DNA from: Terriglobia bacterium
GTDB taxonomy: Bacteria > Acidobacteriota > Terriglobia > JAIQFV01
Direction of reading: 5' to 3'
Length of the DNA: 64,000 bases
NCBI GenBank assembly: GCA_020072965.1
Contig: JAIQFY010000010.1
Coordinates: 108,243-172,242, forward strand
The position numbers and the translations under genes were made by a program. This document shows, piece by piece, positions 1-64,000 of this stretch (position 1 is the first letter of the stretch; every line of letters starts with the position of its first letter). The notes beneath the pieces are model-generated. The model made no database searches. It was not told where the DNA came from and worked only from the letters and a program-made list of their open reading frames with translations.

Positions 1-1527
1 CCCTCCCTGCAGGTACCCTCCAATGGTGGTCCGGACAACCACGGGACATTTGAAACTGTTGTTGGAACGCCAACGGATCGTCGCCAGTTCGTTGCGAAGC
101 TGCATGTAAGCAGGCCAGATGTAATCAAAAAACTGGATCTCGACGACGGGCTTCAAGCCTCGCGTTGCCATCCCGATTGCACGCCCGACAATGTTGGCTT
201 CCGCAAGCGGTGAATTGAAAACTCGATGCCCCCCAAACTTACGTTGAAGCCCATAGGTTACCTTGAAGACACCGCCCTTGCCCTTCAACTGTTCCAGTTT
301 TTCCTCGTGGCTACAATCGGCTACGTCTTCTCCAAAAACCACGATTCGTTCATCCCGGGCCATTTCAGATTTCAGGCAGGCGTTGAGCAAATCAACCATT
401 GTCCTGGGCTCGCCTGACGGGTGCGGCTCCGTGCAGAAGGCCTCGGAGGTGGGGTCGACGTCCGGGGAATAGACGAAGGAATAGACCGATTCCCGCGAGG
501 GCATTTCCGCCCCAAGCGCTCGATCGACGTCCGCTTGAATCAGGGCGTCAACTTCGTCTTTGAGCGCCTCGATCTCGCCTGCCGTCAAAACCCCCTCGTC
601 GATCAATTTCATTGCCAACCGGGTGATGGGATCACGTTGCGCCTCCTCGGACCGCTCCTGGGGAGTCTTGTAGGCCTGCTCGTCGTCCGAAAGCGAATGA
701 GAGTAGGGCCGGACAACGCGGGCATGCACGAGTGATGGACCGCGACGCTCCCGAGTGTAAATGACGGCACGCCGCATGACGTCATAACAGGCCGCCGCTT
801 CACTCCCATCAACCTCCTCCACGTAGAGGTTTGGAAAGTCACGAACCAATCGCGAGATGGATCCCCCCGCGGTTTGTACGTCCACCGGGACCGAAATTGC
901 GTAACCGTTATCTTCGACCAGGTAGAGGACTGGAAGCTTCAGATTGCATGCCGTGTTCAACGATTCCCAGAACTCTCCCTCGCTGGTGGTCCCCTCACCC
1001 AATGAAACGTAAGTCACCTCATCAGAGTGGAAGTTTTCCACACGCGATTTCAAATCACCTATCCGGGGGATGCGACAACTCGCCTCGGCACAGCCGACCG
1101 CTTGCAAGCATTGAGTGCCCGTGGGAGAGGACTGGGTGACGATGTTCAGCCGCTTGCTTCCCCAGTGGGAAGGCATCTGCCGCCCTCCCGAATTGGGGTC
1201 GTCAGCAGCGCCTACGGCTCCCAAAAGCATTTCATAAGGGGTCATACCCAACGCCAGACACAGGGCACGATCACGATAATAGGGATAGAACCAGTCGTAG
1301 CCGGCGCGCAAATGCATGGCCGCCGCGACGAGGGGCGCTTCATGCCCGGCACCACTGATCTGAAAGTAGATCTTCTGCTGCCGCTTCAGCTGGATCTCCT
1401 TGTCATCAAGGCGCCGGGACAGAAGCATGGTCCTATAAAAGAGGAACCACTGCTCCTTCGTCAATCCATTCCACGAGCTGCCGTGTGATTTTACTTTCGA
1501 CCGGGTCTCAATTGAAGCTTTCGACAT
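1..1527 (-). CDS. Partial: 2-oxoacid (branched-chain/pyruvate-type) dehydrogenase E1 component, fused alpha/beta subunits, TPP-dependent; runs off window start
   Basis: Manual reverse-complement translation from ATG at 1527 (RBS GAGGAG upstream) gives a continuous ORF to position 1: [10 protein letters not shown]...[11 protein letters not shown]...[11 protein letters not shown]... (E1 alpha features), followed by ...[34 protein letters not shown]... (E1 beta features). It is not in the ORF track because there is no stop inside the window. Confidence 0.8.
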
Positions 1528-1576
1528 TCAACTCCTCACGCCAGGGTGGCCGACTGGTCGCCCCCTAAGGATTCCC

Positions 1577-3640
1577 CTAACTTGCCTTTTTGGTGCTTTG
1601 GTATTCGACAATCCTACCCGCGATGGCGCTGGCGGCGACCGTATAAGGGCTCGCCAGGTAGACCTGACCCGGGCCACTGCGACCCGGAAAATTCCGGTTC
1701 TGCGAGCTCACGCTGACCTCGTCTTTCCCCTTCGACGCACCGGGGCCTGCATTGATGCATGCCCCACAACTCGGCTCAATAATCTGCGCCCCGACTTGCT
1801 GAAAGAGCCGCGTGTAGCCTTTCTGCTCGGCGTAGTTACGGGTCTCCTGGGAGCCAAACTGGATGTAACACTGCACTTCCGGGGCCACGTGCCTGCCCTG
1901 GGCAAGCGCCTCCCTGAAAACGCTGGCATACATGTCCATATCTTCGTTCTTGCCTGCCGTACAGGAGCCGCCGTAGGCAATGTCAATTTTCACTTCCCCC
2001 TGGAGTTCATCAATGAAGACCCCGTTCCCGGGATCTCCCGGCAGTGCCACCATCGGGCGAAGTCGGCTGGCATCGATTTCGATGACGGTGGCATATTGAG
2101 CGCCAGGGTCACCGGACCACCCCGCACAGTACATCTCAGCCTTGGACCTCGGCATCCCCCGCCTCTCCACCAGGAAGTCCACCACTTTCTGGTCAGGCGC
2201 CACGATTCCCGTGAACCCGCCAATCTCCGCCGCCATGTTAGTCATGGTCGCTCGCTCGTCCACCGAGAGCGCTTCAATCGCCTCGCCCGAGTACTCGATC
2301 ACTTTGCCCAGGGCGTCTCCATTCTTCACGTAGGGCATACGGAGGATCTCGAGAATCATATCTTTGGCTGTAACGTTATCGGGTTTCCTTCCATGAATGA
2401 CAATCTTCACGGTCTCCGGGATGCGGACGCGAACATCCTTCGTAATCCAGGCATTGAAGACGTCCGTTGTGCCGATCCCAAAAGCGATGCAGCCGACTGC
2501 CCCGCTGTGCGGAGTGTGACTGTCGCTGCCCACCACCACCTGGCCGGGGAGCGCGTAGCTCTCCAGAACCTTGCTGTGGCAAATCGCCTCACTTCCTTTT
2601 CGATCGGTTAATTCCCCGTGGACACGAATCCCCTGAACTTCGGCAAACGCCTGTTGTTTTCGCTTCAACTCGAAGGCTAGATCGAGGAGTCCCATCTTGA
2701 CCCGTTCCACCGGCATCACCTCATCCAGGAACGTCAGATGATCCCGGAAGAAGAGAATCGATGAAGGGTCGTTCACTCGTTCATTCTTTCCAACTAACTG
2801 CTCAAAGAAGATCGCTGCCATGGGAGTGACATACTCATGGCTGAACCGCAAATCCGCTCTCACAAATCCCGAATCGCCGGGCTTCACTCCAGAGACACCG
2901 ATTTTATTCGCTGCCAGATCGGCGACCATGTGCTTTGCAAAGATCTTCTCGGCGAGTGTCATCGGTCTCGATTGCGTATCGAGGGCTGGCAGGGATACCT
3001 GACCCTGAATGCGCGCCACATTAAAGTTGAAAAGCCCTCCAAACTCGACAATCTGCCTGGTAATCTCATCCTCACCGCGCGTGAATTCCTCGAGCGGAAT
3101 TTCCTCGCCCTGCCGGATCTTCCCGATGACATCAAAATTGGTGGTCACATACAATCCGAGGTTCTGGCAATTCTGTTTGTAAATCCGCTCGATATTCTCC
3201 GCCACGATGACTTGAATACCGGCGCACATCTCAGCGTAAGGGGACTGTTCCCGACTGGAGCCCTTTCCGCGGCGCTTCCCCGCCACCGCAGCGACGAATC
3301 CGCCCCCCCTTACAGAACCCCGGGTGACTGGAAATTCCTCGCGGCTGTTGCCCCCCTCCGTCGCAGTGCATTTCAAACCCAGATAAGGAAAATCTCCCAG
3401 GGTTTCGTCGAAGTAATAGCAAATGTAGGCCGGAGTAATCTCATCCGTGGAAATGTTATCGCGCAACCTAAGGGAAGGGTTCCAATCCAGGTCCTCCCCC
3501 CCCAACTGCATTTTCAAGAGCTTGGAGTCTTCTGTGAGAAAGAGAATTCGGCCTTCCAGCCGGACGCGCGGAGGGCGCCTTGTCACTTTACGGGTGAGTA
3601 ATGAAGAAATCATCTCGATGACCCTTAAAAGGAAATCCAA
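1577..3640 (-). CDS. Aconitase/3-isopropylmalate dehydratase family protein, fused, swivel (LeuD-like) domain N-terminal to the catalytic (LeuC-like) domains
   Basis: 687 aa. N-terminal region NISTDEITP... is LeuD/aconitase swivel-like. Then GSDSHTPHSGAVGCIAFGIGTTD (Fe-S ligand region) and a C-terminal SQNRNFPGRSG aconitase signature. The true start may be an internal Met. Confidence 0.75.
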   Translation of the reverse strand: MDFLLRVIEMISSLLTRKVTRRPPRVRLEGRILFLTEDSKLLKMQLGGEDLDWNPSLRLRDNISTDEITPAYICYYFDETLGDFPYLGLKCTATEGGNSREEFPVTRGSVRGGGFVAAVAGKRRGKGSSREQSPYAEMCAGIQVIVAENIERIYKQNCQNLGLYVTTNFDVIGKIRQGEEIPLEEFTRGEDEITRQIVEFGGLFNFNVARIQGQVSLPALDTQSRPMTLAEKIFAKHMVADLAANKIGVSGVKPGDSGFVRADLRFSHEYVTPMAAIFFEQLVGKNERVNDPSSILFFRDHLTFLDEVMPVERVKMGLLDLAFELKRKQQAFAEVQGIRVHGELTDRKGSEAICHSKVLESYALPGQVVVGSDSHTPHSGAVGCIAFGIGTTDVFNAWITKDVRVRIPETVKIVIHGRKPDNVTAKDMILEILRMPYVKNGDALGKVIEYSGEAIEALSVDERATMTNMAAEIGGFTGIVAPDQKVVDFLVERRGMPRSKAEMYCAGWSGDPGAQYATVIEIDASRLRPMVALPGDPGNGVFIDELQGEVKIDIAYGGSCTAGKNEDMDMYASVFREALAQGRHVAPEVQCYIQFGSQETRNYAEQKGYTRLFQQVGAQIIEPSCGACINAGPGASKGKDEVSVSSQNRNFPGRSGPGQVYLASPYTVAASAIAGRIVEYQSTKKAS

Positions 3641-3770
3641 TCCTTTCTGAAAGCTCTATTATACCCAATTTGCTGAAAACAGCGGGAGGACTTGCCTGTG
3701 GTCCGTGGCCGTACCGAACAAATCGGGAGCGCTTACGAAGCCTCCTGATATTTGCGTTACGACAGAAAAA

Positions 3771-5039
3771 TCAACCGAAAGGATGATCAATGGACGGGCT
3801 CGGTGGTGTGAACATCCGGGCACCGTTTACGGTCAAGAACATACAGTCTTCCAGACGGATGCCAAATTCGCCATGTAGGTAGATGCCCGGTTCATTGCTG
3901 AACGTCATTCCCGCTTCAATCTTTCTCCGATTTCCGTTAACCAGGTAGAACCACTCATGACCATCCAGCCCGATGCCGTGTCCCACGCGGTGAGTGAATT
4001 CTTTATAGCCCGGACCGAACCCCGCCTCCTCGATCACCTTGCGGGCGGCAGCATCCACGGCTTGACATTCAACGCCGGGTTTGGCGGCTTCGAGGGCCAC
4101 TTGTTGGGCCTTTTGGACAATCCCCCACACTTTTCTTTGTTTGTCAGAAGGTTTTCCAAACACAACGGTCCGAGTGATGTCTGAGGAATAGCCCTCGACG
4201 CGACACCCGCCGTCGGCCAGGACGGCTTCACCCAGTTTCAACCTCTGGGGTACAGAGGAGCCGTGGGGGAACGCTGAGTTCTCGCCAAAAAGAACCAACG
4301 CTCCACCCGGAGCGCCCAGGGCACGATGAGCCGCCGCTATGGCGGAAGACAATTCACCGGGAGTCATGCCTTCATGCAGTGTTTTGAACGCCGTTTCAAA
4401 CGCTTTCAATGTGATCTGATTCGCCAGCGTCATCAAATCCAGTTCATGGCGGGACTTGACACTACGGCATCGGGCGGATACCTCGGCTGAACAAGGGACA
4501 AGTCGAAGCGCCGGAGCGGCCTTTGAAATCCCATCGCTCTGAAAAAAACGGACCTGTTCTTCAATACCAAGCGTTCCGCTAGAGGCATTCCGGTCTTTCA
4601 AAACCTGCGCAATCAAGGCATATGGGGATTCATCCTCTTCCCAGGAACGGATGTCCTTCCCGAATCGAATGAGTTCCTCGGCCCGGGCTCGTTCAAATGC
4701 AGGCGTCACCCATGCGATTTCCCCTTTAGCCGGGATGATCAATCCAAACGTGCGTTCGCTCTGACCCCACTCCATACCGGCAAAGTAGCGCATCGAAGAT
4801 CCCCCAGCAATGTACACAGCGTCGATACGCGCATCACGCATGCACTGCCGGGCCCGCTCCTGTCGCGCCAGATACTCCTCGGAATCAATCCCCTTGATGT
4901 CTGTCGTCATTGACTTGAGACTCTTGATTTCATCCTGGGCAGCCGGCGGCAGGGGGTAGGCTTCAGTTTGATCATTCATTGATGCCCAGGCAAAGGCAGC
5001 TGCACCCAATTTGAAGAATTCGCGACGATCCAGGCACAT
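3771..5039 (-). CDS. M24 family metallopeptidase (Xaa-Pro aminopeptidase/prolidase-like), Tat-exported
   Basis: Twin-arginine motif MCLDRREFFKLGAAAFAWA at the proposed start (ATG 5039, AAGGAG RBS 7 nt upstream). C-terminal M24 metal-ligand block HRVGHGIGLDGHE...SNEPGIY. Confidence 0.75.
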   Translation of the reverse strand: MCLDRREFFKLGAAAFAWASMNDQTEAYPLPPAAQDEIKSLKSMTTDIKGIDSEEYLARQERARQCMRDARIDAVYIAGGSSMRYFAGMEWGQSERTFGLIIPAKGEIAWVTPAFERARAEELIRFGKDIRSWEEDESPYALIAQVLKDRNASSGTLGIEEQVRFFQSDGISKAAPALRLVPCSAEVSARCRSVKSRHELDLMTLANQITLKAFETAFKTLHEGMTPGELSSAIAAAHRALGAPGGALVLFGENSAFPHGSSVPQRLKLGEAVLADGGCRVEGYSSDITRTVVFGKPSDKQRKVWGIVQKAQQVALEAAKPGVECQAVDAAARKVIEEAGFGPGYKEFTHRVGHGIGLDGHEWFYLVNGNRRKIEAGMTFSNEPGIYLHGEFGIRLEDCMFLTVNGARMFTPPSPSIDHPFG

Positions 5040-5221
5040 ATTTGAATGTCTCCTTGGAAGCCCTTCCAAACTCGGAGGAAATACGAACACAGCCCAGTGA
5101 TCAGGCCGCATCGATCAACTCATAACACCTTTGTGGTAGGTGCAACGGTCAGTTCCCTGCGAGGTCCACGACCCCGCGGTTTATACACCCGGGAAGGAAG
5201 GTGAATCGGGAACGACCCGGA

Positions 5222-6412
5222 CTATTCGCTCAACACCAATTTGGCGATGGTCTGAAGTTGCATGTTTGACGTGCCCTCGTAAATCTGTCCAATCTTGGCG
5301 TCGCGATAGAATTTTTCTACCGGATAGTCTTTCGTGTAACCATATCCGCCAAGGAGCTGAACGGCCATCGAGGTGACCCTTTCAGCCATCATCGAGGAAA
5401 GGTATTTGGTCATCGCAGCTTCTTTCACGAAGGGGACGCCTGCGTCGCGCATCCGGGCCGAGTTATAAGTCAGCGTGCGGGAACACTCGATGTCGATCGC
5501 CATCTCGGCCAACTGGAACTGGACCGCCTGGAACTGAGAGATCTCCCTTCCGAACGCGTGTCGTTCCTTCGTGTACGCCAATGCCGCTTCATACGCCCCC
5601 TGGGCCAGCCCGGTCATTTGCGCCCCGATCCCAATCCGCCCTTCGTTCAAAGTCTCTATGGCAATCTTGTACCCGATGCCCACCTTGCCCAGCACGTTTT
5701 CCTTGGGGACGATACAATCGTCGAGCAGCAACTCGCATGTCGATGAGGCCCGGATGCCCAGCTTGTCCTCTTTCTTCCCCACCGTAAACCCCTGGAAACC
5801 CTTCTCAATGATAAAAGCAGTGATCCCCTTATAGCCGGCAGGGGGATTTGCATTGGCAAAGAGGATGAAGACATCCGCTTCCTTAGCGTTTGTAATCCAG
5901 AGCTTCCGGCCATTGAGGATGAAATGGTCGGGACGCTCCTCGGCCCTCGTGGTGAGGGCAAACGCATCGCTGCCCGAAGTGGCTTCACTCAGGGCATAAG
6001 CGCCCACACTCCCCTTGGCCAAACGGGGGAAGTATTTCTTCCGTTGTGTTTCATTGGCCCAACGTAGAAAAACGTTGTTGACCAGGGTGTTCTGAACATC
6101 GACGATGACTCCGATCGAGGGATCCACTCGAGATAGTTCCTCCACCGCCAGGACCGCCATGAAAAAAGACCCGCCTGCGCCGCCATACTCTTCCGGAATC
6201 TCAATTCCCATGATTCCCAGCTCGAAAAACTCCTTCAGGAGGTCCTTTTGAAACGCCCCTTCCTCGTCCATTTTCTTGACTAAAGGCTTCAGGCGCGCTT
6301 CCGCAAATTCTCTTACCGTGGAGCGGAACAGGGACTCATCCTCCGAGAATGACGTCACTGGCGGGCGAGCTGAAACATTTTCCTTCATGGCATTGGTTGA
6401 CATTGGCTTCAT
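5222..6412 (-). CDS. Acyl-CoA dehydrogenase (short/branched-chain type)
   Basis: 396 aa. Full-length similarity to ACAD family (YALSEATSGSDA..., C-terminal GGYGYTKDYPVEKFYRDAKIGQIYEGTSN). Adjacent to E1 and the aconitase-like gene, suggesting branched-chain catabolism. Confidence 0.85.
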   Translation of the reverse strand: MKPMSTNAMKENVSARPPVTSFSEDESLFRSTVREFAEARLKPLVKKMDEEGAFQKDLLKEFFELGIMGIEIPEEYGGAGGSFFMAVLAVEELSRVDPSIGVIVDVQNTLVNNVFLRWANETQRKKYFPRLAKGSVGAYALSEATSGSDAFALTTRAEERPDHFILNGRKLWITNAKEADVFILFANANPPAGYKGITAFIIEKGFQGFTVGKKEDKLGIRASSTCELLLDDCIVPKENVLGKVGIGYKIAIETLNEGRIGIGAQMTGLAQGAYEAALAYTKERHAFGREISQFQAVQFQLAEMAIDIECSRTLTYNSARMRDAGVPFVKEAAMTKYLSSMMAERVTSMAVQLLGGYGYTKDYPVEKFYRDAKIGQIYEGTSNMQLQTIAKLVLSE

Positions 6413-6620
6413 CCTCTAGCTTGAAAATCCTTCCACAGGCTCTCGAACAGTCTCTAAACAGGTGCGCAAATAAAGCTGAGAAAATCTAAATGAAAGCAAT
6501 CCGAATGGCAAGGTATTTCCGTGAGTGCTGCGCGCGCTTCATCGCCCTCGCGGTTTGTTAGGGGCGCTCAGGTGCAAAGCCGGTTTTTCACAGGGAGCCA
6601 TCTTCTCCTTTGACGGGGGC

Positions 6621-7466
6621 CTAATTCATCAGCGCCATCCCATTCTCGGCGGAATACAACCAGGAGAGCACCTGCTCCCGGTCGGGGGCTTCCGGGTCCA
6701 GCGCAAGATATCTTCTGAAGCCCGCCGACGCCTTACGGTAATGTTTGAGTTGAAGGTGCATGAATGAGAGATTTCGAATCTCGGTTGCGTCCTCCGGAGA
6801 AATGACAAGCATCAATTCAATGACCGCCAGCGACTTTTCTGCGACGCCGGTACTGGAAAAGATGTGTTTCAGATTATTGAGCATCCGAAAAAGAATCTGT
6901 TTCTTGCTGACCGGCTGAAGGAAGGCACGTTGAAACTCCGAGGATCCGCTGGACATTTCGGCCCAACGGGACCGGCAATCCTCCACGGTCATGAGCGTTC
7001 CTGCATGGTACGGATCGATGAGCATCTCGTCGAAGGGATCGTCGAGTTTCACGAGGAAATGGCCCGGCAAACCCACGCCAACAATATCCAAACCGATGCG
7101 CCGTGCTATCTCCATGTAAACTAAGGATAAAGTAATAGGGATTCCCGTCTTCCGGTCCAATACGTCATTCAGATAACTGTTCCTCGGATCATAGTAATTG
7201 TCCGCGTTTCCCTTGAAGCCCTGCTCTTTGAAGATAAACCGATTAAACGCCTCGATACTTTTTACAGTACAGGGGCTCTCAAGCGGAAGGCAGGAGCTGG
7301 CTCCAATAGCCATCTCGTCGAGGCGATCCAGATAGTCCTGAACCCGCAACGCAGGATATTCGCTCCGGGCGATCGTCAGGGCCCCCAGCGCTAAATTGAT
7401 CTGCCCTTCATCTCTGGAGACTATGGATCGAAACGCATCGATCACGCTTTGTTGTAAATCAGGCAT
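6621..7466 (-). CDS. Transglutaminase-like/SirB1(YchA)-family protein with C-terminal TPR-like region
   Basis: 281 aa. Resemblance to the SirB1 N-terminal/transglutaminase-like superfamily (GLPGHFLVKL...DPY) plus a helical repeat C-terminus. Family assignment by recollection only. Confidence 0.5.
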   Translation of the reverse strand: MPDLQQSVIDAFRSIVSRDEGQINLALGALTIARSEYPALRVQDYLDRLDEMAIGASSCLPLESPCTVKSIEAFNRFIFKEQGFKGNADNYYDPRNSYLNDVLDRKTGIPITLSLVYMEIARRIGLDIVGVGLPGHFLVKLDDPFDEMLIDPYHAGTLMTVEDCRSRWAEMSSGSSEFQRAFLQPVSKKQILFRMLNNLKHIFSSTGVAEKSLAVIELMLVISPEDATEIRNLSFMHLQLKHYRKASAGFRRYLALDPEAPDREQVLSWLYSAENGMALMN

Positions 7467-7688
7467 TGGGCATTATTGTAACAATTTTTCGGATTTCTTT
7501 CAGTCAACCCCGGAAATGAAGCCAGAAGCCTCATCTAAATCGGTTTGATCACCCTTCCCCCGGGGACACGACGGCTGGAAAAAACTGAAGACAGGGGATA
7601 TAATTGCGAATGAATCGCACATTAAGGGCAATCACGTGGAGGGCGTTTATGACGACTCCATGCGCAAGTTCAGGAGGGCGTAATCGAA

Positions 7689-8351
7689 ATGTCTCTGTTA
7701 GGTGAGAAGGAACAGGTAATCGTAAGCGAGCAATTTCAAAGGCTCGAGAATCCTGTGAGGATGATCCACTTTACCCAGGGCTTGATGTGTGACACCTGTC
7801 CCGAGACCCAGCGCCTCCTCGAAGACCTGGCATCCCTGTCTGACAAGGTCACCCTTGAGGTCCATAACTTTGCGATTGAACAAGAACTGGCGGCGCAGTT
7901 TCAGGTGGCTCGAGTCCCTGCAACTGTTATACAGACAGAGAAGGATTTTGGAATTCGGCTTTACGGGTTGCCTTCGGGTTACGAATTTGCTTCTCTATTG
8001 CACGCCATCCTGGCCGTGTCCCGTTCCGCCACCGAGTTGTCGGAGGAATCAAAGACCCTACTCCGATCCGTTACCACTCCTACTCACATCCAGGTGTTTG
8101 TGACCCCCACCTGACCGTATTGCCCCGCGGCCGTGAAGCTCGCGTACGAACTGGCAATTGAGAACGACTACATCACCTCGGACATGGTGGAAGTTTCAGA
8201 ATATCCGGATCTGATCCGCAAGTATCAGGTTCGAGGAGTTCCGAAAACCGTGGTGAACGATACCGTTGAGTTTGTTGGCGCTCTTCCGGAAGCAGAGTTT
8301 GTCGCGCAGGTTCTAAGAGGGGTAATCCCGGCCGGTTTGGAAAACAGGTAG
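7689..8351 (+). CDS. Two-domain thioredoxin-fold protein disulfide oxidoreductase (PDO/glutaredoxin-like), predicted selenoprotein with in-frame TGA (Sec) at 8112..8114 giving a UPYC active site
   Basis: Track ORFs 7689..8114 and 8133..8351 are in the same frame and separated only by TGA. Reading through gives ...VFVTPT-U-PYCPAAVKLAYELA..., i.e. a CPYC-type redox motif with TGA at the first Cys. The first domain has a CDTC motif. A SECIS-like hairpin follows. Confidence 0.6.
8115..8160 (+). promoter_or_regulatory. Candidate bacterial SECIS hairpin downstream of UGA 8112
   Basis: ccguaUUGCCcCGCGgccgugaagcuCGCGuacgaacuGGCAA: nested stems with a GU-containing apical loop about 15-25 nt after UGA. 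Not validated by folding. Confidence 0.3.
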
Positions 8352-8533
8352 GTGGGAGGGGACGAAAACTCGAAGGAGGAAGGCGTCCTCTCACAGCGCC
8401 TGCCATCTTCCCCTCTTCTTAACACCGCGTCTTTGATGTTGCCATGACCGCATGTACTGACCGAAGGGTGCAGGCTCACACCCGCGAATGGCCGGAAAAT
8501 CCTCAGGAACAGAGAGCTGGGCCCGATCCCACC

Positions 8534-10444
8534 CTATTCCCCCGCAGGCTGTTCAGCCCCCGGAAATTGAGAGCCGAAGGCGGTCACCAAGGGCAGACCG
8601 GGAAGTGTCTCCAATGGCATAACCTCCTGTCTAACCTCGTCGTACCCATCTGGGAGATCGCCATTGTCTGGACGAAAATACCGCCAATAGTTGGGACGCA
8701 CGGAAGCGATGAGCTCTTTTCGCGTCTTGGTTTTGAGCGGTTTTCCGATGTAGATCTTGCCCATCCGCTCCAGGATCTTTTCCGGGATGGCGCCCGCAAA
8801 CATGAACAAAGGGTATTTGAAATTCGGCCCATTCAGCTTCCGTAATTTGACAAGCCACATGATCAGCGAACCAAGGCGCCAGACAGTCGGGGCCCACCAG
8901 CTGTAATTGCCCGGACGCACGTTCATCTTCCAGCACTTCATCATGAGTTGCCATTGCAGAGGGGAGAGCTGGCGCGTTTCGGTCACGCCCTGCTTATCTG
9001 CCATGCGCGTATCATGCAAAGGGGTAAAAATCGAAGGGATGAGGAAGGCGAAGACGTGACGGCGCTCCATCTCATAAACCAGATCGAGCGTCGCTTTGAC
9101 ATCCTCGTCCGTTTCGCCGGGGTTGCCCACAATCAGAGTCATGGCGGGAAACCAGTTGTTCTCGTTCAAGACCCGAAGCCCTTCCAGGATAATGCTCGGC
9201 CAGTCTTCGATGGGAAAAGGGACCGCTTTGCTCGGCATGATCTGTTTCGCCATGCGGACTGATCCTGTTTCCAAGCCAATCAAAGGAATCAGTGCTTTCT
9301 TCTGGGGATGACTGCTGAGGTACGGGAAATGGATGGGGCTCTTGGGCAAAAGGAGATTAGAGAGTTCTCTAATCAAGGTCGGATCGACGACGGCCGGGGC
9401 AATAGTGCAATGACTCAGCAGATGATGCTCGACCCCGGGCGTGTTGACGACCTCGCTAAAGAGGCCGACCAATGCTTCCCGATTCGGGAAGTAGAAAGGG
9501 ACATTGGTGTGAACCTGTCCCCAGATGAACATATCCTCGGTTGCAAGCGAGATTTGCTTGTTTCCGTTCCGGACATTCGCCCGGACTGATTTCAAGATGT
9601 TCTCCTTGGGTAGGTCGATTTGCGGATTCAAATCGGGAACACAAAACTGACATCTTCGCCCGCAGCCGGTGGTCATTTCGACGACACCGAAGGTCGTGCG
9701 CTTTTCAGGCGCAAGAATGGTCGAACCGTCCTTCGGATGTGCAACATCGACCTGCCGGGGGAGGGATTCTCCTCTGACGGCCTGATCGAATAACCTCACC
9801 GTATCTGCTGATTCGCTCCGCCCTTCGATGACGCAGTCAATGCCAAGCTCCTCGTATGAATCCGTCTTAACGACTTGCCAGCCGCCTGATCCACCCACAA
9901 TAACCTTGAATTGGTCCCGATAGGGACTTGCTTTGATCTTTGCAAAAAGGGCTCGCGCATAGTGGGAGTTGATGGGCATTTTCGAAGATCCGAACATCGA
10001 GGTATAGACCCCTGCTGCAAACGTCACTCCCAGGGGATTGTGAGTGGAGACCGCGACGACGCGGGTGTTTGGCCCGATGAATTTTTCCAAGTCGTCAGGG
10101 TAGCAAGCGACAACCTCATCCGGTCCGTAGCTCCGAAGCAAAGAAGCTTCAACCAGTCGCACACCGGCTGGCATGGTACGGGCGGAACCATCCTCGTTGT
10201 GCTCCACCTCGCGCCAATGGGGGTACTTGTCGTTAAGGAACCGCTCCATCCAAATGGGTAAAGATGCCATCATCATCTGAATAAAATAGCCGGCATGGTC
10301 AATGGTCTCAGACAGAGGCGCCGATAAGACAATCAGCCTCCCCCCATCGATCGGGGCCGATGATTGAAGGACTTGCGCCACATTGTGATGGGACGTTTCG
10401 AGCGGTATTCCATTTCCATTGCTCTTCCGAGTTTTTAGACCCAT
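8534..10444 (-). CDS. B12-binding domain radical SAM protein (with long C-terminal extension)
   Basis: Radical SAM CxxxCxxC motif TTGCGRRCQFCV. N-terminal Rossmann-like B12-binding region. Start proposed at ATG 10444 with a strong GGGAGGAG RBS; the track ORF extends to 10498. Confidence 0.75.
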   Translation of the reverse strand: MGLKTRKSNGNGIPLETSHHNVAQVLQSSAPIDGGRLIVLSAPLSETIDHAGYFIQMMMASLPIWMERFLNDKYPHWREVEHNEDGSARTMPAGVRLVEASLLRSYGPDEVVACYPDDLEKFIGPNTRVVAVSTHNPLGVTFAAGVYTSMFGSSKMPINSHYARALFAKIKASPYRDQFKVIVGGSGGWQVVKTDSYEELGIDCVIEGRSESADTVRLFDQAVRGESLPRQVDVAHPKDGSTILAPEKRTTFGVVEMTTGCGRRCQFCVPDLNPQIDLPKENILKSVRANVRNGNKQISLATEDMFIWGQVHTNVPFYFPNREALVGLFSEVVNTPGVEHHLLSHCTIAPAVVDPTLIRELSNLLLPKSPIHFPYLSSHPQKKALIPLIGLETGSVRMAKQIMPSKAVPFPIEDWPSIILEGLRVLNENNWFPAMTLIVGNPGETDEDVKATLDLVYEMERRHVFAFLIPSIFTPLHDTRMADKQGVTETRQLSPLQWQLMMKCWKMNVRPGNYSWWAPTVWRLGSLIMWLVKLRKLNGPNFKYPLFMFAGAIPEKILERMGKIYIGKPLKTKTRKELIASVRPNYWRYFRPDNGDLPDGYDEVRQEVMPLETLPGLPLVTAFGSQFPGAEQPAGE

Positions 10445-11175
10445 TTCTTCTCCTCCCGGAGATGGATTTCTGCGTACACCCGGTTCACCGGCTCTCACTT
10501 AATGAAAAACCAGGACACAGTCAAACAGGACTTCCCTCGAAATTACCCGAGGGAACGGCGTAATTCCTGTAGGAATTGACGAATCTTACATTCTTTTCCG
10601 GGTGAAAGCACGGAAAATTCGAGTATTGGGGTTTTTCTCGGGAGTAGATAACGCATTGAGTTCTGAGGAATTCGGATCGTAAAACGGTACGGTCGTCAGG
10701 GGCGTGCAAATAAGAAGCGGGTCCCGCATCGTCCTTGTAGATTCATGTGGGGCTCGATGCTGGTTGTCTTGCCTGACCCAGTATTCCTCCATTTCGAAGA
10801 AGATTCACTCGCTCCGAGATTCTGCAGCCGTCTTCTTGAACCTCCCAATCAAATGAACTTCGGAAAGTCACTAAAACACCGTCTTGAATTGCGATTGTGG
10901 AACTTGGAGAGCCTTCGCAGTAGTCAGAATCTTGAAGACAAAGGCCACAAACAAAGGCCACAAAAGGATGCGCCGGCATTTGGATCTGGAGTTTCTTTCA
11001 CAGCGACGTGGCTTGACTCCCACCCGAATCTTTTGTTACCTTGAGCAACGGTCAAAGGCATTCGGAGGCCTCCCCCCATTTCATTGTCCTCGAGCGCGAC
11101 GATGCTGAATCTTAAAGTCATGACATGCAAGCTTCCAAGGGCTTTGAACAATCACACTAATTTCAGGGTGGCCCA

Positions 11176-11862
11176 TTGAAGGCCTATCATTGGAGCCTCT
11201 TCCATTCTCATTCTGCGCCCCCCACAATGGCTCCTTGTCCACAGGACTTTAGTCCAAAGGAATGGGCGATCATCCGTAAATGTCGCACTCCTCGGCAGGT
11301 CCAGGAGTTCCTGCGCAATCTTCCATACAACTGGGAAAAGGAAACCCTGCGAACCTTTCGACAGGTGGCTCGCCATGGATCGGCCCATTGTCTTGAAGCT
11401 GCCCTGGCTGCAGCCACGATCATGGAACAGCATGGTTATCCCCCCGTGTTGCTCGATCTGGAGTCCAAGGACAATCTGGATCACGTCCTTTTTTTGTACC
11501 GCCAACATGGACATTGGGGGACGGTAGCCAAGTCGCGCGATGCCGGGTTGCACGGCCGCAAGCCGGTATTCCGGTCGATCCGGGATTTGGTGATGAGTTA
11601 CGTCGAACCTTATGTCGATTTCACCGGGCGGATCACGGGATACGGGGTGACTGATTTGAATAAACTCGTCCCCCGCTGCAACTGGCGCCTTTCAGAACGG
11701 AACATCTGGGTGGTGGAACGCGCGCTCATACACATGCCCCACAAGAAAATCAAAACCTCCACTGCACGTTTCAGGCGCGCGTTGAAGCGCTACCTCAATT
11801 TCAAAAAACGATTTCCTCACCGCCAAGCAACCTATTATAGAAACCGGCATCAGTGGTTATGA
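11176..11862 (+). CDS. Hypothetical protein (basic C-terminus)
   Basis: 228-aa ORF, TTG start in track; internal ATG at 11227 is an alternative start. No family recognised. Confidence 0.4.
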   Translation: MKAYHWSLFHSHSAPPTMAPCPQDFSPKEWAIIRKCRTPRQVQEFLRNLPYNWEKETLRTFRQVARHGSAHCLEAALAAATIMEQHGYPPVLLDLESKDNLDHVLFLYRQHGHWGTVAKSRDAGLHGRKPVFRSIRDLVMSYVEPYVDFTGRITGYGVTDLNKLVPRCNWRLSERNIWVVERALIHMPHKKIKTSTARFRRALKRYLNFKKRFPHRQATYYRNRHQWL

Positions 11863-12026
11863 GACGGATAAACAAAGGTCTCCGAACCGTTGGTACCCCT
11901 TCAAGAGCCGGGAGCATGAAAACCTCGTGAGGAACACACCGTGATGGAGGACACGAGGACACCTTGACACCTGTGCCTTTTCATGTAGAATATCACCCTA
12001 TTTTTGAGGGGGGGCGTGCATACTGA

Positions 12027-12383
12027 ATGGAAAAGAAGCGTCTCGAGTATTACAAGAAGAAACTTGAAACCAAGTATTCAGAGCTGACGCAAACCGTTTC
12101 GAAAGTGGAGCATTACGGACGAGAAGTGGATGAAGAGCCAAGTCAGGATATTGCCGACAAGGCTTCCAATTCCTATGAGAAGGAATTTCTGTTTAGTTTG
12201 ACAAACAATGATCGTTATGTCCTTCAGCTTGTCCAGGAGGCGCTGGCGCGAATCCGCGAAGGATCCTTCGGTCACTGCATTGTTTGCGAAGAGGAAGTAC
12301 AACAAAAACGGCTTGAGGCCGTCCCGTGGGCGCGTCACTGTATCGAATGTCAGGAAAAGCAGGAACAGGGACTCTTGAATTGA
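12027..12383 (+). CDS. DksA/TraR family C4-type zinc-finger protein
   Basis: 118 aa. Coiled-coil N-terminus and C-terminal CxxC-x17-CxxC (CIVCEEE...CIECQEK). GAGGGGGGG RBS. Confidence 0.7.
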   Translation: MEKKRLEYYKKKLETKYSELTQTVSKVEHYGREVDEEPSQDIADKASNSYEKEFLFSLTNNDRYVLQLVQEALARIREGSFGHCIVCEEEVQQKRLEAVPWARHCIECQEKQEQGLLN

Positions 12384-12410
12384 GCCCATTCGGACTCAGG
12401 GCTGACAATT

Positions 12411-13274
12411 CGTGTTTGCCGGTTCACTTCTATACTCTTCAGGAGGGTCGTCTTCGAACCGAGTAGTGATTGCACTCAAAACCTACCGCCGACCCCCCTG
12501 TGGAGGACCCTACTCCCCCCCGTCCTGGATTCACTCTTTTCGGTTTTACTCCCCGCCCACTGCGACCTCTGCCACGGACTGATTTCGCGAGCCTTTGACT
12601 CCACCGTCTGTGCTCGATGCTGGTCGAGCTTGCAACTGCTGAATGGTAATCTTTGCGACCTTTGTGGCAACCCCATCATCGCGACACTCGTCCCTCCCGG
12701 ATGGCGGTGCGGCCGATGCCGCCGCGGTCTCCATGAATTTGATTACTGTCGATCCTACGCGTTGTACGAGGACACGGTGCGGGAGGTGTTGCATCGATTC
12801 AAGTACGGCAGGCGGGCAAGATTGGGGGTTCGTCTGGCGCGATTGCTCTCACAAGCCTGGGCGCTCTATCCCCGTTTTCAGGAGGCCGAAGTGATTCTCC
12901 CGATGCCCCTTCACCGGCGACGAGAAAAAGAGCGGGGTTTCAATCAGTCCGGAATTCTGGCAAAATACCTGTCGGGGATGATTGGTCGGCCAATGGAATC
13001 AAGGGCCGTAGTCCGGATTCGAAACACCCCCTCGCAAACGGGCTTAAGCCCCCGACAGCGCCGACTGAACGTGTCGCAATGCTTTGAGGTCAGAAAACCC
13101 GCAGCTGTTCGGGGAAAGGCATGCCTGGTCATTGATGACGTTTTTACGACAGGGGCGACGTTAAATGCAATGGCCCGGGTTTTGAAAGAAGAAGGGGCCA
13201 CCAAAGTTTTGGCCCTGACGCTGGCTCGCGTTTCCCCACGCGCGGCGATCGGGGCGGCAAAGAAAGCGGCCTGA
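12411..13274 (+). CDS. comF: ComF/GntX family phosphoribosyltransferase-domain protein
   Basis: N-terminal Cys-rich region (CDLCHG...CARC...CDLCG...CGRC) and PRTase motif [13 protein letters not shown]. Start uncertain: the frame is open from 12405, and 12630 is the first ATG. Confidence 0.65.
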
Positions 13275-13284
13275 CAAGCGATTT

Positions 13285-13872
13285 ATGATTAGCGCAAAGT
13301 CTCATGACCGGACCCATGGGGAGATTCCCAGACCCCGGAGCGAGCCAAGCCGTTCAACCTTTATGCACACTCCCGTTCTGGTCTTGAATGCCACTTACGA
13401 ACCCATCAATATCTGCGCCGCCCGGCGTGCACTCGTCCTGGTCTTAAAGGGTGTGGCCCGCGCCGAAGAGGAACACCCGCGGTTCATTAAATCCCCAACC
13501 TTCAGTATCCGCGTTCCTTCTGTAATCCGGTTGTTGGAGTTTCGTCACATCCCCCGACAATCGCGGGCCTTGTCAAGAAAGAACATTCTGTTGCGCGACC
13601 GGAATACCTGCCAGTACTGTGGGGGGGTATTTCCACCCAATGAACTCACTCTCGACCATGTGATCCCGCGCTCGCGAGGCGGCGCTTCATCCTGGGAAAA
13701 CCTGGTCGCCTGCTGCAAGGGTTGCAATCATAAGAAAGGGAACTCAACCCCCGCGGAATCAGGCCTCCATTTGTTTCGAGAACCCCGCTCCTTTAATCTC
13801 CACACAAGCCGCCAGTTGATGCGTATGATTGGTCCCTCCGATGAACATTGGAGAAAATACCTGTTCTATTGA
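13285..13872 (+). CDS. HNH endonuclease family protein
   Basis: CQYCGG...[13 protein letters not shown]...[18 protein letters not shown] motif. Alternative ATG at 13363. Confidence 0.7.
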
Positions 13873-14177
13873 CCCGGTAGGTCATGCGGGTCGCCACCGT
13901 TCATCGCAATCCGGTCCCCTATTCTAACGAGTACAAATTACCTGCGCGGATCCATGGGGGGCGTCGTGTAGCTTGGCCCTCATGCAAAGAAACCGGCGAT
14001 ACTCAATTCTCGCCGGCCCCTTAAAACGTCAAAATTCAATGGATTAATACAAACGTCGGAATTCGAGTTACATGGGGTAATTGTGGATTCTGCGTGGTAG
14101 AGGCGTCCCCCGAGGCGGACGCCCCTACATTGAATCACGCACGATTTTGTAAACTTTTCAATAACGTTGGGATTAGT

Positions 14178-15200
14178 TCACTTCGCAGGCGGTGGTGCGG
14201 ATGCTTTTGAAGCACTCTCAAGAATACGCTTCGAGAAGTAGTTTGTGATCTTCGCTTCATCCCGGGTATCTTCGATGAAGGCATCAGTGAGAAGGCGGTC
14301 CTTTTGCTCGAATAGATCATTCCGGACGGTGGTTTGAACCCGAGGATCTGACAAATCGTGTTGTCCTCCCTTTTCGATTTCAAACAGCTTGATGATCAGG
14401 TAACCCTGTTTTGACCTGATCAAATCGGAGGTCTCGCCAACCTTCAACGCCGTCATTGCAGCCTTGAATGCCGGATCGGTCTTGGCAAGGTCAGCATCTG
14501 ACACAAAAGTAATCTGTCCGCCCGGGGAATTGGGCGTGGAGTCGTCGGATCGCTGCTGAGCCACGGTGGTAAATTCTTCACCCGAACGGATGCGGTTGAG
14601 CACCGCCTGGGCAAACTCCTTCAACTTTGCTTCATCGGGGGCATTCGCAATGAGAATGTGGGCAAAGCGGTATCCTGGGGGAAAATTAAAGTTCGCCTTG
14701 TTTTTCTGATAGTAATCCGAGATTTGACCATCTGTAATCGAAATCTTGGCGGTTATTTCCTTGTTCTTCAGCTTGTCGATGGTGATTTTCTTCTGCAAAT
14801 CGTGCTTCAGTTCATCCAGCGTGTAGTCCTGATCTTTCAGTGATTTCTGAAACTCCTCTGCGGTACTCCGGCTCTTCAATTCGGTCAAGCGATTCTCAAC
14901 CTCGGTCTCCGTGGCGTTCAACCCCAACTTGGCCGCCCGCTCCAGAAGGATCTGGTCATTGATCATGCTTGTCAGGATGTTCAGCTTCAGGCTGTTGATC
15001 TGGTCCTCGGAGTATTGCACCGTTTGGCCTTTAATGCTCCGTAGATACACGCGATCTACTTCGTTCTCGCTGATCTCCTTCCCATTGACGGTGGCCAACA
15101 CTCCCCGGCCAGGGCTATTCTTTCGACTGCATGCGGGAATTAATATCATGAGGACTGCGACCAAGGCCGCCAGACCGAATTGCCACTTTAATCGATTCAC
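14178..15200 (-). CDS. SurA-like periplasmic chaperone/parvulin-type peptidyl-prolyl isomerase, lipoprotein
   Basis: GTG start at 15200 with AAGGAG RBS. Signal plus lipobox LIPACS. SurA N-domain-like region and a parvulin domain (FAHILIANAP...GGQITFVS). Confidence 0.7.
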   Translation of the reverse strand: MNRLKWQFGLAALVAVLMILIPACSRKNSPGRGVLATVNGKEISENEVDRVYLRSIKGQTVQYSEDQINSLKLNILTSMINDQILLERAAKLGLNATETEVENRLTELKSRSTAEEFQKSLKDQDYTLDELKHDLQKKITIDKLKNKEITAKISITDGQISDYYQKNKANFNFPPGYRFAHILIANAPDEAKLKEFAQAVLNRIRSGEEFTTVAQQRSDDSTPNSPGGQITFVSDADLAKTDPAFKAAMTALKVGETSDLIRSKQGYLIIKLFEIEKGGQHDLSDPRVQTTVRNDLFEQKDRLLTDAFIEDTRDEAKITNYFSKRILESASKASAPPPAK

Positions 15201-15605
15201 ACGCTTCTCCTTTGGAATTGATTCACACCCCACAGCGGCGGGCCCTCTTAGTATAAAGGAACCTGCCGATGTTACCATGCAGCATTCCATCCATAAAACA
15301 ACTTTTTCGTCCGCAACGGCAAACCGATCCGCTGATCGTCAGCTCCCGCGAGTACTGGGAGCGGCCGCTGCAAGCGAGCTTCTGTGGAGAGATCCACCTT
15401 GTAAAGGAGGCCATACTCGGGGATGAACCCGGGCCGTTTCGATACAAGTTGGGCATTGCAGTCTGGGGCCGAATGAGGATTCTGGCACTTTATCGCGGTC
15501 GGCCCCTATCCGGGTTTCCCTTCAGGAATTCAAATTACCGATTGTCAAGGTTCCTGCTTCTCGCTATAATGGCGGGCTTTCGAAGGTTCCCCGGAGGATA
15601 GTTGT

Positions 15606-15797
15606 ATGGCCAGAGTTTGCGACATTTGCGGCAAGAAACCCGTGTCCGGGCATCGAATCAGTCATGCCCACAATCTGACGAATCGACGGTGGCTGCCGAA
15701 TCTGCATCGGGTCCACGCGGTAGTAAAAGGGACCCGCACGACAATTCGGGCCTGCACCCGGTGTATCAGGTCCAACCGGGTCGTAAAGGCAGCCTGA
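15606..15797 (+). CDS. rpmB: 50S ribosomal protein L28
   Basis: [33 protein letters not shown] is the canonical L28 N-terminus. GGAGGA RBS. Confidence 0.85.
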
Positions 15798-15978
15798 GCG
15801 TCATCTCAACCACTCGGGAGAGCCTCAAACGACCAGGATTCAGTAATTTGAGAGTCCGATGAAGTCCCAACCACGAGGCAAGCCGACCAGGGTTCATTCG
15901 CTTTTCAAGACTTCATTCTACCCTGCTGAGCACCCCCCAAAGTCTTCAAACTCACCAATGGACAGGCGCACCGCCTCG

Positions 15979-16356
15979 TCAGGCCAGCGCAATGACATCA
16001 ATCTCCACGCGGGCATCCTTGGGAAGGCGGGCCACTCCAACTGTTGAGCGGGCCGGTCGATTCTCCCGGAAAAACCTCCCGTAGACTTCATTCATCCTGG
16101 GAAACTCACTGATATCGACCAGGAAAACAGTCGTCTTGATGACCTTATCCAGGCCGCTTCCCGCCGCCACGAGGACCCCTTCGAGGTTTCGTAGCACCCG
16201 CTCAGTCTGCATCGAGATATCCCCCTCGACCATCTGCTGTGTCTGGGGGTCCAATGGAATTTGTCCAGAGGCGAAAACCATCCCGTTCACTTTAATGGCT
16301 TGAGAATAGGGGCCAATGGCCTGGGGAGCGTCCGTTGTTTGGATGACTTCTTTCAT
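15979..16356 (-). CDS. ridA: RidA/YjgF family reactive-intermediate deaminase
   Basis: 125 aa, TDAPQAIGPYSQA...ARSTVGVARLP. Confidence 0.85.
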   Translation of the reverse strand: MKEVIQTTDAPQAIGPYSQAIKVNGMVFASGQIPLDPQTQQMVEGDISMQTERVLRNLEGVLVAAGSGLDKVIKTTVFLVDISEFPRMNEVYGRFFRENRPARSTVGVARLPKDARVEIDVIALA

Positions 16357-16418
16357 GCCCTGTTACTCCTTTGAAGGATGATGGAATCCCCGGGAGGAAA
16401 CCGCCTCAGGCAGCGGAA

Positions 16419-18611
16419 TCATCCGGAGGGCCGTTCGGAGATGGCAGAACTGGGTCTTAGGATCCGTTCTACCTCAAAGACATTGTCAATCTTTTTTAGC
16501 GATCCGATCAATTTCTCGAGATGGCGTTTGTCGCTGATGTCCAGAGTCACATCGATGGTCGCGTTTTGATCCGGATAGGTCCTGGCCTCGATGTTTCGGA
16601 TATTGGATCTCGTATCAGAGATGACCGAAGTCACTTCAGCCAGCAAGCCCTGACGGTCTTCTCCGTGAATGGCCAGCCGGACGGTGTACGCCTCCTCGGC
16701 CGTCCCCCGCCACTCCACATCGATCTTTCGCTCAACATCGTAAATCAGGTTCTGAACGTTCGGACAATTCTTGGCATGGACCGCGATCCCCTTCCCCCGC
16801 GTGATATATCCGACGATTTCTTCGCCGCGGATCGGATTGCAGCATCTCGCGCGATAGACCAGCAGGCCGTCCACCCCTTTCACCTCGATCGAATCGGAAC
16901 TGGAGATCCCGAATACTTTTTTGACCACCGAGGTAAGCTTGGAATCTTTGACCGCGGTCACTTCGTCAAAGACCTTGTCCGGGATCAGTTTCGCCAGCAG
17001 GTGCCGCGCCGAGATTTTGCCGATCCCCATGCCCGCATAAAGATCATCAACCGAATGGCATCCATATTCCGCGGCGACGGGGCCGATGTCGATTTCATCA
17101 ATCGTTTTCTTCAGGTTCACGCTGAAATTGCGGGCCTCTTTTTCGAGCAACCGCTTGCCGACGTCAATGGCCCGCTCTCGTTGCTGCACGTTCAGCCAGT
17201 GACGGATTTTGTTACGGGCTTTGGACGTTTTGACCCAGGAAAGCCAGTCCCGGCTCGGCATATGCCCCGACTGAGTGAGGATTTCCACGATGTCCCCGTT
17301 GCGCAGCTTATACCGCAATGGAACGATCCGCCCATTGACCTTCGACTGGACGCACTGGTTTCCCACGTCGGTGTGGATCGCATATGCAAAGTCGACGGGT
17401 GTCGCCTCGCGCGGGAGAATGACGACTTTCCCTTTGGGGGTAAAGGTGTACACCTCCTCCGGATAGAGGTCGATCTTGAGGGTGGAGAGGAACTCGCCGG
17501 GGTCCCGCATATCCTGCTGCCACTCCACCAGTTGACGCAGCCAGTTGATGCGCGAATCCTCGTCTTGATCCACCGTGCGCCCCTCTTTGTATTTCCAGTG
17601 CGCCGCAATCCCCATCTCCGCGATGCGATGCATCTCCTGCGTCCGAATCTGGACCTCGAACGCCTGTCCGGTCGAACTGATAACTGAGGTGTGCAACGAC
17701 TGATACAGGTTGGGCCGGGGCATGGCAATATAATCCTTGATCCGTCCCGGCACCGGACGCCAGGCGTTGTGAATGATGCCGAGTGCGCCGTAACAATTGC
17801 GAATAGAGTCGGTGATGATCCGGACAGCCAGCAGATCGTAAACCTGATCCAGGGTAATGCGTTGCCGCTTCATCTTTTGATAGATGCTGAAGATACGTTT
17901 TATGCGGCCCTGCAGTTGGACCGGAATTTCACTCTCCTTCATTTTCTCCGTCACCATCGACTGAACTTCCGACAGGAACGCCTCGTTCACCTTCCGTTTC
18001 TTTTCCACCTGGTCCTTCAGGTCCCCATAGATGCTGGGCTCGAGGAAGCTGAATGACAGGTCCTCCAACTCGCCGCGCATCTTCCCCATGCCCAGGCGAT
18101 GAGCAATAGGGCCGTAGATTTCCATTGTTTCTCGGGCGATGCGCTCCTGCTTATCCGGGGGAAGATGCTGCAAGGTCCGCATATTGTGCAAACGGTCGGC
18201 GAGTTTTACCAGGATGACGCGGATGTCGTCGACGATTGCGAGCATCATCTTGCGAAAGTTCTCGGCTTGCCGTTCTTCCGCCGAGGTGAACTGGATCTTG
18301 CTCATCTTCGTGACCCCATCCACGATGTGAGCCACCTCAGGACCAAATTTCTCCTCGACGGCTTTAAGCGGTGTCCCGGTATCCTCGACGATGTCGTGAA
18401 GGAGTCCGACACATACGCTCTTCGGGTCCAGTTTCATCTCTGCAAGGATGGCTGCCACCGCCAGGGGGTGGGAGAGATAGGGGTCCCCTGACGACCGCTT
18501 CTGGCCTCGGTGCTGCGCGGCAGCAAACTCGTAGGCCTTCTGAAGCAGGGAGAGGTCGTCGTCGGGACGATACTCCCGGACCTTGACCAGAATGTCGTCG
18601 AAAGAGGTCAT
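16419..18611 (-). CDS. rel: Bifunctional (p)ppGpp synthetase/hydrolase RelA/SpoT (Rel)
   Basis: 730 aa. HD hydrolase domain (HRGQKRSSGDPYLSHPLAVA), synthetase domain, TGS and C-terminal ACT. Confidence 0.9.
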   Translation of the reverse strand: MTSFDDILVKVREYRPDDDLSLLQKAYEFAAAQHRGQKRSSGDPYLSHPLAVAAILAEMKLDPKSVCVGLLHDIVEDTGTPLKAVEEKFGPEVAHIVDGVTKMSKIQFTSAEERQAENFRKMMLAIVDDIRVILVKLADRLHNMRTLQHLPPDKQERIARETMEIYGPIAHRLGMGKMRGELEDLSFSFLEPSIYGDLKDQVEKKRKVNEAFLSEVQSMVTEKMKESEIPVQLQGRIKRIFSIYQKMKRQRITLDQVYDLLAVRIITDSIRNCYGALGIIHNAWRPVPGRIKDYIAMPRPNLYQSLHTSVISSTGQAFEVQIRTQEMHRIAEMGIAAHWKYKEGRTVDQDEDSRINWLRQLVEWQQDMRDPGEFLSTLKIDLYPEEVYTFTPKGKVVILPREATPVDFAYAIHTDVGNQCVQSKVNGRIVPLRYKLRNGDIVEILTQSGHMPSRDWLSWVKTSKARNKIRHWLNVQQRERAIDVGKRLLEKEARNFSVNLKKTIDEIDIGPVAAEYGCHSVDDLYAGMGIGKISARHLLAKLIPDKVFDEVTAVKDSKLTSVVKKVFGISSSDSIEVKGVDGLLVYRARCCNPIRGEEIVGYITRGKGIAVHAKNCPNVQNLIYDVERKIDVEWRGTAEEAYTVRLAIHGEDRQGLLAEVTSVISDTRSNIRNIEARTYPDQNATIDVTLDISDKRHLEKLIGSLKKIDNVFEVERILRPSSAISERPSG

Positions 18612-18639
18612 CTGTGAATTATACGCAGTTTATCGAGGA

Positions 18640-18740
18640 AATTCCAAAAACCAAATGCCTGAAGCAAAGTCCAGACATCAAAATCCAAATTCCAAACAAA
18701 CTCCAGAACCCAAAAACCAAAGACGAACCCGCCGAAGAAT
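18640..18740. repeat. Low-complexity CCAAA/CAAA-rich tract in the rel upstream region
   Basis: ccaaaaaccaaatgcc...caaaatccaaattccaaacaaactccagaacccaaaaaccaaag. Seen directly. Confidence 0.4.
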
Positions 18741-18890
18741 CCGCCGGACAACAACTTCGGCTCAATTCCCTCAATTGCACTCCCATGGCTCGACTGCGAA
18801 CGCCTCTTGCGGAGTGAGTCTGGTTTTCTGAAATCATTCGGGATTTGCTTCTTGCCTGGAATTCGGACGGTCCATTTGAGAATTAAACGC

Positions 18891-18935
18891 ATAAAAAAAG
18901 CCCTGCTCCGCAGCTCTCGCTGAGGACCAGGGCTC
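18891..18935 (-). terminator. Rho-independent terminator ending the tonB-exbB-exbD-exbD-TPR transcription unit
   Basis: Minus-strand GCCCTG...(loop)...CAGGGC stem followed by TTTTTTT, immediately downstream of the TPR gene stop. Confidence 0.6.
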
Positions 18936-18957
18936 TCTTCAATGCCGGGGTGTCCGA

Positions 18958-19764
18958 TTACTGTGTTGCTTGTCCGGGTGCCGGCGGCAGCTGTTCTTTC
19001 TTGAACTTGATATCTTTAGCCTTCTGGAACCACTTGTCGGCCTCATTCAAGTCCGCTTCGCGTGCGGCCGCATCCGATTCCATGTCCGCTTTCTGCCGGT
19101 AGAGCAGGTTCAGATAGGCCATCGCGTCATCGTAGTCCGGATTGATTTCCACGGCCTTTTTCAGTGCGGCGAGCCCATCATCCACGGACGCACTATATTG
19201 CTCCCTGAAGGGATCGCGTTCCTTCGGGGGCAAGGGGTCTTTCGCGGGCAGGTTATTCAGCCTATTGACGCGGGCTTCCATGTTTGCCTTATAAGACAAG
19301 GTCCAGTCGACTACCCCGATTGAGTAGTAAGGTTCGGCATTGCCGGGCTCGATTTCAGTCCGCTTCTTGTACCATTTCTTGGCTTCGTCAAACTTTCCCA
19401 TATTGAAATAAATCGAAGCGATTCCGGCGATGCTGCTGTTATTCTGGGGGTCAGCGTTGAGCACTTCCTGAAAGGCTCTAATGGCCTCTTCGCCCGTCCG
19501 TTTATTCTCTTCCGACTCCACCCCGGGTACATACTGCGTGGCATAGGCCGTGGCAAGATAGAGTTTCGCGTTGGTCAACGCCGGGTCCAGAGCGACCGCC
19601 TCTTTGAAATAATCGACCGCCGCCTGGTATTTCTGATCCCGATAAGCCCGAACCCCCTTGTTCAGTCGATCGCGGGCCTTGAGCCGACTGCACGCCATGG
19701 ACCCGAACATAAGGACAATAATACCCACTAAGATTGCAGTTTTCTTCCAATTCCGAGAATTCAT
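18958..19764 (-). CDS. TPR-repeat lipoprotein
   Basis: ATG 19764 with GGAGG RBS. Signal plus lipobox (MFGSMACS). Multiple TPR-like repeats. Last gene of the TonB cluster. Confidence 0.6.
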   Translation of the reverse strand: MNSRNWKKTAILVGIIVLMFGSMACSRLKARDRLNKGVRAYRDQKYQAAVDYFKEAVALDPALTNAKLYLATAYATQYVPGVESEENKRTGEEAIRAFQEVLNADPQNNSSIAGIASIYFNMGKFDEAKKWYKKRTEIEPGNAEPYYSIGVVDWTLSYKANMEARVNRLNNLPAKDPLPPKERDPFREQYSASVDDGLAALKKAVEINPDYDDAMAYLNLLYRQKADMESDAAAREADLNEADKWFQKAKDIKFKKEQLPPAPGQATQ

Positions 19765-19891
19765 CCGACTGCCTCCGGTGTATGAACGTTTAAGCTTCAA
19801 AGAGGGCGCCATGGGCATTGGTTTTGCCTCTCTGAACAGGAAGGTACAGGAGATTGGGAAGCACAAAAAAATGCCCCCTCGTCCCTCTCAA

Positions 19892-20323
19892 CTACTGCCC
19901 CATCTGGATCTTCTCAGTGATCAGTCCAATCTTGTCGACGCCAGCTCCCTTGGCGATATCAATAATGCGGATGATTTTGTCGAACAAGGTTGAGTCGTCG
20001 CCCTTGACAAACATGACGCGCTCACTGCGGGTCTTGAAAATATCATCCAGCCGGGGACCCAGCGTATCCCACGTGGTGGGTTCCTGATTGATTTTCAGCA
20101 GGCCCTCCTTGTCGATGACCACCACGATCGTCCGTTTATCATCCGGTGGCGTCGCCTGCGCCTTTGGATCCTTCGGCGGTTGGGGAACCAACGCGTCTAA
20201 CCCTTTCGAGATGATCGGTGTGATCACGAGAAAGATGATGATCAGGACCAGCAGAATGTCGATCATCGGCGTCATGTTGATGTCCGACTTCGGGCCGTGG
20301 CCCGTTCCAACTCCCATTGCCAT
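19892..20323 (-). CDS. exbD: Biopolymer transport protein ExbD/TolR
   Basis: 143 aa, INMTPMIDILLVLIIIF TM helix plus periplasmic domain. Confidence 0.8.
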   Translation of the reverse strand: MAMGVGTGHGPKSDINMTPMIDILLVLIIIFLVITPIISKGLDALVPQPPKDPKAQATPPDDKRTIVVVIDKEGLLKINQEPTTWDTLGPRLDDIFKTRSERVMFVKGDDSTLFDKIIRIIDIAKGAGVDKIGLITEKIQMGQ

Positions 20324-20584
20324 GGCGTTTCCTCCAGCAAAGATTAGGTTCGGGTGGGCATCAACATCAGTGCGTCTACTTGAATTGACCCCACTGACTG
20401 CCGGAGGTGTCCTTTAAACTCTCCGACATGACCACCCAATCAGCTCTGTCTCTTGGCGGGCGCTTAATTCACTCTTGAGCGCTCACCTCATTTAACTCGA
20501 CGGTCTCAAAGCTGTCCCTGGTTCAATAGGATAACTCGAAAGAGGAACAGCGCCGTAACCGCAAAAAAACGGCCGTCCTGCCCG

Positions 20585-21061
20585 TCACTGACCACCGGCA
20601 GGTGGTTTACCCTTTTTCTCTTCTTCCTTCTCCGTTATCAATCCCAGCGAATCGACACCCGCAGCACGCACTTCATCGACAACCGCAGCCACATCTCCAT
20701 ACTTCGCACGGCGGTCGCTCTTCACATAAACGGTCTTGTCCCCCGCTTTTCGCTCGAGCAGGTCTTTGACCTTCTGAGTGATGGCATCCTTCTTGACCTC
20801 ATCCGAGCCCAGGAAGTATCGCCCATCGCGCTGGACCGCGATGAGAATGGCATCGTCCTTGTCACCTTCCTTCATTTCGCGTGGATTCTTGGCCTTGGAT
20901 AAATCGACCGACACGCCGTGTTGCAACATGGGCGTCACCACCATGAAGATGATCAGCAACACGAGCATGATGTCAACCATCGGGGTGACGTTGATGTCGC
21001 TCTTGACCGAGCTCTCCCTTGTATCTGCACCGCCCAGGAAAGGCATAGTTAACCTCCTCAA
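20585..21061 (-). CDS. exbD: Biopolymer transport protein ExbD/TolR (second copy)
   Basis: 158 aa, INVTPMVDIMLVLLIIF. Confidence 0.8.
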   Translation of the reverse strand: MRRLTMPFLGGADTRESSVKSDINVTPMVDIMLVLLIIFMVVTPMLQHGVSVDLSKAKNPREMKEGDKDDAILIAVQRDGRYFLGSDEVKKDAITQKVKDLLERKAGDKTVYVKSDRRAKYGDVAAVVDEVRAAGVDSLGLITEKEEEKKGKPPAGGQ

Positions 21062-21106
21062 AAAGATGTCAATTCAAAGCCTGTGTTGCACCATCTTCCG
21101 AGAGGC

Positions 21107-21838
21107 CTATCGCTTCCCGCCGCGACGCTTCAAAAAGAAGTCAATCAGTTCGGATGAGGAATTGTCCATCTCAACAGCGAAGGCTTCCACCTTGCCAGTG
21201 AAGTAATTGAATGCCATCACGGCCGGAATTGCCACCAGCAGACCGAATGCGGTGGTCACGAGGGCCTCAGAAATTCCGCCCGCGACTGCCGACAAACCTG
21301 TTGCCTTTTCCGTCGAAATCCCCTTGAAGGCGTTGATGATGCCGACGACCGTTCCGAACAAGCCGACGAAGGGAGAGACTGAACCGATGGTTGCCAGTCC
21401 GGAGAGTCCACGCTTCAGCTCCGCATTCACGATGGCAGCGGAGCGCTGAAGGGCCCGTTTTGACGCATCAATTTCCTCTCCCGGAATTTCTGTGCTCGCT
21501 TGATGGGCCTCGAATTCCTGCAACCCGGTAATGAGTACCTTGGCCAGGTGGCTCTTCTTGTTCTGTTCGCAAACACTGATCGCCTCTTCAATTTTGCCTT
21601 CCTTCAGGCAGCCAGCCACGGCGGGAGCAAAATCACGCGATTGCTTGCGCGCCGAGGAATAAGTAAACCAGCGGTCAATCATCACCCCAATCGACCAGGC
21701 CGACATGATGAAGAGAATCACCACGACGGCTTTTGCAGGAACGCCCATCTGCTTCCACATGCTGACCAGATCAAAGCCCACCTCACCCTGCATGAGCAGG
21801 AGTGCTAACAAATTAAGTTTGGAAAAGACGAGAAGCAT
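21107..21838 (-). CDS. exbB: MotA/TolQ/ExbB proton channel
   Basis: 243 aa, three TM segments, conserved C-terminal half of ExbB/TolQ. Confidence 0.8.
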   Translation of the reverse strand: MLLVFSKLNLLALLLMQGEVGFDLVSMWKQMGVPAKAVVVILFIMSAWSIGVMIDRWFTYSSARKQSRDFAPAVAGCLKEGKIEEAISVCEQNKKSHLAKVLITGLQEFEAHQASTEIPGEEIDASKRALQRSAAIVNAELKRGLSGLATIGSVSPFVGLFGTVVGIINAFKGISTEKATGLSAVAGGISEALVTTAFGLLVAIPAVMAFNYFTGKVEAFAVEMDNSSSELIDFFLKRRGGKR

Positions 21839-21949
21839 AAATTAACCTTCCTCCTAAGGATAGTTAAGAACGATTGGTTGTTGAGCGCCCGCTCCGCGCA
21901 CCTCCCTCGTTCGGGCTGCGATGCGCGAAACAAGCGGCGATTCCCTTTC

Positions 21950-22708
21950 CTAACCACCGGTCAGGGAGAAATTTACGGTAATGGTGGTGATGACCTCGAC
22001 CGGTTCTCCATTCAGCAGGGTCGGCCGGTACCGCCACTGCTTGACCGCGTCCAAGGCCGACTGGACGAGCAGAGGATGTCCCTGGATCACGGTGAGATTC
22101 TCCACCGTCCCTTGTTTGGAGATGACGGCTTCCAGGACCACGGATCCCTGAATGCGGGCCGACTTCGCCAGAGGGGGATACGCCGGCCGGGGCGACGAGA
22201 TCAAATTCGCCTGCTGGACATTTCCACCCACCCGAATCCGCTGCACCGGCTTGGGAGCCTCGATCTTGGGAGGCGGCGGGGGCGGGGCCGAGGCGCTCTT
22301 GGAGATCAGTCCCCCGATCACGCCTCCGACCGAACCTCCGACCATACCACCTTCAACACCCCCGACCACACCGCCCGTACTCGGCGGGGGCGGGGCGTCT
22401 TCCACAATCTTTGCTATTTCTTTAGGGATCTCCTTCGGCGTTTGAAGCTGTCCCTCAACAATCTGCGAAACAATCTTCTGCACCTTCACCATGGTGGCAG
22501 CCGGTGGTGGAGGGGGCGGGGGCGGCGGCGGCGGGGCCGTCAACAGGAAGGTCAACAGTTGTTGTTTAGGCAGTGCTTCGGTGTATATCAGTGGGATAAG
22601 GATCAAGATCGCAATCACCACTGTGTGAATTACCATCGACAGGACAACCGTAACGGGTTTTTTCGTCGCCTCAGTGGTTCCCCCCGATTCGACGAGATGC
22701 TCAAACAT
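21950..22708 (-). CDS. tonB: Energy transducer TonB
   Basis: N-terminal TM anchor, long poly-proline spacer (PPPPPPPPPPP... and PPPPPPK), C-terminal TonB domain (RPAYPPLAKSARIQGSVVLEAVI...GEPV). Confidence 0.75.
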   Translation of the reverse strand: MFEHLVESGGTTEATKKPVTVVLSMVIHTVVIAILILIPLIYTEALPKQQLLTFLLTAPPPPPPPPPPPAATMVKVQKIVSQIVEGQLQTPKEIPKEIAKIVEDAPPPPSTGGVVGGVEGGMVGGSVGGVIGGLISKSASAPPPPPPKIEAPKPVQRIRVGGNVQQANLISSPRPAYPPLAKSARIQGSVVLEAVISKQGTVENLTVIQGHPLLVQSALDAVKQWRYRPTLLNGEPVEVITTITVNFSLTGG

Positions 22709-22737
22709 GCGGTCTCCCTCCCTTCAAATCAAAAAAT

Positions 22738-22755
22738 ACACACAAAATAATGTGT
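22738..22755. promoter_or_regulatory. Candidate operator palindrome upstream of tonB
   Basis: ACACAcaaaataaTGTGT inverted repeat about 20 nt upstream of the tonB RBS. Function unknown. Confidence 0.15.
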
Positions 22756-23084
22756 CCTAACAAAAAAAGTTCAAAGACAGCGCCCGTCTCGAACCAGGGG
22801 ACGGGTGATGCATCGAACGGCACAACCTATGATTACAGCAGTATGGAGTCTCTTCTAGGCCTTGGAAAACAAAATCGTATAGGTATGCTTCGAGGAAACC
22901 TGACTTCGCGAATGAATATGGTGCTGGAACAACCGTCTGAGATTTCAAATCGTATGCCTTTCAATTTGGCTTGTCAATCGAGTTCTCCTCCGGCCGGGCA
23001 GCCACCCCGACCCGATCTCTTTCTACCCCCCTTGCCCTCTCGACCCCCCGGAAAGGAGCCGTCATATCGGTTTCTATTTCCGCG

Positions 23085-24290
23085 TTACCGAGCCGCCGCG
23101 GCCGCCTTGACAGCCTGCTTCCTCCCGGCCCGATATTCCACCCACCCCAAAACAATAGGGGCCGCTATGGCGATGGAGGAGTAGGTCCCGATCAAGATGC
23201 CCACAACGAGGCAGAAGGCAAAACCGTGAATCACTTCACCTCCAAAAAGGAACAACGACATCACCGTCAGGAAAGTCAGCCCTGAGGTCAGAATCGTTCG
23301 GCTCAGCGTCTGATTGATCGACAGATTGACGATTCGCGCCAGGGGCTCGCGCCGCATGAGCTTCACATTCTCGCGAATCCGGTCAAACACCACGATGGTG
23401 TCGTTCATGGAATAACCAATCAGGGTCAAGAACCCCGCGATCACCGTCAAGGTGATTTCCTTGTTAAACAAGGAAAAGAAACCAATGGTGATGATGACAT
23501 CATGAAACGTGGCGATGACGGCGGCCACGCCATAAATTGTCTCAAACCGGAAAGCAATATAGATCAGCATTCCTGCCAGCGCGTATAAGGAAGCCTGCAA
23601 TGCCTGCCGGCGCAAGTCTTTCCCTACCTTGGGCCCTACCACCTCTGAGCCCCCAACGGCGTAATCAGAAAGATAGAAGCTATTGCTGAGGGCCCCGGCC
23701 AACTCCCTGCTGATGCCCGCTCCTGAGACCAACTCATCCATCGAAGCGACCAACCCGCCGTGCAAATCCCTGTACTTGATGATCCGATCTGCCGCATCCT
23801 TGTAAAATTCCTGAGCTTGAGTTTGCCCCTTGGAAGGCGCCATCTTCAGCGGATCCAAGGCGATCATCCGGTCCGCGAAGGTGGCCGGCCCCACATTGTT
23901 CAAATCCAGCTTGCCCTCCGCCGCGGGAGTACTCGGATAAATGGCTTTCAAAGTCGCCAGAATGCCCTGCCTGCCGCTATCGATATCCTGCTGAGACTCA
24001 CCCGAGAGGTCGAGGCCAATCATCACTCCATGGTTTGTCTGCAGGCCGAACTGCTGTATTGAATTCTCTCCCGTCACCCGCCGTTTCAATTCAGTTCGGA
24101 TTCGTTCAATGGGGGGCTGGTCTTTGAATTTGACAACAACATTCGTCCCACCCCGAAAATCGATGCCGTACCGGGGACCGCCTCTCACGATAAGCGAAAT
24201 GATCCCTGCCACACTCAGGACCAAGGAGAGACCGATTAAAACCCACTTGTACTTGAGAAAATCAAAATTTGGATTGTGAAAAAATTCCAT
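23085..24290 (-). CDS. secF: Protein translocase subunit SecF
   Basis: 401 aa, SecD/SecF family membrane topology with an extended periplasmic loop. Confidence 0.85.
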   Translation of the reverse strand: MEFFHNPNFDFLKYKWVLIGLSLVLSVAGIISLIVRGGPRYGIDFRGGTNVVVKFKDQPPIERIRTELKRRVTGENSIQQFGLQTNHGVMIGLDLSGESQQDIDSGRQGILATLKAIYPSTPAAEGKLDLNNVGPATFADRMIALDPLKMAPSKGQTQAQEFYKDAADRIIKYRDLHGGLVASMDELVSGAGISRELAGALSNSFYLSDYAVGGSEVVGPKVGKDLRRQALQASLYALAGMLIYIAFRFETIYGVAAVIATFHDVIITIGFFSLFNKEITLTVIAGFLTLIGYSMNDTIVVFDRIRENVKLMRREPLARIVNLSINQTLSRTILTSGLTFLTVMSLFLFGGEVIHGFAFCLVVGILIGTYSSIAIAAPIVLGWVEYRAGRKQAVKAAAAAR

Positions 24291-24397
24291 CGGGCCTCAG
24301 ACTCCTTCGCCGGTCGAGCTTCCAAACTTCGATCATCTCATTGAAGTTAGACACCGATCAAAATCTGGAAGTTCCAAAATTTTCAAAGATTAACAAC

Positions 24398-26014
24398 CTA
24401 AATACTCAAGGTGGCACCGCGCGGCTGATTGCTGACGTGCCAGTCAAAAATCAACCGGGACACATAGACTGCTGTAAACACATTGGCGGCCAGTCCGACC
24501 GTCAGGGTGACGGCGAAACCTTTGACGGGGCCGGTCCCGAACAAAAACAGGAAAAGTGCAGAAACGATGGTGGTTACATGGGTATCGATGATTGTCCGGA
24601 AGGCATTGCCGAAACCGCGGTCAATTGCCGACACGACGTTCTTTCCCAGGCGTAGCTCCTCGCGAATGCGCTCAAAAACGAGAACATTCGAGTCCACCGC
24701 CATGCCGATGGTCAAAATTACCCCCGCAATCCCGGGCAAGGTCAGGGTAGCTCCAAAGTAAGCCAGGGCAGCAAGAAGAATAATCAGATTGAAGAACAAA
24801 GCTGTCACCGCGTTGACACCGGACAATTTGTAATAAATCACCATGAAAATGACCACTAAAACAAGCCCTACGATCGACGCCAGGATGCCCTCGCGAATGG
24901 AGTCGTTGCCGAGCGAAGGACCCACAGTGGCCTTTTGAAGGTACTTCAGACTTGCCGGCAAGGCGCCCGAGCGCAACACCAGGGCCAACTCTTCGGCCTG
25001 GACCTGACTGAAGTTGCCGGTAATCTGGCCGGAGTCGCTGATCTGGCTTTGTATTTCAGGAGCGGATTGAATCTTGCGGTCAAGAACAATGGCAAGCTGT
25101 TTGTGCAGATTTTGCTGGGTGACCTGGGAGAATCGAACCGCACCGGCATTGTTCAATGTGAACCCCACCGCGGGCCGACCATTCTCGTCCAATTGAGGTC
25201 GAGCACCCTTCAGGTCGCGGCCTGTGATCGAGGCGATGCGATCGACGTAGTAATATTGTTCTGACGAGGGTTGGCCCGGTGCGGACTTCTCCACCGATTT
25301 CAACAGTTCCATGTCGGGAGGGACCGTGTTTCCGTGAGCCGCCATTGCCGCCTGCTGCGTAGGGAACGGGCCATCCTTGACGATTTTCAACTCCAGGATC
25401 GCGGGTTGGCCGATTACGCGGTCCACCTTCTCGGGATCATCCACCCCCGGCAGTTGGACCAGAACTTCGTAGGAACCTGCGGACCGTTCTTGAATGACGG
25501 GTTCAGTGACTCCCAGGGCATCGATCCGGTTGCGAAGCGTCTGTACCGTTTGCTTCACGGCTTCCGAGCGCAGCTCGGATCCCACCGACGGCTTCATCCC
25601 CAGGGTAAAGCCGCTGACATCGCCTGCCAATGAAGAGAGGTCCCAGGAAACAGCAAATTTGTCGTTAAACATTTCCCGGAAGTCGGCGGCGCGCGAGGAG
25701 TCAATCCCCCGGACCTCGATGTGGTCCAGATCGCGTTTTCGCAGATCGGCCGAGGTGATTTGGCGGTTCAATAGCTCGGTCCGAATCAATTCGATGGTCT
25801 GATCCGTCTCGGCATTGAGGGCATCATCCGTCATGACCTGGATGATGAGATAGGTGCCGCCTTTCAGATCCAGGCCGAGGTGGATCCGCTCAGTGAAATT
25901 CTGTTTGATTGCGCTCCACGATACCGGGGCGTGGGGATACCCGATGAAGCCATAGAGGCAGCCAACGATGATCAAACCGTAAATAAGGGCTTTCCATTTC
26001 AAATTCTTGTCCAT
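24398..26014 (-). CDS. secD: Protein translocase subunit SecD
   Basis: 538 aa, SecD family. Confidence 0.9.
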   Translation of the reverse strand: MDKNLKWKALIYGLIIVGCLYGFIGYPHAPVSWSAIKQNFTERIHLGLDLKGGTYLIIQVMTDDALNAETDQTIELIRTELLNRQITSADLRKRDLDHIEVRGIDSSRAADFREMFNDKFAVSWDLSSLAGDVSGFTLGMKPSVGSELRSEAVKQTVQTLRNRIDALGVTEPVIQERSAGSYEVLVQLPGVDDPEKVDRVIGQPAILELKIVKDGPFPTQQAAMAAHGNTVPPDMELLKSVEKSAPGQPSSEQYYYVDRIASITGRDLKGARPQLDENGRPAVGFTLNNAGAVRFSQVTQQNLHKQLAIVLDRKIQSAPEIQSQISDSGQITGNFSQVQAEELALVLRSGALPASLKYLQKATVGPSLGNDSIREGILASIVGLVLVVIFMVIYYKLSGVNAVTALFFNLIILLAALAYFGATLTLPGIAGVILTIGMAVDSNVLVFERIREELRLGKNVVSAIDRGFGNAFRTIIDTHVTTIVSALFLFLFGTGPVKGFAVTLTVGLAANVFTAVYVSRLIFDWHVSNQPRGATLSI

Positions 26015-26187
26015 GGGGCAATCATACCTTCCCGTTATAATCTCTTGAACTCTCGAAGCTCAACTTCCGACTTACTTTAACCTCGCAGGAACACTAATCC
26101 ATTGTCCTTGACTCGAGCTGTTCTGCGCGTCGGGGGGGGTGACTCTTGAAGCCTGACGCCCGGTGCTGTGGGCGGTCCACTGTCCAA

Positions 26188-26508
26188 TTACTCCTGGGCA
26201 TCCTCGGGAGATTGCTTGCCCACCACCGCACTCTTGAGCATGCGCACTTTCACCTGATCGGCCACGCGAAGCGACACCGTGCTATCGTCCAAGCTCACGA
26301 TGGTTCCATACATTCCGCCCGAAGTAATCACCTTGTCGCCGGACTTGAGGTTTGAGAGCATTTCGCGGGTTTTCTTTTGCCGTCGCTGCGCGGGGAGGAT
26401 GAGGAGGAAGTAAAAAATAAAGCCAATTGCGATCAGTGGGAGAAAACCAACTAACGTAGAACTACCGCCTGACGCTTGGGCCAGTAAATTCAAAATCGCA
26501 CTACTCAA
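26188..26508 (-). CDS. yajC: Preprotein translocase subunit YajC
   Basis: 106 aa, single TM, YajC signature LKSGDKVITSGGMYGTIVSLDD. Confidence 0.8.
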   Translation of the reverse strand: MSSAILNLLAQASGGSSTLVGFLPLIAIGFIFYFLLILPAQRRQKKTREMLSNLKSGDKVITSGGMYGTIVSLDDSTVSLRVADQVKVRMLKSAVVGKQSPEDAQE

Positions 26509-26640
26509 TGGGCATTCCTCAAGTCAGATGGGATTTGGGATTTCAAACAGGACTGTTTCGGGTCGTGTGCGGGTAATGCGCTTCGCAGCCAATCCCGGGG
26601 CGGAACCTGTCGTCTCCCCCGAAACGGGAACAGCGGAACT

Positions 26641-27789
26641 TCAATCCGACGTCCCTGATTGTCTCCACTCCGACAGGAATTGCGTCGCGAACTCTGCGAA
26701 GCGAGAAGACGCAATAGATTGCCTGATTCGCTCCATAGTGTCAAGATAAAAGTAGAGGTTATGGTAGGTGTTGAGCACTGCCGAGAGTACTTCATTTTGA
26801 TGGTAAAGGTGGCGCAAATAGGCCCGAGAATATCTCTTGCAGACGAAACATCCACACCGCTCGTCGATCGGTTTTTCGCTCTCCTTATGGACCTCATTTT
26901 TGATGACAATATGCCCGTCGTGGGTGAACAGCCACCCATTCCGGGCATTCCGCGTGGGCAAAACACAATCGAACATATCGATACCACGGCGGACACCTTC
27001 GACCAAGTCTGCAGGGGTTCCCACCCCCATCAGGTACCGGGGGCGATCCCAAGGCAGAAACGGAGTTGTGGCTTCAACCATTTCAAACATTTTCTCTTTT
27101 GATTCTCCGACGCTGAGCCCTCCGATGGCATACCCGGGAAATTCCATCGCGAGCAACCGGTCCACGCAATCCTTGCGCAAATCGGCATAAACGCTGCCTT
27201 GGACGATGCCGAACAAGGCCTGGTTTGCCCTCTCATCGGATTGCTGGCGCCCGGCGAGGTAATTCCTACATCGTTCGGCCCAACGCACCGTCATCAGCAT
27301 CGATTGTTTGGCATGTTCGTGAGGGCAGGGAAAGGGAGTGCACTCATCAAAGCACATGATAATGTCAGATCCGAGGTTCATTTGGACTTCTACGGAGCGT
27401 TCCGGCGAGAAAAAATGGGATGAGCCATCATAGTGAGATCGGAAGCGAACCCCCTCCTCGGTTATTTCCCGCAAGTCGCTCATTGAAAAGACCTGGAATC
27501 CCCCGCTGTCGGTCAGCAGGACTCGCGGCCAGGAAATGAACTGGTGGAGCCCTCCCATTTGGCGAATGAGGTCATCGCCGGGACGCAGATACAAATGGTA
27601 GGTGTTGGCCAGAATGACCCGGACATCCAGCTCTTCGAGCTGTTCCTGTGTGAGCGCCTTCACGGTCCCCGCCGTGCCCACCGGCATGAACACGGGCGTT
27701 TCGATCTCCCCGTGAGGCGTGGTGATTCTTCCCAGGCGCGACGCGCCGTCCATGTGGAGGATTTCAAAACTAAACTTGTGCGGCATCAA
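26641..27789 (-). CDS. tgt: Queuine tRNA-ribosyltransferase (tRNA-guanine transglycosylase)
   Basis: 382 aa, Tgt family including Zn site CCFVCKRYSRAYLRHL. Classic tgt-yajC-secD-secF order. Confidence 0.9.
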   Translation of the reverse strand: MMPHKFSFEILHMDGASRLGRITTPHGEIETPVFMPVGTAGTVKALTQEQLEELDVRVILANTYHLYLRPGDDLIRQMGGLHQFISWPRVLLTDSGGFQVFSMSDLREITEEGVRFRSHYDGSSHFFSPERSVEVQMNLGSDIIMCFDECTPFPCPHEHAKQSMLMTVRWAERCRNYLAGRQQSDERANQALFGIVQGSVYADLRKDCVDRLLAMEFPGYAIGGLSVGESKEKMFEMVEATTPFLPWDRPRYLMGVGTPADLVEGVRRGIDMFDCVLPTRNARNGWLFTHDGHIVIKNEVHKESEKPIDERCGCFVCKRYSRAYLRHLYHQNEVLSAVLNTYHNLYFYLDTMERIRQSIASSRFAEFATQFLSEWRQSGTSD

Positions 27790-27978
27790 ATGGACCTACG
27801 CTCTCCACCTACCCTAGCATTCAAATCGCATACGCTTTGCGGGATTGGTGTCCGGCTATCAAGGTGAAGTTTCGGGGCGGTGTCTCCACCATACTACTCT
27901 TCCACGAAAAAGCGCTCCTGTTCGAGGAGCGCTTTTTGATTCCTGCTGCACGAAGGAGTGTCCAAGCAGACAATCGAG

Positions 27979-28716
27979 TCATTTCTTAAAAGAAGCAGAT
28001 ACGACCACGAATAATGTAAATATCCCCCACAAGATAATAGGTCCAATCAGGGCCTTCTTGAAGGCGAGTTTCTTTGACACTGCTACCAATCCGATTCCCA
28101 AGACAATGATATACCACACCCAAAAGAGATCGAGGGTCTTCCCAAAAGCATGAGCTATCTTATTTTCTGAGGGGAAGAGCCATGCCAAATTGGATAAGAC
28201 TACGTCTGATGGGTCGCCTAATTCAGTGGGCTGTCTTACGAACAGAACAGGGATTGCCAGGAGGGTCCTGAGGGCAAATACCATGTCCGCGTATAAACGC
28301 ACCGAGAACACTTTCTTGAAAGTTGTCTCGGCCCCAAAAATGAAATTGGTTACTGCGAACAGGATCCCGGACGAAATTAGGGCAATAACTGGAGTAAGTA
28401 CAATCGCTCCTGCGTAATAGAATATTTTGGTGACCTTGACTATCGAATTCAGCCGATCTTCCGGCGGTTCAGGTTGCCCTGCCCGCTGAATCTGATCAAG
28501 CATCAATCCACCCACGTCGACCTTCAAGAAATAAACATAGACCGCAACTACTCCAAGAACCAGAAGGAGAACCAGGGGCACAATCCAGTCCGGCTTGCGG
28601 TTGATGTCTTCAAAAGTAGCTTTCGGGGAAAAGAACACTCCAATGATTCGTTCCAAGGGGCTCTTTGTTGGTTCCGCTGAAACAGGTGATGTGCTACCCG
28701 GAATTTCCTGACTCAT
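27979..28716 (-). CDS. Yip1-domain family membrane protein
   Basis: 245 aa, five predicted TM helices, Yip1-like. Confidence 0.55.
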   Translation of the reverse strand: MSQEIPGSTSPVSAEPTKSPLERIIGVFFSPKATFEDINRKPDWIVPLVLLLVLGVVAVYVYFLKVDVGGLMLDQIQRAGQPEPPEDRLNSIVKVTKIFYYAGAIVLTPVIALISSGILFAVTNFIFGAETTFKKVFSVRLYADMVFALRTLLAIPVLFVRQPTELGDPSDVVLSNLAWLFPSENKIAHAFGKTLDLFWVWYIIVLGIGLVAVSKKLAFKKALIGPIILWGIFTLFVVVSASFKK

Positions 28717-28755
28717 AGAACTCTCCTTTTGAGATTTTTATTTCACCAAACATTT

Positions 28756-29760
28756 TTACTTAATCGCGAGTTGGGCGGCGTCTTTGAACTTGAAGCAGGC
28801 CGACCAATGGGTCGCCGAAATTGTTTCCCGGGGAGGTTCGCCCGCCGCGCAGGCGGCATCGGCAATCGGGCACCGAGGATGAAATCGACAACCACTGGGA
28901 ACCTTGACCGCGGAAGGTATCTCCCCTCGTAGTACGAGCCGGCTTGATTTTGGTTTCGGGTCAGGTTCCGGAACCGCCGAGAGCAACGCTCTCGTGTAGG
29001 GATGCGCGCTCCGGGTGAAGACTTCCTCGGTGGTTCCCTCTTCCACGATCTTCCCGAGATACATGACGGCAATCCGGTCGCACAGGTGTGCCACGACGGG
29101 AAGGCTGTGAGAGATGAAAAGGAAGGTGAGCTGAAACTGATCCCTCAAGTCGGCAAGTAAATTGAGGATCTGGGCCTGGACCGAGACATCGAGGGAGGAG
29201 ACCGGCTCGTCGGCGACAATAAACTTGGGCTTGAGCGCAATGGCGCGCGCGATGGCAATGCGCTGCCGCTGGCCTCCGCTGAATTCGTGCGGAAAGCGAT
29301 CCAGCACATCCGGCTCGAGCCCCACCGTCTCCAGCAACACTCTCAAGCGTTCCTCGATTTCCGTTTTCTTGCAGATGTGATGGACAATAAACGGCTCGGC
29401 CAGCGTGGTCCGAATGCGCAGACGGGGATTGAGCGAGGAGTAGGGGTCCTGAAAAATGATCTGCATGGATCGACGTTTTCGGCGGAGGCTTTCGCGATCG
29501 AGCGAAAACAGATTCTCAAGATCGAAAATAACCTCTCCCGAGGTGGGTTCAATCAAGCGCAACACCAGTCGCCCTGTGGTCGATTTTCCGCATCCCGACT
29601 CCCCCACCAGCCCAAAAACCTCTCCCCCTTGAATGGAGAAGTTAATGTCGTCCACCGCATGGACAAACTCCTTCCCCCTTCCAAACAACAGGTGGCTGTC
29701 CGCAGGAAAGTACTTCTTCAATTGATTGACTTGAAGCAAAGCATTATTTTCTGCCATCAA
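28756..29760 (-). CDS. ABC transporter ATP-binding protein, oligopeptide/dipeptide (OppF/DppF-type) with C-terminal Opp domain
   Basis: Walker A GESGCGKST, signature LSGGQRQR, Walker B, C-terminal HPYTRALLSAVPEP. No permease or SBP genes adjacent. Confidence 0.85.
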   Translation of the reverse strand: MMAENNALLQVNQLKKYFPADSHLLFGRGKEFVHAVDDINFSIQGGEVFGLVGESGCGKSTTGRLVLRLIEPTSGEVIFDLENLFSLDRESLRRKRRSMQIIFQDPYSSLNPRLRIRTTLAEPFIVHHICKKTEIEERLRVLLETVGLEPDVLDRFPHEFSGGQRQRIAIARAIALKPKFIVADEPVSSLDVSVQAQILNLLADLRDQFQLTFLFISHSLPVVAHLCDRIAVMYLGKIVEEGTTEEVFTRSAHPYTRALLSAVPEPDPKPKSSRLVLRGEIPSAVKVPSGCRFHPRCPIADAACAAGEPPRETISATHWSACFKFKDAAQLAIK

Positions 29761-29855
29761 GGTATATAGTCGCGAATTAGCCTGTTTGTCGCCCTTCTGA
29801 CAATCCGTTTTGACTTACGCGAAGTCCTTCGGTCTTTTCCTGGCACCCTCACAAT

Positions 29856-29928
29856 TGCTCACTGCTCACTGCCCACCGCCCACTGCTCGCTGTCCACCGC
29901 CCACTGCTCGCTGTCCACCGCCCACTTT
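29856..29928. repeat. Tandem 21-mer repeat (CCACCGCCCACTGCTCGCTGT x2.7) preceded by a GCTCACTGCTCACTGC motif
   Basis: Seen directly between the two ABC ATPase genes. A related GCTCACTGCTCACTGC motif recurs at about 33500-33520 downstream of the Smr gene. Confidence 0.6.
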
Positions 29929-29929
29929 C

Positions 29930-30997
29930 CTACCGGCACAAGACACACCGTGCCCAATGTCCTTCTCCGACCGGATACAGCGGGGGATCGAGTCCTTTGC
30001 ACTCCTCCAGTCGAACCGGGCAGCGGGGCTCGAATTTACACCCGGGAGGCAGAGCCAGCAGATTCGGAACTGTTCCGGGGATGGCATCCAATTTCCGCGT
30101 CGGCAGCGTGCCCGGCCGAATCGTCGGGAGGGAGCGCAACAACCCCTGCGTGTAAGGGTGCCGCGGATTTGAGAAAATCTCCGAGACCGGGGACTGTTCC
30201 ACAATTTTTCCTGCATACATCACCGCCACTTCATCTGCCACTGCGGCGATGACTCCCAGATCATGAGAGATAAAGAGCATGGAGAGCGCAAACCGCTCGC
30301 GCATGGACTGGAGCAGTTCCAGGATCTGTGCCTGGACTGTCACGTCCAGCGCCGTCGTGGGCTCATCGGCGATCAGAAGTTGAGGATGACACACCAGGGC
30401 CATCGCAATCATCACGCGCTGACGCAACCCTCCGGAGAGCTGGTGCGGATATTCCCGGGCGCGGCGGGGGGCATCCGGAATAGAAACGGCCTCCATGGCT
30501 TCGATGGCCTGGCTCCAGGCGTCCCGTCGACGCACTTTAGAATGGGCACGGACCGTCTCAGCAATCTGCTCGCCGACAGTGAAGACCGGATCCAGGGCCG
30601 TCGAGGGTTCCTGAAAAACCATGGCAATCTCAGCACCCCGGACCTTGCGCATTTCGCGCTCCGGGATCGAGAGGAGCTCCACGGCCTGCGATGGCGAATT
30701 CTCCGCGGATTTCCCGGGGCTGAAATTTCCACCCAGCTTTCGGGAATGAAACAGAATTCTGCCACGCTCGATGCGTGCCGGCGGCTGCAGCAATCGCAGG
30801 ATCGACAGAGCGGTGACTGTCTTGCCGCATCCGGATTCTCCCACCAGGCCGAGCGTCCGCCGGGCAGAGATCTTAAATGACACGTCATCCACCGCCCGCA
30901 CGGTACCTTCCGGGGTGTCAAACACCGAGCGCAGATTCTCCACGGTAAGAAGATCGGAATTCATTCGGAAGTTGGAAGTATCCTGCCGCGCGTTCAA
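29930..30997 (-). CDS. ABC transporter ATP-binding protein, oligopeptide/dipeptide (OppD/DppD-type)
   Basis: GESGCGKTVT, LSGGLRQR, C-terminal RHPYTQGLLRSLP. Confidence 0.85.
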   Translation of the reverse strand: MNARQDTSNFRMNSDLLTVENLRSVFDTPEGTVRAVDDVSFKISARRTLGLVGESGCGKTVTALSILRLLQPPARIERGRILFHSRKLGGNFSPGKSAENSPSQAVELLSIPEREMRKVRGAEIAMVFQEPSTALDPVFTVGEQIAETVRAHSKVRRRDAWSQAIEAMEAVSIPDAPRRAREYPHQLSGGLRQRVMIAMALVCHPQLLIADEPTTALDVTVQAQILELLQSMRERFALSMLFISHDLGVIAAVADEVAVMYAGKIVEQSPVSEIFSNPRHPYTQGLLRSLPTIRPGTLPTRKLDAIPGTVPNLLALPPGCKFEPRCPVRLEECKGLDPPLYPVGEGHWARCVLCR

Positions 30998-31323
30998 GCG
31001 CAGGAATCACGCGTTATCTTATCGCGAAATGGAAGCCCCGCAAGGGAAATCTCACCTGCAAATGAATCCTGGGTAGCTTACCAATGGAGTCTGTGCCGAC
31101 AAGCGCAAGAAACAATCCATCATTAGGGGGCCAGGAATACAGGAAGGGGAAAACCTTAAATCGGAACAGAATTTGAGATCCCGCAAGGGAGGGCTCTCCG
31201 TCGGCAACCGTTTTCCCGGTTTCCTGGCTTCCTAATAAATTCTGGTCTTGGTTCCGGCTTGTCTGGATAATGGTAATCTCTTATGCATTTCCTGTAGTTT
31301 TTCTGTCTTCATAAATGAATCTT

Positions 31324-31332
31324 TGGTAGAAT
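31324..31332 (+). promoter_or_regulatory. Candidate extended -10 element (TGgTAGAAT) upstream of nuoB
   Basis: AT-rich region 31240-31360. TGnTAGAAT 31 nt upstream of ATG 31363. No clear -35. Confidence 0.2.
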
Positions 31333-31362
31333 CACCCTTCTCTCAAGAAAGAAGAAGAGGAA

Positions 31363-31914
31363 ATGCCAATAATAACAACGCAGGAAAAGGACATCGCCCC
31401 GGGAGGAAATCCGTTTGTTGAGCAAAATACGGAGTTTGGAGCCGGGGTGGTCACCACCTCATTTGACAAGGTGGTCAATTGGGCACGGAGGTCGTCCATC
31501 TGGCCGATGACTTTCGGCCTGGCGTGTTGTGCGATCGAAATGATGGCGATGGGGGCCTCCCGTTATGACATTGCTCGGTTTGGGGCGGAGGTCTTTCGCG
31601 GCTCACCGCGACAATCGGACTTGATGATCGTGGCCGGCCGAGTCTCAAAGAAAATGGCACCGATCGTGCGCCAGCTGTATGATCAAATGCCGGAACCGAA
31701 GTGGGTTATCTCCATGGGAGTGTGCGCTACGGCGGGCGGCATCTTCAACAATTACGCCATCGTGCAGGGAGTCAACCAGGTGGTGCCGGTGGATGTGTAT
31801 ATCCCCGGATGCCCGCCACGGCCCGAACAGCTCATTTATGGAATCATGAAGCTGCAGGAGAAGATCGATCGGCAGCGCGGGAGCTTCAAGGACCTTCTTC
31901 CTTTTGGGGGTTGA
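31363..31914 (+). CDS. nuoB: NADH-quinone oxidoreductase subunit B (NuoB / 20 kDa subunit), orphan copy
   Basis: 183 aa, N2 cluster ligands [10 protein letters not shown]...GVCATAGG...CPP. Confidence 0.85.
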
Positions 31915-32005
31915 GTCTCTCAGGTTATTAATCGGGTTGTGATTGGCGGTGCGGCTTCTCCAGCAAAGCTCTTTCCCCTTCCTCAATCTCGAATAGAATG
32001 CCCCC

Positions 32006-32032
32006 TTGCCCTCGACTTCCATCTGTTATAAT
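32006..32032 (+). promoter_or_regulatory. Candidate sigma70-like promoter for the Sec-peroxiredoxin gene
   Basis: TTGCCC-(15)-TATAAT about 58 nt upstream of ATG 32091. Confidence 0.25.
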
Positions 32033-32090
32033 CTACTTGCGCTCTCACAATAATTTACAGGCCTGACCAGAAAATTCAGGAGGGAGTTCT

Positions 32091-32528
32091 ATGTTGTCAA
32101 TCGGAGAGAAGGCCCCCGACTTCAAAGTGAAGACCCATGAGGGAAAGGAACTTTCGCTGGGCCAGTTTGCGGGGAGCAAAGTGGTCCTGTGGTTCTACCC
32201 CAAGGCTGACACCCCCGGCTGAACCAACGAAGGCAAAGGATTCCGTGATCGAATCCGAGAGTATGACGCAAAGAACATGAAGATCCTTGGAATCAGTTTT
32301 GATACGGTCGAGGAAAATGCCGCGTTTGCAAAGAAATTTCAGTTTCCCTTCCCCCTATTGTGCGACACTGACCGGAAAATAGGATTGGCTTATGGGGCCT
32401 GCGAATCGGTTCGGGATGAACACGCCAAGCGAATTTCATATGTGATTGGTGAAGACGGTAACATCCTTCAAGCCTATCCCAAAGTCGATGCCGCGCGCCA
32501 TCCGCAAGAAGTGCTGGAGAAGCTCTAG
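32091..32528 (+). CDS. Peroxiredoxin PrxQ/Bcp family, predicted selenoprotein with TGA (Sec) at 32220..32222 replacing the peroxidatic Cys
   Basis: Manual translation from ATG 32091 (AGGAGGGA RBS): MLSIGEKAPDFKVKTHEGKELSLGQFAGSKVVLWFYPKADTPG-U-TNEGKGFRDRIREYDAKNMKILGISFD... continues in frame into track ORF 32277..32528. FYPKADTPGxT is the Prx active-site motif with TGA at the Cp position. A possible resolving Cys is retained (LLCD, ACES). Confidence 0.7.
32238..32256 (+). promoter_or_regulatory. Candidate SECIS hairpin for Prx UGA 32220
   Basis: GGAUUC-cgugauc-GAAUCC stem-loop starting 15 nt after UGA. Apical loop contains GU. Confidence 0.35.
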
Positions 32529-33364
32529 TAGAATACCTTTTCGAGAAATAAACCGAACGGGGGCGCGGTCCACTCGGCCGGCTTTGGAGAGGGTTTGTAG
32601 AAGAAAGAACTAAATTCATCCCGAGTGCAGTTCCCTGCGCTCAATTCCACCATGCTCCCAACCAGGCGTCGGACCATCTTCCACAGAAATCGATCGGCGC
32701 GGATGTGAAAGGTCAACAGCCGGGCGTAACAAGGCCGGGTAATGCGGATCTCTCTCCACTCGCACTCATCCACGACGCACTGAAAGGAACGCTCTTCCTC
32801 TTCATCCGGATCACAAAAAGAGCGGAAGCTGTGCCTCCCGACCACGAGCTTTGCCGCCTCCTGGAGGAGGGGGAGTTTGATCTCGCGCCTTGGACACCAG
32901 GCGTGACGCCGCAGGAAGGGAGAGTAGCTTTCAACGATCTGATAGCGGTAGCTGCGAGAGCGCGCATCATGGCGAGCATGAAAATTCAGAGGAACGAATG
33001 CAGCGTGTGATACCGTCAGGTCCGCAGACAATCCGTTGTTCAGTTCCCGCATAATCTTTTCCGCCGACCACTGCCGTGGATCCTCCGTGTGATCCCCGGC
33101 ATGAAAAGGCGCTTTCAAGAGCGGGATATCGCGAGAGGCGGACTTTTCCGGCGGAGGGTCCCCATGAATGACGGCATTCACAACCTGGGCCTCGGCATGG
33201 ACGCCCCGGTCGGTTCGACCTGCCGCAATGATCCGCGGCTTTTCTTTCAGAACATCAATCATTGCCGACAGCAGCTGACCCTGGACCGTGCGAACGTCCT
33301 TTTGGATCTGCCAGCCATAGAATCGCGTACCTTCATAGGCAACCGTGAGCTTCAGGTTTCTCAT
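32525..33364 (-). CDS. truA: tRNA pseudouridine(38-40) synthase TruA
   Basis: 279 aa, catalytic AAGRTDRGVHAEAQV motif. Confidence 0.8.
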   Translation of the reverse strand: MRNLKLTVAYEGTRFYGWQIQKDVRTVQGQLLSAMIDVLKEKPRIIAAGRTDRGVHAEAQVVNAVIHGDPPPEKSASRDIPLLKAPFHAGDHTEDPRQWSAEKIMRELNNGLSADLTVSHAAFVPLNFHARHDARSRSYRYQIVESYSPFLRRHAWCPRREIKLPLLQEAAKLVVGRHSFRSFCDPDEEEERSFQCVVDECEWREIRITRPCYARLLTFHIRADRFLWKMVRRLVGSMVELSAGNCTRDEFSSFFYKPSPKPAEWTAPPFGLFLEKVFY

Positions 33365-33505
33365 ATTAGTGTAAATCGGAAATCTTCATGGATGCTGCTT
33401 TGAGAAAGGGTGCGCCTATTGGAACCCCTACATTTTTATCCCTGTTTTTCACTGGCACCCGACGCCTGGCACCCCGCACACTTTTCACCACCCACCGCTC
33501 ACTGC

Positions 33506-33913
33506 TCACTGCTCCTTCAACACCACCCACGTCGCGCCCCACCCTCCTGCCTCCGGCCTCGCATCTCTGAAAGACGCCACCAGCGGATGCTTTGAGAGCA
33601 CCGATCGGACTATCTCACGCTGAACCCCAATCCCCCGGCCGTGGACGATTCGCATCCTGCGAAATCCTTTCTCGTGAGCCTCCCGGAGGTATTCTTCAAG
33701 GACGACCTTTATTTCTTTTGGTGAAAAAGTATGGAGATCGATGGAATCTTCGATAGGAATGGTGATGGGCTCTCGGGAGGAGAAGGCCTCCCCCTCATGA
33801 TTTTGGAGTTCCACCTTCTGGGCTCCCGTCTCTGGCTTCTGACTTCCGGCTTCTGACTTCTGACTTCCCTTCTCAGGGAAGAAAGACCCCACAGGTTTGG
33901 ATTTTTTGTTCAA
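33506..33913 (-). CDS. Smr domain protein with low-complexity N-terminal linker
   Basis: C-terminal Smr domain (IDLHTFSPKE...RIVHGRGIG). The N-terminal GSQKSEAGSQKPETGAQK tract is encoded by an (AGAAGTC)n heptamer array. Confidence 0.65.
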   Translation of the reverse strand: MNKKSKPVGSFFPEKGSQKSEAGSQKPETGAQKVELQNHEGEAFSSREPITIPIEDSIDLHTFSPKEIKVVLEEYLREAHEKGFRRMRIVHGRGIGVQREIVRSVLSKHPLVASFRDARPEAGGWGATWVVLKEQ

Positions 33914-33922
33914 GTGAGATTC

Positions 33923-35521
33923 CTAGATCACAATGGCTTCCTGGTACTCACCGAACTCGCGGCGCATGGCGTCGGAGATTTCCCCGACAGTGGCATAGGC
34001 TTCTACTGCATTGAGGATTGGCGGCAGAAGATTCTTCCGGGGATCTCGCGCTGCCGCCTCGATCTCCCTCAAAGCGAGATCCACCTTGCTTGTATCCCGC
34101 TCCGCTCTCACAGCGGCGAGGCTCTTCTTCTGTTGCTCTTCCAGGGCGGGGTCGACCCGGAGGATAGAAAATGGTTTTTCGTGATCTGACACAAAGGCAT
34201 TGACTCCGACCACAGTCTGGTCTTTCGATTCGATGGCGCGCTGGTACTGGTAGGCCGATTCCTGAATTTCTCTCTGAACAAATCCCGTTTCAATGGCCTG
34301 AAGCATGCCTCCCATCTTCTCGATCCTCGCGACATACTCTTCCGCGCGCCGTTCGATTTCATTAGTCATCGACTCGATGAAATATGAACCGCCGAGGGGA
34401 TCCACGACATCGGCAACCCCGCTCTCCTGGGCGATGACCTGCTGGGTGCGCAGGGCCAGCAACGCGGATTCTTCCGTGGGGAGGGCCAAGGCTTCATCGC
34501 GGGAATTGGTATGGAGTGATTGTGTACCTCCGAGCACAGCGGCCAATGCCTGCAATGCTACTCGGACCACGTTGATCTCGGGTTGTTGCGCCGTCAGCGT
34601 GGCGCCCGACGTTTGAGAGTGAAATCGCAGCATCCAGGATTTGGGCTTGCGCGCCCCGAAGCGGTCGCGCATCAACCTCGCCCACATCCGGCGAGCCGCC
34701 CTGAACTTTGCCACCTCTTCAAGGAGATTATTGTGCGCGTTGAAGAAAAAGGAGAGGCGCGGAGCGAAGAGGTCAACGTCCAAACCCGCCTCGACCGCCG
34801 CCTTCACATAGGTGATTCCATTCATCAGGGTGAATGCCACTTCTTGAACCGCGGAGGAGCCGGCCTCGCGGATATGGTATCCGCTGATTGAAATCGTGTT
34901 CCATTCCGGCAGGTGCTTGGCACAATATTCGAAAATATTCGCGACCACCCGAAGAGAATGCCGGGGAGGGTAGATATAAGTCCCCCGTGCAATGTATTCC
35001 TTCAAGATGTCATTTTGCACCGTGCCGGAAAGCTTCTCAGGCGGCACGCCTTGTTTCTTCGCCACCCCGATGTACAGCGCCAGCAGGATCGCCGCCGTGG
35101 AGTTAATGGTCATGGAAGTGGAGACCTTGTCGAGCGGGATGCCATCAAACAAGGTTTCCATATCTCGCAGCGAATCAATCGCCACTCCCACTTTCCCTAC
35201 TTCGCCCGATGCCAGGGGATGATCCGAGTCGAGCCCGATCTGGGTAGGCAGATCAAAAGCCACCGACAAGCCCATCTGACCCTGTGAAAGAAGAAATTTA
35301 TACCGCCGGTTGGATTCGGCGGCTGAGCCGAACCCGGCGTACTGGCGCATGGTCCAGAAACGACCCCGGTACATGTTGGGCTGGATGCCGCGGGTGAATG
35401 GAAACTCGCCCGGCGGACCCAGTGAATTTCCGGCATCAAAGCCTGACAGGTCGTCTGCGTCGTAAAAGGGTTTCAGCTCGATGTGGGAAGTGGTTTCGAA
35501 TTTGGGTTTGCGTTCAGTCAT
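33923..35521 (-). CDS. Methylmalonyl-CoA mutase family, catalytic (large, N-terminal TIM-barrel) subunit without B12-binding domain
   Basis: 532 aa, [24 protein letters not shown]... is MCM/ICM-like. B12-binding subunit not in window. Confidence 0.85.
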
Positions 35522-35613
35522 TGCTGGTCCCTGATAAAAAAAGAGGACGTCGAATCAATGTATACTTCAGGGTTGCCCTCCCGGGGTCGGGAGGCCCGGC
35601 GGCGAGGGCCTGA

Positions 35614-35910
35614 CTACTGTTTCTTTTTCACGGCCCGAGCCCGCAGAAGCGAACTCACCGCGAAGGTCAGTAAAAGGACGGCAAACCCTGCGGAAGTGTA
35701 AAACCGAATGCCGGACGAAGGGATTTCCGGAGTGTAATCTTTATATTCCTTCCACGCCGCGGCGGCGGCGCTAAACCCCAGCATGAAAAAAAAGAGGCTC
35801 ATGAACTGATGAAGAATGATCTTGAGCGAGCGGACGAGACCGGCAAAGGAATGCTTTAGTATCCTCCACATGATCTCAAGTATGTTAGGGAGAAAGCGAC
35901 GGGAAGTCAA
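35614..35910 (-). CDS. Hypothetical small membrane protein
   Basis: 98 aa, two hydrophobic segments. No family. Confidence 0.3.
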   Translation of the reverse strand: MTSRRFLPNILEIMWRILKHSFAGLVRSLKIILHQFMSLFFFMLGFSAAAAAWKEYKDYTPEIPSSGIRFYTSAGFAVLLLTFAVSSLLRARAVKKKQ

Positions 35911-35964
35911 ATAAGCCGCGACCGCCGGGCGGCCGCAGCTTGAGACGGAGAAGGCTTCGGGCTT

Positions 35965-38900
35965 CTAACGAGACGATTTCCCCACTGCCAGTGGCGAGCC
36001 GTCATCCCCAAAGAAGCTGAGCGCAGCGACGGAGGCCTCGGTGCCGATATTCAAGAAAATGAATTGGGTTTGATAGCCTCCCCCATCGGCGATTTGAGGA
36101 AAGATGATCGGGAAGGGGACAGGACGAGCCAGATCAGCGACTGGAAAGGTCGTCAGCAAAAAATCCCCACGCGCGGTGTTCAGCGAACGCATAGTCAGTG
36201 CCACGAAGCTGGCAGGAGCACTCATATCCAAGACCCCCTTGAAATCATCGGGAAGATCTGAAATCAACTCTCCCACAAACATTGCGGCGTGACCATTGGC
36301 ATTGAGATTCAAGAAGGCGAGACCCTTGCCGGCCGGGGTCCTGCCATCAAGGTGAAAAGCACTCAGGGCGATCGGGTCGGCGCCACTCTGGGGAAATGCA
36401 ATGGCTAAACCTGTGTCGTGGCCGTTCGATTTGTCAATGTAAATCCGCGCATGATTAGTCGGAAGGGCCGATGGAATTCCGGATTCCGTTACCAGGATTC
36501 CCCCCTGCGTGAGACCGAAAATCCCCGCACCGACCGGGACCTGGCTTCCTTGATTAGCTGTCACCCGGATCCAGCCCGAATTCACCGTGGGCGGTGAGCC
36601 GTCAGTTTGAAGCACAAAGATCCCCCCTGGTTTTATGGTATACGCAAAGGAGGAGCCCGAATTCCCAATGACCGGCCGGACCACACGCGGCGCCCCATCG
36701 TCTGCAAAAAGCTGAATGTTTCCGGTTTCGTCCAACCCCGAAGTGTTCAGCAAAACGACTGTCGACTGGTATCCGCCTCCATCAACTACATGTGCAAAGA
36801 AGAGCTCAGTTTCAGACGCAGTTTTCGTCAAATCGGCGATGGGAGTGGTGGTGATGAGCGTTTCACCCCGCTGATTCGTGGTTAACCGGAGGGCGACGAT
36901 GGAGAGCGGCTGGTCACTCCCGATTTCAAGGGAGCCAAATTTCGTGACTGTTGGAAAATCCGCGGCTAACTGAAAATCGGGGGCGACGTCATGAAGTTGG
37001 TCAATGAATTTGGAGAGGTGTGTACCAGCGGCGAGCACGCTGTGGCCCGAGGCCAACAGCTGACCGGCGGCATCCCGCAAGGTGAATGATACATTGGCCG
37101 CGTTCCCGCCGGGGTTTACGAGGGCGAATCCGGTGTCGATGCTAATGCTCGCTGCATCAGGATGATCAGATTTGGACGGTACACTGGTACGGTAATCGAT
37201 GAAGATCCGAGCCGCTGTTGTCGGCGGGGACACTGGAACACCCGCCTCAGTCACTACATGGCCGTTCTGTTCAAGACTAAACACGGCGGTCCCAACGAGT
37301 AATCCACTACCTGAACCCACGTCTACCGTGACATAGCCGGCTTGAACAAAGCCTGCCCCTTCCCTGGTGAAAACGGATTGCGCTCCGCCATCTATAAGAT
37401 TCATAGCGATCTGAGCATTAGCGGCCGGGCAGGAATTCAGGAGGACCGCATCGGGCGCCACAACATCGGGCTTTCCGTCTCCGTTGATGTCGCTAACTCC
37501 AATGAATGCGGAAGAGATGCCAAGGCTATAATCCACGGGGTTCTGTAAAGTGCCATCCCCGTTCCCCAAGAGGATCGAGACACTGGAGTTCAAATTAGCC
37601 ACTGCCAGATCGAGCTTGCCATCCCCATTGAAGTCACCGATCGCGAGGGAGCCGGCACTCGAAATGTCACCAAAACTAACCGGAGCCTGGAACGTCCCAT
37701 CCCCATTCCCCCTAAGGAGGACCACGCTACCGCTGAGGTTCATAAATGAGCGTCCCACGGCCAGATCGAGAATCCCATCTCCATTGAAGTCCCCTACGGC
37801 AATCTGCCCGGGCGAGATTCCCACTTCAATGGATCCAGCGTCCTGGAAGGTCCCATCCCCGTTTCCCCTGAGAAGCGCCACAAATCCAAGGCCTCCGACA
37901 CTGTTGCCGGAATCAATGACCGCCAGATCAGGAATCCCGTCGCCGTTGAAGTCTCCTGTCACGGCTGACGCCCCGGGATTTGTACCCGCAAGGTTATGGA
38001 TTGGCGGCTGAAACGTGCCATCCCCGTTCCCCAGTAAAATGGTGACATCCCCGCGCTGCGAGAAAAAGTTGTGCACCACCTGGCTGGGGTTCACTACCGC
38101 CAAATCGAGCATACCGTCGTTATTGAAATCTGAAACGACAATGTAGAAAGGATTTGATCCCGCCGCAATTTTCGAGGAAGCCTGAAAAGTGCCATCCCCG
38201 TTCCCCAACAGAATTGAAATGTCTTTGGAGGTGAAATTACTCACCACCAGATCCGTCTTTCCATCCCGGTTGAAATCGCCCGCGGTAACGAACACCGGAC
38301 TCGATCCGACAGGATAAGTCGATGGTGTTCGAAAAGAGCCGTCGCCATTCCCCAACAAGATTGCCAGCGTATCCGAACCCCGATTAGGCACTGACAGATC
38401 GGGTATTCCATCACCGTTCAGATCTGCCAGCCAGAATCGTCCCGGGCCTGATCCCGTGCTGTAGTTCACCGCACTTTGAAAAGTCCCGTCGCCCTTCCCA
38501 ACCAAAATGGCGAGGGTGTCGTTGGAGATGTTTGCTGCCGCCAAGTCGCGTTTCCCATGCCCCGTAAGATCCCCCACGGCAACAAACACGGAATTAAACG
38601 GCAGACTGATGGCCATCGGAGGCCGGAAGGAGCCATCGCCGTTTCCTAACATGACTGAAGAATCCGCCACCAGATCGAGATTGCCGTCGCCGTTGAAGTC
38701 GCCCGGGATGACGAATCCGAACGCGGTTCCAGGGCTGTCTATCGGGGCTTGAAAGGTACCATCTCCTTTGCCGAGCAAAATCGAGACCCTCCCATTCGGA
38801 CCCCGGACGGCGAGATCCGTTGTGCCGTCACGATTGAAATCGCCAGCAGCAAAAGGGATGGCTGCAGCGGCACCAACGCCAGGCCCATTCCGGAAGGTGC

Positions 38901-39627
38901 CATCGCCATTCCCCAACAAGATGAATACTGATTCCAGGCTCACTCCGGCGATCACCAAGTCTGCGATTCCATCGCCATTAAAATCTGCGGCGACCAGCGA
39001 GGAGGGAAACGTCGCCAGGGTGGTATCTGAAGTTGTCTGAAAGGTGCCATCACCGTTTCCCAGAAATACAGAGACACTCTTTGAGAATTGGTTTGCCACA
39101 ACAAAATCGAGTTTACCGTCCCGGTTGAAGTCGCCGGTCACGACGGAGTTCGGTCCGATGCCAGCCTGGTAGTCCGCGGCCGCCCCGAAGGAGCCATCAC
39201 CTTTACCCAGAAGGATCGACACATCGTTGTCCCGCTGATTCACCACCACCAAGTCGGGCTTGTTGTCCCCATTAAAATCTCCAATGGCCACGGACACCGG
39301 ATCGGATCCGACGCCATAATTCACAGCGGCCTGAAAGGTCCCATCCCCTTTCCCGAGCAGGATGGAAACATTGTTGGAACCGAAATTGACAGCGACGAGG
39401 TCTCCCTTGCCATCTCCGTTGAAGTCACCTATGGCCACGAATACAGGGGTAGCGCCGGCAATGAAATCGGGTTTCACTGAGAAACTTGGAGTCGTGCAGG
39501 CAATGGCGGCAGCAAGGAGGTTCCGTCCAACAATACCAGAGAGACTCACCATCATGAGCAGGACATACCAAAGCGTCCAGGAATGAAGACCAAGGTCCTT
39601 TCCGGTCTTATTGCTCACTTCTTTCAC
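35965..39627 (-). CDS. Large secreted FG-GAP/VCBS-repeat (integrin-alpha-like beta-propeller) protein with duplicated C-terminal domain
   Basis: 1220 aa. Signal peptide. About 17 repeats of GDFNGDGKxDLvv.N..sn.VSILLGNGDGTFQ. C-terminal ~450 aa contains two copies of an unidentified ~190-aa domain, each ending ...TTPIADL / ...TTFPVADL. Confidence 0.8.
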   Translation of the reverse strand: MKEVSNKTGKDLGLHSWTLWYVLLMMVSLSGIVGRNLLAAAIACTTPSFSVKPDFIAGATPVFVAIGDFNGDGKGDLVAVNFGSNNVSILLGKGDGTFQAAVNYGVGSDPVSVAIGDFNGDNKPDLVVVNQRDNDVSILLGKGDGSFGAAADYQAGIGPNSVVTGDFNRDGKLDFVVANQFSKSVSVFLGNGDGTFQTTSDTTLATFPSSLVAADFNGDGIADLVIAGVSLESVFILLGNGDGTFRNGPGVGAAAAIPFAAGDFNRDGTTDLAVRGPNGRVSILLGKGDGTFQAPIDSPGTAFGFVIPGDFNGDGNLDLVADSSVMLGNGDGSFRPPMAISLPFNSVFVAVGDLTGHGKRDLAAANISNDTLAILVGKGDGTFQSAVNYSTGSGPGRFWLADLNGDGIPDLSVPNRGSDTLAILLGNGDGSFRTPSTYPVGSSPVFVTAGDFNRDGKTDLVVSNFTSKDISILLGNGDGTFQASSKIAAGSNPFYIVVSDFNNDGMLDLAVVNPSQVVHNFFSQRGDVTILLGNGDGTFQPPIHNLAGTNPGASAVTGDFNGDGIPDLAVIDSGNSVGGLGFVALLRGNGDGTFQDAGSIEVGISPGQIAVGDFNGDGILDLAVGRSFMNLSGSVVLLRGNGDGTFQAPVSFGDISSAGSLAIGDFNGDGKLDLAVANLNSSVSILLGNGDGTLQNPVDYSLGISSAFIGVSDINGDGKPDVVAPDAVLLNSCPAANAQIAMNLIDGGAQSVFTREGAGFVQAGYVTVDVGSGSGLLVGTAVFSLEQNGHVVTEAGVPVSPPTTAARIFIDYRTSVPSKSDHPDAASISIDTGFALVNPGGNAANVSFTLRDAAGQLLASGHSVLAAGTHLSKFIDQLHDVAPDFQLAADFPTVTKFGSLEIGSDQPLSIVALRLTTNQRGETLITTTPIADLTKTASETELFFAHVVDGGGYQSTVVLLNTSGLDETGNIQLFADDGAPRVVRPVIGNSGSSFAYTIKPGGIFVLQTDGSPPTVNSGWIRVTANQGSQVPVGAGIFGLTQGGILVTESGIPSALPTNHARIYIDKSNGHDTGLAIAFPQSGADPIALSAFHLDGRTPAGKGLAFLNLNANGHAAMFVGELISDLPDDFKGVLDMSAPASFVALTMRSLNTARGDFLLTTFPVADLARPVPFPIIFPQIADGGGYQTQFIFLNIGTEASVAALSFFGDDGSPLAVGKSSR

Positions 39628-39716
39628 CTCCGATTACTCAGAACTTCACTCGTCAAACAAACCAATTCTAGCACTTTGGTCTCCGACTATTCGGATCTCG
39701 ATCGCAAGGTGATCCA

Positions 39717-42380
39717 CTACCTTGCGTTTTTCCCCACTGCCATGCTCGAGCCGTCGTCTCCAAAGAAGTTGAGCGTTGTGCTGGCCCCGCCTGTCGCGCT
39801 CAGCAGAATAAACTGAGTCGTGAATCCTCCACCGGCGGCGATTTGAGGGAAGATCATAGGGCTTGGGGCAGGCTGATTCACGTCCGCGATTGGAAAAGTG
39901 GTCAACAGAAAATCTCCGCCCGTGGCACTGAGTGAGCGAAGAGTGAGCGCCGCGAAGGGAGTCGCCGGGAGGAATATCGTTGGTAGTGAAGTGACATCCA
40001 AAACTCCGGTGAAGCCCTCGGGCAGGGATGCAATGAAAAACTGGTTGGCAAACTTAGCCGCATGTCCGTTGGGGTCGAGATCCAGGCTCCCCGTCGCGAC
40101 CGGCGTGATCCCATCCGCTTCAAATGCCGTGATCGAAGCATGAAGAGGCACACTCCCGGCAATGGCGATGGCCACCCCCGTGTTGTGCCGGTTCGTCAGA
40201 TCAACGTAGAGGCGTGCATGAGTGGTTAGATTTGCCGAGGGGATACCGGACTCGGTGACGAGATTACCAGCTCTCCGGAGACTGAATATCCCAGCGCCGA
40301 CCGGGGTCGTGGTCCCGGAATCTGGTGTAAGCTGGACCGAGCCTGCATTCACGAATTGCGGCGATCCGTCGGTCTGAAAGATGAAAACTCCCTCCGGGGG
40401 GATCAAGTATGGGAACGAGGATCCCGACGAACCGTTGATCGCATTCACCGATAGAGGAGAACCGGAATCGCTGAAGATTTTCAGATTCCCCGTCTCCACC
40501 CCCTCGGAGGTGTTCAGGAGCACCAGGGTCGTCCGGTAACCCCCTCCATCCACCAGTTGAGGAAAGGAAAGAGGATCTTGCGACGGGGCCTTGGTCAAAT
40601 CCGCGATGGGTGTGGTTGTCAGTAGCGTTTCCGATTGCTGGTTGGTAGTCAACCGCAACGCCACGATGGACATCGGTTCTTCGCTCGTGATCTCCAAAGA
40701 CCCAAATCCAACCTCAGTCGGAAAGTTCGGCGGCACAACCAAGCCGGGAGCCAGCTCAGTAATGAAGTTTGCCAGGTGAGCTTTTGAGGGGAGAGTTATA
40801 GCGCCTGAAGCCAGGACTTTCCCTTGTGAATCCCGTAACTTCAAGGCGATCTGAGCCGTATTTGTCCCAAGGTTAACCACGGCGAGCCCCGTGTTGACAC
40901 TGATTGCGCCTGAGCTCTCCTGATTGGACTTCGAAGGGACTACATTTCGATAATCAATAAAAATCCGGGCATCCAAAGTCGGGGGGGAAGCGGGGACGCC
41001 CGCCTCACTGACCACCACACCGTTCTGAACAAGGCTGAACACGGCAACTCCGTATGGCGCACTTCCCGAATTCGTATCAACGGTTGCGTAGCCTGCCTCA
41101 ACATTGCCGATTCTACCCAGCGTCGAAAGGGTGCCCGATCCTCCTGCCGTAACGGCGAGGGTCACGGAGCTCTTCGGGGTCAGGCAGGTGCTCAGATCAA
41201 TGTAAAGGTTGTTGAGAGAAGAATTGAACGCCGCCAAGTCGGGCTGTCCATCCCCGTTGAAGTCACCACTGATGAGGGAGCGCCCACCCACAGCGGCACT
41301 TAGGGTTGGGCCGATCTTAAAAGTCCCGTCCCCGTTCCCCCATAGAACTGAAACGTCCTTGGTGAATTGGTTGATCCCCGCCAAATCCGTTTTGCCATCT
41401 CCATCAAAGTCAGCCGTTACAAACGGACTCAGGCCGGCGGTGGCAAGATCTATCACAGGGGCCTGAAATGTTCCATCCCCATTGCTGAGTAAAACGGAAA
41501 TGACGCTGGCCTTCGACGCCGCTAGGTCGGTCTTCCCATCCCCGTTGAAATCGCCCGTTGCAACCAGTCCATCAAAACTGGATCCACCCAAGAAGCTCGA
41601 ACCTGGTTGGAAAGTCCCATCACCTTTCCCAAGCAAAATCGAGATCTCGCTGGTGGTCGCCACGGCCAAGTCTGTCTTCCCGTCACCATTAAAATCACCG
41701 GCAGCCAACGATTTGGGGGAAGACACAATCCCAATGTCCTGCGATGGCTGAAAAGTCCCGTCGCCCTTCCCCAGAATGATCGACACCCCTGTGAAACTGA
41801 CTACAGCCAAATCGAGTTTGTTGTCCTTGTTAAAATCGGCCACTGCTACATAGATCAAGATCGACCCCGGCACAAACACCAAAGGAGATTGGAAGGCGCC
41901 ATCACCTTTCCCAAGCCAAATCGAAACGGTGCTGGGACCTTGGAAATGTATGCTGCCGCCATTCTCAATCAGGACCAGATCCACCTTTCCATCCCCGTTA
42001 AAATCCCCCACGGCAGCGGAACTCACACTTCCTCCGCGAGTGTCCGAGTTGATGGGCAAGCGGAATGTTCCATCGCCGTTGCCGAGAAGGACAACAACAG
42101 AGAATGCGAGTGAGTTGATGTTGCCCCTATGGCTGAATCCAATGACATCGGAAATTCCATCCCCATTAAGGTCTCCAGCCACCACGAAAGAATCTCCTAA
42201 GTTGAGGTTAACGGTGGGAGCACCTAGAAAACCTGGGGTTGTGCACCCACTGGAGGCGTGCAATACCGATATTGGACCGTTGCATAATGCAAGAAGATAG
42301 ATGCTGAGTACCAACATGAAAGGAAAAAATTCGAAGGAACGGCGGCTTTTGTTCAGTATAGTCATTGCTGTGCACCTCAA
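39717..42380 (-). CDS. Large secreted FG-GAP/VCBS-repeat protein, tandem paralog of 35965..39627
   Basis: 887 aa. Same repeat type (GDFNGDGKTDLA...SILLGKGDGTFQ). Same C-terminal duplicated domain and C-terminal tail (NFFGDDGSSMAVGKNAR versus SFFGDDGSPLAVGKSSR). Confidence 0.8.
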   Translation of the reverse strand: MRCTAMTILNKSRRSFEFFPFMLVLSIYLLALCNGPISVLHASSGCTTPGFLGAPTVNLNLGDSFVVAGDLNGDGISDVIGFSHRGNINSLAFSVVVLLGNGDGTFRLPINSDTRGGSVSSAAVGDFNGDGKVDLVLIENGGSIHFQGPSTVSIWLGKGDGAFQSPLVFVPGSILIYVAVADFNKDNKLDLAVVSFTGVSIILGKGDGTFQPSQDIGIVSSPKSLAAGDFNGDGKTDLAVATTSEISILLGKGDGTFQPGSSFLGGSSFDGLVATGDFNGDGKTDLAASKASVISVLLSNGDGTFQAPVIDLATAGLSPFVTADFDGDGKTDLAGINQFTKDVSVLWGNGDGTFKIGPTLSAAVGGRSLISGDFNGDGQPDLAAFNSSLNNLYIDLSTCLTPKSSVTLAVTAGGSGTLSTLGRIGNVEAGYATVDTNSGSAPYGVAVFSLVQNGVVVSEAGVPASPPTLDARIFIDYRNVVPSKSNQESSGAISVNTGLAVVNLGTNTAQIALKLRDSQGKVLASGAITLPSKAHLANFITELAPGLVVPPNFPTEVGFGSLEITSEEPMSIVALRLTTNQQSETLLTTTPIADLTKAPSQDPLSFPQLVDGGGYRTTLVLLNTSEGVETGNLKIFSDSGSPLSVNAINGSSGSSFPYLIPPEGVFIFQTDGSPQFVNAGSVQLTPDSGTTTPVGAGIFSLRRAGNLVTESGIPSANLTTHARLYVDLTNRHNTGVAIAIAGSVPLHASITAFEADGITPVATGSLDLDPNGHAAKFANQFFIASLPEGFTGVLDVTSLPTIFLPATPFAALTLRSLSATGGDFLLTTFPIADVNQPAPSPMIFPQIAAGGGFTTQFILLSATGGASTTLNFFGDDGSSMAVGKNAR

Positions 42381-42775
42381 AACCAGAGTGTTATTGAAAC
42401 CGAGATCGCTCCGGGCGCTATACCATTCAGAGGAGGGGTCAATGAGGTTTAGGTCGGATGGGTGGTCTGATGACTTAAGTCAAGGGGGATTGCCCAGAGT
42501 TGCGATTCTTGGGAGACCGAATCTGGCGCTGAAGCCTCAACAGCCCCGGCCTACAAATCAATTCTCGACCGCTTCCCAGAAAAAGTCAAAGGATTACTGA
42601 GAGATAATACCCTTATGCACAGTAGATTGAGGAGAGTGAGCATGCCCGGACAATCAACCTCAGAATCCGCTCACCCTTGCATGACACGCATTTGATCAAT
42701 TCGGGATTGTTACGAATTCTCCCTTCGTGCCTGAACAGCGAGCCCGAATCTCCTTACTGATGCGGCATCCGGGCC

Positions 42776-44320
42776 TTATTTCTCCAGCTTCAGCTTTTCA
42801 CCAAACGGTTTTTCCAGCCCGTGCTTGGCGGCAGCGAGGGCGCCGCGGGTATCCTCTCCTAGTTGCACCGCACCAGCATACTCGCGAACAGCGCTTTCAC
42901 GTTCGCCTTCCAGGTCGAAGAGCCGCCCCAGGTACACATGCGACCAGGCCTTGGTGGCGTTGTCGGCATTCTTGTCCTGAAGCGCCTGCTCGAAATAAGA
43001 CCTCGCGTCTTCAAGATTCCGCTGCATGCTGCAGGCAACGCCCAGCCCATAGAGCGCTTTTGACCGCAAATCCGCATCCGACTCGGCGATTTGTTTAAAG
43101 ATTTTCTTAGCCGATTCGTACTTTTCTTCGCTGATCAGGTCTTCAGCCTCATCCAGCTTCTTTTCATTCTCGGTCCGTGGGCGCTTGGGAGGCGCCGGGG
43201 TGGGTGGGACCGGAACCAGAGCGAGCGAGGCGGCATACTTCTTTTCGGCCTCGATGTCGATTGATTCCACCATGTCGCCCAGGGCCTCCCGGATCCCTTG
43301 TTCTCCCTTTTCAAACTCTTGAAACTGAGTGTAGAAATGCTTGATTAGAAAAAATCCTGAGGCGGCATTCCGCGTGAGTTCGTCATCGGCTTTGGCCGCC
43401 GGAAGTTTTCGCATACGGAGCTCCGCCGCACGGATCACGCACTCGATCGCGTAGAGCACGAAATCCTTTCTAAACTGGGGATCGAGGTTGGGATTCTTCG
43501 ATGCCACCTCCATCAATGCTTGCTTGTGAAAAAACCGGTTGGCATATTTCAGGCTCAGCGGATCGAGGACAAAATGCAAGAATTGATGCCGGATTTCATC
43601 CAGGTTGGCCCGTGGCGCGGGACTGATGACCAAATAGTAATCCTCGCCGTAATTGCGCGCCAGGGCCGCAGAACTGGCTCCGAGCATATCAATCGCGATC
43701 GAGTAGCGGCGTCCCAGATAGGAGGAAGAGGGCAGCCGGAGGTAGGCCTCGGTTTGCTGAACGGTCCGCATGATGGGGGCCTGTTGTGCCTCTATATAGG
43801 CTTCTATCGTCGGCTGGGCATTTCCCCAAAGCTTCTCTAAATGAGTTGCTTCGTAAAATTCCTTTACCAGGGGCTGAAATTCCTCGATGGGCAGCACATC
43901 GGGAGGCAGCTTGTCATGGCTCCAGACGAAACGCCATTTCGGAGGCTGATCGAGCACCAGCGCCAGCGACACGTATCTGGACAACTCCGCACTGCGGTCG
44001 GGTCCCTCCTGATGCGACACATAAAATTGTTTCAGCTTCTCACGCAGTTCGGCCGGAAGATCTTTATCGATCGCGTTTTGAACCTGCTGACGGACCGCGG
44101 CGACGCCAGGAGTGCCTGCCGAGCCAAAACCAAATCCCGCGGCGTGGAGTGCCGACAGCACTGTGAACAGGCGGACGTCACCATCCAGGGTAATCATCGA
44201 CTGCTGTGCGCACAGCGGAGAAACAAGTAGCAATCCCAGGTACGCTATCTTCCCGATCAACCGGGTGGCCCATTCAACGGTTTGTGAACTCATTCGACCT
44301 TTCCATCCCCTCCCGAGCAT
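42776..44320 (-). CDS. Secreted protein with C-terminal TPR repeats
   Basis: 514 aa. Signal-like N-terminus. Pro-rich linker (VPVPPTPAPPKRPR). C-terminal TPR units. Confidence 0.55.
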   Translation of the reverse strand: MLGRGWKGRMSSQTVEWATRLIGKIAYLGLLLVSPLCAQQSMITLDGDVRLFTVLSALHAAGFGFGSAGTPGVAAVRQQVQNAIDKDLPAELREKLKQFYVSHQEGPDRSAELSRYVSLALVLDQPPKWRFVWSHDKLPPDVLPIEEFQPLVKEFYEATHLEKLWGNAQPTIEAYIEAQQAPIMRTVQQTEAYLRLPSSSYLGRRYSIAIDMLGASSAALARNYGEDYYLVISPAPRANLDEIRHQFLHFVLDPLSLKYANRFFHKQALMEVASKNPNLDPQFRKDFVLYAIECVIRAAELRMRKLPAAKADDELTRNAASGFFLIKHFYTQFQEFEKGEQGIREALGDMVESIDIEAEKKYAASLALVPVPPTPAPPKRPRTENEKKLDEAEDLISEEKYESAKKIFKQIAESDADLRSKALYGLGVACSMQRNLEDARSYFEQALQDKNADNATKAWSHVYLGRLFDLEGERESAVREYAGAVQLGEDTRGALAAAKHGLEKPFGEKLKLEK

Positions 44321-44453
44321 TTACCCTACGTCAGGCGGCGAAGATCATACGCTGAAAAGCCTCGCAAATATTCCCTGAAATTGCAAGCCTCACTTCCGCC
44401 ATTTACATTCCAGACGTAGAACAAGTGGCCCAATATGATAAGATAAACTCAGT

Positions 44454-45029
44454 ATGCGAAAAGGGTTGAAATCCGCACCGGTTCTACTCGCCATCGTCCT
44501 GTTGATGTCATGTGGAGGGAGGCAGGATAAGAGGCTCGCTCAGAACATCGAATCACTCCAAATCGCGGATGTGGCGGAAACGGACCTGAAAGTCAGTTCA
44601 TTCCATCCGCACGGAAAAGACGAAGCCATCCTGGTGGCGGATGTTCACACGGCATTCCTCATGAAACGGAATTCGCGGGGGGAATGGGAGATTCAATCCG
44701 TCCGCATGGGCGATCGCAATTGGGAGGACGCGAAGGATTTTGCCCGGGCACTAAACCAGGTGCGGCTCGAACGCGTCAAGAGAGATTTCGAGAAAATTGC
44801 GAATGCCCTCGAAAAGTACCAGGCCCAGACAAAAACCTTGCCCGCCATCAAGGGGATCGGCCCCCTTGTGGATCTCTTGTTCCCGACCTATCTGGCAGAA
44901 GCAGTGCGGGTCGATCCCTGGGCAACAGAATATGACTACCAACTCAGCACACCCACTTCATACGTCCTGATTTCCGCTGGGCCGGACCGCAAGTTTGGGA
45001 CTGGCGACGACATCCGGTTCGAGCATTAA
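44454..45029 (+). CDS. Lipoprotein with C-terminal type II secretion pseudopilin GspG-like domain
   Basis: Lipobox LLMSCG. C-terminal DPWATEYDYQLSTPTSYVLISAGPDRKFGTGDDIRFEH resembles the GspG C-terminal fold motif but lacks a prepilin leader. Confidence 0.5.
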   Translation: MRKGLKSAPVLLAIVLLMSCGGRQDKRLAQNIESLQIADVAETDLKVSSFHPHGKDEAILVADVHTAFLMKRNSRGEWEIQSVRMGDRNWEDAKDFARALNQVRLERVKRDFEKIANALEKYQAQTKTLPAIKGIGPLVDLLFPTYLAEAVRVDPWATEYDYQLSTPTSYVLISAGPDRKFGTGDDIRFEH

Positions 45030-45187
45030 ACGGACGCGGACAAACACGGAACACACGGAGAAGTAATAACAGCTATCCATGGATTTGAACCTTGTCGTTG
45101 TACGGACCAGCCAAAATGCAAACCGGCTGGCGATGACAAGAGTCAGGTCAGGCCAGCCGGAATAACATTCTTAATCCCGCCGGAACC

Positions 45188-45778
45188 TCAAGGAAATTTC
45201 GTCACGGCGTCCACGACCTGCTGATCGGGCAAAAGCTTGCCTTCCACGTTTTCCCAGAGGATTTTCCCGTCTGTTCCCACCAGAAAGTACGTTCGCTTGG
45301 CCACCACGGAATGGATTCCCGGGACGTTGATTTCATGTTCGATGTGATAGTCCTTCACCACCTTGCGTTCCATATCACTCAGCAGAGGAAAGGGCAGACT
45401 CAGACTTTCTCTGAATTTATCCTGGGAAAAGGGTGTGTCGGTGCTGATTCCCCACACTTCGATGTTCTTGGCCTTTAACTTTTCATAATTCTCTCTGAAC
45501 CCAGAGAGCTCGGTCGTTCAACCCCCGGTGAAATCGAAAACATAAAAGGCCAGAAGGACCTTTTTTTTGCCGCGCATGTCACTCAATTTCATCGGGGTGA
45601 GTTTGGCTCCGGAGGGGAGGGCAAAGTCCGGTGCTGCGTCTCCCACCTTGGGGGGTTGCTCGCCGGTACTGACGGGAGGGGACGCACTTTGAGCTACTAA
45701 GGCTAATGTGGCCATCAGCATTACAGCCACAAAAAGGGACAAAACTAGAAACGTTTTTTTCATTGATTCCTTCCTCAA
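45188..45778 (-). CDS. Exported AhpC/TSA-family peroxiredoxin, predicted selenoprotein with TGA (Sec) at 45518..45520 at the peroxidatic position
   Basis: Track ORFs 45518..45778 and 45188..45457 are in the same frame. Reading through gives signal peptide ...[51 protein letters not shown]... The Prx FxxDFTxVCxTE motif has TGA in place of Cys. Confidence 0.7.
45491..45508 (-). promoter_or_regulatory. Candidate SECIS hairpin for UGA 45518
   Basis: mRNA: UGA acgaccgag CUCUCUG-gguu-CAGAGAG. 7-bp stem, GGUU apical loop 17 nt downstream of UGA. Confidence 0.4.
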
Positions 45779-45865
45779 GAAACGAGATTCGGACCGATTT
45801 CTGTTAGGGTCACCGCACTATAGCCAATCTCTCAACAACATGCAAGAGACGAATGTGAAGCGTCC

Positions 45866-46876
45866 TTATCCCTTGGTGGCGATACCTTCGAGTTTCCTGA
45901 GGTTGGAGGGGTCTCCCATCGCGATCAGGCAGTCGCCGGCCCCGATGCGTGTCTCCGAGGTGGGGTTGAACACCATGTTTCCATCCGCCTTCTTCATCGC
46001 CAGCACAATGACGTTCAATTCCTGGCGAATCCCGGAATCCTGCAGGGTTCGATCGGAAAGGGCGCAACCCTTGCTGATAGGAATCTCCTCGATTGCGAGG
46101 TTTAATTTCTCAGCGCCCATGGTCGAGGTCGCCACATCAAGAAAATCATAGACGTTGGGTCGAAGCATCGCTTGGGCAATCCGGTGTCCTGTGAAAATGT
46201 AAGGGGAGATGACCTCAGTCGCCCCGGCGCGCCGTAATTTTTCCTCTGCGTCTTCTTCGCTTGCCCGCGCGATGATAGGCAAATCTTGTCTCAGGCCGCG
46301 CGCTGTTAGCGTGACATAAACGTTGTCGGCATCGGAGGTAATGACACTGATTAACCCCCTCGCCCGCTCGATACCTGCATCTTTCAACACCGTCTCTTTG
46401 GTGGAGTCTCCCAGGATGACCAGGGCGCCCTCTTCTTGCATCCGGTTTGCCTTGGCCTCGTCTCTTTCAATGACCACAAAAGTGACGGAGTGCAAGCGGA
46501 ACTCCTTCGCCACCCGCCGGCCCACACGACCTGCTCCACAGATGATGAAATGATCTTTGAGCTGTTGAATTTCCTTTTCCATGCGCCTCCGTCCCAGTAT
46601 TGTGTGAACTTCCAGGCTGATGAAATACTGCACCAAACTGGTCACCGTAAACCCCGCGGCCCCGATCCCGAGCACCACGATGACTACCGTGAGCAATTTG
46701 CCCGCCGGGCTAATCTCGAGAATGCCGTCGTAGCCCAGCGTGGTCACGGTGATGACCGTGACGTAAAAGCTTCGACCATAGCTCCAGCGCTCAATGAAAT
46801 GAAATCCCAGCGTCCCGATGCCATTTACGATCAGCATCAGGAGGAGGATGAGGTAGATTCTGTAAGATAACTTCAA
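45866..46876 (-). CDS. Potassium channel with RCK (TrkA-N/TrkA-C) domains
   Basis: 336 aa. Two TM plus pore helix with TTLGYDG filter-like motif. GAGRVG Rossmann (RCK_N) and C-terminal RCK_C. Confidence 0.8.
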   Translation of the reverse strand: MKLSYRIYLILLLMLIVNGIGTLGFHFIERWSYGRSFYVTVITVTTLGYDGILEISPAGKLLTVVIVVLGIGAAGFTVTSLVQYFISLEVHTILGRRRMEKEIQQLKDHFIICGAGRVGRRVAKEFRLHSVTFVVIERDEAKANRMQEEGALVILGDSTKETVLKDAGIERARGLISVITSDADNVYVTLTARGLRQDLPIIARASEEDAEEKLRRAGATEVISPYIFTGHRIAQAMLRPNVYDFLDVATSTMGAEKLNLAIEEIPISKGCALSDRTLQDSGIRQELNVIVLAMKKADGNMVFNPTSETRIGAGDCLIAMGDPSNLRKLEGIATKG

Positions 46877-47060
46877 GGTTGGATCCCGGCCTGATGAACT
46901 GCCTGATGAGCGGGATGGTAAGGGAAGGCCCTCCCTGCGTCAACTCAAAACTCGAGGCCTTGTTGCTTGCACTGCGGGGCTATGCTATAAACGAATTCAG
47001 GTGTCGGGTGTCCGGTGCCAGGTGCCAGAAAGTTGGAAACACGAGTGAGAGGCCGGGAAC

Positions 47061-47158
47061 AGAAGTCGGAAGTCAGAGGTCGGAACGTAGAGTCGAAAAG
47101 GCAGATATTCCAGGGATTGTACTTCGGACTTTGAACTTTGAACCTTGAACTTTGAACT
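47061..47158. repeat. Heptamer tandem arrays (AGAAGTC)n and (TTGAACT)n; inverted copy of the 50187..50373 element
   Basis: agaagtcggaagtcagaggtcgg ... ttgaactttgaaccttgaactttgaact seen directly. It is the reverse complement of the arrays at 50187-50373. Confidence 0.6.
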
Positions 47159-47189
47159 GGATTTCTTGGGCTTTGGACTCTTCTAAATC

Positions 47190-47894
47190 ATGAAAGTTCA
47201 AGTTCTTTACTTCGCCTACTGTCGTGACCTGATGGGTCGGGAGCGCGAGTGGTTGACTCTTGATGACAGCGCGCGCGTTTCGGACCTGCTGGCAAAGTGT
47301 CTTTCTGAGAAGCCTGCCCTGGAACCGCTCCGCCGGAACCTTCTCGTTGCAGTCAACCAGGAATATGCCCAATCCGATCAGCTTCTTGCGGATGGTGATG
47401 AAGTTGCCCTCTTTCCCCCGGTCAGTGGTGGCGCTGTGGAGGTCGAGGCCCTTCGGGATTTCTATGCCGTCACACACACGCCGATCGATTCTGCCCAAGT
47501 CATCCAGGCGTTGAAACGGCCCGAGGACGGGGCGGTCGTGGTCTTCGATGGGATTGTTCGCAACAACTCCCGCGGCAAGCGGACGAGGTACGTGGAATAT
47601 CACGGGTACGAGCCCATGGCGCTGAAGAAAATTCGTGAAATCGGCGAACGGATCAAATCCATGTGGGACATCGACGGTGTTGCCATTACCCACCGGCTCG
47701 GCCATTTGGACATCGGGGAATCGAGCGTGCTGATTGTGGTAACTTCGGCCCACCGCAAAGCTGCGTTTGATGCCTGCCACTACGCCATTGATCTCCTCAA
47801 GAAGACCGTTCCGATTTGGAAGAAAGAGTGCTTTGAGGACGGCGAAATGTGGATTGAAGGCGATGTGCCGGTAAAAGCCTGCCGCGAGCACTGA
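47190..47894 (+). CDS. Fused molybdopterin synthase MoaD-MoaE (MoaX-like)
   Basis: N-terminal ~81 aa MoaD ending ...LFPPVSGG, directly fused to MoaE (FDGIVRNNSRGK...HRLGHLDIGE...VPIWKKE). Confidence 0.8.
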   Translation: MKVQVLYFAYCRDLMGREREWLTLDDSARVSDLLAKCLSEKPALEPLRRNLLVAVNQEYAQSDQLLADGDEVALFPPVSGGAVEVEALRDFYAVTHTPIDSAQVIQALKRPEDGAVVVFDGIVRNNSRGKRTRYVEYHGYEPMALKKIREIGERIKSMWDIDGVAITHRLGHLDIGESSVLIVVTSAHRKAAFDACHYAIDLLKKTVPIWKKECFEDGEMWIEGDVPVKACREH

Positions 47895-48098
47895 TTGGAA
47901 GGGCCAGCCTTCCTCCGGGAGGTTTTTTTGCCGTTCGGGTTATTTTGGCTCCGCTTCTGAACCAACGCTCCCCCAGTTTACGGCATCCAAGGTGAATGAA
48001 AAAGTCGATTAGGGAGAGTCGCGAGCCAGGAGCGAAGTCAGGGCTCCTGTCCGACCGGCCTCTGAAGGTTTCCTCCATGCAACCAGAAAACCTCGCCA

Positions 48099-49121
48099 AT
48101 GATTAAACAGATGGCTCCCTCCCACTCAGCACCAGTGGCGGTGAACCGCCTGGTCCGCTGCACCTTTTGTTCTTTTATCCTCCTTTCAATATTCGGTGGG
48201 ACGAAGATCCTTCTTTGTGCCCCTCCGCAAGCCGGCCCAGGCGGCGCAAAACAGTTGCAGGAAAGGGCGGCACCAGGCCAGGAAACCCCAACGGCGCGAT
48301 TCAAAGTGGACGTCAACTTGACCGTGGTTTACGCCACCGTGACTAATCCGAACGGGTGGGTGGACCGGAGTTTGACGCGTGAAGACTTTGAGCTTAAAGA
48401 AAATGGACAGAAGCAGGAGATAGCATTCTTCAGCCGGGAGTCCGAATTGCCCTTGAGGGTTGCCTTGCTGGTGGATTCAAGTCTGAGCACGGCTCGCGAC
48501 CTGAAATTCGAATCCGAGGCGGCAATCCGGTTCTTCCGGTCGGTACTGCGGCCGCAGGATGGGGGCTCCGTATTTGAGTTTTCATACGATGTCCACCAGC
48601 TCACCAACTATACCAACGACATCGAGGCCTTATCGCGAGGGATCAGGGCCATTTCCCCAGAGACCGCCACCTCTCTCTTTGACGCTATATACCTGGCCTC
48701 CGACACGCTGAAGTCCCGCAAGCAGAAGAAGGTCATGGTCATCGTCTCGGACGGGGCAGATACCACGAGCAAGATCAGCTATGCGCAGGCGCTTCGGGCC
48801 GCCAACGAAGCCGAAGCCATCATCTTTTCGGTCATCATCATGCCGGTGAAGAGTGACGCCGGCAGGGCGCTGGGCGGTGAGCATGCCCTGATGACGCTTT
48901 CGGAAGAGACTGGCGGAATGTCGTTTTTCCCTAATACCATTACCGAGCTGGATAGCATCTACTCGAAAATCAGCGAGGAGTTGCGCACTCAGTACACGCT
49001 GGGATTTTATTCCACGGTCAATGCGCCCTCAACTCAACTGCGGCGCATCACGCTCACAACCCGCAATCCCCGCCTCACGGTCCGAACCCGTCGAGGGTAC
49101 TTCTCTAAACCGGGCTCGTAA
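48099..49121 (+). CDS. von Willebrand factor A (VWA) domain protein, secreted
   Basis: Signal-like N-terminus. VWA MIDAS region LLVDSSLSTARD. Ends NPRLTVRTRRGYF. Confidence 0.7.
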   Translation: MIKQMAPSHSAPVAVNRLVRCTFCSFILLSIFGGTKILLCAPPQAGPGGAKQLQERAAPGQETPTARFKVDVNLTVVYATVTNPNGWVDRSLTREDFELKENGQKQEIAFFSRESELPLRVALLVDSSLSTARDLKFESEAAIRFFRSVLRPQDGGSVFEFSYDVHQLTNYTNDIEALSRGIRAISPETATSLFDAIYLASDTLKSRKQKKVMVIVSDGADTTSKISYAQALRAANEAEAIIFSVIIMPVKSDAGRALGGEHALMTLSEETGGMSFFPNTITELDSIYSKISEELRTQYTLGFYSTVNAPSTQLRRITLTTRNPRLTVRTRRGYFSKPGS

Positions 49122-49401
49122 TTTCAAACGTTTCCCGCAATTATTTCTACCCCGGGACGATTTCGCGGCTATAATCCAACTTCGGTTAGAGACGACCTTT
49201 CAACCTGAATTTCGAAATGTGAACACCGATGAGTGCGCCGGGTTGGCGGGGTGCCGCGAGAATGGTGCGGCTCCGGAAGCAGGATGTCTGATCTACCCTT
49301 CACGACGACTCGGATTACGGGTCCCCACGGCCACCCAACGGGGACTAGACACCGAAGGTTTCCTTCTATTTCCTGGATTCGAGGACTAATCATTTTCCAC
49401 T

Positions 49402-50184
49402 ATGCTTCCCTATCTTGAAACGGCGCTGGACGCGGCGAGGGCAGCCGGCGATGTTCTCCTGCGCTCCTACGAAAAACCCAAGGATATCGAGTACAAGGGC
49501 GATGTCGACCTGGTCACGGAGGTCGATCGCGCCTCGGAGCAACTCATTCTCGAAAAGATCCTTGGGCAGTATCCCACCCATGCCATTGTGGCGGAGGAAA
49601 GCGGTCTCCGGAAGTCCGATTCAGAATATCGCTGGATCATTGATCCCCTGGATGGCACAACCAACTACGCTCACAATTTGCCCCTGTTTTCAGTCTCCAT
49701 CGCGCTGGAATACCGGAAAGAGATCATCGTGGGTGTCGTCTACGACCCGGTTCGGCCCGAGCTTTTTTTCGCCGAGAAGGATCGGGGGGCCTACCTGAAC
49801 GGCAAACCCATTTCGGTATCTACCGTCGACAATCTGGGCCGCTCTCTGCTTGTGACCGGTTTCCCGATCCGCAAGCGGGAAGAAGCGGAAACTAATTTGC
49901 AGGTCTTTCGGGCTTTCACCATGCGCGGGCAAGGGGTCCGCCGGCTCGGAAGTGCCGCCCTCGATATCTGCTACGTTGCCTGTGGACGCTTCGAAGCGCA
50001 TTGGGAGTTCCGTCTTCATGCCTGGGATACTGCCGCAGCCAGCCGGATTCTCTTAGAGGCAGGAGGACGCATCACCGATTTTGGAGGTCAACCGTTCGAT
50101 CCGTTCGGAACCGAAACTCTCGCAACCAACGGCAGAATCCACGAGTCCATGATGCAAGTGCTGGCGCCCTTTCGAGATAAGTAA
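49402..50184 (+). CDS. suhB: Inositol monophosphatase family protein (SuhB-like)
   Basis: 260 aa, motifs EESG, WIIDPLDGTTNYAHNLP, WDTAAA. Confidence 0.85.
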   Translation: MLPYLETALDAARAAGDVLLRSYEKPKDIEYKGDVDLVTEVDRASEQLILEKILGQYPTHAIVAEESGLRKSDSEYRWIIDPLDGTTNYAHNLPLFSVSIALEYRKEIIVGVVYDPVRPELFFAEKDRGAYLNGKPISVSTVDNLGRSLLVTGFPIRKREEAETNLQVFRAFTMRGQGVRRLGSAALDICYVACGRFEAHWEFRLHAWDTAAASRILLEAGGRITDFGGQPFDPFGTETLATNGRIHESMMQVLAPFRDK

Positions 50185-50186
50185 GG

Positions 50187-50373
50187 AGTTCAAAGTTCAA
50201 GGTTCAAAGTTCAAAGGCCAAAGTCCAATGAAAATCTAGTTCAAGGTTCAAAGTTCAAAGTTTAAGGTACCGTTTCGACCCTGACTTCCGACTTCTGACT
50301 TCCGACTTCTGACTTCTGACTTCTGGCTTCTGACTTCTGGCTTCTGACTTCTGGCCTCCAGCCTCCGGCTTGT
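50187..50373. repeat. Two adjacent heptamer tandem arrays: (AGTTCAA)~11 at 50187-50265 and (GACTTCT)~13 at 50283-50373
   Basis: agttcaaagttcaaggttcaaagttcaaaggccaaagtccaa... and gacttccgacttctgacttccgacttctgacttctgacttctggcttctgacttctgg... Period 7 verified by eye. Confidence 0.7.
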
Positions 50374-50400
50374 AGTCCCTGGCCACCGACAGCTAACAAA

Positions 50401-50763
50401 ATGGCAGACCGTATCCTTACCCTGATTCCGGACATGTTCTTTGCGGCCAAGGTGGAAGAGACTGCAAAGCACCTGGGGATTCCACTCGTTACCCTCCTGT
50501 CGGAAGCCTCCCTGATTATGGAAGTGAAACGAGAAAGCCCATCGATCGTCATCATCGATCTGAATTTCGACGTCAACAGGTCACCAGAAGTCATCAAAAC
50601 AGTCAAGGAGGCGTGCAGCCCCCATCCCATCCGCGTGTTGGCCTTTTTTTCTCACGTTCAGGAAGATTTAGCTGATTCCGCCCGGAGGGCGGGGGCCTTC
50701 GTGGTGGTCCCGAGATCCTATTTTTCCAAACACCTCCTTGAGATACTCCAGGGAAATTTCTAG
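50401..50763 (+). CDS. Hypothetical protein, possible degenerate receiver-like (CheY-fold) domain
   Basis: 120 aa. Alternating beta/alpha pattern with an IIDLNF Asp pocket-like motif, but lacks the conserved Lys. Weak. Confidence 0.4.
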   Translation: MADRILTLIPDMFFAAKVEETAKHLGIPLVTLLSEASLIMEVKRESPSIVIIDLNFDVNRSPEVIKTVKEACSPHPIRVLAFFSHVQEDLADSARRAGAFVVVPRSYFSKHLLEILQGNF

Positions 50764-50823
50764 CCCGGGATTTTTAAGGTTTATGTGGTCTCTGACTCAG
50801 CCGGGAAATCGTCATTCTGGATA

Positions 50824-50932
50824 CAGAAGTCGGAAAGTCGGAGATCAGATTGAGAATTCCCAGTTCGAGGCGTCTACGCCGGACCGGGTGCCTTTAATCT
50901 GACATCTGTACTCCGGCTTCTGACTTCGCCGG
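50824..50932. repeat. Partial copies of the GACTTCT-type repeat in both orientations
   Basis: cagaagtcggaaagtcggag (50824-50843) and cggcttctgacttcgccgg (50914-50932). Confidence 0.4.
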
Positions 50933-51012
50933 CATTGTGGTCAAAGATTGAATTTCTTCTGGTCAAATTCAACAAGTCCAGTTTCAGCAAAAAACCAGAG
51001 AGTCCTGTTCCC

Positions 51013-51750
51013 ATGTCTCCCCCACGACGCCGCGTCTTCACCGAAAAAGCTCGCGCTCTCGAGAAGGTTCAGGAAGAAGTAGTTCGATGCCGACGCTGTC
51101 CCCGTCTCGTCGAGTGGCGGGAAAAGGTGGCAAAGGAGAAGGTGGCGCGATATACGGGTCAGCAGTACTGGGGGAAACCGGTCCCGAGTTTTGGGGATCC
51201 CAATGCCCGGTTATGGCTCATTGGCCTTGCCCCTGCGGCCCACGGAGGCAATCGCACCGGACGAATGTTCACGGGAGATCGAAGCGGCGACTGGCTGTAC
51301 CGCACCCTATACAAATTTGGATTCTCGAATCAACCCTCGTCAATCCTTCGGAACGACGGATTGAAACTGATCAACTGTTACATCACGGCATCGGCGCGAT
51401 GTGCGCCGCCTTTGAACAAGCTACTCCCGGGGGAACTCCAAAACTGCCGGCCATTCCTTCGAAAGGAATTGAGTGCTCTGGGGGCAAACGCTCCGGGGAT
51501 GGAACCAGCCGTCGTGATTGCCTTGGGAAAGGTTGCCTTTGATACGTTCTTGAAGACATTCAGCGAACTCGGCGGGCAGCTGCCTCGTCCCCGGCCAAGG
51601 TTCTCACATGGTGTCGAATTTCATCTCTCTACGAAGTTGACACTCATAGCTTCATTCCATCCAAGCCAACAGAATACCTTTACAGGCAAGCTGACCGAGC
51701 CCATGTTCGATCGGGTGTTTAGACGGGCCCGGGAGCTGCTTTCGACCTGA
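51013..51750 (+). CDS. Uracil-DNA glycosylase family 4 (4Fe-4S type)
   Basis: VVRCRRCPRL...GDPNARLWLIGLAPAAHGGNRTGRMFTGDRSG... is the UDG family 4 signature. ATG at 51013; the track ORF starts at 50935. Confidence 0.8.
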   Translation: MSPPRRRVFTEKARALEKVQEEVVRCRRCPRLVEWREKVAKEKVARYTGQQYWGKPVPSFGDPNARLWLIGLAPAAHGGNRTGRMFTGDRSGDWLYRTLYKFGFSNQPSSILRNDGLKLINCYITASARCAPPLNKLLPGELQNCRPFLRKELSALGANAPGMEPAVVIALGKVAFDTFLKTFSELGGQLPRPRPRFSHGVEFHLSTKLTLIASFHPSQQNTFTGKLTEPMFDRVFRRARELLST

Positions 51751-51926
51751 GAGTTCGCCCTCATCCCAATAGATCGAGGTCTCCAGCACCCGACCCTTGA
51801 ATTAAAGGTCTGAGTGACGGCCTCAACAAAATTCCACCTCAACCTCTAAGGGTGGAACCGGCAAATTCACCATTCCCTGATTATTCCTTGCTCTGAGAAT
51901 TTGTTTCTGCCTAGAATGCCCTCACT

Positions 51927-53063
51927 GTGGAGACATTTCAGCGCGCGGCAGACCTCCTGGGTCGGGTAAGGAAAAAGAAACGACTGAACACGGTCGTGTT
52001 TTTCGTGACCTCAATCTGCAATGAGAAATGCCGTCATTGTTTTTACTGGGAGGAGCTGAACCAGCGCGGAGATCTTACCCTGGATCAAATCATGAAAGTC
52101 TCGCAAACCATGCCCAGGATCACCGATCTGTGGATTTCCGGCGGCGAACCGTTCATGCGAAAGGATCTCCCGGAAATCATCGAGACCTTTTATCGAAACA
52201 ATGACGTTCGATGGATCAATCTTCCTACTAACGGCCTCTTTAAAGACCGGGCGCATGAGTGGCTCGACCGCGTTTTACGCCGGTGCCCCGAGCTGCATAT
52301 CGATTTGAATGTCAGTCTGGACGGGTTTCAAGCGACACACGAGCGGATCCGAGGCGTCCCCCGTTGTTATGAGAAAACGGTGGAAATGATCCGAAGCCTG
52401 CCCCCGCTCGTCGGAGAGCACCGCCAGCAGCTTCGCGTCAACGTGAACACCTGTTTAAACGGGGACAACTGCATGGAATTGATCGAGTTCATGAAGTTTG
52501 TCTTTGAGGAACTGCCAGTGGACGGACAGTATCTTCAACTTATCCGTGGAAATCCGATGGACCCGGAAATGAAGACCATCCCGCTTCAGGCGCTCCGGGA
52601 GATTTACGACTTTGCACGGGTACTTTATGAGAAATATTCGGAGCGTATGTTTCGTCACCTGGGGGGTCTTTCGAAGGGACTGGCCAAGACGGCATACGTG
52701 GGCACACTGGCGCTTCACAACAAGATCCAATATGCCAACTACCTCGAGTCGACCCGATGGCCCATGGCTTGTACTGCGGGCGAGACGTTCTGCGTGATTG
52801 ATTATAACGGCGACGTCCGCGCCTGCGAACTTCGTGGCAAATTAGCCAATCTTCGGGATTACGATTATGATTTCTCGAAGTTCTGGTCAGATCGGCGTCG
52901 GCAAAAGGAGCTGAATCAGATCGTGTGTGATCAGTGCTGGTGCACGCACGTCTGCAATATTCATGATTCCCTGCGATATGCCCCCAAAGTCCTTCTCTAT
53001 GACATTCCTACCACGTTCGTTGATACCCGCCCGGGCGCCGCAGCCCAAAAACACTTCCACTAG
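51927..53063 (+). CDS. Radical SAM protein with C-terminal Cys-rich (SPASM-like) region
   Basis: FFVTSICNEKCRHCFY (CxxxCxxC). C-terminal CELRG...CDQCWCTHVCNIHD. Specific family not recognised. Confidence 0.7.
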   Translation: METFQRAADLLGRVRKKKRLNTVVFFVTSICNEKCRHCFYWEELNQRGDLTLDQIMKVSQTMPRITDLWISGGEPFMRKDLPEIIETFYRNNDVRWINLPTNGLFKDRAHEWLDRVLRRCPELHIDLNVSLDGFQATHERIRGVPRCYEKTVEMIRSLPPLVGEHRQQLRVNVNTCLNGDNCMELIEFMKFVFEELPVDGQYLQLIRGNPMDPEMKTIPLQALREIYDFARVLYEKYSERMFRHLGGLSKGLAKTAYVGTLALHNKIQYANYLESTRWPMACTAGETFCVIDYNGDVRACELRGKLANLRDYDYDFSKFWSDRRRQKELNQIVCDQCWCTHVCNIHDSLRYAPKVLLYDIPTTFVDTRPGAAAQKHFH

Positions 53064-53184
53064 CTGGACGCACGCCCAAGGCCAGAGATGAGGAGGGGCA
53101 AAAACCTGGCGGACCGCCTCCAAAGCAAACTCTTTCCATCCGCGGGAGATCCGGGATGCCAAACAAAATTGGATTTGTAACAGT

Positions 53185-53676
53185 TTAAAAAAGAATCTTT
53201 CGGGCAGAAAATCGTTTGTGAAGAAATGAATCGAGCCCCCAGGTCCGGCCGGCATGGGCCGACAGAAAGATCAGAAAGAGCAGGGCGGGGCAAAAGTGTT
53301 CCAGGTTGGCGCCGAGGTATCTCCACAACGGCCAATGGGGTTGATAACCCGTGGAGAAAGCTAAAGCCATCATGTAAATGAATCCAAAAATTGACGCCAG
53401 ACCGACGCCAGCCCCCAACACCAGGGATAAACCAATTAAGGTTTCACTGACCCCAACGAAGTAACCGAAGAAGCTGGCATGTGGAAGCACTAGACTCTGA
53501 AGGACCGGTCTGAAAAACGGATAGGCGGAGTCTTTGATGAAGCTGTGGAGGTAATGCTGAAGACCGCCGTTCGCAAAAGCCGGCGTCGCCAGTTTATACT
53601 GGCCGAAGAACAAAAAGAACGCTCCCAGGATGATACGGCAAAACACCAGGGTTTTTCGCCCTGCCCCTCGCTCCAT
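53185..53676 (-). CDS. DoxX-family membrane protein
   Basis: 163 aa, four TM helices, DoxX-like. Confidence 0.55.
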   Translation of the reverse strand: MERGAGRKTLVFCRIILGAFFLFFGQYKLATPAFANGGLQHYLHSFIKDSAYPFFRPVLQSLVLPHASFFGYFVGVSETLIGLSLVLGAGVGLASIFGFIYMMALAFSTGYQPHWPLWRYLGANLEHFCPALLFLIFLSAHAGRTWGLDSFLHKRFSARKILF

Positions 53677-54002
53677 ATCGCCTCCCGCAACTGTGTATTT
53701 CCTGGCCTGCTCCCTGGACTCCCGGAATATTGAGCCACCCCGGTTACAAACCCATTTTCCCGCTGAAGACTACGCATAATCCGGCCTCAGTTCAAGCCCT
53801 AATGAGACCGCATCGTCGACCCCCAAATGAGGTCCGCATGGGTTAATGGCGGAATCACGGTCTCTCCAAGCTGACGAAGCTGGGACAGATTAGGATACCT
53901 CGGCGGAGTGGAGAAGGGTCCCTACGATTTCCTGTTCATCAGCCACAAAGGCTTTACAACCCAAGGGGGCGTCGCTAGAATGAGATCTTCTAGAAAACGT
54001 CC

Positions 54003-54992
54003 ATGACATCGACCCTGTATGACGTCGGCATTATTGGCGCAGGACCCGCAGGCTTGGCCTGTGGCATCGAAGCCACTAAATTAGAGCTCAGCCACGTCAT
54101 CATCGAGAAAGGTTGCCTCGTCAATTCCCTCGCCCATTATCCGATCAACATGGTGTTCTTTACGACCCCTGAACTGCTCGAAATCGGGGGCTTGCCCTTG
54201 ATATCCGCGCACGAGAAGCCCACCCGACTGGAAGGCCTGAAGTACTACCGGCGTGCCGTGGAGACATATCACTTGAACGTCCATCAGTACGAAAGAGTGG
54301 AGGGTGTGTCGGGGTTCAATGGAGACTTTAGTATTCGCACCCGGGAACGCCTGGGTCAGAGTAGAAGTTACAAAGCCCGCAAACTGATCGTGGCGACAGG
54401 GTATTACGACAACCCGAACCGGCTGGGGATCCCCGGCGAAGACCTTCCAAAGGTGTCGCATTACTACACTGAAGCGCATCCCTATTACGACCAGGAGGTG
54501 GCCGTGATCGGGGGGCGCAACTCCGCGATTGAGACGGCCTTGGATTTATTTCGAAATGATTCCCACGTGACCCTGATCTACCGCGGCGCGGAGTTCAGCA
54601 ACTCGGTCAAGTATTGGATCAAGCCGGACATAGAAAACCGCGTCAAGCGAGGTGAAATCAAGGTGCATTTTAATACTCAGGTGATCGCCATCAAGCCGGA
54701 CGCTGTCGTCATCCAGAATTCCAATGGGAAAGTGGAGCTCAAAAATGACTTTGTGTTTGCCTTGACGGGCTACCGGCCAGACGAATCCTTCTTGCGATCG
54801 ATGGGGATTGAATTGAGTCCCATCGATTTGAAACCCACTCTCCATCCGGAATCATTCGAAACAAACGTTCCGGGCGTCCACATGGCGGGATCGATTGTCG
54901 CCGGGCTCAAGAACAACGAGATCTTCATCGAAAACGGACGATTCCACGGAAAAGTAATCCTCCAATCCATCGCCCGTTCACTGCGAGGCTGA
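54003..54992 (+). CDS. YpdA-family FAD/NAD(P)-binding putative (bacilli)thiol-disulfide reductase (thioredoxin-reductase-like, no CxxC)
   Basis: 329 aa. N-terminal GIIGAGPAGL dinucleotide motif. Second Rossmann GGRNSAIETALDL. Overall YpdA/TrxB-like architecture. Confidence 0.65.
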   Translation: MTSTLYDVGIIGAGPAGLACGIEATKLELSHVIIEKGCLVNSLAHYPINMVFFTTPELLEIGGLPLISAHEKPTRLEGLKYYRRAVETYHLNVHQYERVEGVSGFNGDFSIRTRERLGQSRSYKARKLIVATGYYDNPNRLGIPGEDLPKVSHYYTEAHPYYDQEVAVIGGRNSAIETALDLFRNDSHVTLIYRGAEFSNSVKYWIKPDIENRVKRGEIKVHFNTQVIAIKPDAVVIQNSNGKVELKNDFVFALTGYRPDESFLRSMGIELSPIDLKPTLHPESFETNVPGVHMAGSIVAGLKNNEIFIENGRFHGKVILQSIARSLRG

Positions 54993-54995
54993 CCC

Positions 54996-55445
54996 ATGAC
55001 TCTACAGGAACGCATCCAAAAAGACATTCAGGACGCCATGCGCGCCAAGGATTCACTGCGGCTGGATGCCCTGCGCATGATGAAAGCCGCCGTTAAGAAC
55101 AAAGAGGTCGAGAAAATCAAGCCGCTCGATGAGAATGAGTGTCTTCAGGTGTTCGCAACGTTGATCAAGCAACGTAAAGATTCCATTGAGCAGTTCACCA
55201 AGGGTGGACGACTGGAGTTGGCCGCCAAGGAAGCGGCTGAAATCAAAATCATCGAAGAGTACATGCCCGCTGCAGCAACCGCCGAGGAAATGGAGACGGC
55301 GGTTGCGGACGCGATTTCGGAAACGGGAGCTTCTACTCTAAAAGACATGGGTGCGGTGATGAAGATGGCGATGGCGAAGTTCGCGGGAAAACCTGTGGAT
55401 GGAAAAGCCGTGAGTGAGTTGGTGCGCCGAAGGCTGGCCTCCTGA
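54996..55445 (+). CDS. GatB/YqeY domain protein
   Basis: 149 aa. Typical YqeY sequence (RLDALRMMKAAVKNKEVE...EIKIIEEYMP). Confidence 0.8.
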   Translation: MTLQERIQKDIQDAMRAKDSLRLDALRMMKAAVKNKEVEKIKPLDENECLQVFATLIKQRKDSIEQFTKGGRLELAAKEAAEIKIIEEYMPAAATAEEMETAVADAISETGASTLKDMGAVMKMAMAKFAGKPVDGKAVSELVRRRLAS

Positions 55446-55516
55446 GGCTCTTTGCGGCAACTCGTTCAGCCGGAGTTTGCTACACATGAATCTTGTCATT
55501 CAATCGGGGAGGATCC

Positions 55517-56383
55517 ATGAAAAAGTCTCGCCTGCTTCTGACCGTCGTAATCTTCCTGGGCCTGTGGTTACTGCCGCCCAATCATCTCCCGGCGCAAAAG
55601 GAAGAGGCCCAAAAAGTGGGCAAGGAAATCACGAAACGGGCCCGCCGCATCGCGGGAAAGGACCGACTGGACGGCGTTCTCTCCGGACGAACCCGCGTCC
55701 TGGACCTGACTTATCCCCTGAATGCACAGACCCCTTATTGGCCGGCCCCGAACTACGAGCCCTTAAAGCATGAATTTTTTGCCACCCTCGAAAAGGATGG
55801 TGTCCTTTCAGGGAGGTATTGTGCGCCGGAGCACCTGGGGACCCACGTGGATGCCCCGAACCACTTTGAACGAGGGGGAATTCCCCTCGACAAAATCGCG
55901 CTGGATGATCTGTTCGGTTATGCCGTGGTGATCAATGTCCGGGGAAAAGCGGCTTCCAATCCCGATTATCGAGTCTCTCCTGCCGACCTTCAGGAATGGG
56001 AGCGGAAGAATCACGAGATTCCGGATGGCGCTATCGTGCTCGCGTACACCGGCTGGGGAGAGCGGGTCGAGAATCTCGAGCAATATCAGAACAAGGATTC
56101 TCAGGGAGTCATGCACTTTCCGGGTTGGTCAACCGAGGCGGTGGATTTTCTCCTTCGCGCCCGCAACATCAATGCCATTGGCATGGACACCCTTTCGATG
56201 GACTACGGACCCTCGAAGGATTTCGCCGTCCACCATCTGCTGATGAGCGCCGGAAAGTATGGTCTCGAAAACGTCGCGCATCTCGATCAAATGCCTCCGC
56301 GCGGCGGTTTCTTGATCGTTTCTCCCATCAAGATTGAAGGGGGCAGCGGCGGCCAGGCCCGGATCTATGCGCTGATTGAATGA
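55517..56383 (+). CDS. Cyclase family protein (kynurenine formamidase-like), secreted
   Basis: Signal peptide. HxGTHxDAPxH motif (HLGTHVDAPNHF) of the putative cyclase family. Confidence 0.75.
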   Translation: MKKSRLLLTVVIFLGLWLLPPNHLPAQKEEAQKVGKEITKRARRIAGKDRLDGVLSGRTRVLDLTYPLNAQTPYWPAPNYEPLKHEFFATLEKDGVLSGRYCAPEHLGTHVDAPNHFERGGIPLDKIALDDLFGYAVVINVRGKAASNPDYRVSPADLQEWERKNHEIPDGAIVLAYTGWGERVENLEQYQNKDSQGVMHFPGWSTEAVDFLLRARNINAIGMDTLSMDYGPSKDFAVHHLLMSAGKYGLENVAHLDQMPPRGGFLIVSPIKIEGGSGGQARIYALIE

Positions 56384-56384
56384 C

Positions 56385-56582
56385 GTCGTAGTAACGACTT
56401 CAGTCGTTACTCCTCCCCAATCCGTGCACAGAGAATGCTTACACTTCAAGCAACGACTGAAGTCGTCACTACCCCCGCCACTCCAACACATCGTAGTAAC
56501 GACTTCAGTCGTTGCTCCTGTCAGATCCGGAGATAGAAATCTCCCAGGTTTTACTTGACGACTGAAGTCGTCACTACACTAG
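56385..56582. repeat. REP/BIME array: four palindromic REP units (GTAGTAACGACTTCAGTCGTTAC) in alternating orientation
   Basis: Units at about 56385-56416, 56447-56474, 56489-56520 and 56554-56582, each an imperfect hairpin AACGACT-N-AGTCGTT. Confidence 0.7.
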
Positions 56583-57178
56583 TCATCCCAACCCTTTCCA
56601 AAGTCCCGGGGTGGGTAAGTAATCCAATTCTCACGCAACCACTGCCGACCATAAGATTCCTTGTAGCTATCCACACTTGACCAGGGCCATTCAAAGGGAT
56701 CCGAAACATAGCCATGTTTTACAGGATTATAATGAATGTAATTCAGAGCCCGGTAAAAATGCCTCGTATCCCGAATCATCCGGTCCTCAAACTTGTACCA
56801 GACCCGTCGTTGTCCATCCAAGCCATCCTCTAGATTCCATTCCCTTGACGTCGCACCATGAAGTTGCTTCAGAACGGCTGAAACAAGGTCGAGCGAAGAA
56901 ACGTCAACGAGAAGGTGATAATGGTTTGGGAGGATTACCCACCCTGAAACATCGGCTTCGACCGAATCCATAGACTCCAACAAGCGCGCTTCAAATTCGG
57001 TCAGGCGCTCTGGAGTGTCCATAACAGGAGCATGCTCGAAATTCGCTGCTGTGATCAAGTATTCACCTGCCATGCGAAACGGGTGTGGAGGGGCATGAAG
57101 CGGGTACCCGCGCTCGCGGCGCTGACGCAAGATCACTTCCCTCTCAAGAATTGTCATCCGGCGATATAGATAAGACAT
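56579..57178 (-). mobile_element. REP-associated tyrosine transposase (RAYT; IS200/IS605 TnpA-like, Y1 HuH)
   Basis: 199 aa, HuH motif ILPNHYHLLV and catalytic Tyr region RALNYIHYNPVKHG. Flanked on both sides by REP palindromes. Confidence 0.8.
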
Positions 57179-57258
57179 AATTGTTTAGGCCCGATGTCCT
57201 CTCCATCAGTCAATGCCAGGGTGTCTGCGGCAACGTGGCGAGGTCTTCGCCTTGTTTA

Positions 57259-57311
57259 TGTAGTAACGACTTCAGTCGTTAAGGCGTAACGACTAAAGTC
57301 GTTACTACGTC
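57259..57311. repeat. REP pair forming a long inverted repeat upstream of the RAYT gene
   Basis: GTAGTAACGACTTCAGTCGTTAaggcgTAACGACTAAAGTCGTTACTAC. Confidence 0.7.
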
Positions 57312-58815
57312 ACACCCTCCTCCGATACATCACCTGAATTCCTTCCCGCCAGTTTTCGTTGAGGCCCACTTTGATCACCTCGATCTCCGGAGGGAGATAT
57401 TTGAGTATTCCTTCAGTGGTGGAGTGGAAGCGAAAGGCCGGAGAGACGACGTATAAGACCGGCGGGCGGGGTCCGACTTTGACCCCGGAGAAATATCCCT
57501 GCCGCTCGAAGTCGCCACGCTCGTGATGCCACTTGACCCGTGTCCAATAGTCCAGCGCCTGAAGGGGTAAATTGATATCCTCTGCAACCTTCAATTCGAT
57601 CACCGCCAATCGACGATCGCGCGTAAGGGTCAGGATATCGATGACTCCTCGATCCAGTCCGGAAAACGCCGGGACCTGCGGATACACGAAGCCGGGATCA
57701 AGGTTGAAGTGGATCTGTCGAATGTCAGATAACACCAGCGACTCCAGCCAGCGTTCTGATTGAAGGCGGTAGTAGGGGTGCCTGGGAGCAGGTGATCGCG
57801 GACATCGGATCGCCTGCAATTCACTGAGGAGGGAGGAGAGTTCTTCGTCCAAACCCTTTTTATATGCCCTCTCCATCGAGCCCACCCCGTAATTGACCCT
57901 CGACAGTTTTTCTTCCCCCAGCCGGGCAAATTCCAGGCCATGAAAACGGATAGAGAAGAGCCTCGAAGCCGGCCGATGAACGATCTCAACCAAGTCCAAT
58001 CTGGAGCGGATCGGCGCGGGCAAAGCATCGAAAGGAATCTGCTCATAACGCAGCGGGACCTGGTCGACGCGCGACAACTTCGTTTCCACGTTGCCGTAGT
58101 CCGCAAGGTCAACCGGAGTCACCATACGGGGGTCTTCTCCGTATTCCAGGAGATCCAACCGAAGCCCTGCGCTTTGTAGGTAGGCCGCCCGAGTCGCCAT
58201 TGTGTAGCTTCTTCCTTCCGGAACGAGCAGTTTGAGCCCCACGACAGGCCGCCTGTCCGGATCTGTGCGCAACTGGTTCATCCAAATCAAGGCAAAGCTC
58301 AAACAGGCATCCACCGTAGACTGGTCCTCTGCGGGATTGACTCCGAAAACCGCCCAGCGACAGTTCCTCTCCACTCCGATTCCACGGCAAAAATGCTCGG
58401 AAAAGGACCGGCTGAGATCTTTCGCTGAAATCATTCTCTCGATCCGGATTTCGGGACAATGGGATCGAAGTATCTGGAGGATTTGACCCGGAAATCTCCG
58501 CCTAGAGGCCTTTCTTTCAACCAGTAACGCTGAGGAGACCAAGGCGTCGAATTCCAGATTGAAGGGAGGAGCGCCGCCATATGCTACCTGCAGAACCAGC
58601 CGGTCGTTTTCGCACTCTTCCAGGCTTATGACTCGCCGCGTGATGGATTGATCGGAGTTCCAAAGGGTGAAGAGGAGTTTTCCGAACTGAATTTCGAAAC
58701 AAAAATGAGAATCCTCAAGCTTAAGCAGACCGGCACGAGGATCACAAATAATCGTACTGGGATGCGACAGCAGGAACAACTCAAGCGTGTCCTTGAGTGC
58801 AATTAAACTATTCAT
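57310..58815 (-). CDS. Hypothetical protein with C-terminal PD-(D/E)xK-like nuclease motif
   Basis: 501 aa, no family recognised. C-terminal GVIDILTLTRDRRLAVIELKVAED fits the D...ExK restriction-endonuclease-fold pattern. Confidence 0.5.
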   Translation of the reverse strand: MNSLIALKDTLELFLLSHPSTIICDPRAGLLKLEDSHFCFEIQFGKLLFTLWNSDQSITRRVISLEECENDRLVLQVAYGGAPPFNLEFDALVSSALLVERKASRRRFPGQILQILRSHCPEIRIERMISAKDLSRSFSEHFCRGIGVERNCRWAVFGVNPAEDQSTVDACLSFALIWMNQLRTDPDRRPVVGLKLLVPEGRSYTMATRAAYLQSAGLRLDLLEYGEDPRMVTPVDLADYGNVETKLSRVDQVPLRYEQIPFDALPAPIRSRLDLVEIVHRPASRLFSIRFHGLEFARLGEEKLSRVNYGVGSMERAYKKGLDEELSSLLSELQAIRCPRSPAPRHPYYRLQSERWLESLVLSDIRQIHFNLDPGFVYPQVPAFSGLDRGVIDILTLTRDRRLAVIELKVAEDINLPLQALDYWTRVKWHHERGDFERQGYFSGVKVGPRPPVLYVVSPAFRFHSTTEGILKYLPPEIEVIKVGLNENWREGIQVMYRRRV

Positions 58816-59280
58816 CGGAGCAACCGAGGGGGATCGGGGGTGGGTTCAAGAACGTGGTAACCCGTGTATGATATCGCGAAGATGTTCTCCATCAAAGAGG
58901 AAACTTCTTCCGCATCCACGAATCGGAGTCTACAGCTCTCCTGCTGAAACCGACCTCCCGCAAAGACGCCATGCTGCAGAGCAAACCTCGGAATCAGAGG
59001 GACACGTGAGGAGGCCAGTTCCTCCTGATTTTAGGCGGTTCAATCCATTTAGGCAGGCGCCATGACGGGGGGGGGTTCTTTGATCGCAATTCGGGTCTGA
59101 GGCGAGGTGTAGAGTGAAGTGTAATTACCAAGAAAAAATGGCAGGCAGGCGATACATCTGCATGTCCTGATTCGCTACCTTCAAGGGCGACTCATTTTGG
59201 ATGCAGCGATACTCCTTCGTGGTTCGAGCTAAGGCCGAAAAAAGATAAAAAATCGATTGTCCGGAGAGAGAAAGCGCGGC

Positions 59281-61389
59281 TTACGCTTCCTCCTCTTCCT
59301 CCTCCTTACCAGCCCTTGCGGCCTTTGCGGCTTCTATGATCTTCTGGGATATCTGAGCCGGGACGATATCGTAATGTGAGAATTCCATGGCGTAGGTGCC
59401 CCGGCCCTGTGTTGCTGATGTGAGGACAGGCGCGTAGGTCAACATCTCGGCCATGGGAACCTGGGCCTTAATAATCTGGTTGCCTGCACGAGAATCCATG
59501 CCCTGGATACGTCCCCGGCGTGAATTCAGGTCCCCCATCAAATCTCCCGCATACTGCTCGGGAGCAATGATCTCCACATTCATAATGGGTTCGAGCAGGA
59601 CGGGCCTGGCCTGCTCCATCGCCTTCTTGAAGGCCAGTGAGCCGGCAATCTTAAAAGCCAGTTCCGACGAGTCGACGTCGTGATAGGAGCCGTCGTAAAG
59701 GATGGTCCTGAAATCTACGACCGGATAGCCGGCTAGAAAACCGCGGGAGGCAGCGTCGATGATCCCCTTCTCCACCGCCGGGATGAAATTGCGGGGGATG
59801 GATCCTCCGAAGATCTCATTCACAAACTCGAAGCCCTGTCCCCGGGGGAGCGGTTCCATCTTGATTTTGCAGTCTCCGTATTGCCCGTGACCTCCGGTCT
59901 GCTTCTTGTGACGGCCCTGCGCATCCGCTTTCCCGACGACGGTCTCCCGGTAGGGTACTTTGGGGGTTTTCAACTTGACTTCCACCTGATAACGCCGTTT
60001 CAGCCGGGACACGATGATTTCGATGTGTTGCTGACCCGTGCCCGAAAGCAGCAATTCATGGGTTTGCGGATCGCGGCTGAATCGGAGGGCAAGATCTTCC
60101 TCAAGGATTCTGTGGATGGCGGTACCGATGCGGTCTTCATCCTGACGCGACTTCGGTTCGATCGCAAACGCGATGGCGGGCTCAGGGAATTTGACCGGCC
60201 GGTAATAAATCGGATGCGCTTTGTCCCCCAAGGAGTCTCCGGTCAAGGTATCTTTTAGTTTGGCGACCGCCCCAATATCTCCAGCCCTCAACTCGGGAAC
60301 CGCAGTTGTATTTTTTCCCTGGAGCACGCCAATGTGGGCCATCTTTTCGGACGATCCGCGGGTAAAGTTATGGACGGTGGCATCGTTCTTCAGAATTCCC
60401 GAGTACACCCGAAAGTAGGTGACCCGGCCTGCAAACGGGTCGGCCACTGTCTTGAAGACAAACATCGAAAGCGGCTCGTCTTCCGCCACCTTGCGGATGA
60501 TCTCCTCTTCCCATTGAGGCGATACATGCCCCACCACGGGTCGCGCGTTGGCCGCGGGCATGTAGGCGACAACCGCATCAAGAAGATTTTGAGCACCGAT
60601 ATTGTAAAATCCCGATGCACACAGGACGGGCACGATGCGGCGCTCCAGGATGGCCTGTATCAGACCCTTTTCAAGATCCTCTACCGGCAAGGTTCCCTTT
60701 TCAAAAAACTCCTCCATCAGGGCATCGTTCCCCTCGGCAACCTGTTCCACAAGCGCCTCGTGCGCCTTTTGCGCGGCATCCTGCAATTCCGGCGGGATGG
60801 CACTCTCCGTCGCCTTGCCGCTGCCTGAGGTGTCATAAAGGTAAGCCTTCATACAGATGAGATCGATGACTCCTCGAAACACTTTTTCCACGCCGATGGG
60901 AAGTTGAATGGCCACCGGAGTGCGTCCAAAATTCTGCCGGATCGATTCCAGGGAGCGCTCAAAACTGGCGCGCTCCCGATCGAGTTTGTTCATGATGATG
61001 AGGCGGGGGAGGTTGAATTCATCGGCAAACGACCATACCTTTTCGGTCTGCACTTCCACGCCGGCCACGGCATCAACGACCACCACTGCCCCATCAGCCA
61101 CCCGCAACGCCGCCCGCGTGTCGTTGATGAAGAAGCCATACCCCGGGGTGTCGAGGAAGTTGATCTTCGTCTTGTTCCATTCCGCGTAGGCGAGGGAAGT
61201 ACCGATGGTAATCTTCCGCTCGATTTCCTCTTCGTCATAGTCAGTGACCGTGGTCCCGTCGTCGACGCGACCCAGCCGGTTGACCATTCCCGAAGTAAAT
61301 AAAAGCCCGGAGACAATTGAGGTCTTGCCTGAACTTCCATGTCCCACAAAACAGAGATTGCGAATGCTTCCCCCCTCGTAGACCTTCAC
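59281..61389 (-). CDS. Elongation factor G paralog (EF-G2-like) with non-canonical switch II and poly-Glu C-terminus
   Basis: 702 aa, five-domain EF-G architecture. P-loop GHGSSGKTS. G3 DTPGYGFF (Tyr instead of the catalytic His of DxPGH). NKLD. Tail KEEEEEEA. Confidence 0.8.
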   Translation of the reverse strand: MKVYEGGSIRNLCFVGHGSSGKTSIVSGLLFTSGMVNRLGRVDDGTTVTDYDEEEIERKITIGTSLAYAEWNKTKINFLDTPGYGFFINDTRAALRVADGAVVVVDAVAGVEVQTEKVWSFADEFNLPRLIIMNKLDRERASFERSLESIRQNFGRTPVAIQLPIGVEKVFRGVIDLICMKAYLYDTSGSGKATESAIPPELQDAAQKAHEALVEQVAEGNDALMEEFFEKGTLPVEDLEKGLIQAILERRIVPVLCASGFYNIGAQNLLDAVVAYMPAANARPVVGHVSPQWEEEIIRKVAEDEPLSMFVFKTVADPFAGRVTYFRVYSGILKNDATVHNFTRGSSEKMAHIGVLQGKNTTAVPELRAGDIGAVAKLKDTLTGDSLGDKAHPIYYRPVKFPEPAIAFAIEPKSRQDEDRIGTAIHRILEEDLALRFSRDPQTHELLLSGTGQQHIEIIVSRLKRRYQVEVKLKTPKVPYRETVVGKADAQGRHKKQTGGHGQYGDCKIKMEPLPRGQGFEFVNEIFGGSIPRNFIPAVEKGIIDAASRGFLAGYPVVDFRTILYDGSYHDVDSSELAFKIAGSLAFKKAMEQARPVLLEPIMNVEIIAPEQYAGDLMGDLNSRRGRIQGMDSRAGNQIIKAQVPMAEMLTYAPVLTSATQGRGTYAMEFSHYDIVPAQISQKIIEAAKAARAGKEEEEEEA

Positions 61390-61659
61390 GCGTAACTCCT
61401 TTCAGGACAGGTAGATTTGAGAACGGTTTTGAGAGATGACGGTAAGAGCAAGTATTCTTGAGCGAGTGAAAAGCCAGCATCCTACCATAGGAATTCCGAA
61501 CGATTCAACCGAAATGGGACAGCGATTCACCATCCTCCGGGGCCTATGCGAGGTGGATTGTTTAATTGAGTTTTCAGGGTAAATCGGTACAATCAGGGCG
61601 CTTCAGCTAGCTCATCGCTCAAGGCGCCAGCGATCTCGAATCAGGAATCCGCCAGTCCC

Positions 61660-62283
61660 ATGCAGGAAACCTTTCAAAAAATAGTCCACCTTTTTGTACT
61701 TTATGGATACTGGACGGTATTCTTCGGTGTCATGCTTGAAAATGCGGGACTCCCGGTTCCGGGGGAATCCGTCCTGCTGGTGGCCAGTTTTCTGGCTGCC
61801 CATAGTGGCGCGGTCAATCTGAAGATCGAGGGGATCATCATCGTTGCCATCTGTGGCGCGACCTTGGGAGACAACCTCGGTTACTGGGTTGGTCGCCGCG
61901 GGGGCCGCCCCTTCCTCAATCGGCATGCCAGGCACTTTTTCATCCGGAAACATCACATCGAGCAAGCCGAGCGCGTCTTCCACCGCTATGGAGCCTGGAC
62001 GGTTTTCTTTGCGCGGTTCATCACCGGACTTCGCGTCGTGGCCGGACCTTTTGCGGGGGTGCTCCACCTGCCCTGGTCGCGATTCCTGCTCTTCAATTTT
62101 TCCGGGGCAGTGCTGTGGACCACGGCAATCTCGTTAGTGGGATATTTCTTTGGGAGTCAATGGCTCCTCCTCTTGAAAATCATCAAACAGTTCGACCTGA
62201 TCGTCCTCGCTATTCTTATCCTTCTCACGGGTTTCCTTTACCTGCGGCATCGTGTCAGGCGCCGAAAAGAGACCTCGCCCTGA
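61660..62283 (+). CDS. DedA/SNARE-associated family membrane protein
   Basis: 207 aa, DedA signature (ENAGLPVPGE...GDNLGYWVGRRGG...FFARF). Confidence 0.8.
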   Translation: MQETFQKIVHLFVLYGYWTVFFGVMLENAGLPVPGESVLLVASFLAAHSGAVNLKIEGIIIVAICGATLGDNLGYWVGRRGGRPFLNRHARHFFIRKHHIEQAERVFHRYGAWTVFFARFITGLRVVAGPFAGVLHLPWSRFLLFNFSGAVLWTTAISLVGYFFGSQWLLLLKIIKQFDLIVLAILILLTGFLYLRHRVRRRKETSP

Positions 62284-62295
62284 CAAATCTCCCGC

Positions 62296-62901
62296 TCACT
62301 CTCGTTTCTTTAGAATTCTGTCCTGCATCGAATTCAAGAGTTTGTTGGCTGTGTCATCCAGGCACTGTTGAATTCCCTGAACTACGGCAGCCACCGTGCG
62401 GACAGTAATCGGGCGAGAGCACTCTTCTTCCCCGCGCCAAAGGCCCTGGCCGGTCCTGGCGTCCACCAGTTCGACCTCCAAGGCCACTTCGGCCGACACC
62501 TGCTTGCCCCGATCCGCTTCCTCGAAGCGTCGCAATCGACCCCGCAGTTTATAGTCGGCCTTCTCGATATCCCGGGTGCTGCTAACGTTGGCATAGGCAG
62601 CGGAGTCCTTTAAATGGTGAAGAAAATAATTCGTCACCAGGTCGACTGGCGGGCTGGTCCACCGCTCGTATTCGTAGTAATTCACTTCGTTTTCATTCTG
62701 TCGGTAGAGGATGCGGTCCTCCTGGAGCACGCGGTTGGCGCGGAAGCGGTCAACCATTATGACCTTGGAAATCACCGCCTCACCACTGGAGTGGACATGC
62801 GGAGACTCCACAATGTAATAGTGGGTCTTGGGGAGCCCACCACAGCCCACTGACACTGCGAGAACCAGCATGAGGAACGCTGTCGCTAGCCTTTTGTTCA
62901 T
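62296..62901 (-). CDS. ABC-type transport auxiliary lipoprotein (PqiC/DUF330-like)
   Basis: Lipobox VSVGCGG. ~200 aa. Adjacent to MlaD/MCE gene. Confidence 0.55.
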   Translation of the reverse strand: MNKRLATAFLMLVLAVSVGCGGLPKTHYYIVESPHVHSSGEAVISKVIMVDRFRANRVLQEDRILYRQNENEVNYYEYERWTSPPVDLVTNYFLHHLKDSAAYANVSSTRDIEKADYKLRGRLRRFEEADRGKQVSAEVALEVELVDARTGQGLWRGEEECSRPITVRTVAAVVQGIQQCLDDTANKLLNSMQDRILKKRE

Positions 62902-63006
62902 CCGTAGCTCTCCTGCCGGAAATGATCTGGTAGACGTCGGATTTCCGGTTGTCCCCGGAAAGGCGTCTGCGACGTCCTTCCGGAATAAAGAATTCTCTCA
63001 CCGGTC

Positions 63007-63984
63007 TTACTTGGGCACCTTCCGGTCGGGCATGGGTTTTACTCGAACCAGGCTGAACGGACGCTGTTTAATGGTCCCAGTGAACTCCGCGAGGTTTTCC
63101 GAGCTGCGTCGAAAGTTCTCTATCATGGCATCGATGTCGCTGCGGTTGGATGCCAGAGCGGAGCCTATCTCTTCCATTAATTTTCGCGCCTGGAGCAGCG
63201 TCGTTTCCAGTTCGGCGAGGTCTTTCTTAATCTGGGGTCGATCTTCAACCACGGTGCCGTCAAGGTGGCTGACCAGCGCATCGAGTTTCGATGTTGCTTT
63301 CCGGATATCATCCATCAAAGGATCCAGTTTCCTGGAGGTCGACTGCAGGTTGGAGGTGATGGCGTCAATCCGCGGCGAATTTTGACCGATCAAGGAATTG
63401 GTTCGCTCAAGCGCTTCCGAAAAATTCTTCCGGTTTCTTTCATTCGTTACCTCGTTCAAATTCGACAACAGCAAATCAGCCCGCGAAGAAATCTGGTTGA
63501 TGTTCTTATCGAGGTCATTCATCAACTTCTGGGCATTGTCAGAAAGCCCATTGAACTTTGTTAGTAACGCGCTGAACTCGGGGGTCTCCTCTGAGTGGAT
63601 GGTGTCGCCCGGCTTAAGCGGAGGCGAGGTCTTGTTTCCGGGGCTGATCTCAATGTAGTTTTCCCCCAGTGCATTGAGCGAGGCCAGCCGCGCGATGCTG
63701 TCGGTCTTCAGGGGAACTCCCTGGCGCAGCCGCAACTCCACTTCGATGAGGGAAGGATCCTGGGGTGCGATATGGACACCGGCGACCTTCCCGACTTTGA
63801 TCCCTCCAAAGCGCACGACGCTGTCGCTTTCAAGTCCTCCGGCAAACTTGAAATAGGTCCTGTACTCCTCGCTGTTGGGGCGGAAGGGGTTGTAGTGAAT
63901 CATCATGGAGATGGCCACAATCAGAATCGCGCCCGCCGCCATTACCAGAATCCCTACCTTCACCTCATCGGATCTTTTTGCCAT
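63007..63984 (-). CDS. mlaD: MCE/MlaD family protein (outer membrane lipid asymmetry/Mce transporter substrate-binding component)
   Basis: N-terminal TM. MCE domain (YRTYFKFAGGLESDSVVRFGGIKVGKV). Long helical C-terminus. Confidence 0.8.
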   Translation of the reverse strand: MAKRSDEVKVGILVMAAGAILIVAISMMIHYNPFRPNSEEYRTYFKFAGGLESDSVVRFGGIKVGKVAGVHIAPQDPSLIEVELRLRQGVPLKTDSIARLASLNALGENYIEISPGNKTSPPLKPGDTIHSEETPEFSALLTKFNGLSDNAQKLMNDLDKNINQISSRADLLLSNLNEVTNERNRKNFSEALERTNSLIGQNSPRIDAITSNLQSTSRKLDPLMDDIRKATSKLDALVSHLDGTVVEDRPQIKKDLAELETTLLQARKLMEEIGSALASNRSDIDAMIENFRRSSENLAEFTGTIKQRPFSLVRVKPMPDRKVPK

Positions 63985-64000
63985 GGTCTGTCCCTCATCC

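Follow-up and report, generated by a model that had tools for sequence, protein, structure and literature searches.

Heptanucleotide repeat arrays are conserved at orthologous gene spacers in uncultured soil Terriglobia

A clade of uncultured soil Terriglobia hosts tandem arrays of 7-nt units that are conserved at orthologous spacers between related soil Acidobacteria. The arrays are a lineage-specific case of the known heptanucleotide simple-repeat excess in bacterial gene spacers and are neither a mobile element nor an invertible switch. We consider them, with reasonable confidence, to be heptanucleotide long-SSR (STRR-like) arrays that colonised noncoding spacers and one disordered protein linker. 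The source is a metagenome-assembled genome (MAG) of an uncultured member of the Terriglobia (Acidobacteriota), of which we analysed one stretch of 64 kb (the window); all within-source counts refer to it. Tandem arrays were called with Tandem Repeats Finder (TRF) and inverted pairs with a repeat-arm search (Table 1).

Table 1. Genes, heptamer arrays and associated sites in the window
Feature	Position	Strand	Copies and matches	Basis
Degenerate A-like stretch (CAAAGTC, CAAAATC, CAAATTC), period 7/32	18644..18721	+		TRF
C-type remnant and type D array, period 7, 21-nt higher-order unit	29838..29926	+		TRF
C-type remnant (CTGGCACCCGACGCCTGGCACCC), then type D (CACCGCT CACTGCT CACTGCT)	33441..33514	+		TRF, period scan
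B' array in N-terminal linker of Smr-domain protein	33831..33867	-		TRF, Pfam, frame
TRF array TCTGACT	33831-33867		5.3 copies	TRF
Promoter-like TTGCTT-17 nt-TATAAA, upstream of moaDE	46963..46991	+		
Type C' array (GGTGYCR)	46998..47028	+	4.4 copies	TRF, period scan
Type B' array (AGAAGTC/GGAAGTC) and linker GTCGAAAAGG	47060..47101	+	~5-6 units	TRF, inverted arms
TRF array GAAGTCG	47062-47085		3.4 copies	TRF
Type A' array (TTGAACY)	47116..47158	+	6 units	TRF, inverted arms
TRF array TTGAACT	47117-47158		6.0 copies, 82% matches	TRF
moaD-moaE fusion	47190-47894	+		Pfam
Terminator-like hairpin with T-run, 3' of moaDE	47906-47924			
VWA protein gene	48099-49121	+		Pfam
suhB, inositol monophosphatase	49402-50184	+		Pfam
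Two type A arrays (AGTTCAA/GGTTCAA), split by AATGAAAATCT	50187..50265	+	6 + 4 units	TRF
TRF array AGTTCAA	50187-50262		10.6 copies, 70% matches	TRF
Linker GGTACCGTTTCGACC, then type B array (GACTTCY)	50266..50400	+	10.4 copies	TRF, alignment A1
TRF array CTGACTT	50281-50353		10.4 copies, 87% matches	TRF
115-nt hairpin, B' and B heptamer arms	50818..50932	+		RNA folding
TRF period-7 array	50827-50842			TRF

A sequence-only reading of the window had reported period-7 (AGTTCAA)n and (GACTTCT)n arrays around a moaDE-VWA-suhB block and in an Smr gene. TRF and shuffled controls confirmed them there, far above chance: GACTTCTGACTTCT had 16 matches at up to 2 mismatches against 0.47 expected, a count reached in 0 of 100 shuffles, and AGTTCAAAGTTCAA had 11 against 0.32. 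Across the 64 kb, period 7 gave 71 self-match windows (at least 23/28) and period 14 gave 53, with only 0 to 2 at each other period between 2 and 15. Besides types A (AGTTCAA) and B (GACTTCY), we recognised two further unit types that the sequence-only reading had overlooked, C (GRCACCY) and D (CACTGCY), giving at least six loci in 64 kb; the B' unit is the reverse complement of GACTTCY and the A' unit TTGAACY that of AGTTCAA. Type D arrays, (CACTGCY/CACCGCC)n, follow a C-type remnant at each of their two sites. The array at 29849-29926 lies in a spacer of 169 nt that separates two ABC ATPase genes of the opp type, and the one at 33479-33514 spans the 3' end of the Smr gene and the spacer before truA. 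Pfam-supported genes border the spacers that house five of the six array loci, and one array (33831-33867) is coding. We thus observed what characterises heptanucleotide LSSR/STRR-type arrays: tandem 7-nt units beyond chance and in mostly noncoding positions, several unit families at multiple loci within 64 kb, and spacers shared with relatives at variable copy number. Types A, B' and C resemble each other at 5 of 7 positions, a likeness that is not significant alone, and for unit relationships we relied only on observed transitional units.

The gene names in the earlier reading were borne out by Pfam (a MoaD-MoaE fusion, VWA, inositol monophosphatase and Smr). Its claim that the composites flanking moaDE-VWA-suhB are inverted copies also held. 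They are true inverted paralogues, nonrepeat linkers included. Complementarity is 93% between the arms 47116-47158 and 50187-50229 (43 nt, perfect over a core of 30 nt) and 86% between the arms 47060-47101 and 50270-50311 (42 nt), and an alignment (A1) showed the 3' composite to be paralogous to the reverse complement of 46990-47189 across arrays and linkers, at about 69% identity per alignment column. On the 5' side, the A' array opens with transitional B-like units (TACTTCG GACTTTG). On the 3' side, the type A variants alternate as a 14-nt unit, and the type B array decays to GGCCTCC/AGCCTCC units and then a C-like tail (CCTGGCCACCGACAGC), the element ending at the start codon of a 120-aa gene. 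The promoter-like site upstream of moaDE (GCTATGCTATAAAC) is conserved in the window, in lineages L129, L135 and L136, and in the distant relatives L001, L004 and L005; a consensus scan missed it because the last base of its -10 hexamer is A. Promoter and terminator consensus scans made no calls within the arrays. The arrays start 7 nt past the promoter-like site and therefore would lie in the moaDE 5' leader.

We compared the window with 18 related loci fetched via SuhB homologues, some of which cover only part of the gene row; close relatives were reached via members of a protein cluster. The lineages compared were the window, L129-134 (six independent assemblies), L135/138 and L136/137. Coding anchors of the three related lineages are about 85 to 92% identical in nucleotides, and L135 and L136 are strains about 99% identical. 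Five spacers carry arrays in all of these lineages, with differing copy numbers and lineage-specific unit variants, such as GTCCAAR in L129 and GTTCAAR in the window. The type A array 3' of suhB has about 24 units in L129 and about 6 in L135, and the B' array about 16 and about 8, respectively; L129 has the C' array as four perfect copies of AGGTGTC, L135 as five degenerate units. Copy number thus varies among relatives, with spacer lengths of 313/382/308/330 nt and 216/292/193 nt. Between L135 and L136, the differences fall mainly within arrays, clustered substitutions included; there are two indels, of 7 and 22 nt, and a deletion of 250 nt. At 33441..33514, L136 equals L135 plus exactly one heptamer, and L129 has B-type units instead. 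In more distant relatives (SuhB 75 to 84% identical in amino acids) the genes follow one another in the same order, but the spacers are short and free of arrays, and one relative at 89% (L003) retains a decayed period-7 stretch in the suhB spacer. The same five spacers offer an unusually clean natural time series, from array-free and decayed states through three species-level lineages to two strains about 99% identical, in which arrays arise, homogenise, expand, decay and are deleted, one being fixed in a protein linker.

These loci also bear on the idea that the inverted composites are recombination sites that flip the 3-kb moaDE-VWA-suhB block. The arms, 3 kb apart with 30 nt of perfect identity, would suit such a role. 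However, the order and orientation trkA(-), moaDE, VWA, suhB(+) was kept in 18 of 18 loci for the genes covered, with or without arrays, so the block is neither inverted nor absent in these relatives; Pfam found no recombinase domain in the neighbouring genes; and inversion would part moaDE from its conserved promoter-like site. Block inversion is thus largely refuted already, and we give it almost no credence.

Could the A-B-C composite instead be mobile, a MITE- or REP-like element that inserted once on either side of the operon and whose decayed copies make up the other loci? Two paralogous copies of about 200 nt in opposite orientation, with their nonrepeat linkers, have that appearance, as do the partial copies at 50818-50932 and 33831-33867, the C+D composites at two further sites and the B-type arrays in 89 viral contigs. 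Neither composite, however, has terminal inverted repeats joining its ends, both copies are orthologous in three lineages with no insertion polymorphism, and the copies have diverged to the per-column identity given above. Types A and B occurred within 400 nt of each other in none of 329 unrelated loci carrying the same units, and a Pfam scan of the genes flanking the arrays found no transposase and no RAYT. The array-free spacers of distant relatives, the empty sites for a comparison of target-site duplications, are 19 to 37 nt long and unalignable. A mobile element is accordingly very unlikely, and the earlier description of the arrays as MITE-like is not upheld.

The coding array was confirmed: the Smr frame (ORF 33506-33913, minus strand) reads ...EKGSQKSEAGSQKPETGAQK... 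through it. The TTG start and ribosome-binding site of this gene overlap the stop codon of a methylmalonyl-CoA mutase gene. The linker peptide E(K/R)GS(Q/R)K..E.G.. is conserved with an open frame in the window, L129, L135 and L136; both alternative frames contain stops. Array length and frame are the same in all lineages compared, as expected if selection removes changes of 7 nt in either direction.

This conservation weighs on a further suggestion, that the arrays are phase-variation (contingency) tracts in which gain or loss of 7 nt switches or tunes moaDE, the 120-aa gene or Smr. A heptamer SSR between a promoter-like site and a start codon recalls hmw (PMC12721329), a 7-nt indel separates strains about 99% identical, and period 7 would break the frame in Smr. 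Yet the tracts are imperfect (70 to 87% matches) rather than homogeneous, the neighbours are housekeeping-type genes, the arrays are identical across the six L129-lineage assemblies, and the Smr array does not vary in length or frame. Arrays also persist in decayed form, which is unexpected for actively selected switches. We therefore regard phase variation as unlikely.

Slippage-driven satellites, carried along in UTRs and spacers, are the most likely explanation of the arrays. A composite some 200 nt long, in which linkers join an A, a B and a C array in that order, would have been duplicated in inverted orientation on either side of moaDE-VWA-suhB before the three sampled lineages split. 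Each array would have behaved as a small satellite from then on. Units would be added, removed and homogenised by replication slippage or unequal exchange, in steps of 7 nt (often 14 or 21), and point mutations would create new unit variants open to amplification. Transitional units can be seen, such as GACTTCG to GACTTTG to AACTTTG at 47119-47137. Transcripts would carry the arrays passively, as part of the moaDE 5' leader, the spacer 3' of suhB and spacers between cistrons. A long imperfect RNA hairpin could form wherever an array rich in purines lies opposite a complementary or G-U-complementary one, and may secondarily affect mRNA stability or processing. Some observations sit less easily with slippage-driven satellites. 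Slippage should be slowed in tracts this imperfect, and the six identical assemblies are a point against it. Retention at the same sites over about 10% nucleotide divergence, together with the hairpin described below, hints at some selective maintenance that pure neutrality does not predict. The preference for 7 nt is also left unexplained.

We also examined predicted RNA folds. The partial copy that the sequence-only reading had noted at 50824-50932 proved to consist of a reverse-complement B arm and a B arm that form a hairpin, lying between the 120-aa response-regulator-like gene and UDG. In the sense strand, this element (50818..50932) had a minimum free energy (MFE) of -50.6 kcal/mol (z = -5.27; 0 of 200 shuffles as stable), compared with -39.8 (z = -2.49) in antisense. 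A consensus stem was predicted from the three lineages. By its modelled fold it resembles enterobacterial REP/BIME elements, as a stable imperfect palindrome in a predicted transcribed intergenic spacer of an operon-like gene row, and it is dispensable in a close strain. In contrast to REP/BIME, it has no short conserved palindromic consensus, its arms are heptamer units, and no RAYT was found in the scanned ORFs. In the moaDE leader, the MFE fold paired B' with A' in all lineages and was 16 to 25 kcal/mol more stable in sense than in antisense; z was -2.25 in L129, where both arms are long, and -2.9 in L135 (2 of 200 shuffles as stable). In the window, where both leader arms are short, the fold was no more stable than shuffles (z = 0.15), and suhB-spacer folds were not significant either (z from -0.05 to -1.5), so we claim no structure at these two places. 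We did not adopt a model in which the 5' composite pairs with the 3' composite within a single polycistronic mRNA, given the terminator-like site after moaDE and competing local hairpins.

Taken as functional RNA elements, the arrays would supply UTR or intercistronic hairpins, RNase III substrates or exonuclease-blocking structures, the partner of the purine-rich B' arm being either a B arm or a G-U-complementary A' arm, by analogy with the H. influenzae hmw 5'-UTR heptamer hairpin and E. coli REP elements. The intercistronic hairpin, the leader pairing common to all lineages, its stability in L135, the arms that are both long in L129 and both short in the window, and the hmw precedent (PMC12721329) speak for this. 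On the other side stand the nonsignificant window leader and suhB-spacer folds, the few compensatory changes and several broken pairs in a consensus stem drawn from only three sequences, and the clean loss of the hairpin in L136/L137 as part of the 250-nt deletion. The strand asymmetry is largely compositional, since shuffle means differ likewise. An Rfam search of 28-53 kb (E ≤ 1) matched no family; its sole hit, to RsmZ within the Smr gene, was at chance level. We judge a functional role possible but doubtful; it partly overlaps the satellite explanation and does not exclude it. A stronger version, along the lines recently shown for the hmw heptamer repeat, is improbable: the arrays would be kept as paired, transcribed hairpin arms, (GAAGUCR)n facing complementary or G-U-complementary (GACUUYN)n, and transcription, RNA folding and RNase III processing would together tune expression and drive unit turnover. 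Were this to hold for Acidobacteria, Cyanobacteria, Nitrospirota, Bacteroidota and phages, the 7-nt repeat excess would gain a mechanistic reason. Loci with facing complementary arrays in a 5' leader, such as this one, are reasonable test beds for an hmw-type RNA-hairpin/RNase III idea.

The units are widespread. The earlier reading had proposed a genome-specific dispersed family: the arrays are dispersed, but they are not genome specific, as three related lineages have them at orthologous spacers and the same units form arrays well beyond this clade: in many phyla (at least 120 genome loci), in metagenomes (at least 120 contigs) and in viruses (89 contigs). Within these same-unit loci, period 7 was roughly 7 to 20 fold commoner than every other nonmultiple period in all three sets, with 236 arrays against at most 15 for any other period except 14 in the genome loci (820 kb), 274 against at most 19 in the metagenome loci and 189 against at most 26 in the viral loci. 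A crude look at the ORF context of 129 B-type arrays in other phyla was uninformative: 55 fell within open stretches of 100 codons or more, 74 fell between such stretches, and no orientation bias was seen. GAAGTCA-type arrays are present in Okeania, Moorena and Crocosphaera contigs. Published STRR units are CCCCAGT, TTGGTCA and CAACAGT. The present arrays are not STRRs in the strict sense, their host being a member of the Terriglobia and their unit sequences different; they share with cyanobacterial STRRs (Mazel et al. 1990, as cited in PMC4692102) several families per genome, an intergenic location and often facing inverted arrays.

Heptanucleotides are the most abundant class of long SSRs, and slippage linked to the polymerase footprint has been proposed as the cause (Mrazek 2007, as relayed in PMC4679880 and PMC4692102). 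As summarised there, LSSRs (Mrazek, Guo & Shah 2007) likewise show head-to-tail 7-nt units, a period-7 excess, a noncoding bias and sporadic occurrence across phyla; here, by contrast, a composite links several unit types and occurs as an inverted paralogous pair. Xanthomonas species show shared intergenic sites, length variation and inverted pairs, and some GGGAATC/GGGGAYT repeats of Xanthomonas and Nostoc form such pairs, but these units are G-rich and form G-quadruplexes (PMC4692102), whereas the window units are not G-tract repeats. TAACTGA repeats of Beggiatoaceae, Cyanobacteria and Bacteroidetes similarly place one heptamer in distant phyla; they lie mostly upstream of start codons, with function unknown, as 2 to 6 copies immediately 5' of the start codon (PMC4679880), whereas the arrays here run longer, comprise several types and flank genes at either end. 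The (ATCTTTC)n tract of hmw1A/hmw2A in H. influenzae also lies between promoter and start codon and is transcribed, and a long hairpin is predicted in which a purine-rich arm complementary to the tract pairs with it. That tract is perfect and phase variable, serves a virulence gene and has demonstrated RNase III cleavage (PMC12721329); the window tracts are imperfect and beside housekeeping genes, and the window's own leader hairpin is not significant. The literature searched did not describe heptanucleotide arrays with these units or in Acidobacteriota. An uncultured soil Terriglobia clade thus joins the bacteria known for such arrays, in a prokaryotic 7-nt repeat excess noted since 2007 and still without explanation. 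For genome annotation it matters that the tracts are not mobile elements and that they disturb start-codon calls: Smr was called at 87 to 138 aa in identical or near-identical sequences.

The heptamer arrays in the window are real and non-random. Tandem Repeats Finder, together with counts in shuffled sequence, confirmed the period-7 arrays of the sequence-only reading at their coordinates, and arrays of two further types were found (see the table). We refer to the units as types A (AGTTCAA), B (GACTTCY), C (GRCACCY), and D (CACTGCY), with a prime for the reverse complement. One two-unit probe allowing up to two mismatches matched 16 times against 0.47 expected from dinucleotide shuffles of the window, and a second such probe matched 11 times against 0.32 expected. 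Strongly self-matching stretches numbered 71 at period 7 and 53 at period 14, with 0 to 2 at each other period from 2 to 15. A 14-nt unit, in which two unit variants alternate within an array, is common; one D array has a 21-nt higher-order unit, and a C-type remnant precedes each of the two D arrays. Since transitional units (TACTTCG GACTTTG AACTTTG) occur inside a single array, mutation and then amplification appear to give rise to new unit types. A degenerate period 7/32 stretch (CAAAGTC, CAAAATC, CAAATTC, and others) just upstream of a 730-aa minus-strand open reading frame looks like a decayed A-type array.

Heptamer arrays and associated features in the window
Feature	Coordinates	Remarks
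GAAGTCG array, 3.4 copies	47062-47085	Tandem Repeats Finder, period 7
TTGAACT array, 6.0 copies	47117-47158	Tandem Repeats Finder, period 7
AGTTCAA array, 10.6 copies	50187-50262	Tandem Repeats Finder, period 7
CTGACTT array, 10.4 copies	50281-50353	Tandem Repeats Finder, period 7; 87% matches
TCTGACT array, 5.3 copies	33831-33867	Tandem Repeats Finder, period 7
Period-7 array	50827-50842	Tandem Repeats Finder
Type C array, (GGTGYCR)n	46998-47028	Missed by sequence-only reading
Type D array, (CACTGCY/CACCGCC)n	29849-29926	Between two opp-type ABC ATPase genes; missed by sequence-only reading
Type D array, (CACTGCY/CACCGCC)n	33479-33514	Missed by sequence-only reading
Transitional units	47119-47137	
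Inverted arms, 43 nt	47116-47158 / 50187-50229	93% complementary
Inverted arms, 42 nt	47060-47101 / 50270-50311	86% complementary
Promoter-like site	46963-46991	Upstream of moaDE
Terminator-like hairpin	47906-47924	
Predicted hairpin, 115 nt	50818-50932	
Smr gene	33506-33913	
Degenerate period 7/32 stretch	18644-18721	
FG-GAP-repeat protein genes	35965-42380	Minus strand

Pfam confirmed the names of the neighboring genes: a trkA-type channel (minus strand), a MoaD-MoaE fusion, a VWA protein, and the inositol monophosphatase SuhB, as well as the 120-aa response-regulator-like protein, UDG, and Smr. The proposal that composite elements flank moaDE-VWA-suhB as inverted copies was borne out by the complementary arms. 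When the composite downstream of suhB was aligned in two lineages with the reverse complement of that upstream of moaDE, the two were paralogous along their entire length. Both begin with an A array, including the junction GAAATCYAGTTCAA, and continue with a nonrepeat linker (GTAC..CCKTTTCGAC in the window and RAGAATKCCACCTTYTTC in the related loci L135/6), a B array, a GGGTTCC segment, and a C-type tail. The inverted duplication of this element (about 200 nt) therefore predates the split of these lineages.

We compared the window with 18 related loci in four tiers (the window SuhB matches, at 100% identity, an entry labeled Acidobacteriia/Terriglobia MAG protein). The distant tier (L001/2, L004, L005, and L006-8; SuhB amino acid identity of 75 to 84%) keeps the order trkA(-), moaDE, VWA, suhB(+), and its spacers are short, with no period-7 arrays. 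L003 (89% amino acid identity) has a decayed period-7 stretch, including (ACCTGAC)n, downstream of suhB. The three remaining lineages (the window, L129-L134, and L135/L138 with L136/L137; about 85 to 92% nucleotide identity in coding anchors) have arrays at five shared sites, and copy number differs among them. The trkA-moaDE spacer is 313, 382, 308, and 330 nt in the window, L129-L134, L135/L138, and L136/L137, respectively, with about 5, 16, and 8 B' units in the window, L129, and L135. The spacer downstream of suhB measures 216, 292, and 193 nt in the window, L129, and L135 lineages, with about 10, 24, and 6 A units. Between L135 and L136, which are about 99% identical, the D arrays differ by exactly one heptamer, the A' array has a 22-nt indel, and clustered substitutions homogenize three B units. 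The arrays had been suggested as a recombination substrate, with the 3-kb block possibly inverted or absent in relatives; it was never inverted or missing among the 18 loci, and an invertible segment is not supported.

The array inside Smr is coding, as the sequence-only reading held. In the window, L129, L135, and L136, the frame that begins at a TTG start runs uninterrupted through the array and its peptide is conserved (EKGSQKSEAGSQKPETG, ERGSRKPEVGSQKPEAG, and EEGRQKSEVRSRKPEAG), and stops occur in both other frames. The ribosome-binding site for the TTG start shares bases with the stop codon of the methylmalonyl-CoA mutase gene upstream. Gene callers assign 87, 95, 134, or 138 aa to identical or near-identical Smr genes (the window and its L129-L137 orthologues); start prediction is confused by the heptamer tract and the TTG start. 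Array length is unchanged among the lineages, as expected if changes of ±7 nt are selected against. Given this constancy, and spacers that are identical in six independent assemblies of the L129 lineage, the suggested phase switch is not supported.

A promoter-like TTGCTT-17-TATAAA site (GCTATGCTATAAAC) precedes moaDE; a consensus scan overlooks it, as its -10 hexamer has a final A. It is kept in all relatives, including the array-free ones (SuhB identity of 75 to 84%). The arrays begin 7 nt downstream and, from this position, probably make up a leader of moaDE about 190 nt long. A hairpin resembling an intrinsic terminator (AGCCTTCCTCCGGGAGGTT), with TTTTTT behind it, lies 12 nt past the moaDE stop and suggests that moaDE and VWA-suhB may have separate transcripts.

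Some hairpin-forming array pairs might also have taken on a role as RNA structural elements, a tentative idea that we consider rather unlikely and that is compatible with turnover by slippage. The spacer between the 120-aa gene and UDG contains a 115-nt predicted hairpin with arms of B' and B heptamers (minimum free energy [MFE], -50.6 kcal/mol; z = -5.27 against shuffled sequences, with 0 of 200 as stable), and the antisense strand is less extreme (MFE, -39.8; z = -2.49). A consensus stem is predicted over the three lineages, with few compensatory changes and several broken pairs among only three sequences. A 250-nt deletion in L136/L137 (at ~11340-11345, versus 11340-11590 in L135), with CCC microhomology at its edges, takes this whole spacer, hairpin included, and leaves 4 nt between the 120-aa gene's stop and the start codon of UDG. 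In the moaDE leader, the purine-rich B' array pairs with the A' array via G-U pairs in every MFE fold, with mixed significance (z = 0.15 in the window, -2.9 in L135, and -2.25 in L129). The suhB spacer fold was not significant against shuffles, and an Rfam search gave no match.

The units themselves are widespread. Scanning species-representative genomes with (CTTCYGR)x3.5 gave at least 120 loci; the matches listed include Acidobacteriota, Cyanobacteria (Okeania, Moorena, and Crocosphaera), Nitrospirota, Bacteroidota, Planctomycetota, Verrucomicrobiota, Omnitrophota, Streptomyces, and others. At least 120 loci in JGI metagenomes matched (GTTCAAR)x3.5, several times as an array followed 40 to 60 nt on by its own reverse complement, and B-type (CTTCYGR)n arrays occurred in 89 viral contigs (IMG/VR). 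The flanks of these matches hold plentiful period-7 arrays of many other unit sequences: 236 in the genome loci and 274 in the metagenome loci (matches listed) and 189 in the viral loci, against maxima of 15, 19, and 26, respectively, at any period except 7 and 14. The dominance of period 7 around the viral matches extends the heptamer bias to phage or prophage DNA. Pairing of A with B was seen in 0 of the 329 loci from the three scans (matches listed), so the composite is lineage specific though its units are not. Arrays at shared sites in three lineages and units this widespread do not support a genome-specific repeat family, and MITE-like remnants are not supported either. In L079, a distant acidobacterium (Pyrinomonadaceae MAG, DASVPY010000052.1), (GTTCAAG)n and (GAAGTCA/GGAGTCA)n arrays are both present (positions 250-344 and 1648-2733), each type immediately followed by its reverse complement as perfect facing pairs, with 8 arrays in 3.7 kb.

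These arrays are of the heptanucleotide SSR/STRR type, a known kind, and what is new is the Terriglobia clade; the literature searched contained no report of heptamer arrays in Acidobacteria. Cyanobacterial STRR heptamers were known even before the studies cited here. Two Xanthomonas species share the sites of intergenic GGGAATC arrays, which vary extensively in length and sometimes form inverted pairs (Rehm et al., PMC4692102), and TAACTGA arrays are common to Beggiatoaceae, Cyanobacteria, and Bacteroidetes (MacGregor, PMC4679880). Heptamer arrays near recF and recO in Nostoc reportedly have modest regulatory effects (preprint, 10.1101/2022.06.06.494920). We consider it most likely, with fair confidence, that satellite-like arrays in untranslated regions and spacers turn over by slippage or unequal exchange. 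As cited in PMC4679880 and PMC4692102, Mrazek et al. (2007) proposed that 7 nt may match the polymerase-contacting DNA segment, favoring slippage. In Haemophilus influenzae hmw, an (ATCTTTC)n tract transcribed in the 5' untranslated region pairs with a G-rich arm, and RNase III cuts the hairpin, which repeat-number changes need (PMC12721329). By analogy, a similar mechanism coupled to transcription and RNase III could act here; we regard this as improbable, and if true it would explain the 7-nt bias more generally.

Two large FG-GAP-repeat proteins (1,220 and 887 aa; Pfam) are encoded between the methylmalonyl-CoA mutase/85-aa genes and a TPR gene. Nothing lies there in the close relatives L129 and L135, which points to a lineage-specific insertion of about 6.5 kb. 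L135 (16250-16880) also differs from L136 by an indel of about 620 nt, in or beside a hypothetical minus-strand gene and not repeat related.

Follow-up and report, generated by a model that had tools for sequence, protein, structure and literature searches.

The question raised by this locus is what kind of element is formed by a cluster of short palindromic repeats around a transposase gene in a Terriglobia acidobacterium, and how it came to lie there. REPs and the REP-associated tyrosine transposases (RAYTs) are among the commonest bacterial repeats, and the knowledge about them comes almost entirely from Proteobacteria, whose REP/RAYT systems are portrayed as old and domesticated, with vertical inheritance. 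Analysis of the 64-kb stretch of DNA containing the locus (the window) indicated that it is very likely a REPtron, i.e., a RAYT gene with six cognate REP hairpins, which was probably gained once and thereafter inherited vertically while its arrays were remodelled.

Organization of the locus

The rayT gene and the six REP copies together occupy the whole intergenic space separating two convergent genes of the host, which encode a cyclase and a 501-aa protein. The REP hairpin, GTAGTRACGACTTYAGTCGT, carries a 5' GTAG tag, and the units, called as matches to GTAGTAACGACTTCAGTCGTTAC with at most three mismatches, are arranged as three head-to-head, REPIN-like dimers flanking rayT, with four units located 3' of the gene and two 5' of it. 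REP1 (GTAGTAACGACTTCAGTCGTTAC, 56388..56410, plus strand, 0 mismatches), the outermost unit, starts 4 nt past the stop codon of the cyclase gene and is predicted to fold with -6.7 kcal/mol (z -4.4). It forms a dimer with REP2 (GTAGTGACGACTTCAGTCGTTGC, 56450..56472, minus strand), the GTAG tags facing outward across a 39-nt spacer (predicted dimer fold -19.5 kcal/mol, z -5.9). The second dimer is opened by REP3 (GTAGTAACGACTTCAGTCGTTGC, 56493..56515, plus strand), which is part of a 105-nt unit repeat. It is followed by REP4 (GTAGTGACGACTTCAGTCGTCAA, 56555..56577, minus strand), which lies on the rayT coding strand, 1 nt past the rayT stop codon, an abutting position also found in the loci L124 and L130. 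The left-hand array shows a repeat spacing of 59, 43 and 62 nt, and the sequences between its REPs are themselves partly repeated.

On the other side of rayT, an 81-nt leader (57179..57259, minus strand) extends from REP5 to the start codon. The scan of the region upstream of rayT revealed no sigma-70-like promoter, and rayT may therefore be transcribed by read-through from the 501-aa gene upstream of it. A terminator-like hairpin is present at 57237-57251, but its strand (plus) is not the one from which the two genes of this region are transcribed. The upstream dimer consists of REP5 (GTAGTAACGACTTCAGTCGTTAA, 57260..57282, plus strand) on the inside and REP6 (GTAGTAACGACTTTAGTCGTTAC, 57286..57308, minus strand), the outermost unit on this side, which lies 1 nt past the 501-aa gene's stop codon. 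The two are inverted and separated by a 3-nt gap (predicted fold -19.8 kcal/mol, z -7.6). REP1 and REP6 form terminal inverted repeats of 28 nt with 93% complementarity, which enclose the whole 923-bp unit.

The first-pass annotation had described a four-unit alternating cluster and an inverted pair, and all six units were found where it had placed them. Its term "BIME-like" holds as an analogy to E. coli and not as membership. The GTAG-tagged hairpin of its consensus was also recovered, with the structure corrected to a predicted 8-bp stem and a 4-nt loop, TTCA. Folding of the full 23-mer predicts a base pair between the G of GTAG and the 3' C, and the single-hairpin and dimer folds together gave z values from -4.4 to -7.6.

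The search that yielded the six units at the locus gave no match in any of 100 dinucleotide shuffles, and the 14-nt stem-loop core (up to 2 mismatches) was found at six places in the 64 kb, all of them at the locus. A generic search of the window for GTAG with a perfect hairpin recovered five of the six units against a shuffle mean of 0.4 matches, REP2 being missed because of a G-T wobble in its stem. Neither REP copies beyond the locus nor other GTAG-hairpin families were detected in the 64-kb window. A seventh match to the REP pattern corresponds to REP1 overlapping itself as a palindrome and is not an extra unit, and the generic search also returned a lone unrelated GTAG hairpin at 9610.

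Characterization of the RAYT protein

The rayT gene (56579..57178, minus strand) encodes a 199-aa protein with the motifs PNHYHLL and NYIHYNPVKHG, in which H86-Y87-H88 constitutes the HUH motif and Tyr147 the catalytic tyrosine. The protein matched the NCBIfam model REP_Tyr_transpos (NF047646) with 90.7 bits (cut-off 80), as did all 32 aligned RAYT homologues. The NCBIfam IS200 model gave no match to the window protein and weak matches to two of the 32 homologues, and the score for Pfam Y1_Tnp (PF01797) was 18.5 bits, under the gathering score of 23. A phmmer search against the PDB retrieved 4ER8 (E 3.6e-7), the HUH and Tyr residues aligning to H59/H61 and Y115 of the E. coli protein. Structure prediction with AlphaFold2 (pLDDT 76.5) followed by Foldseek again placed 4ER8 on top (E 1.1e-7, TM 0.52/0.62), with the TnpA proteins of IS608 and ISDra2 next. 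The residues H86, H88 and Y147 and the NPxKH motif were found to be invariant across the 32 sequences. The start codon giving 199 aa is supported by the conservation of the N-terminus among the homologues, and the public gene calls of 147 aa cut this protein too short. The window contains no second RAYT copy. No match to the RAYT was found in phages, and the plasmid search returned one 27% match, on a Chloroflexota plasmid, and no close homologue.

Judged from the profile matches, the alignments and the structural model, the ORF is a RAYT (TnpA_REP, HUH/Y1 superfamily). This is in agreement with the first-pass annotation, which had proposed a 199-aa HUH/Y1 transposase between REP clusters and expected the HUH-Tyr similarity now seen with E. 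coli TnpA_REP. Its label "IS200-like" is valid at the superfamily level and does not extend to the IS200 family, as shown by the unmatched IS200 model and the Y1_Tnp score below threshold. The GTAG-tagged hairpin it regarded as typical of RAYT substrates was also found. The NF047646 match is combined with inverted GTAG dimers to either side of rayT, at which cleavage is predicted, and this layout is what defines a REPtron.

Conservation and dispersal of the REP hairpin

The same hairpin family flanks RAYT genes across ~100 related loci. Flanking sequence was sufficient at 68 homologous RAYT loci, and 50 of these carry REPs of the family at a distance of up to 250 nt on each side. The nearest unit is mostly in plus orientation upstream and in minus orientation downstream, and most homologous loci show a minimal arrangement in which a REP ~30-40 nt upstream of the gene is matched by an inverted one ~11 nt downstream. 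Comparison of 102 distinct REP variants, a set in which GTAG is invariant owing to the way the variants were selected, revealed compensatory changes in six of the seven stem pairs. The double-change cells numbered 80 as against 20.2 in shuffles, a value reached by none of 500 shuffles, and the loop positions T13 and A15 were at least 90% conserved. Farther than 400 nt from the RAYT gene, REPs at the homologous loci are sparse, with 30 matches per 424 kb at a detector false-positive level of ~12 per 424 kb.

The exact 20-mer of the hairpin is present in at least 120 genome stretches, as compared to ~2 expected by chance, and a RAYT gene is found in 5 of the 120 loci listed and absent in 115. 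The hosts belong to Chloroflexota, Cyanobacteria, Acidobacteriota, Planctomycetota and other phyla, with Chloroflexota and Cyanobacteria dominating, and the phylum labels of MAG matches, such as those in Brocadiaceae, Zixibacteria and Acetothermia, could include binning errors. An intergenic REP dimer was also found in another Terriglobia MAG. A literature search for the REP string in two forms retrieved no paper containing it, and the supplement text of Di Nocera et al. (2013) contained no match to the stem sequence.

Evolutionary history of the unit

The close relative L124 carries a RAYT with 87% amino acid identity at the syntenic site, where the neighboring proteins are 84-96% identical. 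The dN/dS between the two RAYT genes is 0.09, and their dS of 0.69 falls inside the range of the neighbors (0.52-0.97). The shared site, the low dN/dS and the neighbor-like dS indicate that the RAYT has been inherited vertically in these lineages under purifying selection. No REP copies were found outside the locus in 20 kb of L124. Three more distant lineages, L226, L224/L225 and L222, in which EF-G is 88, 85 and 83% identical, respectively, keep the gene order EF-G / 501-aa / (cyclase) / YqeY and contain neither RAYT nor REP in the 13-22 kb covered in each. Their convergent junction is devoid of REPs.

The absence from these order-keeping relatives indicates that the unit was most likely acquired once, gain being preferred over loss by parsimony on four lineages ordered by identity and not on a tree. 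A horizontal origin is suggested by the GC3 of the RAYT gene, which is 52% as against 62-67% in the neighbors, together with closest relatives in other phyla. On this comparative evidence, a single gain by horizontal transfer is the probable origin of the unit. The description "mobile" in the first-pass annotation is justified by its presence and absence among relatives, although inheritance has been vertical in the period since. The flanking arrays were remodelled and amplified after the gain, in units of ~105-110 nt. Three different array lengths are seen in samples with an identical RAYT, namely 3 REP units, 6 units, and at least 5 units on a contig that breaks off within the array, and assemblies tend to break at REP arrays. 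The 501-aa neighbor, for which PADLOC gave marginal PDC-S11 matches (E ~0.005), was considered as a part of the system and left out because it is also present in the RAYT-less relatives.

Alternative explanations

The locus might also be read as an autonomous insertion sequence of the IS200/IS605 type, whose transposase and two hairpin ends transpose together, the REPs being the left and right ends. Such an element could account for a 923-bp unit bounded by the 28-nt inverted repeats of REP1 and REP6, for the minimal bracket of one REP per side at most homologous loci, for a unit that is present or absent among relatives and has a GC3 unlike that of its host, and for the fold common to the TnpA proteins of IS608 and ISDra2. 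However, both ends consist of one and the same GTAG hairpin instead of distinct left and right ends, the hairpin occurs without the gene in 115 of the 120 listed loci, the window holds one copy in 64 kb, and no close plasmid or phage homologue was found. The protein also falls below the Y1_Tnp gathering score and goes unmatched by the NCBIfam IS200 model, which only two of the 32 homologues match, and weakly. In addition, the occupied site of L124, with its neighbor-like dS, indicates that the unit has stayed in place from the divergence of the two lineages (dS ~0.7) onward. An autonomous insertion sequence is hence an unlikely explanation.

Still less probable is that the hairpins chiefly serve the host, as terminators, insulators or mRNA stabilizers between convergent genes, and that the transposase is an inactive passenger. 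Each REP cluster does lie directly next to a stop codon, at +4 nt for the cyclase gene, at +1 nt for both rayT and the 501-aa gene, and next to YqeY in L124, the REP dimers are predicted to fold stably, and such roles of REPs have been described (PMC3733652). The dN/dS of 0.09 and the invariance of all the catalytic residues, however, argue that the RAYT is not a decaying passenger. The scan for promoters and intrinsic terminators gave nothing above chance at the REPs, none of which is followed by a T-tract or forms a terminator-like site. Moreover, the RAYT-less relatives lack REPs at the same convergent junction, and REP and RAYT occur together in ~50 independent loci.

A degenerate CRISPR array or another chance palindromic repeat, for which only the short and roughly regularly spaced repeats left of rayT would speak, can practically be dismissed, as the first-pass annotation had already held, since the units are 23 nt long, palindromic and alternating in strand, the "spacers" are partly repeated, Rfam gave no match in the window, no cas-family Pfam domains lie within 10 kb on either side, and the repeats accompany RAYT in dozens of loci.

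Comparison with known systems

The best structural match of this REPtron is that of E. coli (TnpA_REP/YafM with REP-BIME, RAYT group 2, 4ER8), with alignable HUH and Tyr positions. The two also share a gene bracketed by inverted GTAG hairpins and a single chromosomal copy (here, one copy in 64 kb). The identity to E. coli TnpA_REP is, however, only ~19-25%, the host phylum differs, and the window RAYT is longer at the C-terminus and has an extra conserved N-terminal stretch (YRR...ER..GYPLHAPPHP) of ~30 aa. The window REP has a short perfect stem of 7-8 bp with a 4-nt loop and no bulge, whereas E. coli TnpA_REP requires a bulge (PMC8266576). In this respect, the hairpins resemble those of the group 3 REPtrons, or REPIN-RAYT systems, of Pseudomonas fluorescens SBW25, Stenotrophomonas maltophilia and Marinomonas MWYL1, with ~23-nt perfect palindromes, a short T-rich loop with conserved bases, 5' GTAG and inverted dimers (REPINs). 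Like the present unit, group 3 systems are inherited vertically under housekeeping-like selection (PMC5581495, PMC8266576). Their genomes contain hundreds of REPINs, whereas the 64 kb analyzed here showed none beyond those flanking the RAYT, and the surroundings of the homologous loci contain few REPs. The evidence for the gain of a unit and for a REP common to several phyla also sets the present system apart from group 3.

RAYT group 4 of Bertels, Gallie & Rainey (2017; PMC5581495) has a host range of 17 classes from only 61 species, with Cyanobacteria, Chlorobia and Caldilineae named as hosts, and a low copy number of flanking 16-mers (~14 per replicon). What resembles group 4 here is the dominance of Chloroflexota and Cyanobacteria among the REP matches and the low dispersed density; neither a REP sequence nor Acidobacteriota hosts were seen for the group in that paper. 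Di Nocera et al. (2013; PMC3733652) describe 24 REP families with a GTAG tag, 6-9-bp stems and TY-type loops, a preference for head-to-head dimers, tandemly reiterated clusters, and REPs that lie within coding genes and are read through. In their survey, the Acidobacteria are represented by tyrosine transposases with unrelated long TIRs (TIRYTs, TIRtrons) and not by GTAG REPs. Unlike these TIRtrons, the element in the window is a genuine REPtron of the GTAG type in Terriglobia. With the TnpA of IS200/IS605 elements (IS608, ISDra2), the RAYT shares the HUH/Y1 fold and a predicted activity in which hairpins are recognized in single-stranded DNA with the guidance of a tetranucleotide 5' of the hairpin. 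It differs from them in its RAYT-specific profile, identical hairpin ends, lack of TnpB, single copy (64 kb) and synteny.

Proposed mechanism

The mechanism proposed here is modelled on the E. coli, Stenotrophomonas and Marinomonas systems. By analogy, the RAYT would act on single-stranded DNA in which the REP has folded into its hairpin, and would recognize the upper stem and T-rich loop as well as the 5' GTAG. Cleavage might then occur at a nearby dinucleotide, with Tyr147 forming a 5'-phosphotyrosine link in the presence of a HUH-bound metal, and rejoining of the strand would allow REPs and REP dimers to be copied or moved. CT dinucleotides, as putative cleavage sites, are found 3' of REP1-3 and do not adjoin REP4 or REP5.

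Implications

The type of system is already known; what is new is its acidobacterial host, the acquired-looking insertion and a hairpin common to several other phyla. The locus provides a clean GTAG REPtron from Acidobacteriota, from which only TIR-flanked relatives had been reported before. The filled and empty orthologous sites date the gain of the whole unit, and its hairpin is identical to the base in genomes of several other phyla. For annotation, the REPtron accounts for a palindromic repeat cluster that is liable to be miscalled as CRISPR.

More tentatively, the RAYT lineage and the nearly invariant GTAGTRACGACTTYAGTCGT may represent a single REPtron family, self-contained and equipped with its own "seed" REPs, that passes from one phylum to another, the window capturing an early stage after arrival, with local array amplification and little or no dispersal as yet. 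Such a family would span Chloroflexota, Cyanobacteria, Acidobacteriota, Planctomycetota and others, and would run contrary to strictly vertical inheritance of REPIN-RAYT systems. No single REP sequence known would then have a wider distribution. If horizontal transfer holds, the locus would offer a tractable case for studying how a REPtron becomes established in a new genome and would also test how tightly a RAYT constrains its hairpin.

A REP/RAYT locus fills the gap between two convergent genes

The interval 56385–57311 of the window consists of a single ORF and a palindromic unit of 23 nt, GTAGTAACGACTTCAGTCGTTAC, that is present six times. The ORF (rayT; 199 aa, 56579–57178, minus strand) codes for a REP-associated tyrosine transposase (RAYT). 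Four units lie 3' of it, namely REP1 (start 56388, plus), REP2 (56450, minus), REP3 (56493, plus) and REP4 (56555, minus), the last beginning 1 nt past the rayT stop, and two lie 5' of it, REP5 (57260, plus) and REP6 (57286, minus). The ORF, the alternating four-unit cluster and the inverted pair were present as the first-pass annotation had placed them. The 923-bp block occupies, almost to the base, the gap between two convergent host genes: REP1 begins 4 nt past the stop of a cyclase-family gene (Pfam Cyclase; 55493–56383, plus strand), and REP6 ends 1 nt past the stop of a 501-aa gene without a Pfam match (57310–58815, minus strand).

The units form three dimers, REP1/2, REP3/4 and REP5/6, with the GTAG ends outward. 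REP1 and REP6 are 93% complementary across 28 nt, and the block therefore has terminal inverted repeats. The two left-hand dimers represent a 105-nt tandem unit with near-identical REP parts and diverged spacers. Folded as ssDNA, a single unit gave a hairpin with an 8-bp stem and a loop of 4 nt (free energy −6.7 kcal/mol, z −4.4), and the dimers each gave a long hairpin (free energy −19.5 to −21.9 kcal/mol, z −5.9 to −7.6). The unit was not matched in any shuffle of the window, and no copy of its 14-nt stem-loop core was found elsewhere in the 64 kb with up to two mismatches. A generic search of the window for GTAG with a perfect hairpin recovered five of the six units and one unrelated GTAG hairpin at 9610; REP2 was missed because of a G-T wobble in its stem.

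Other repeats were also seen in the window. Heptamer tandem repeats (CTGACTT, TCTGACT, AGTTCAA/TTGAACT) occupy intergenic DNA at 33831–33867, 47060–47158 and 50187–50353, and those at 47116–47158 and 50187–50229 are inverted arms, 93% complementary, around a ∼3 kb segment. Two adjoining very large ORFs of 1220 and 887 aa (35965–42380, minus strand) have a repeat period of ∼147 nt (49 aa), and the large number of direct-repeat families in them is suggestive of repeat proteins of the FG-GAP/VCBS-like type.

The encoded RAYT retains the catalytic residues

The protein scored 90.7 bits against the curated NCBI model NF047646 (cut-off 80) and stayed below the threshold of the Pfam IS200 model (18.5 bits vs 23). 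Of 32 aligned proteins, all matched NF047646 and two weakly matched the IS200 model. The sole sequence match among solved structures was 4ER8, a complex of the E. coli TnpA_REP with a REP hairpin (E 3.6e-7), with LPNHYHLL aligned on LPEHMHCI and NYIHYNPVKHGYV on DYIYINPVKHGWV. By chain counting, H86 and H88 match H59 and H61 of 4ER8, and Y147 matches the nucleophile Y115. Thus, the HUH-Tyr similarity on which the first-pass annotation had made its reading depend was found on alignment, and together with the NF047646 match it supports the assignment of the locus as a RAYT with GTAG-hairpin REPs. An AlphaFold2 model built from the homologue alignment (mean pLDDT 76.5) matched 4ER8 best, followed by the ISDra2 and IS608 TnpA structures. 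Residues H86, H88, N146, Y147, H149, N151, P152, K154 and H155 are invariant in the RAYT and 31 homologues (61–87% identical). Residues 1–36 are also conserved in this alignment; the 199-aa start is therefore real, and the public 147-aa gene calls (P0006) are too short. As judged from its sequence, the rayT product is predicted to be catalytically intact, and the gene is under selection. In two members of the family, in-frame insertions that look REP-derived were noticed: SNDRSHDLRRYRGSDRSDDLSRDY in the protein P0022 (at about residues 138–161 of the alignment), and a segment with EGLSPH...KGFSPY in a cyanobacterial RAYT (L087, 2749–3402).

The hairpin is maintained at homologous RAYT loci

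A scan of metagenome contigs gave 80 loci with RAYT relatives of 46–71% identity, of which 68 had at least 120 nt on each side. Hairpins of the family lay within 250 nt of the gene on both sides at 50 of these 68. The commonest layout was one unit ∼30–40 nt upstream and an inverted unit ∼11 nt downstream, with GTAG outward. Five further RAYT loci of reference genomes and two from exact-protein look-ups conform to the pattern of the 50 loci. With divergence of the protein, the stem accumulates paired substitutions, GTAGT and the loop being retained (ACGAATTTATTCGT, ACGGCTTCAGCCGT, AGGGCTTCAGCCCT, ACCACTTCAGTGGT, GCGACTTCAGTCGC). Among 102 distinct REP 21-mers, 90.6% of the cells pair, a percentage inflated by collection on similarity to the window unit (up to four mismatches, GTAG required), but the same collection made double changes harder to find. 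Changes occurred on both sides in six of the seven pairs, with 80 double-change cells vs 20.2 in shuffles; none of 500 shuffles reached 80, and all slid registers collapsed. Hence, the structure of the cognate GTAG hairpins is held by compensatory change, and REP and RAYT co-occur across many loci. Almost no variation is seen in GTAGT, in the upper stem GA(C)T/A(G)TC or at T13 and A15 of the loop. Dispersed copies seem sparse near RAYT loci, with 30 matches in 424 kb lying >400 nt from the gene, where the detector yields ∼7 per 253 kb of shuffled DNA.

Two unusual arrangements were encountered. In a groundwater contig (L130, ENA ERZ909605; 2174–9014), eight REP units lie inside two long ORFs, a 1049-aa ResIII helicase and a 964-aa N6_N4 methyltransferase, which flank a 70%-identical RAYT. 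The units are read in frame, for example as RSNDLSRYY, VVTTSVVKR and RSDDFSRQQTTEVATTSD, and one provides the TAG stop of the helicase. Eight REPs in one restriction-modification-like gene pair are striking, though REP-tagged coding genes are known. In Oscillatoriales (L018, L022, L053, L108, L114, L115, L120 and others, from Oscillatoria sp. HE19RPO, Laspinema and Phormidium), the same REP, preceded each time by GTTC, forms tandem arrays in which as many as 11 copies follow each other head to tail every 31–36 nt, a layout unlike the inverted dimers of the window; L018 has 13 units within ∼450 nt.

The unit was probably gained as a whole

The window is identical to ENA contig ERZ27247940:k141_466079, and the nearest named relatives of its EF-G are Terriglobia, Acidobacteriia and Bryobacterales proteins, which identifies the host as an acidobacterium of the class Terriglobia. 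A close relative (L124; EF-G 95.6% identical, neighbouring proteins 84–96%) carries an 87%-identical RAYT in the corresponding position, with the 501-aa gene on one side and YqeY on the other, the cyclase gene being lost. Between the two, rayT showed a dS of 0.69 and dN/dS of 0.09, and five neighbouring genes showed a dS of 0.52–0.97 and dN/dS of 0.04–0.16. The synteny, a dS in the range of the neighbours and the low dN/dS show that rayT has passed vertically, under purifying selection, since the split from L124. The arrays have changed: L124 has three direct REP units upstream of the RAYT vs the inverted pair in the window, and contigs from different samples encoding an identical RAYT have three, at least five (this contig ends within the array) or six downstream units. 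Several independent assemblies end inside the REP array.

Three more distant relatives (L226, L224/L225 and L222; EF-G 88, 85 and 83%, 501-aa orthologues 68, 56 and 52% identical, respectively) keep the order EF-G/501-aa gene/(cyclase)/YqeY. Neither a RAYT nor a REP of the window's hairpin family was found in the 13–22 kb compared from each, nor any remnant at the intergenic sites. For the four lineages, ordered by identity rather than by a tree, parsimony favours a single gain, in the common ancestor of the window and L124, over three clean losses. A foreign origin of the gained RAYT is pointed to by its low GC3 (52% vs 62–67% in the neighbours) and its 59–67% identity to Anaerolineae RAYTs; between the window and L124, EF-G changed ∼3 times more slowly than the RAYT, and EF-G identity within Terriglobia is only 67–69%.

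The 501-aa protein, being conserved in the RAYT-less relatives, is not part of the REPtron (the RAYT gene with its flanking REPs). It lacks an NCBIfam match as well, gave only marginal PADLOC PDC-S11 matches (E ∼0.005), and appears nuclease-like by eye at its C-terminus (…DRRLAVIELKVAEDINLPLQALDYW…). The cyclase-family gene is also present in the distant L222 (14652–15518, 77% aa identity) and missing from the close L124 (10600–10740) and from L224; in these two, YqeY lies directly next to the REP cluster or the 501-aa gene. An indel the size of the cyclase gene borders the REP array. The REPtron position is occupied in L226 (13440–13658) by a different long palindrome, whose arms measure ∼50 nt (GGATCGCTTTGGAGGAATCTC…GGGCATGCGTGCCC…) and within which the contig ends.

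The same hairpin occurs in several phyla

The exact 20-mer GTAGTRACGACTTCAGTCGT, for which arithmetic predicts ∼2 chance occurrences in 596 Gb (both strands), was found in at least 120 stretches of reference genomes. By record titles, the matches listed comprise at least 70 loci in at least 55 genomes of Chloroflexota, at least 40 in at least nine of Cyanobacteria (including the named, non-MAG Laspinema, Oscillatoria and Phormidium), at least three in at least two of Brocadiaceae, at least two in at least two of Acidobacteriota, at least one in at least one each of Zixibacteria and Acetothermia, and at least three in at least two unclassified genomes. MAG binning errors remain a caveat on these phylum labels. 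Many single-phylum matches are dimers, which argues against chance occurrence. A RAYT homologue is encoded in five of the 120 matches listed, and the hairpin in those genomes is accordingly a dispersed repeat. Plasmids and phages yielded no close RAYT homologue. Eight predicted viral contigs of IMG/VR (L134–L141) carry the exact REP without a RAYT on the stretch compared, seven with one copy and L141 with a variant copy in addition. Such contigs could represent fragments of host DNA, the flanks of prophages or phage DNA into which REPs have inserted.

Proposed mechanism and relation to known systems

By analogy with characterized enzymes (PMC8266576 and work cited there), the RAYT would bind the folded REP hairpin on ssDNA, with GTAG serving recognition and guiding cleavage to a CT or CA on the 5' or 3' side of the hairpin; the tyrosine would form a 5'-phosphotyrosine intermediate, and the strand would then be rejoined. 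The loop-dependent recognition of group 3 enzymes is nearer to the conserved positions of the window family than the bulge-dependent mode of E. coli. CT dinucleotides follow REP1, REP2 and REP3 (GTTACTCC, GTTGCTTG, GTTGCTCC), and none follows REP4 or REP5, so no cleavage site was assigned. Entry of the whole unit at the site could have been RAYT-mediated or could reflect recombination of flanking DNA.

RAYT genes flanked by GTAG REPs have been described as REPtrons, along with head-to-head dimers, tandem clusters and REPs read through in coding genes (PMC3733652), and the window RAYT with its REPs is supported as fitting this known type. In the same 2013 survey, the tyrosine transposases reported from Acidobacteria were TIRYTs, which have long inverted repeats of unrelated sequence at their flanks in place of GTAG REPs (PMC3733652). 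RAYTs are reported to be single-copy chromosomal genes that pass vertically over short time scales; over long ones, horizontal transfer may dominate (PMC5581495). Group 4 of that study is common in Cyanobacteria, Chlorobia and Caldilineae (17 classes, 61 species), and its flanking 16-mer has only ∼14 copies in the genome (PMC5581495). The window family resembles group 4 in host range and in the low frequency of flanking repeats. The REP string had no match in the literature searched. Less ordinary are the filled and empty orthologous sites, which indicate acquisition of the whole unit, the local expansion of the REP array without visible dispersal in 64 kb, and one hairpin sequence common to several phyla.
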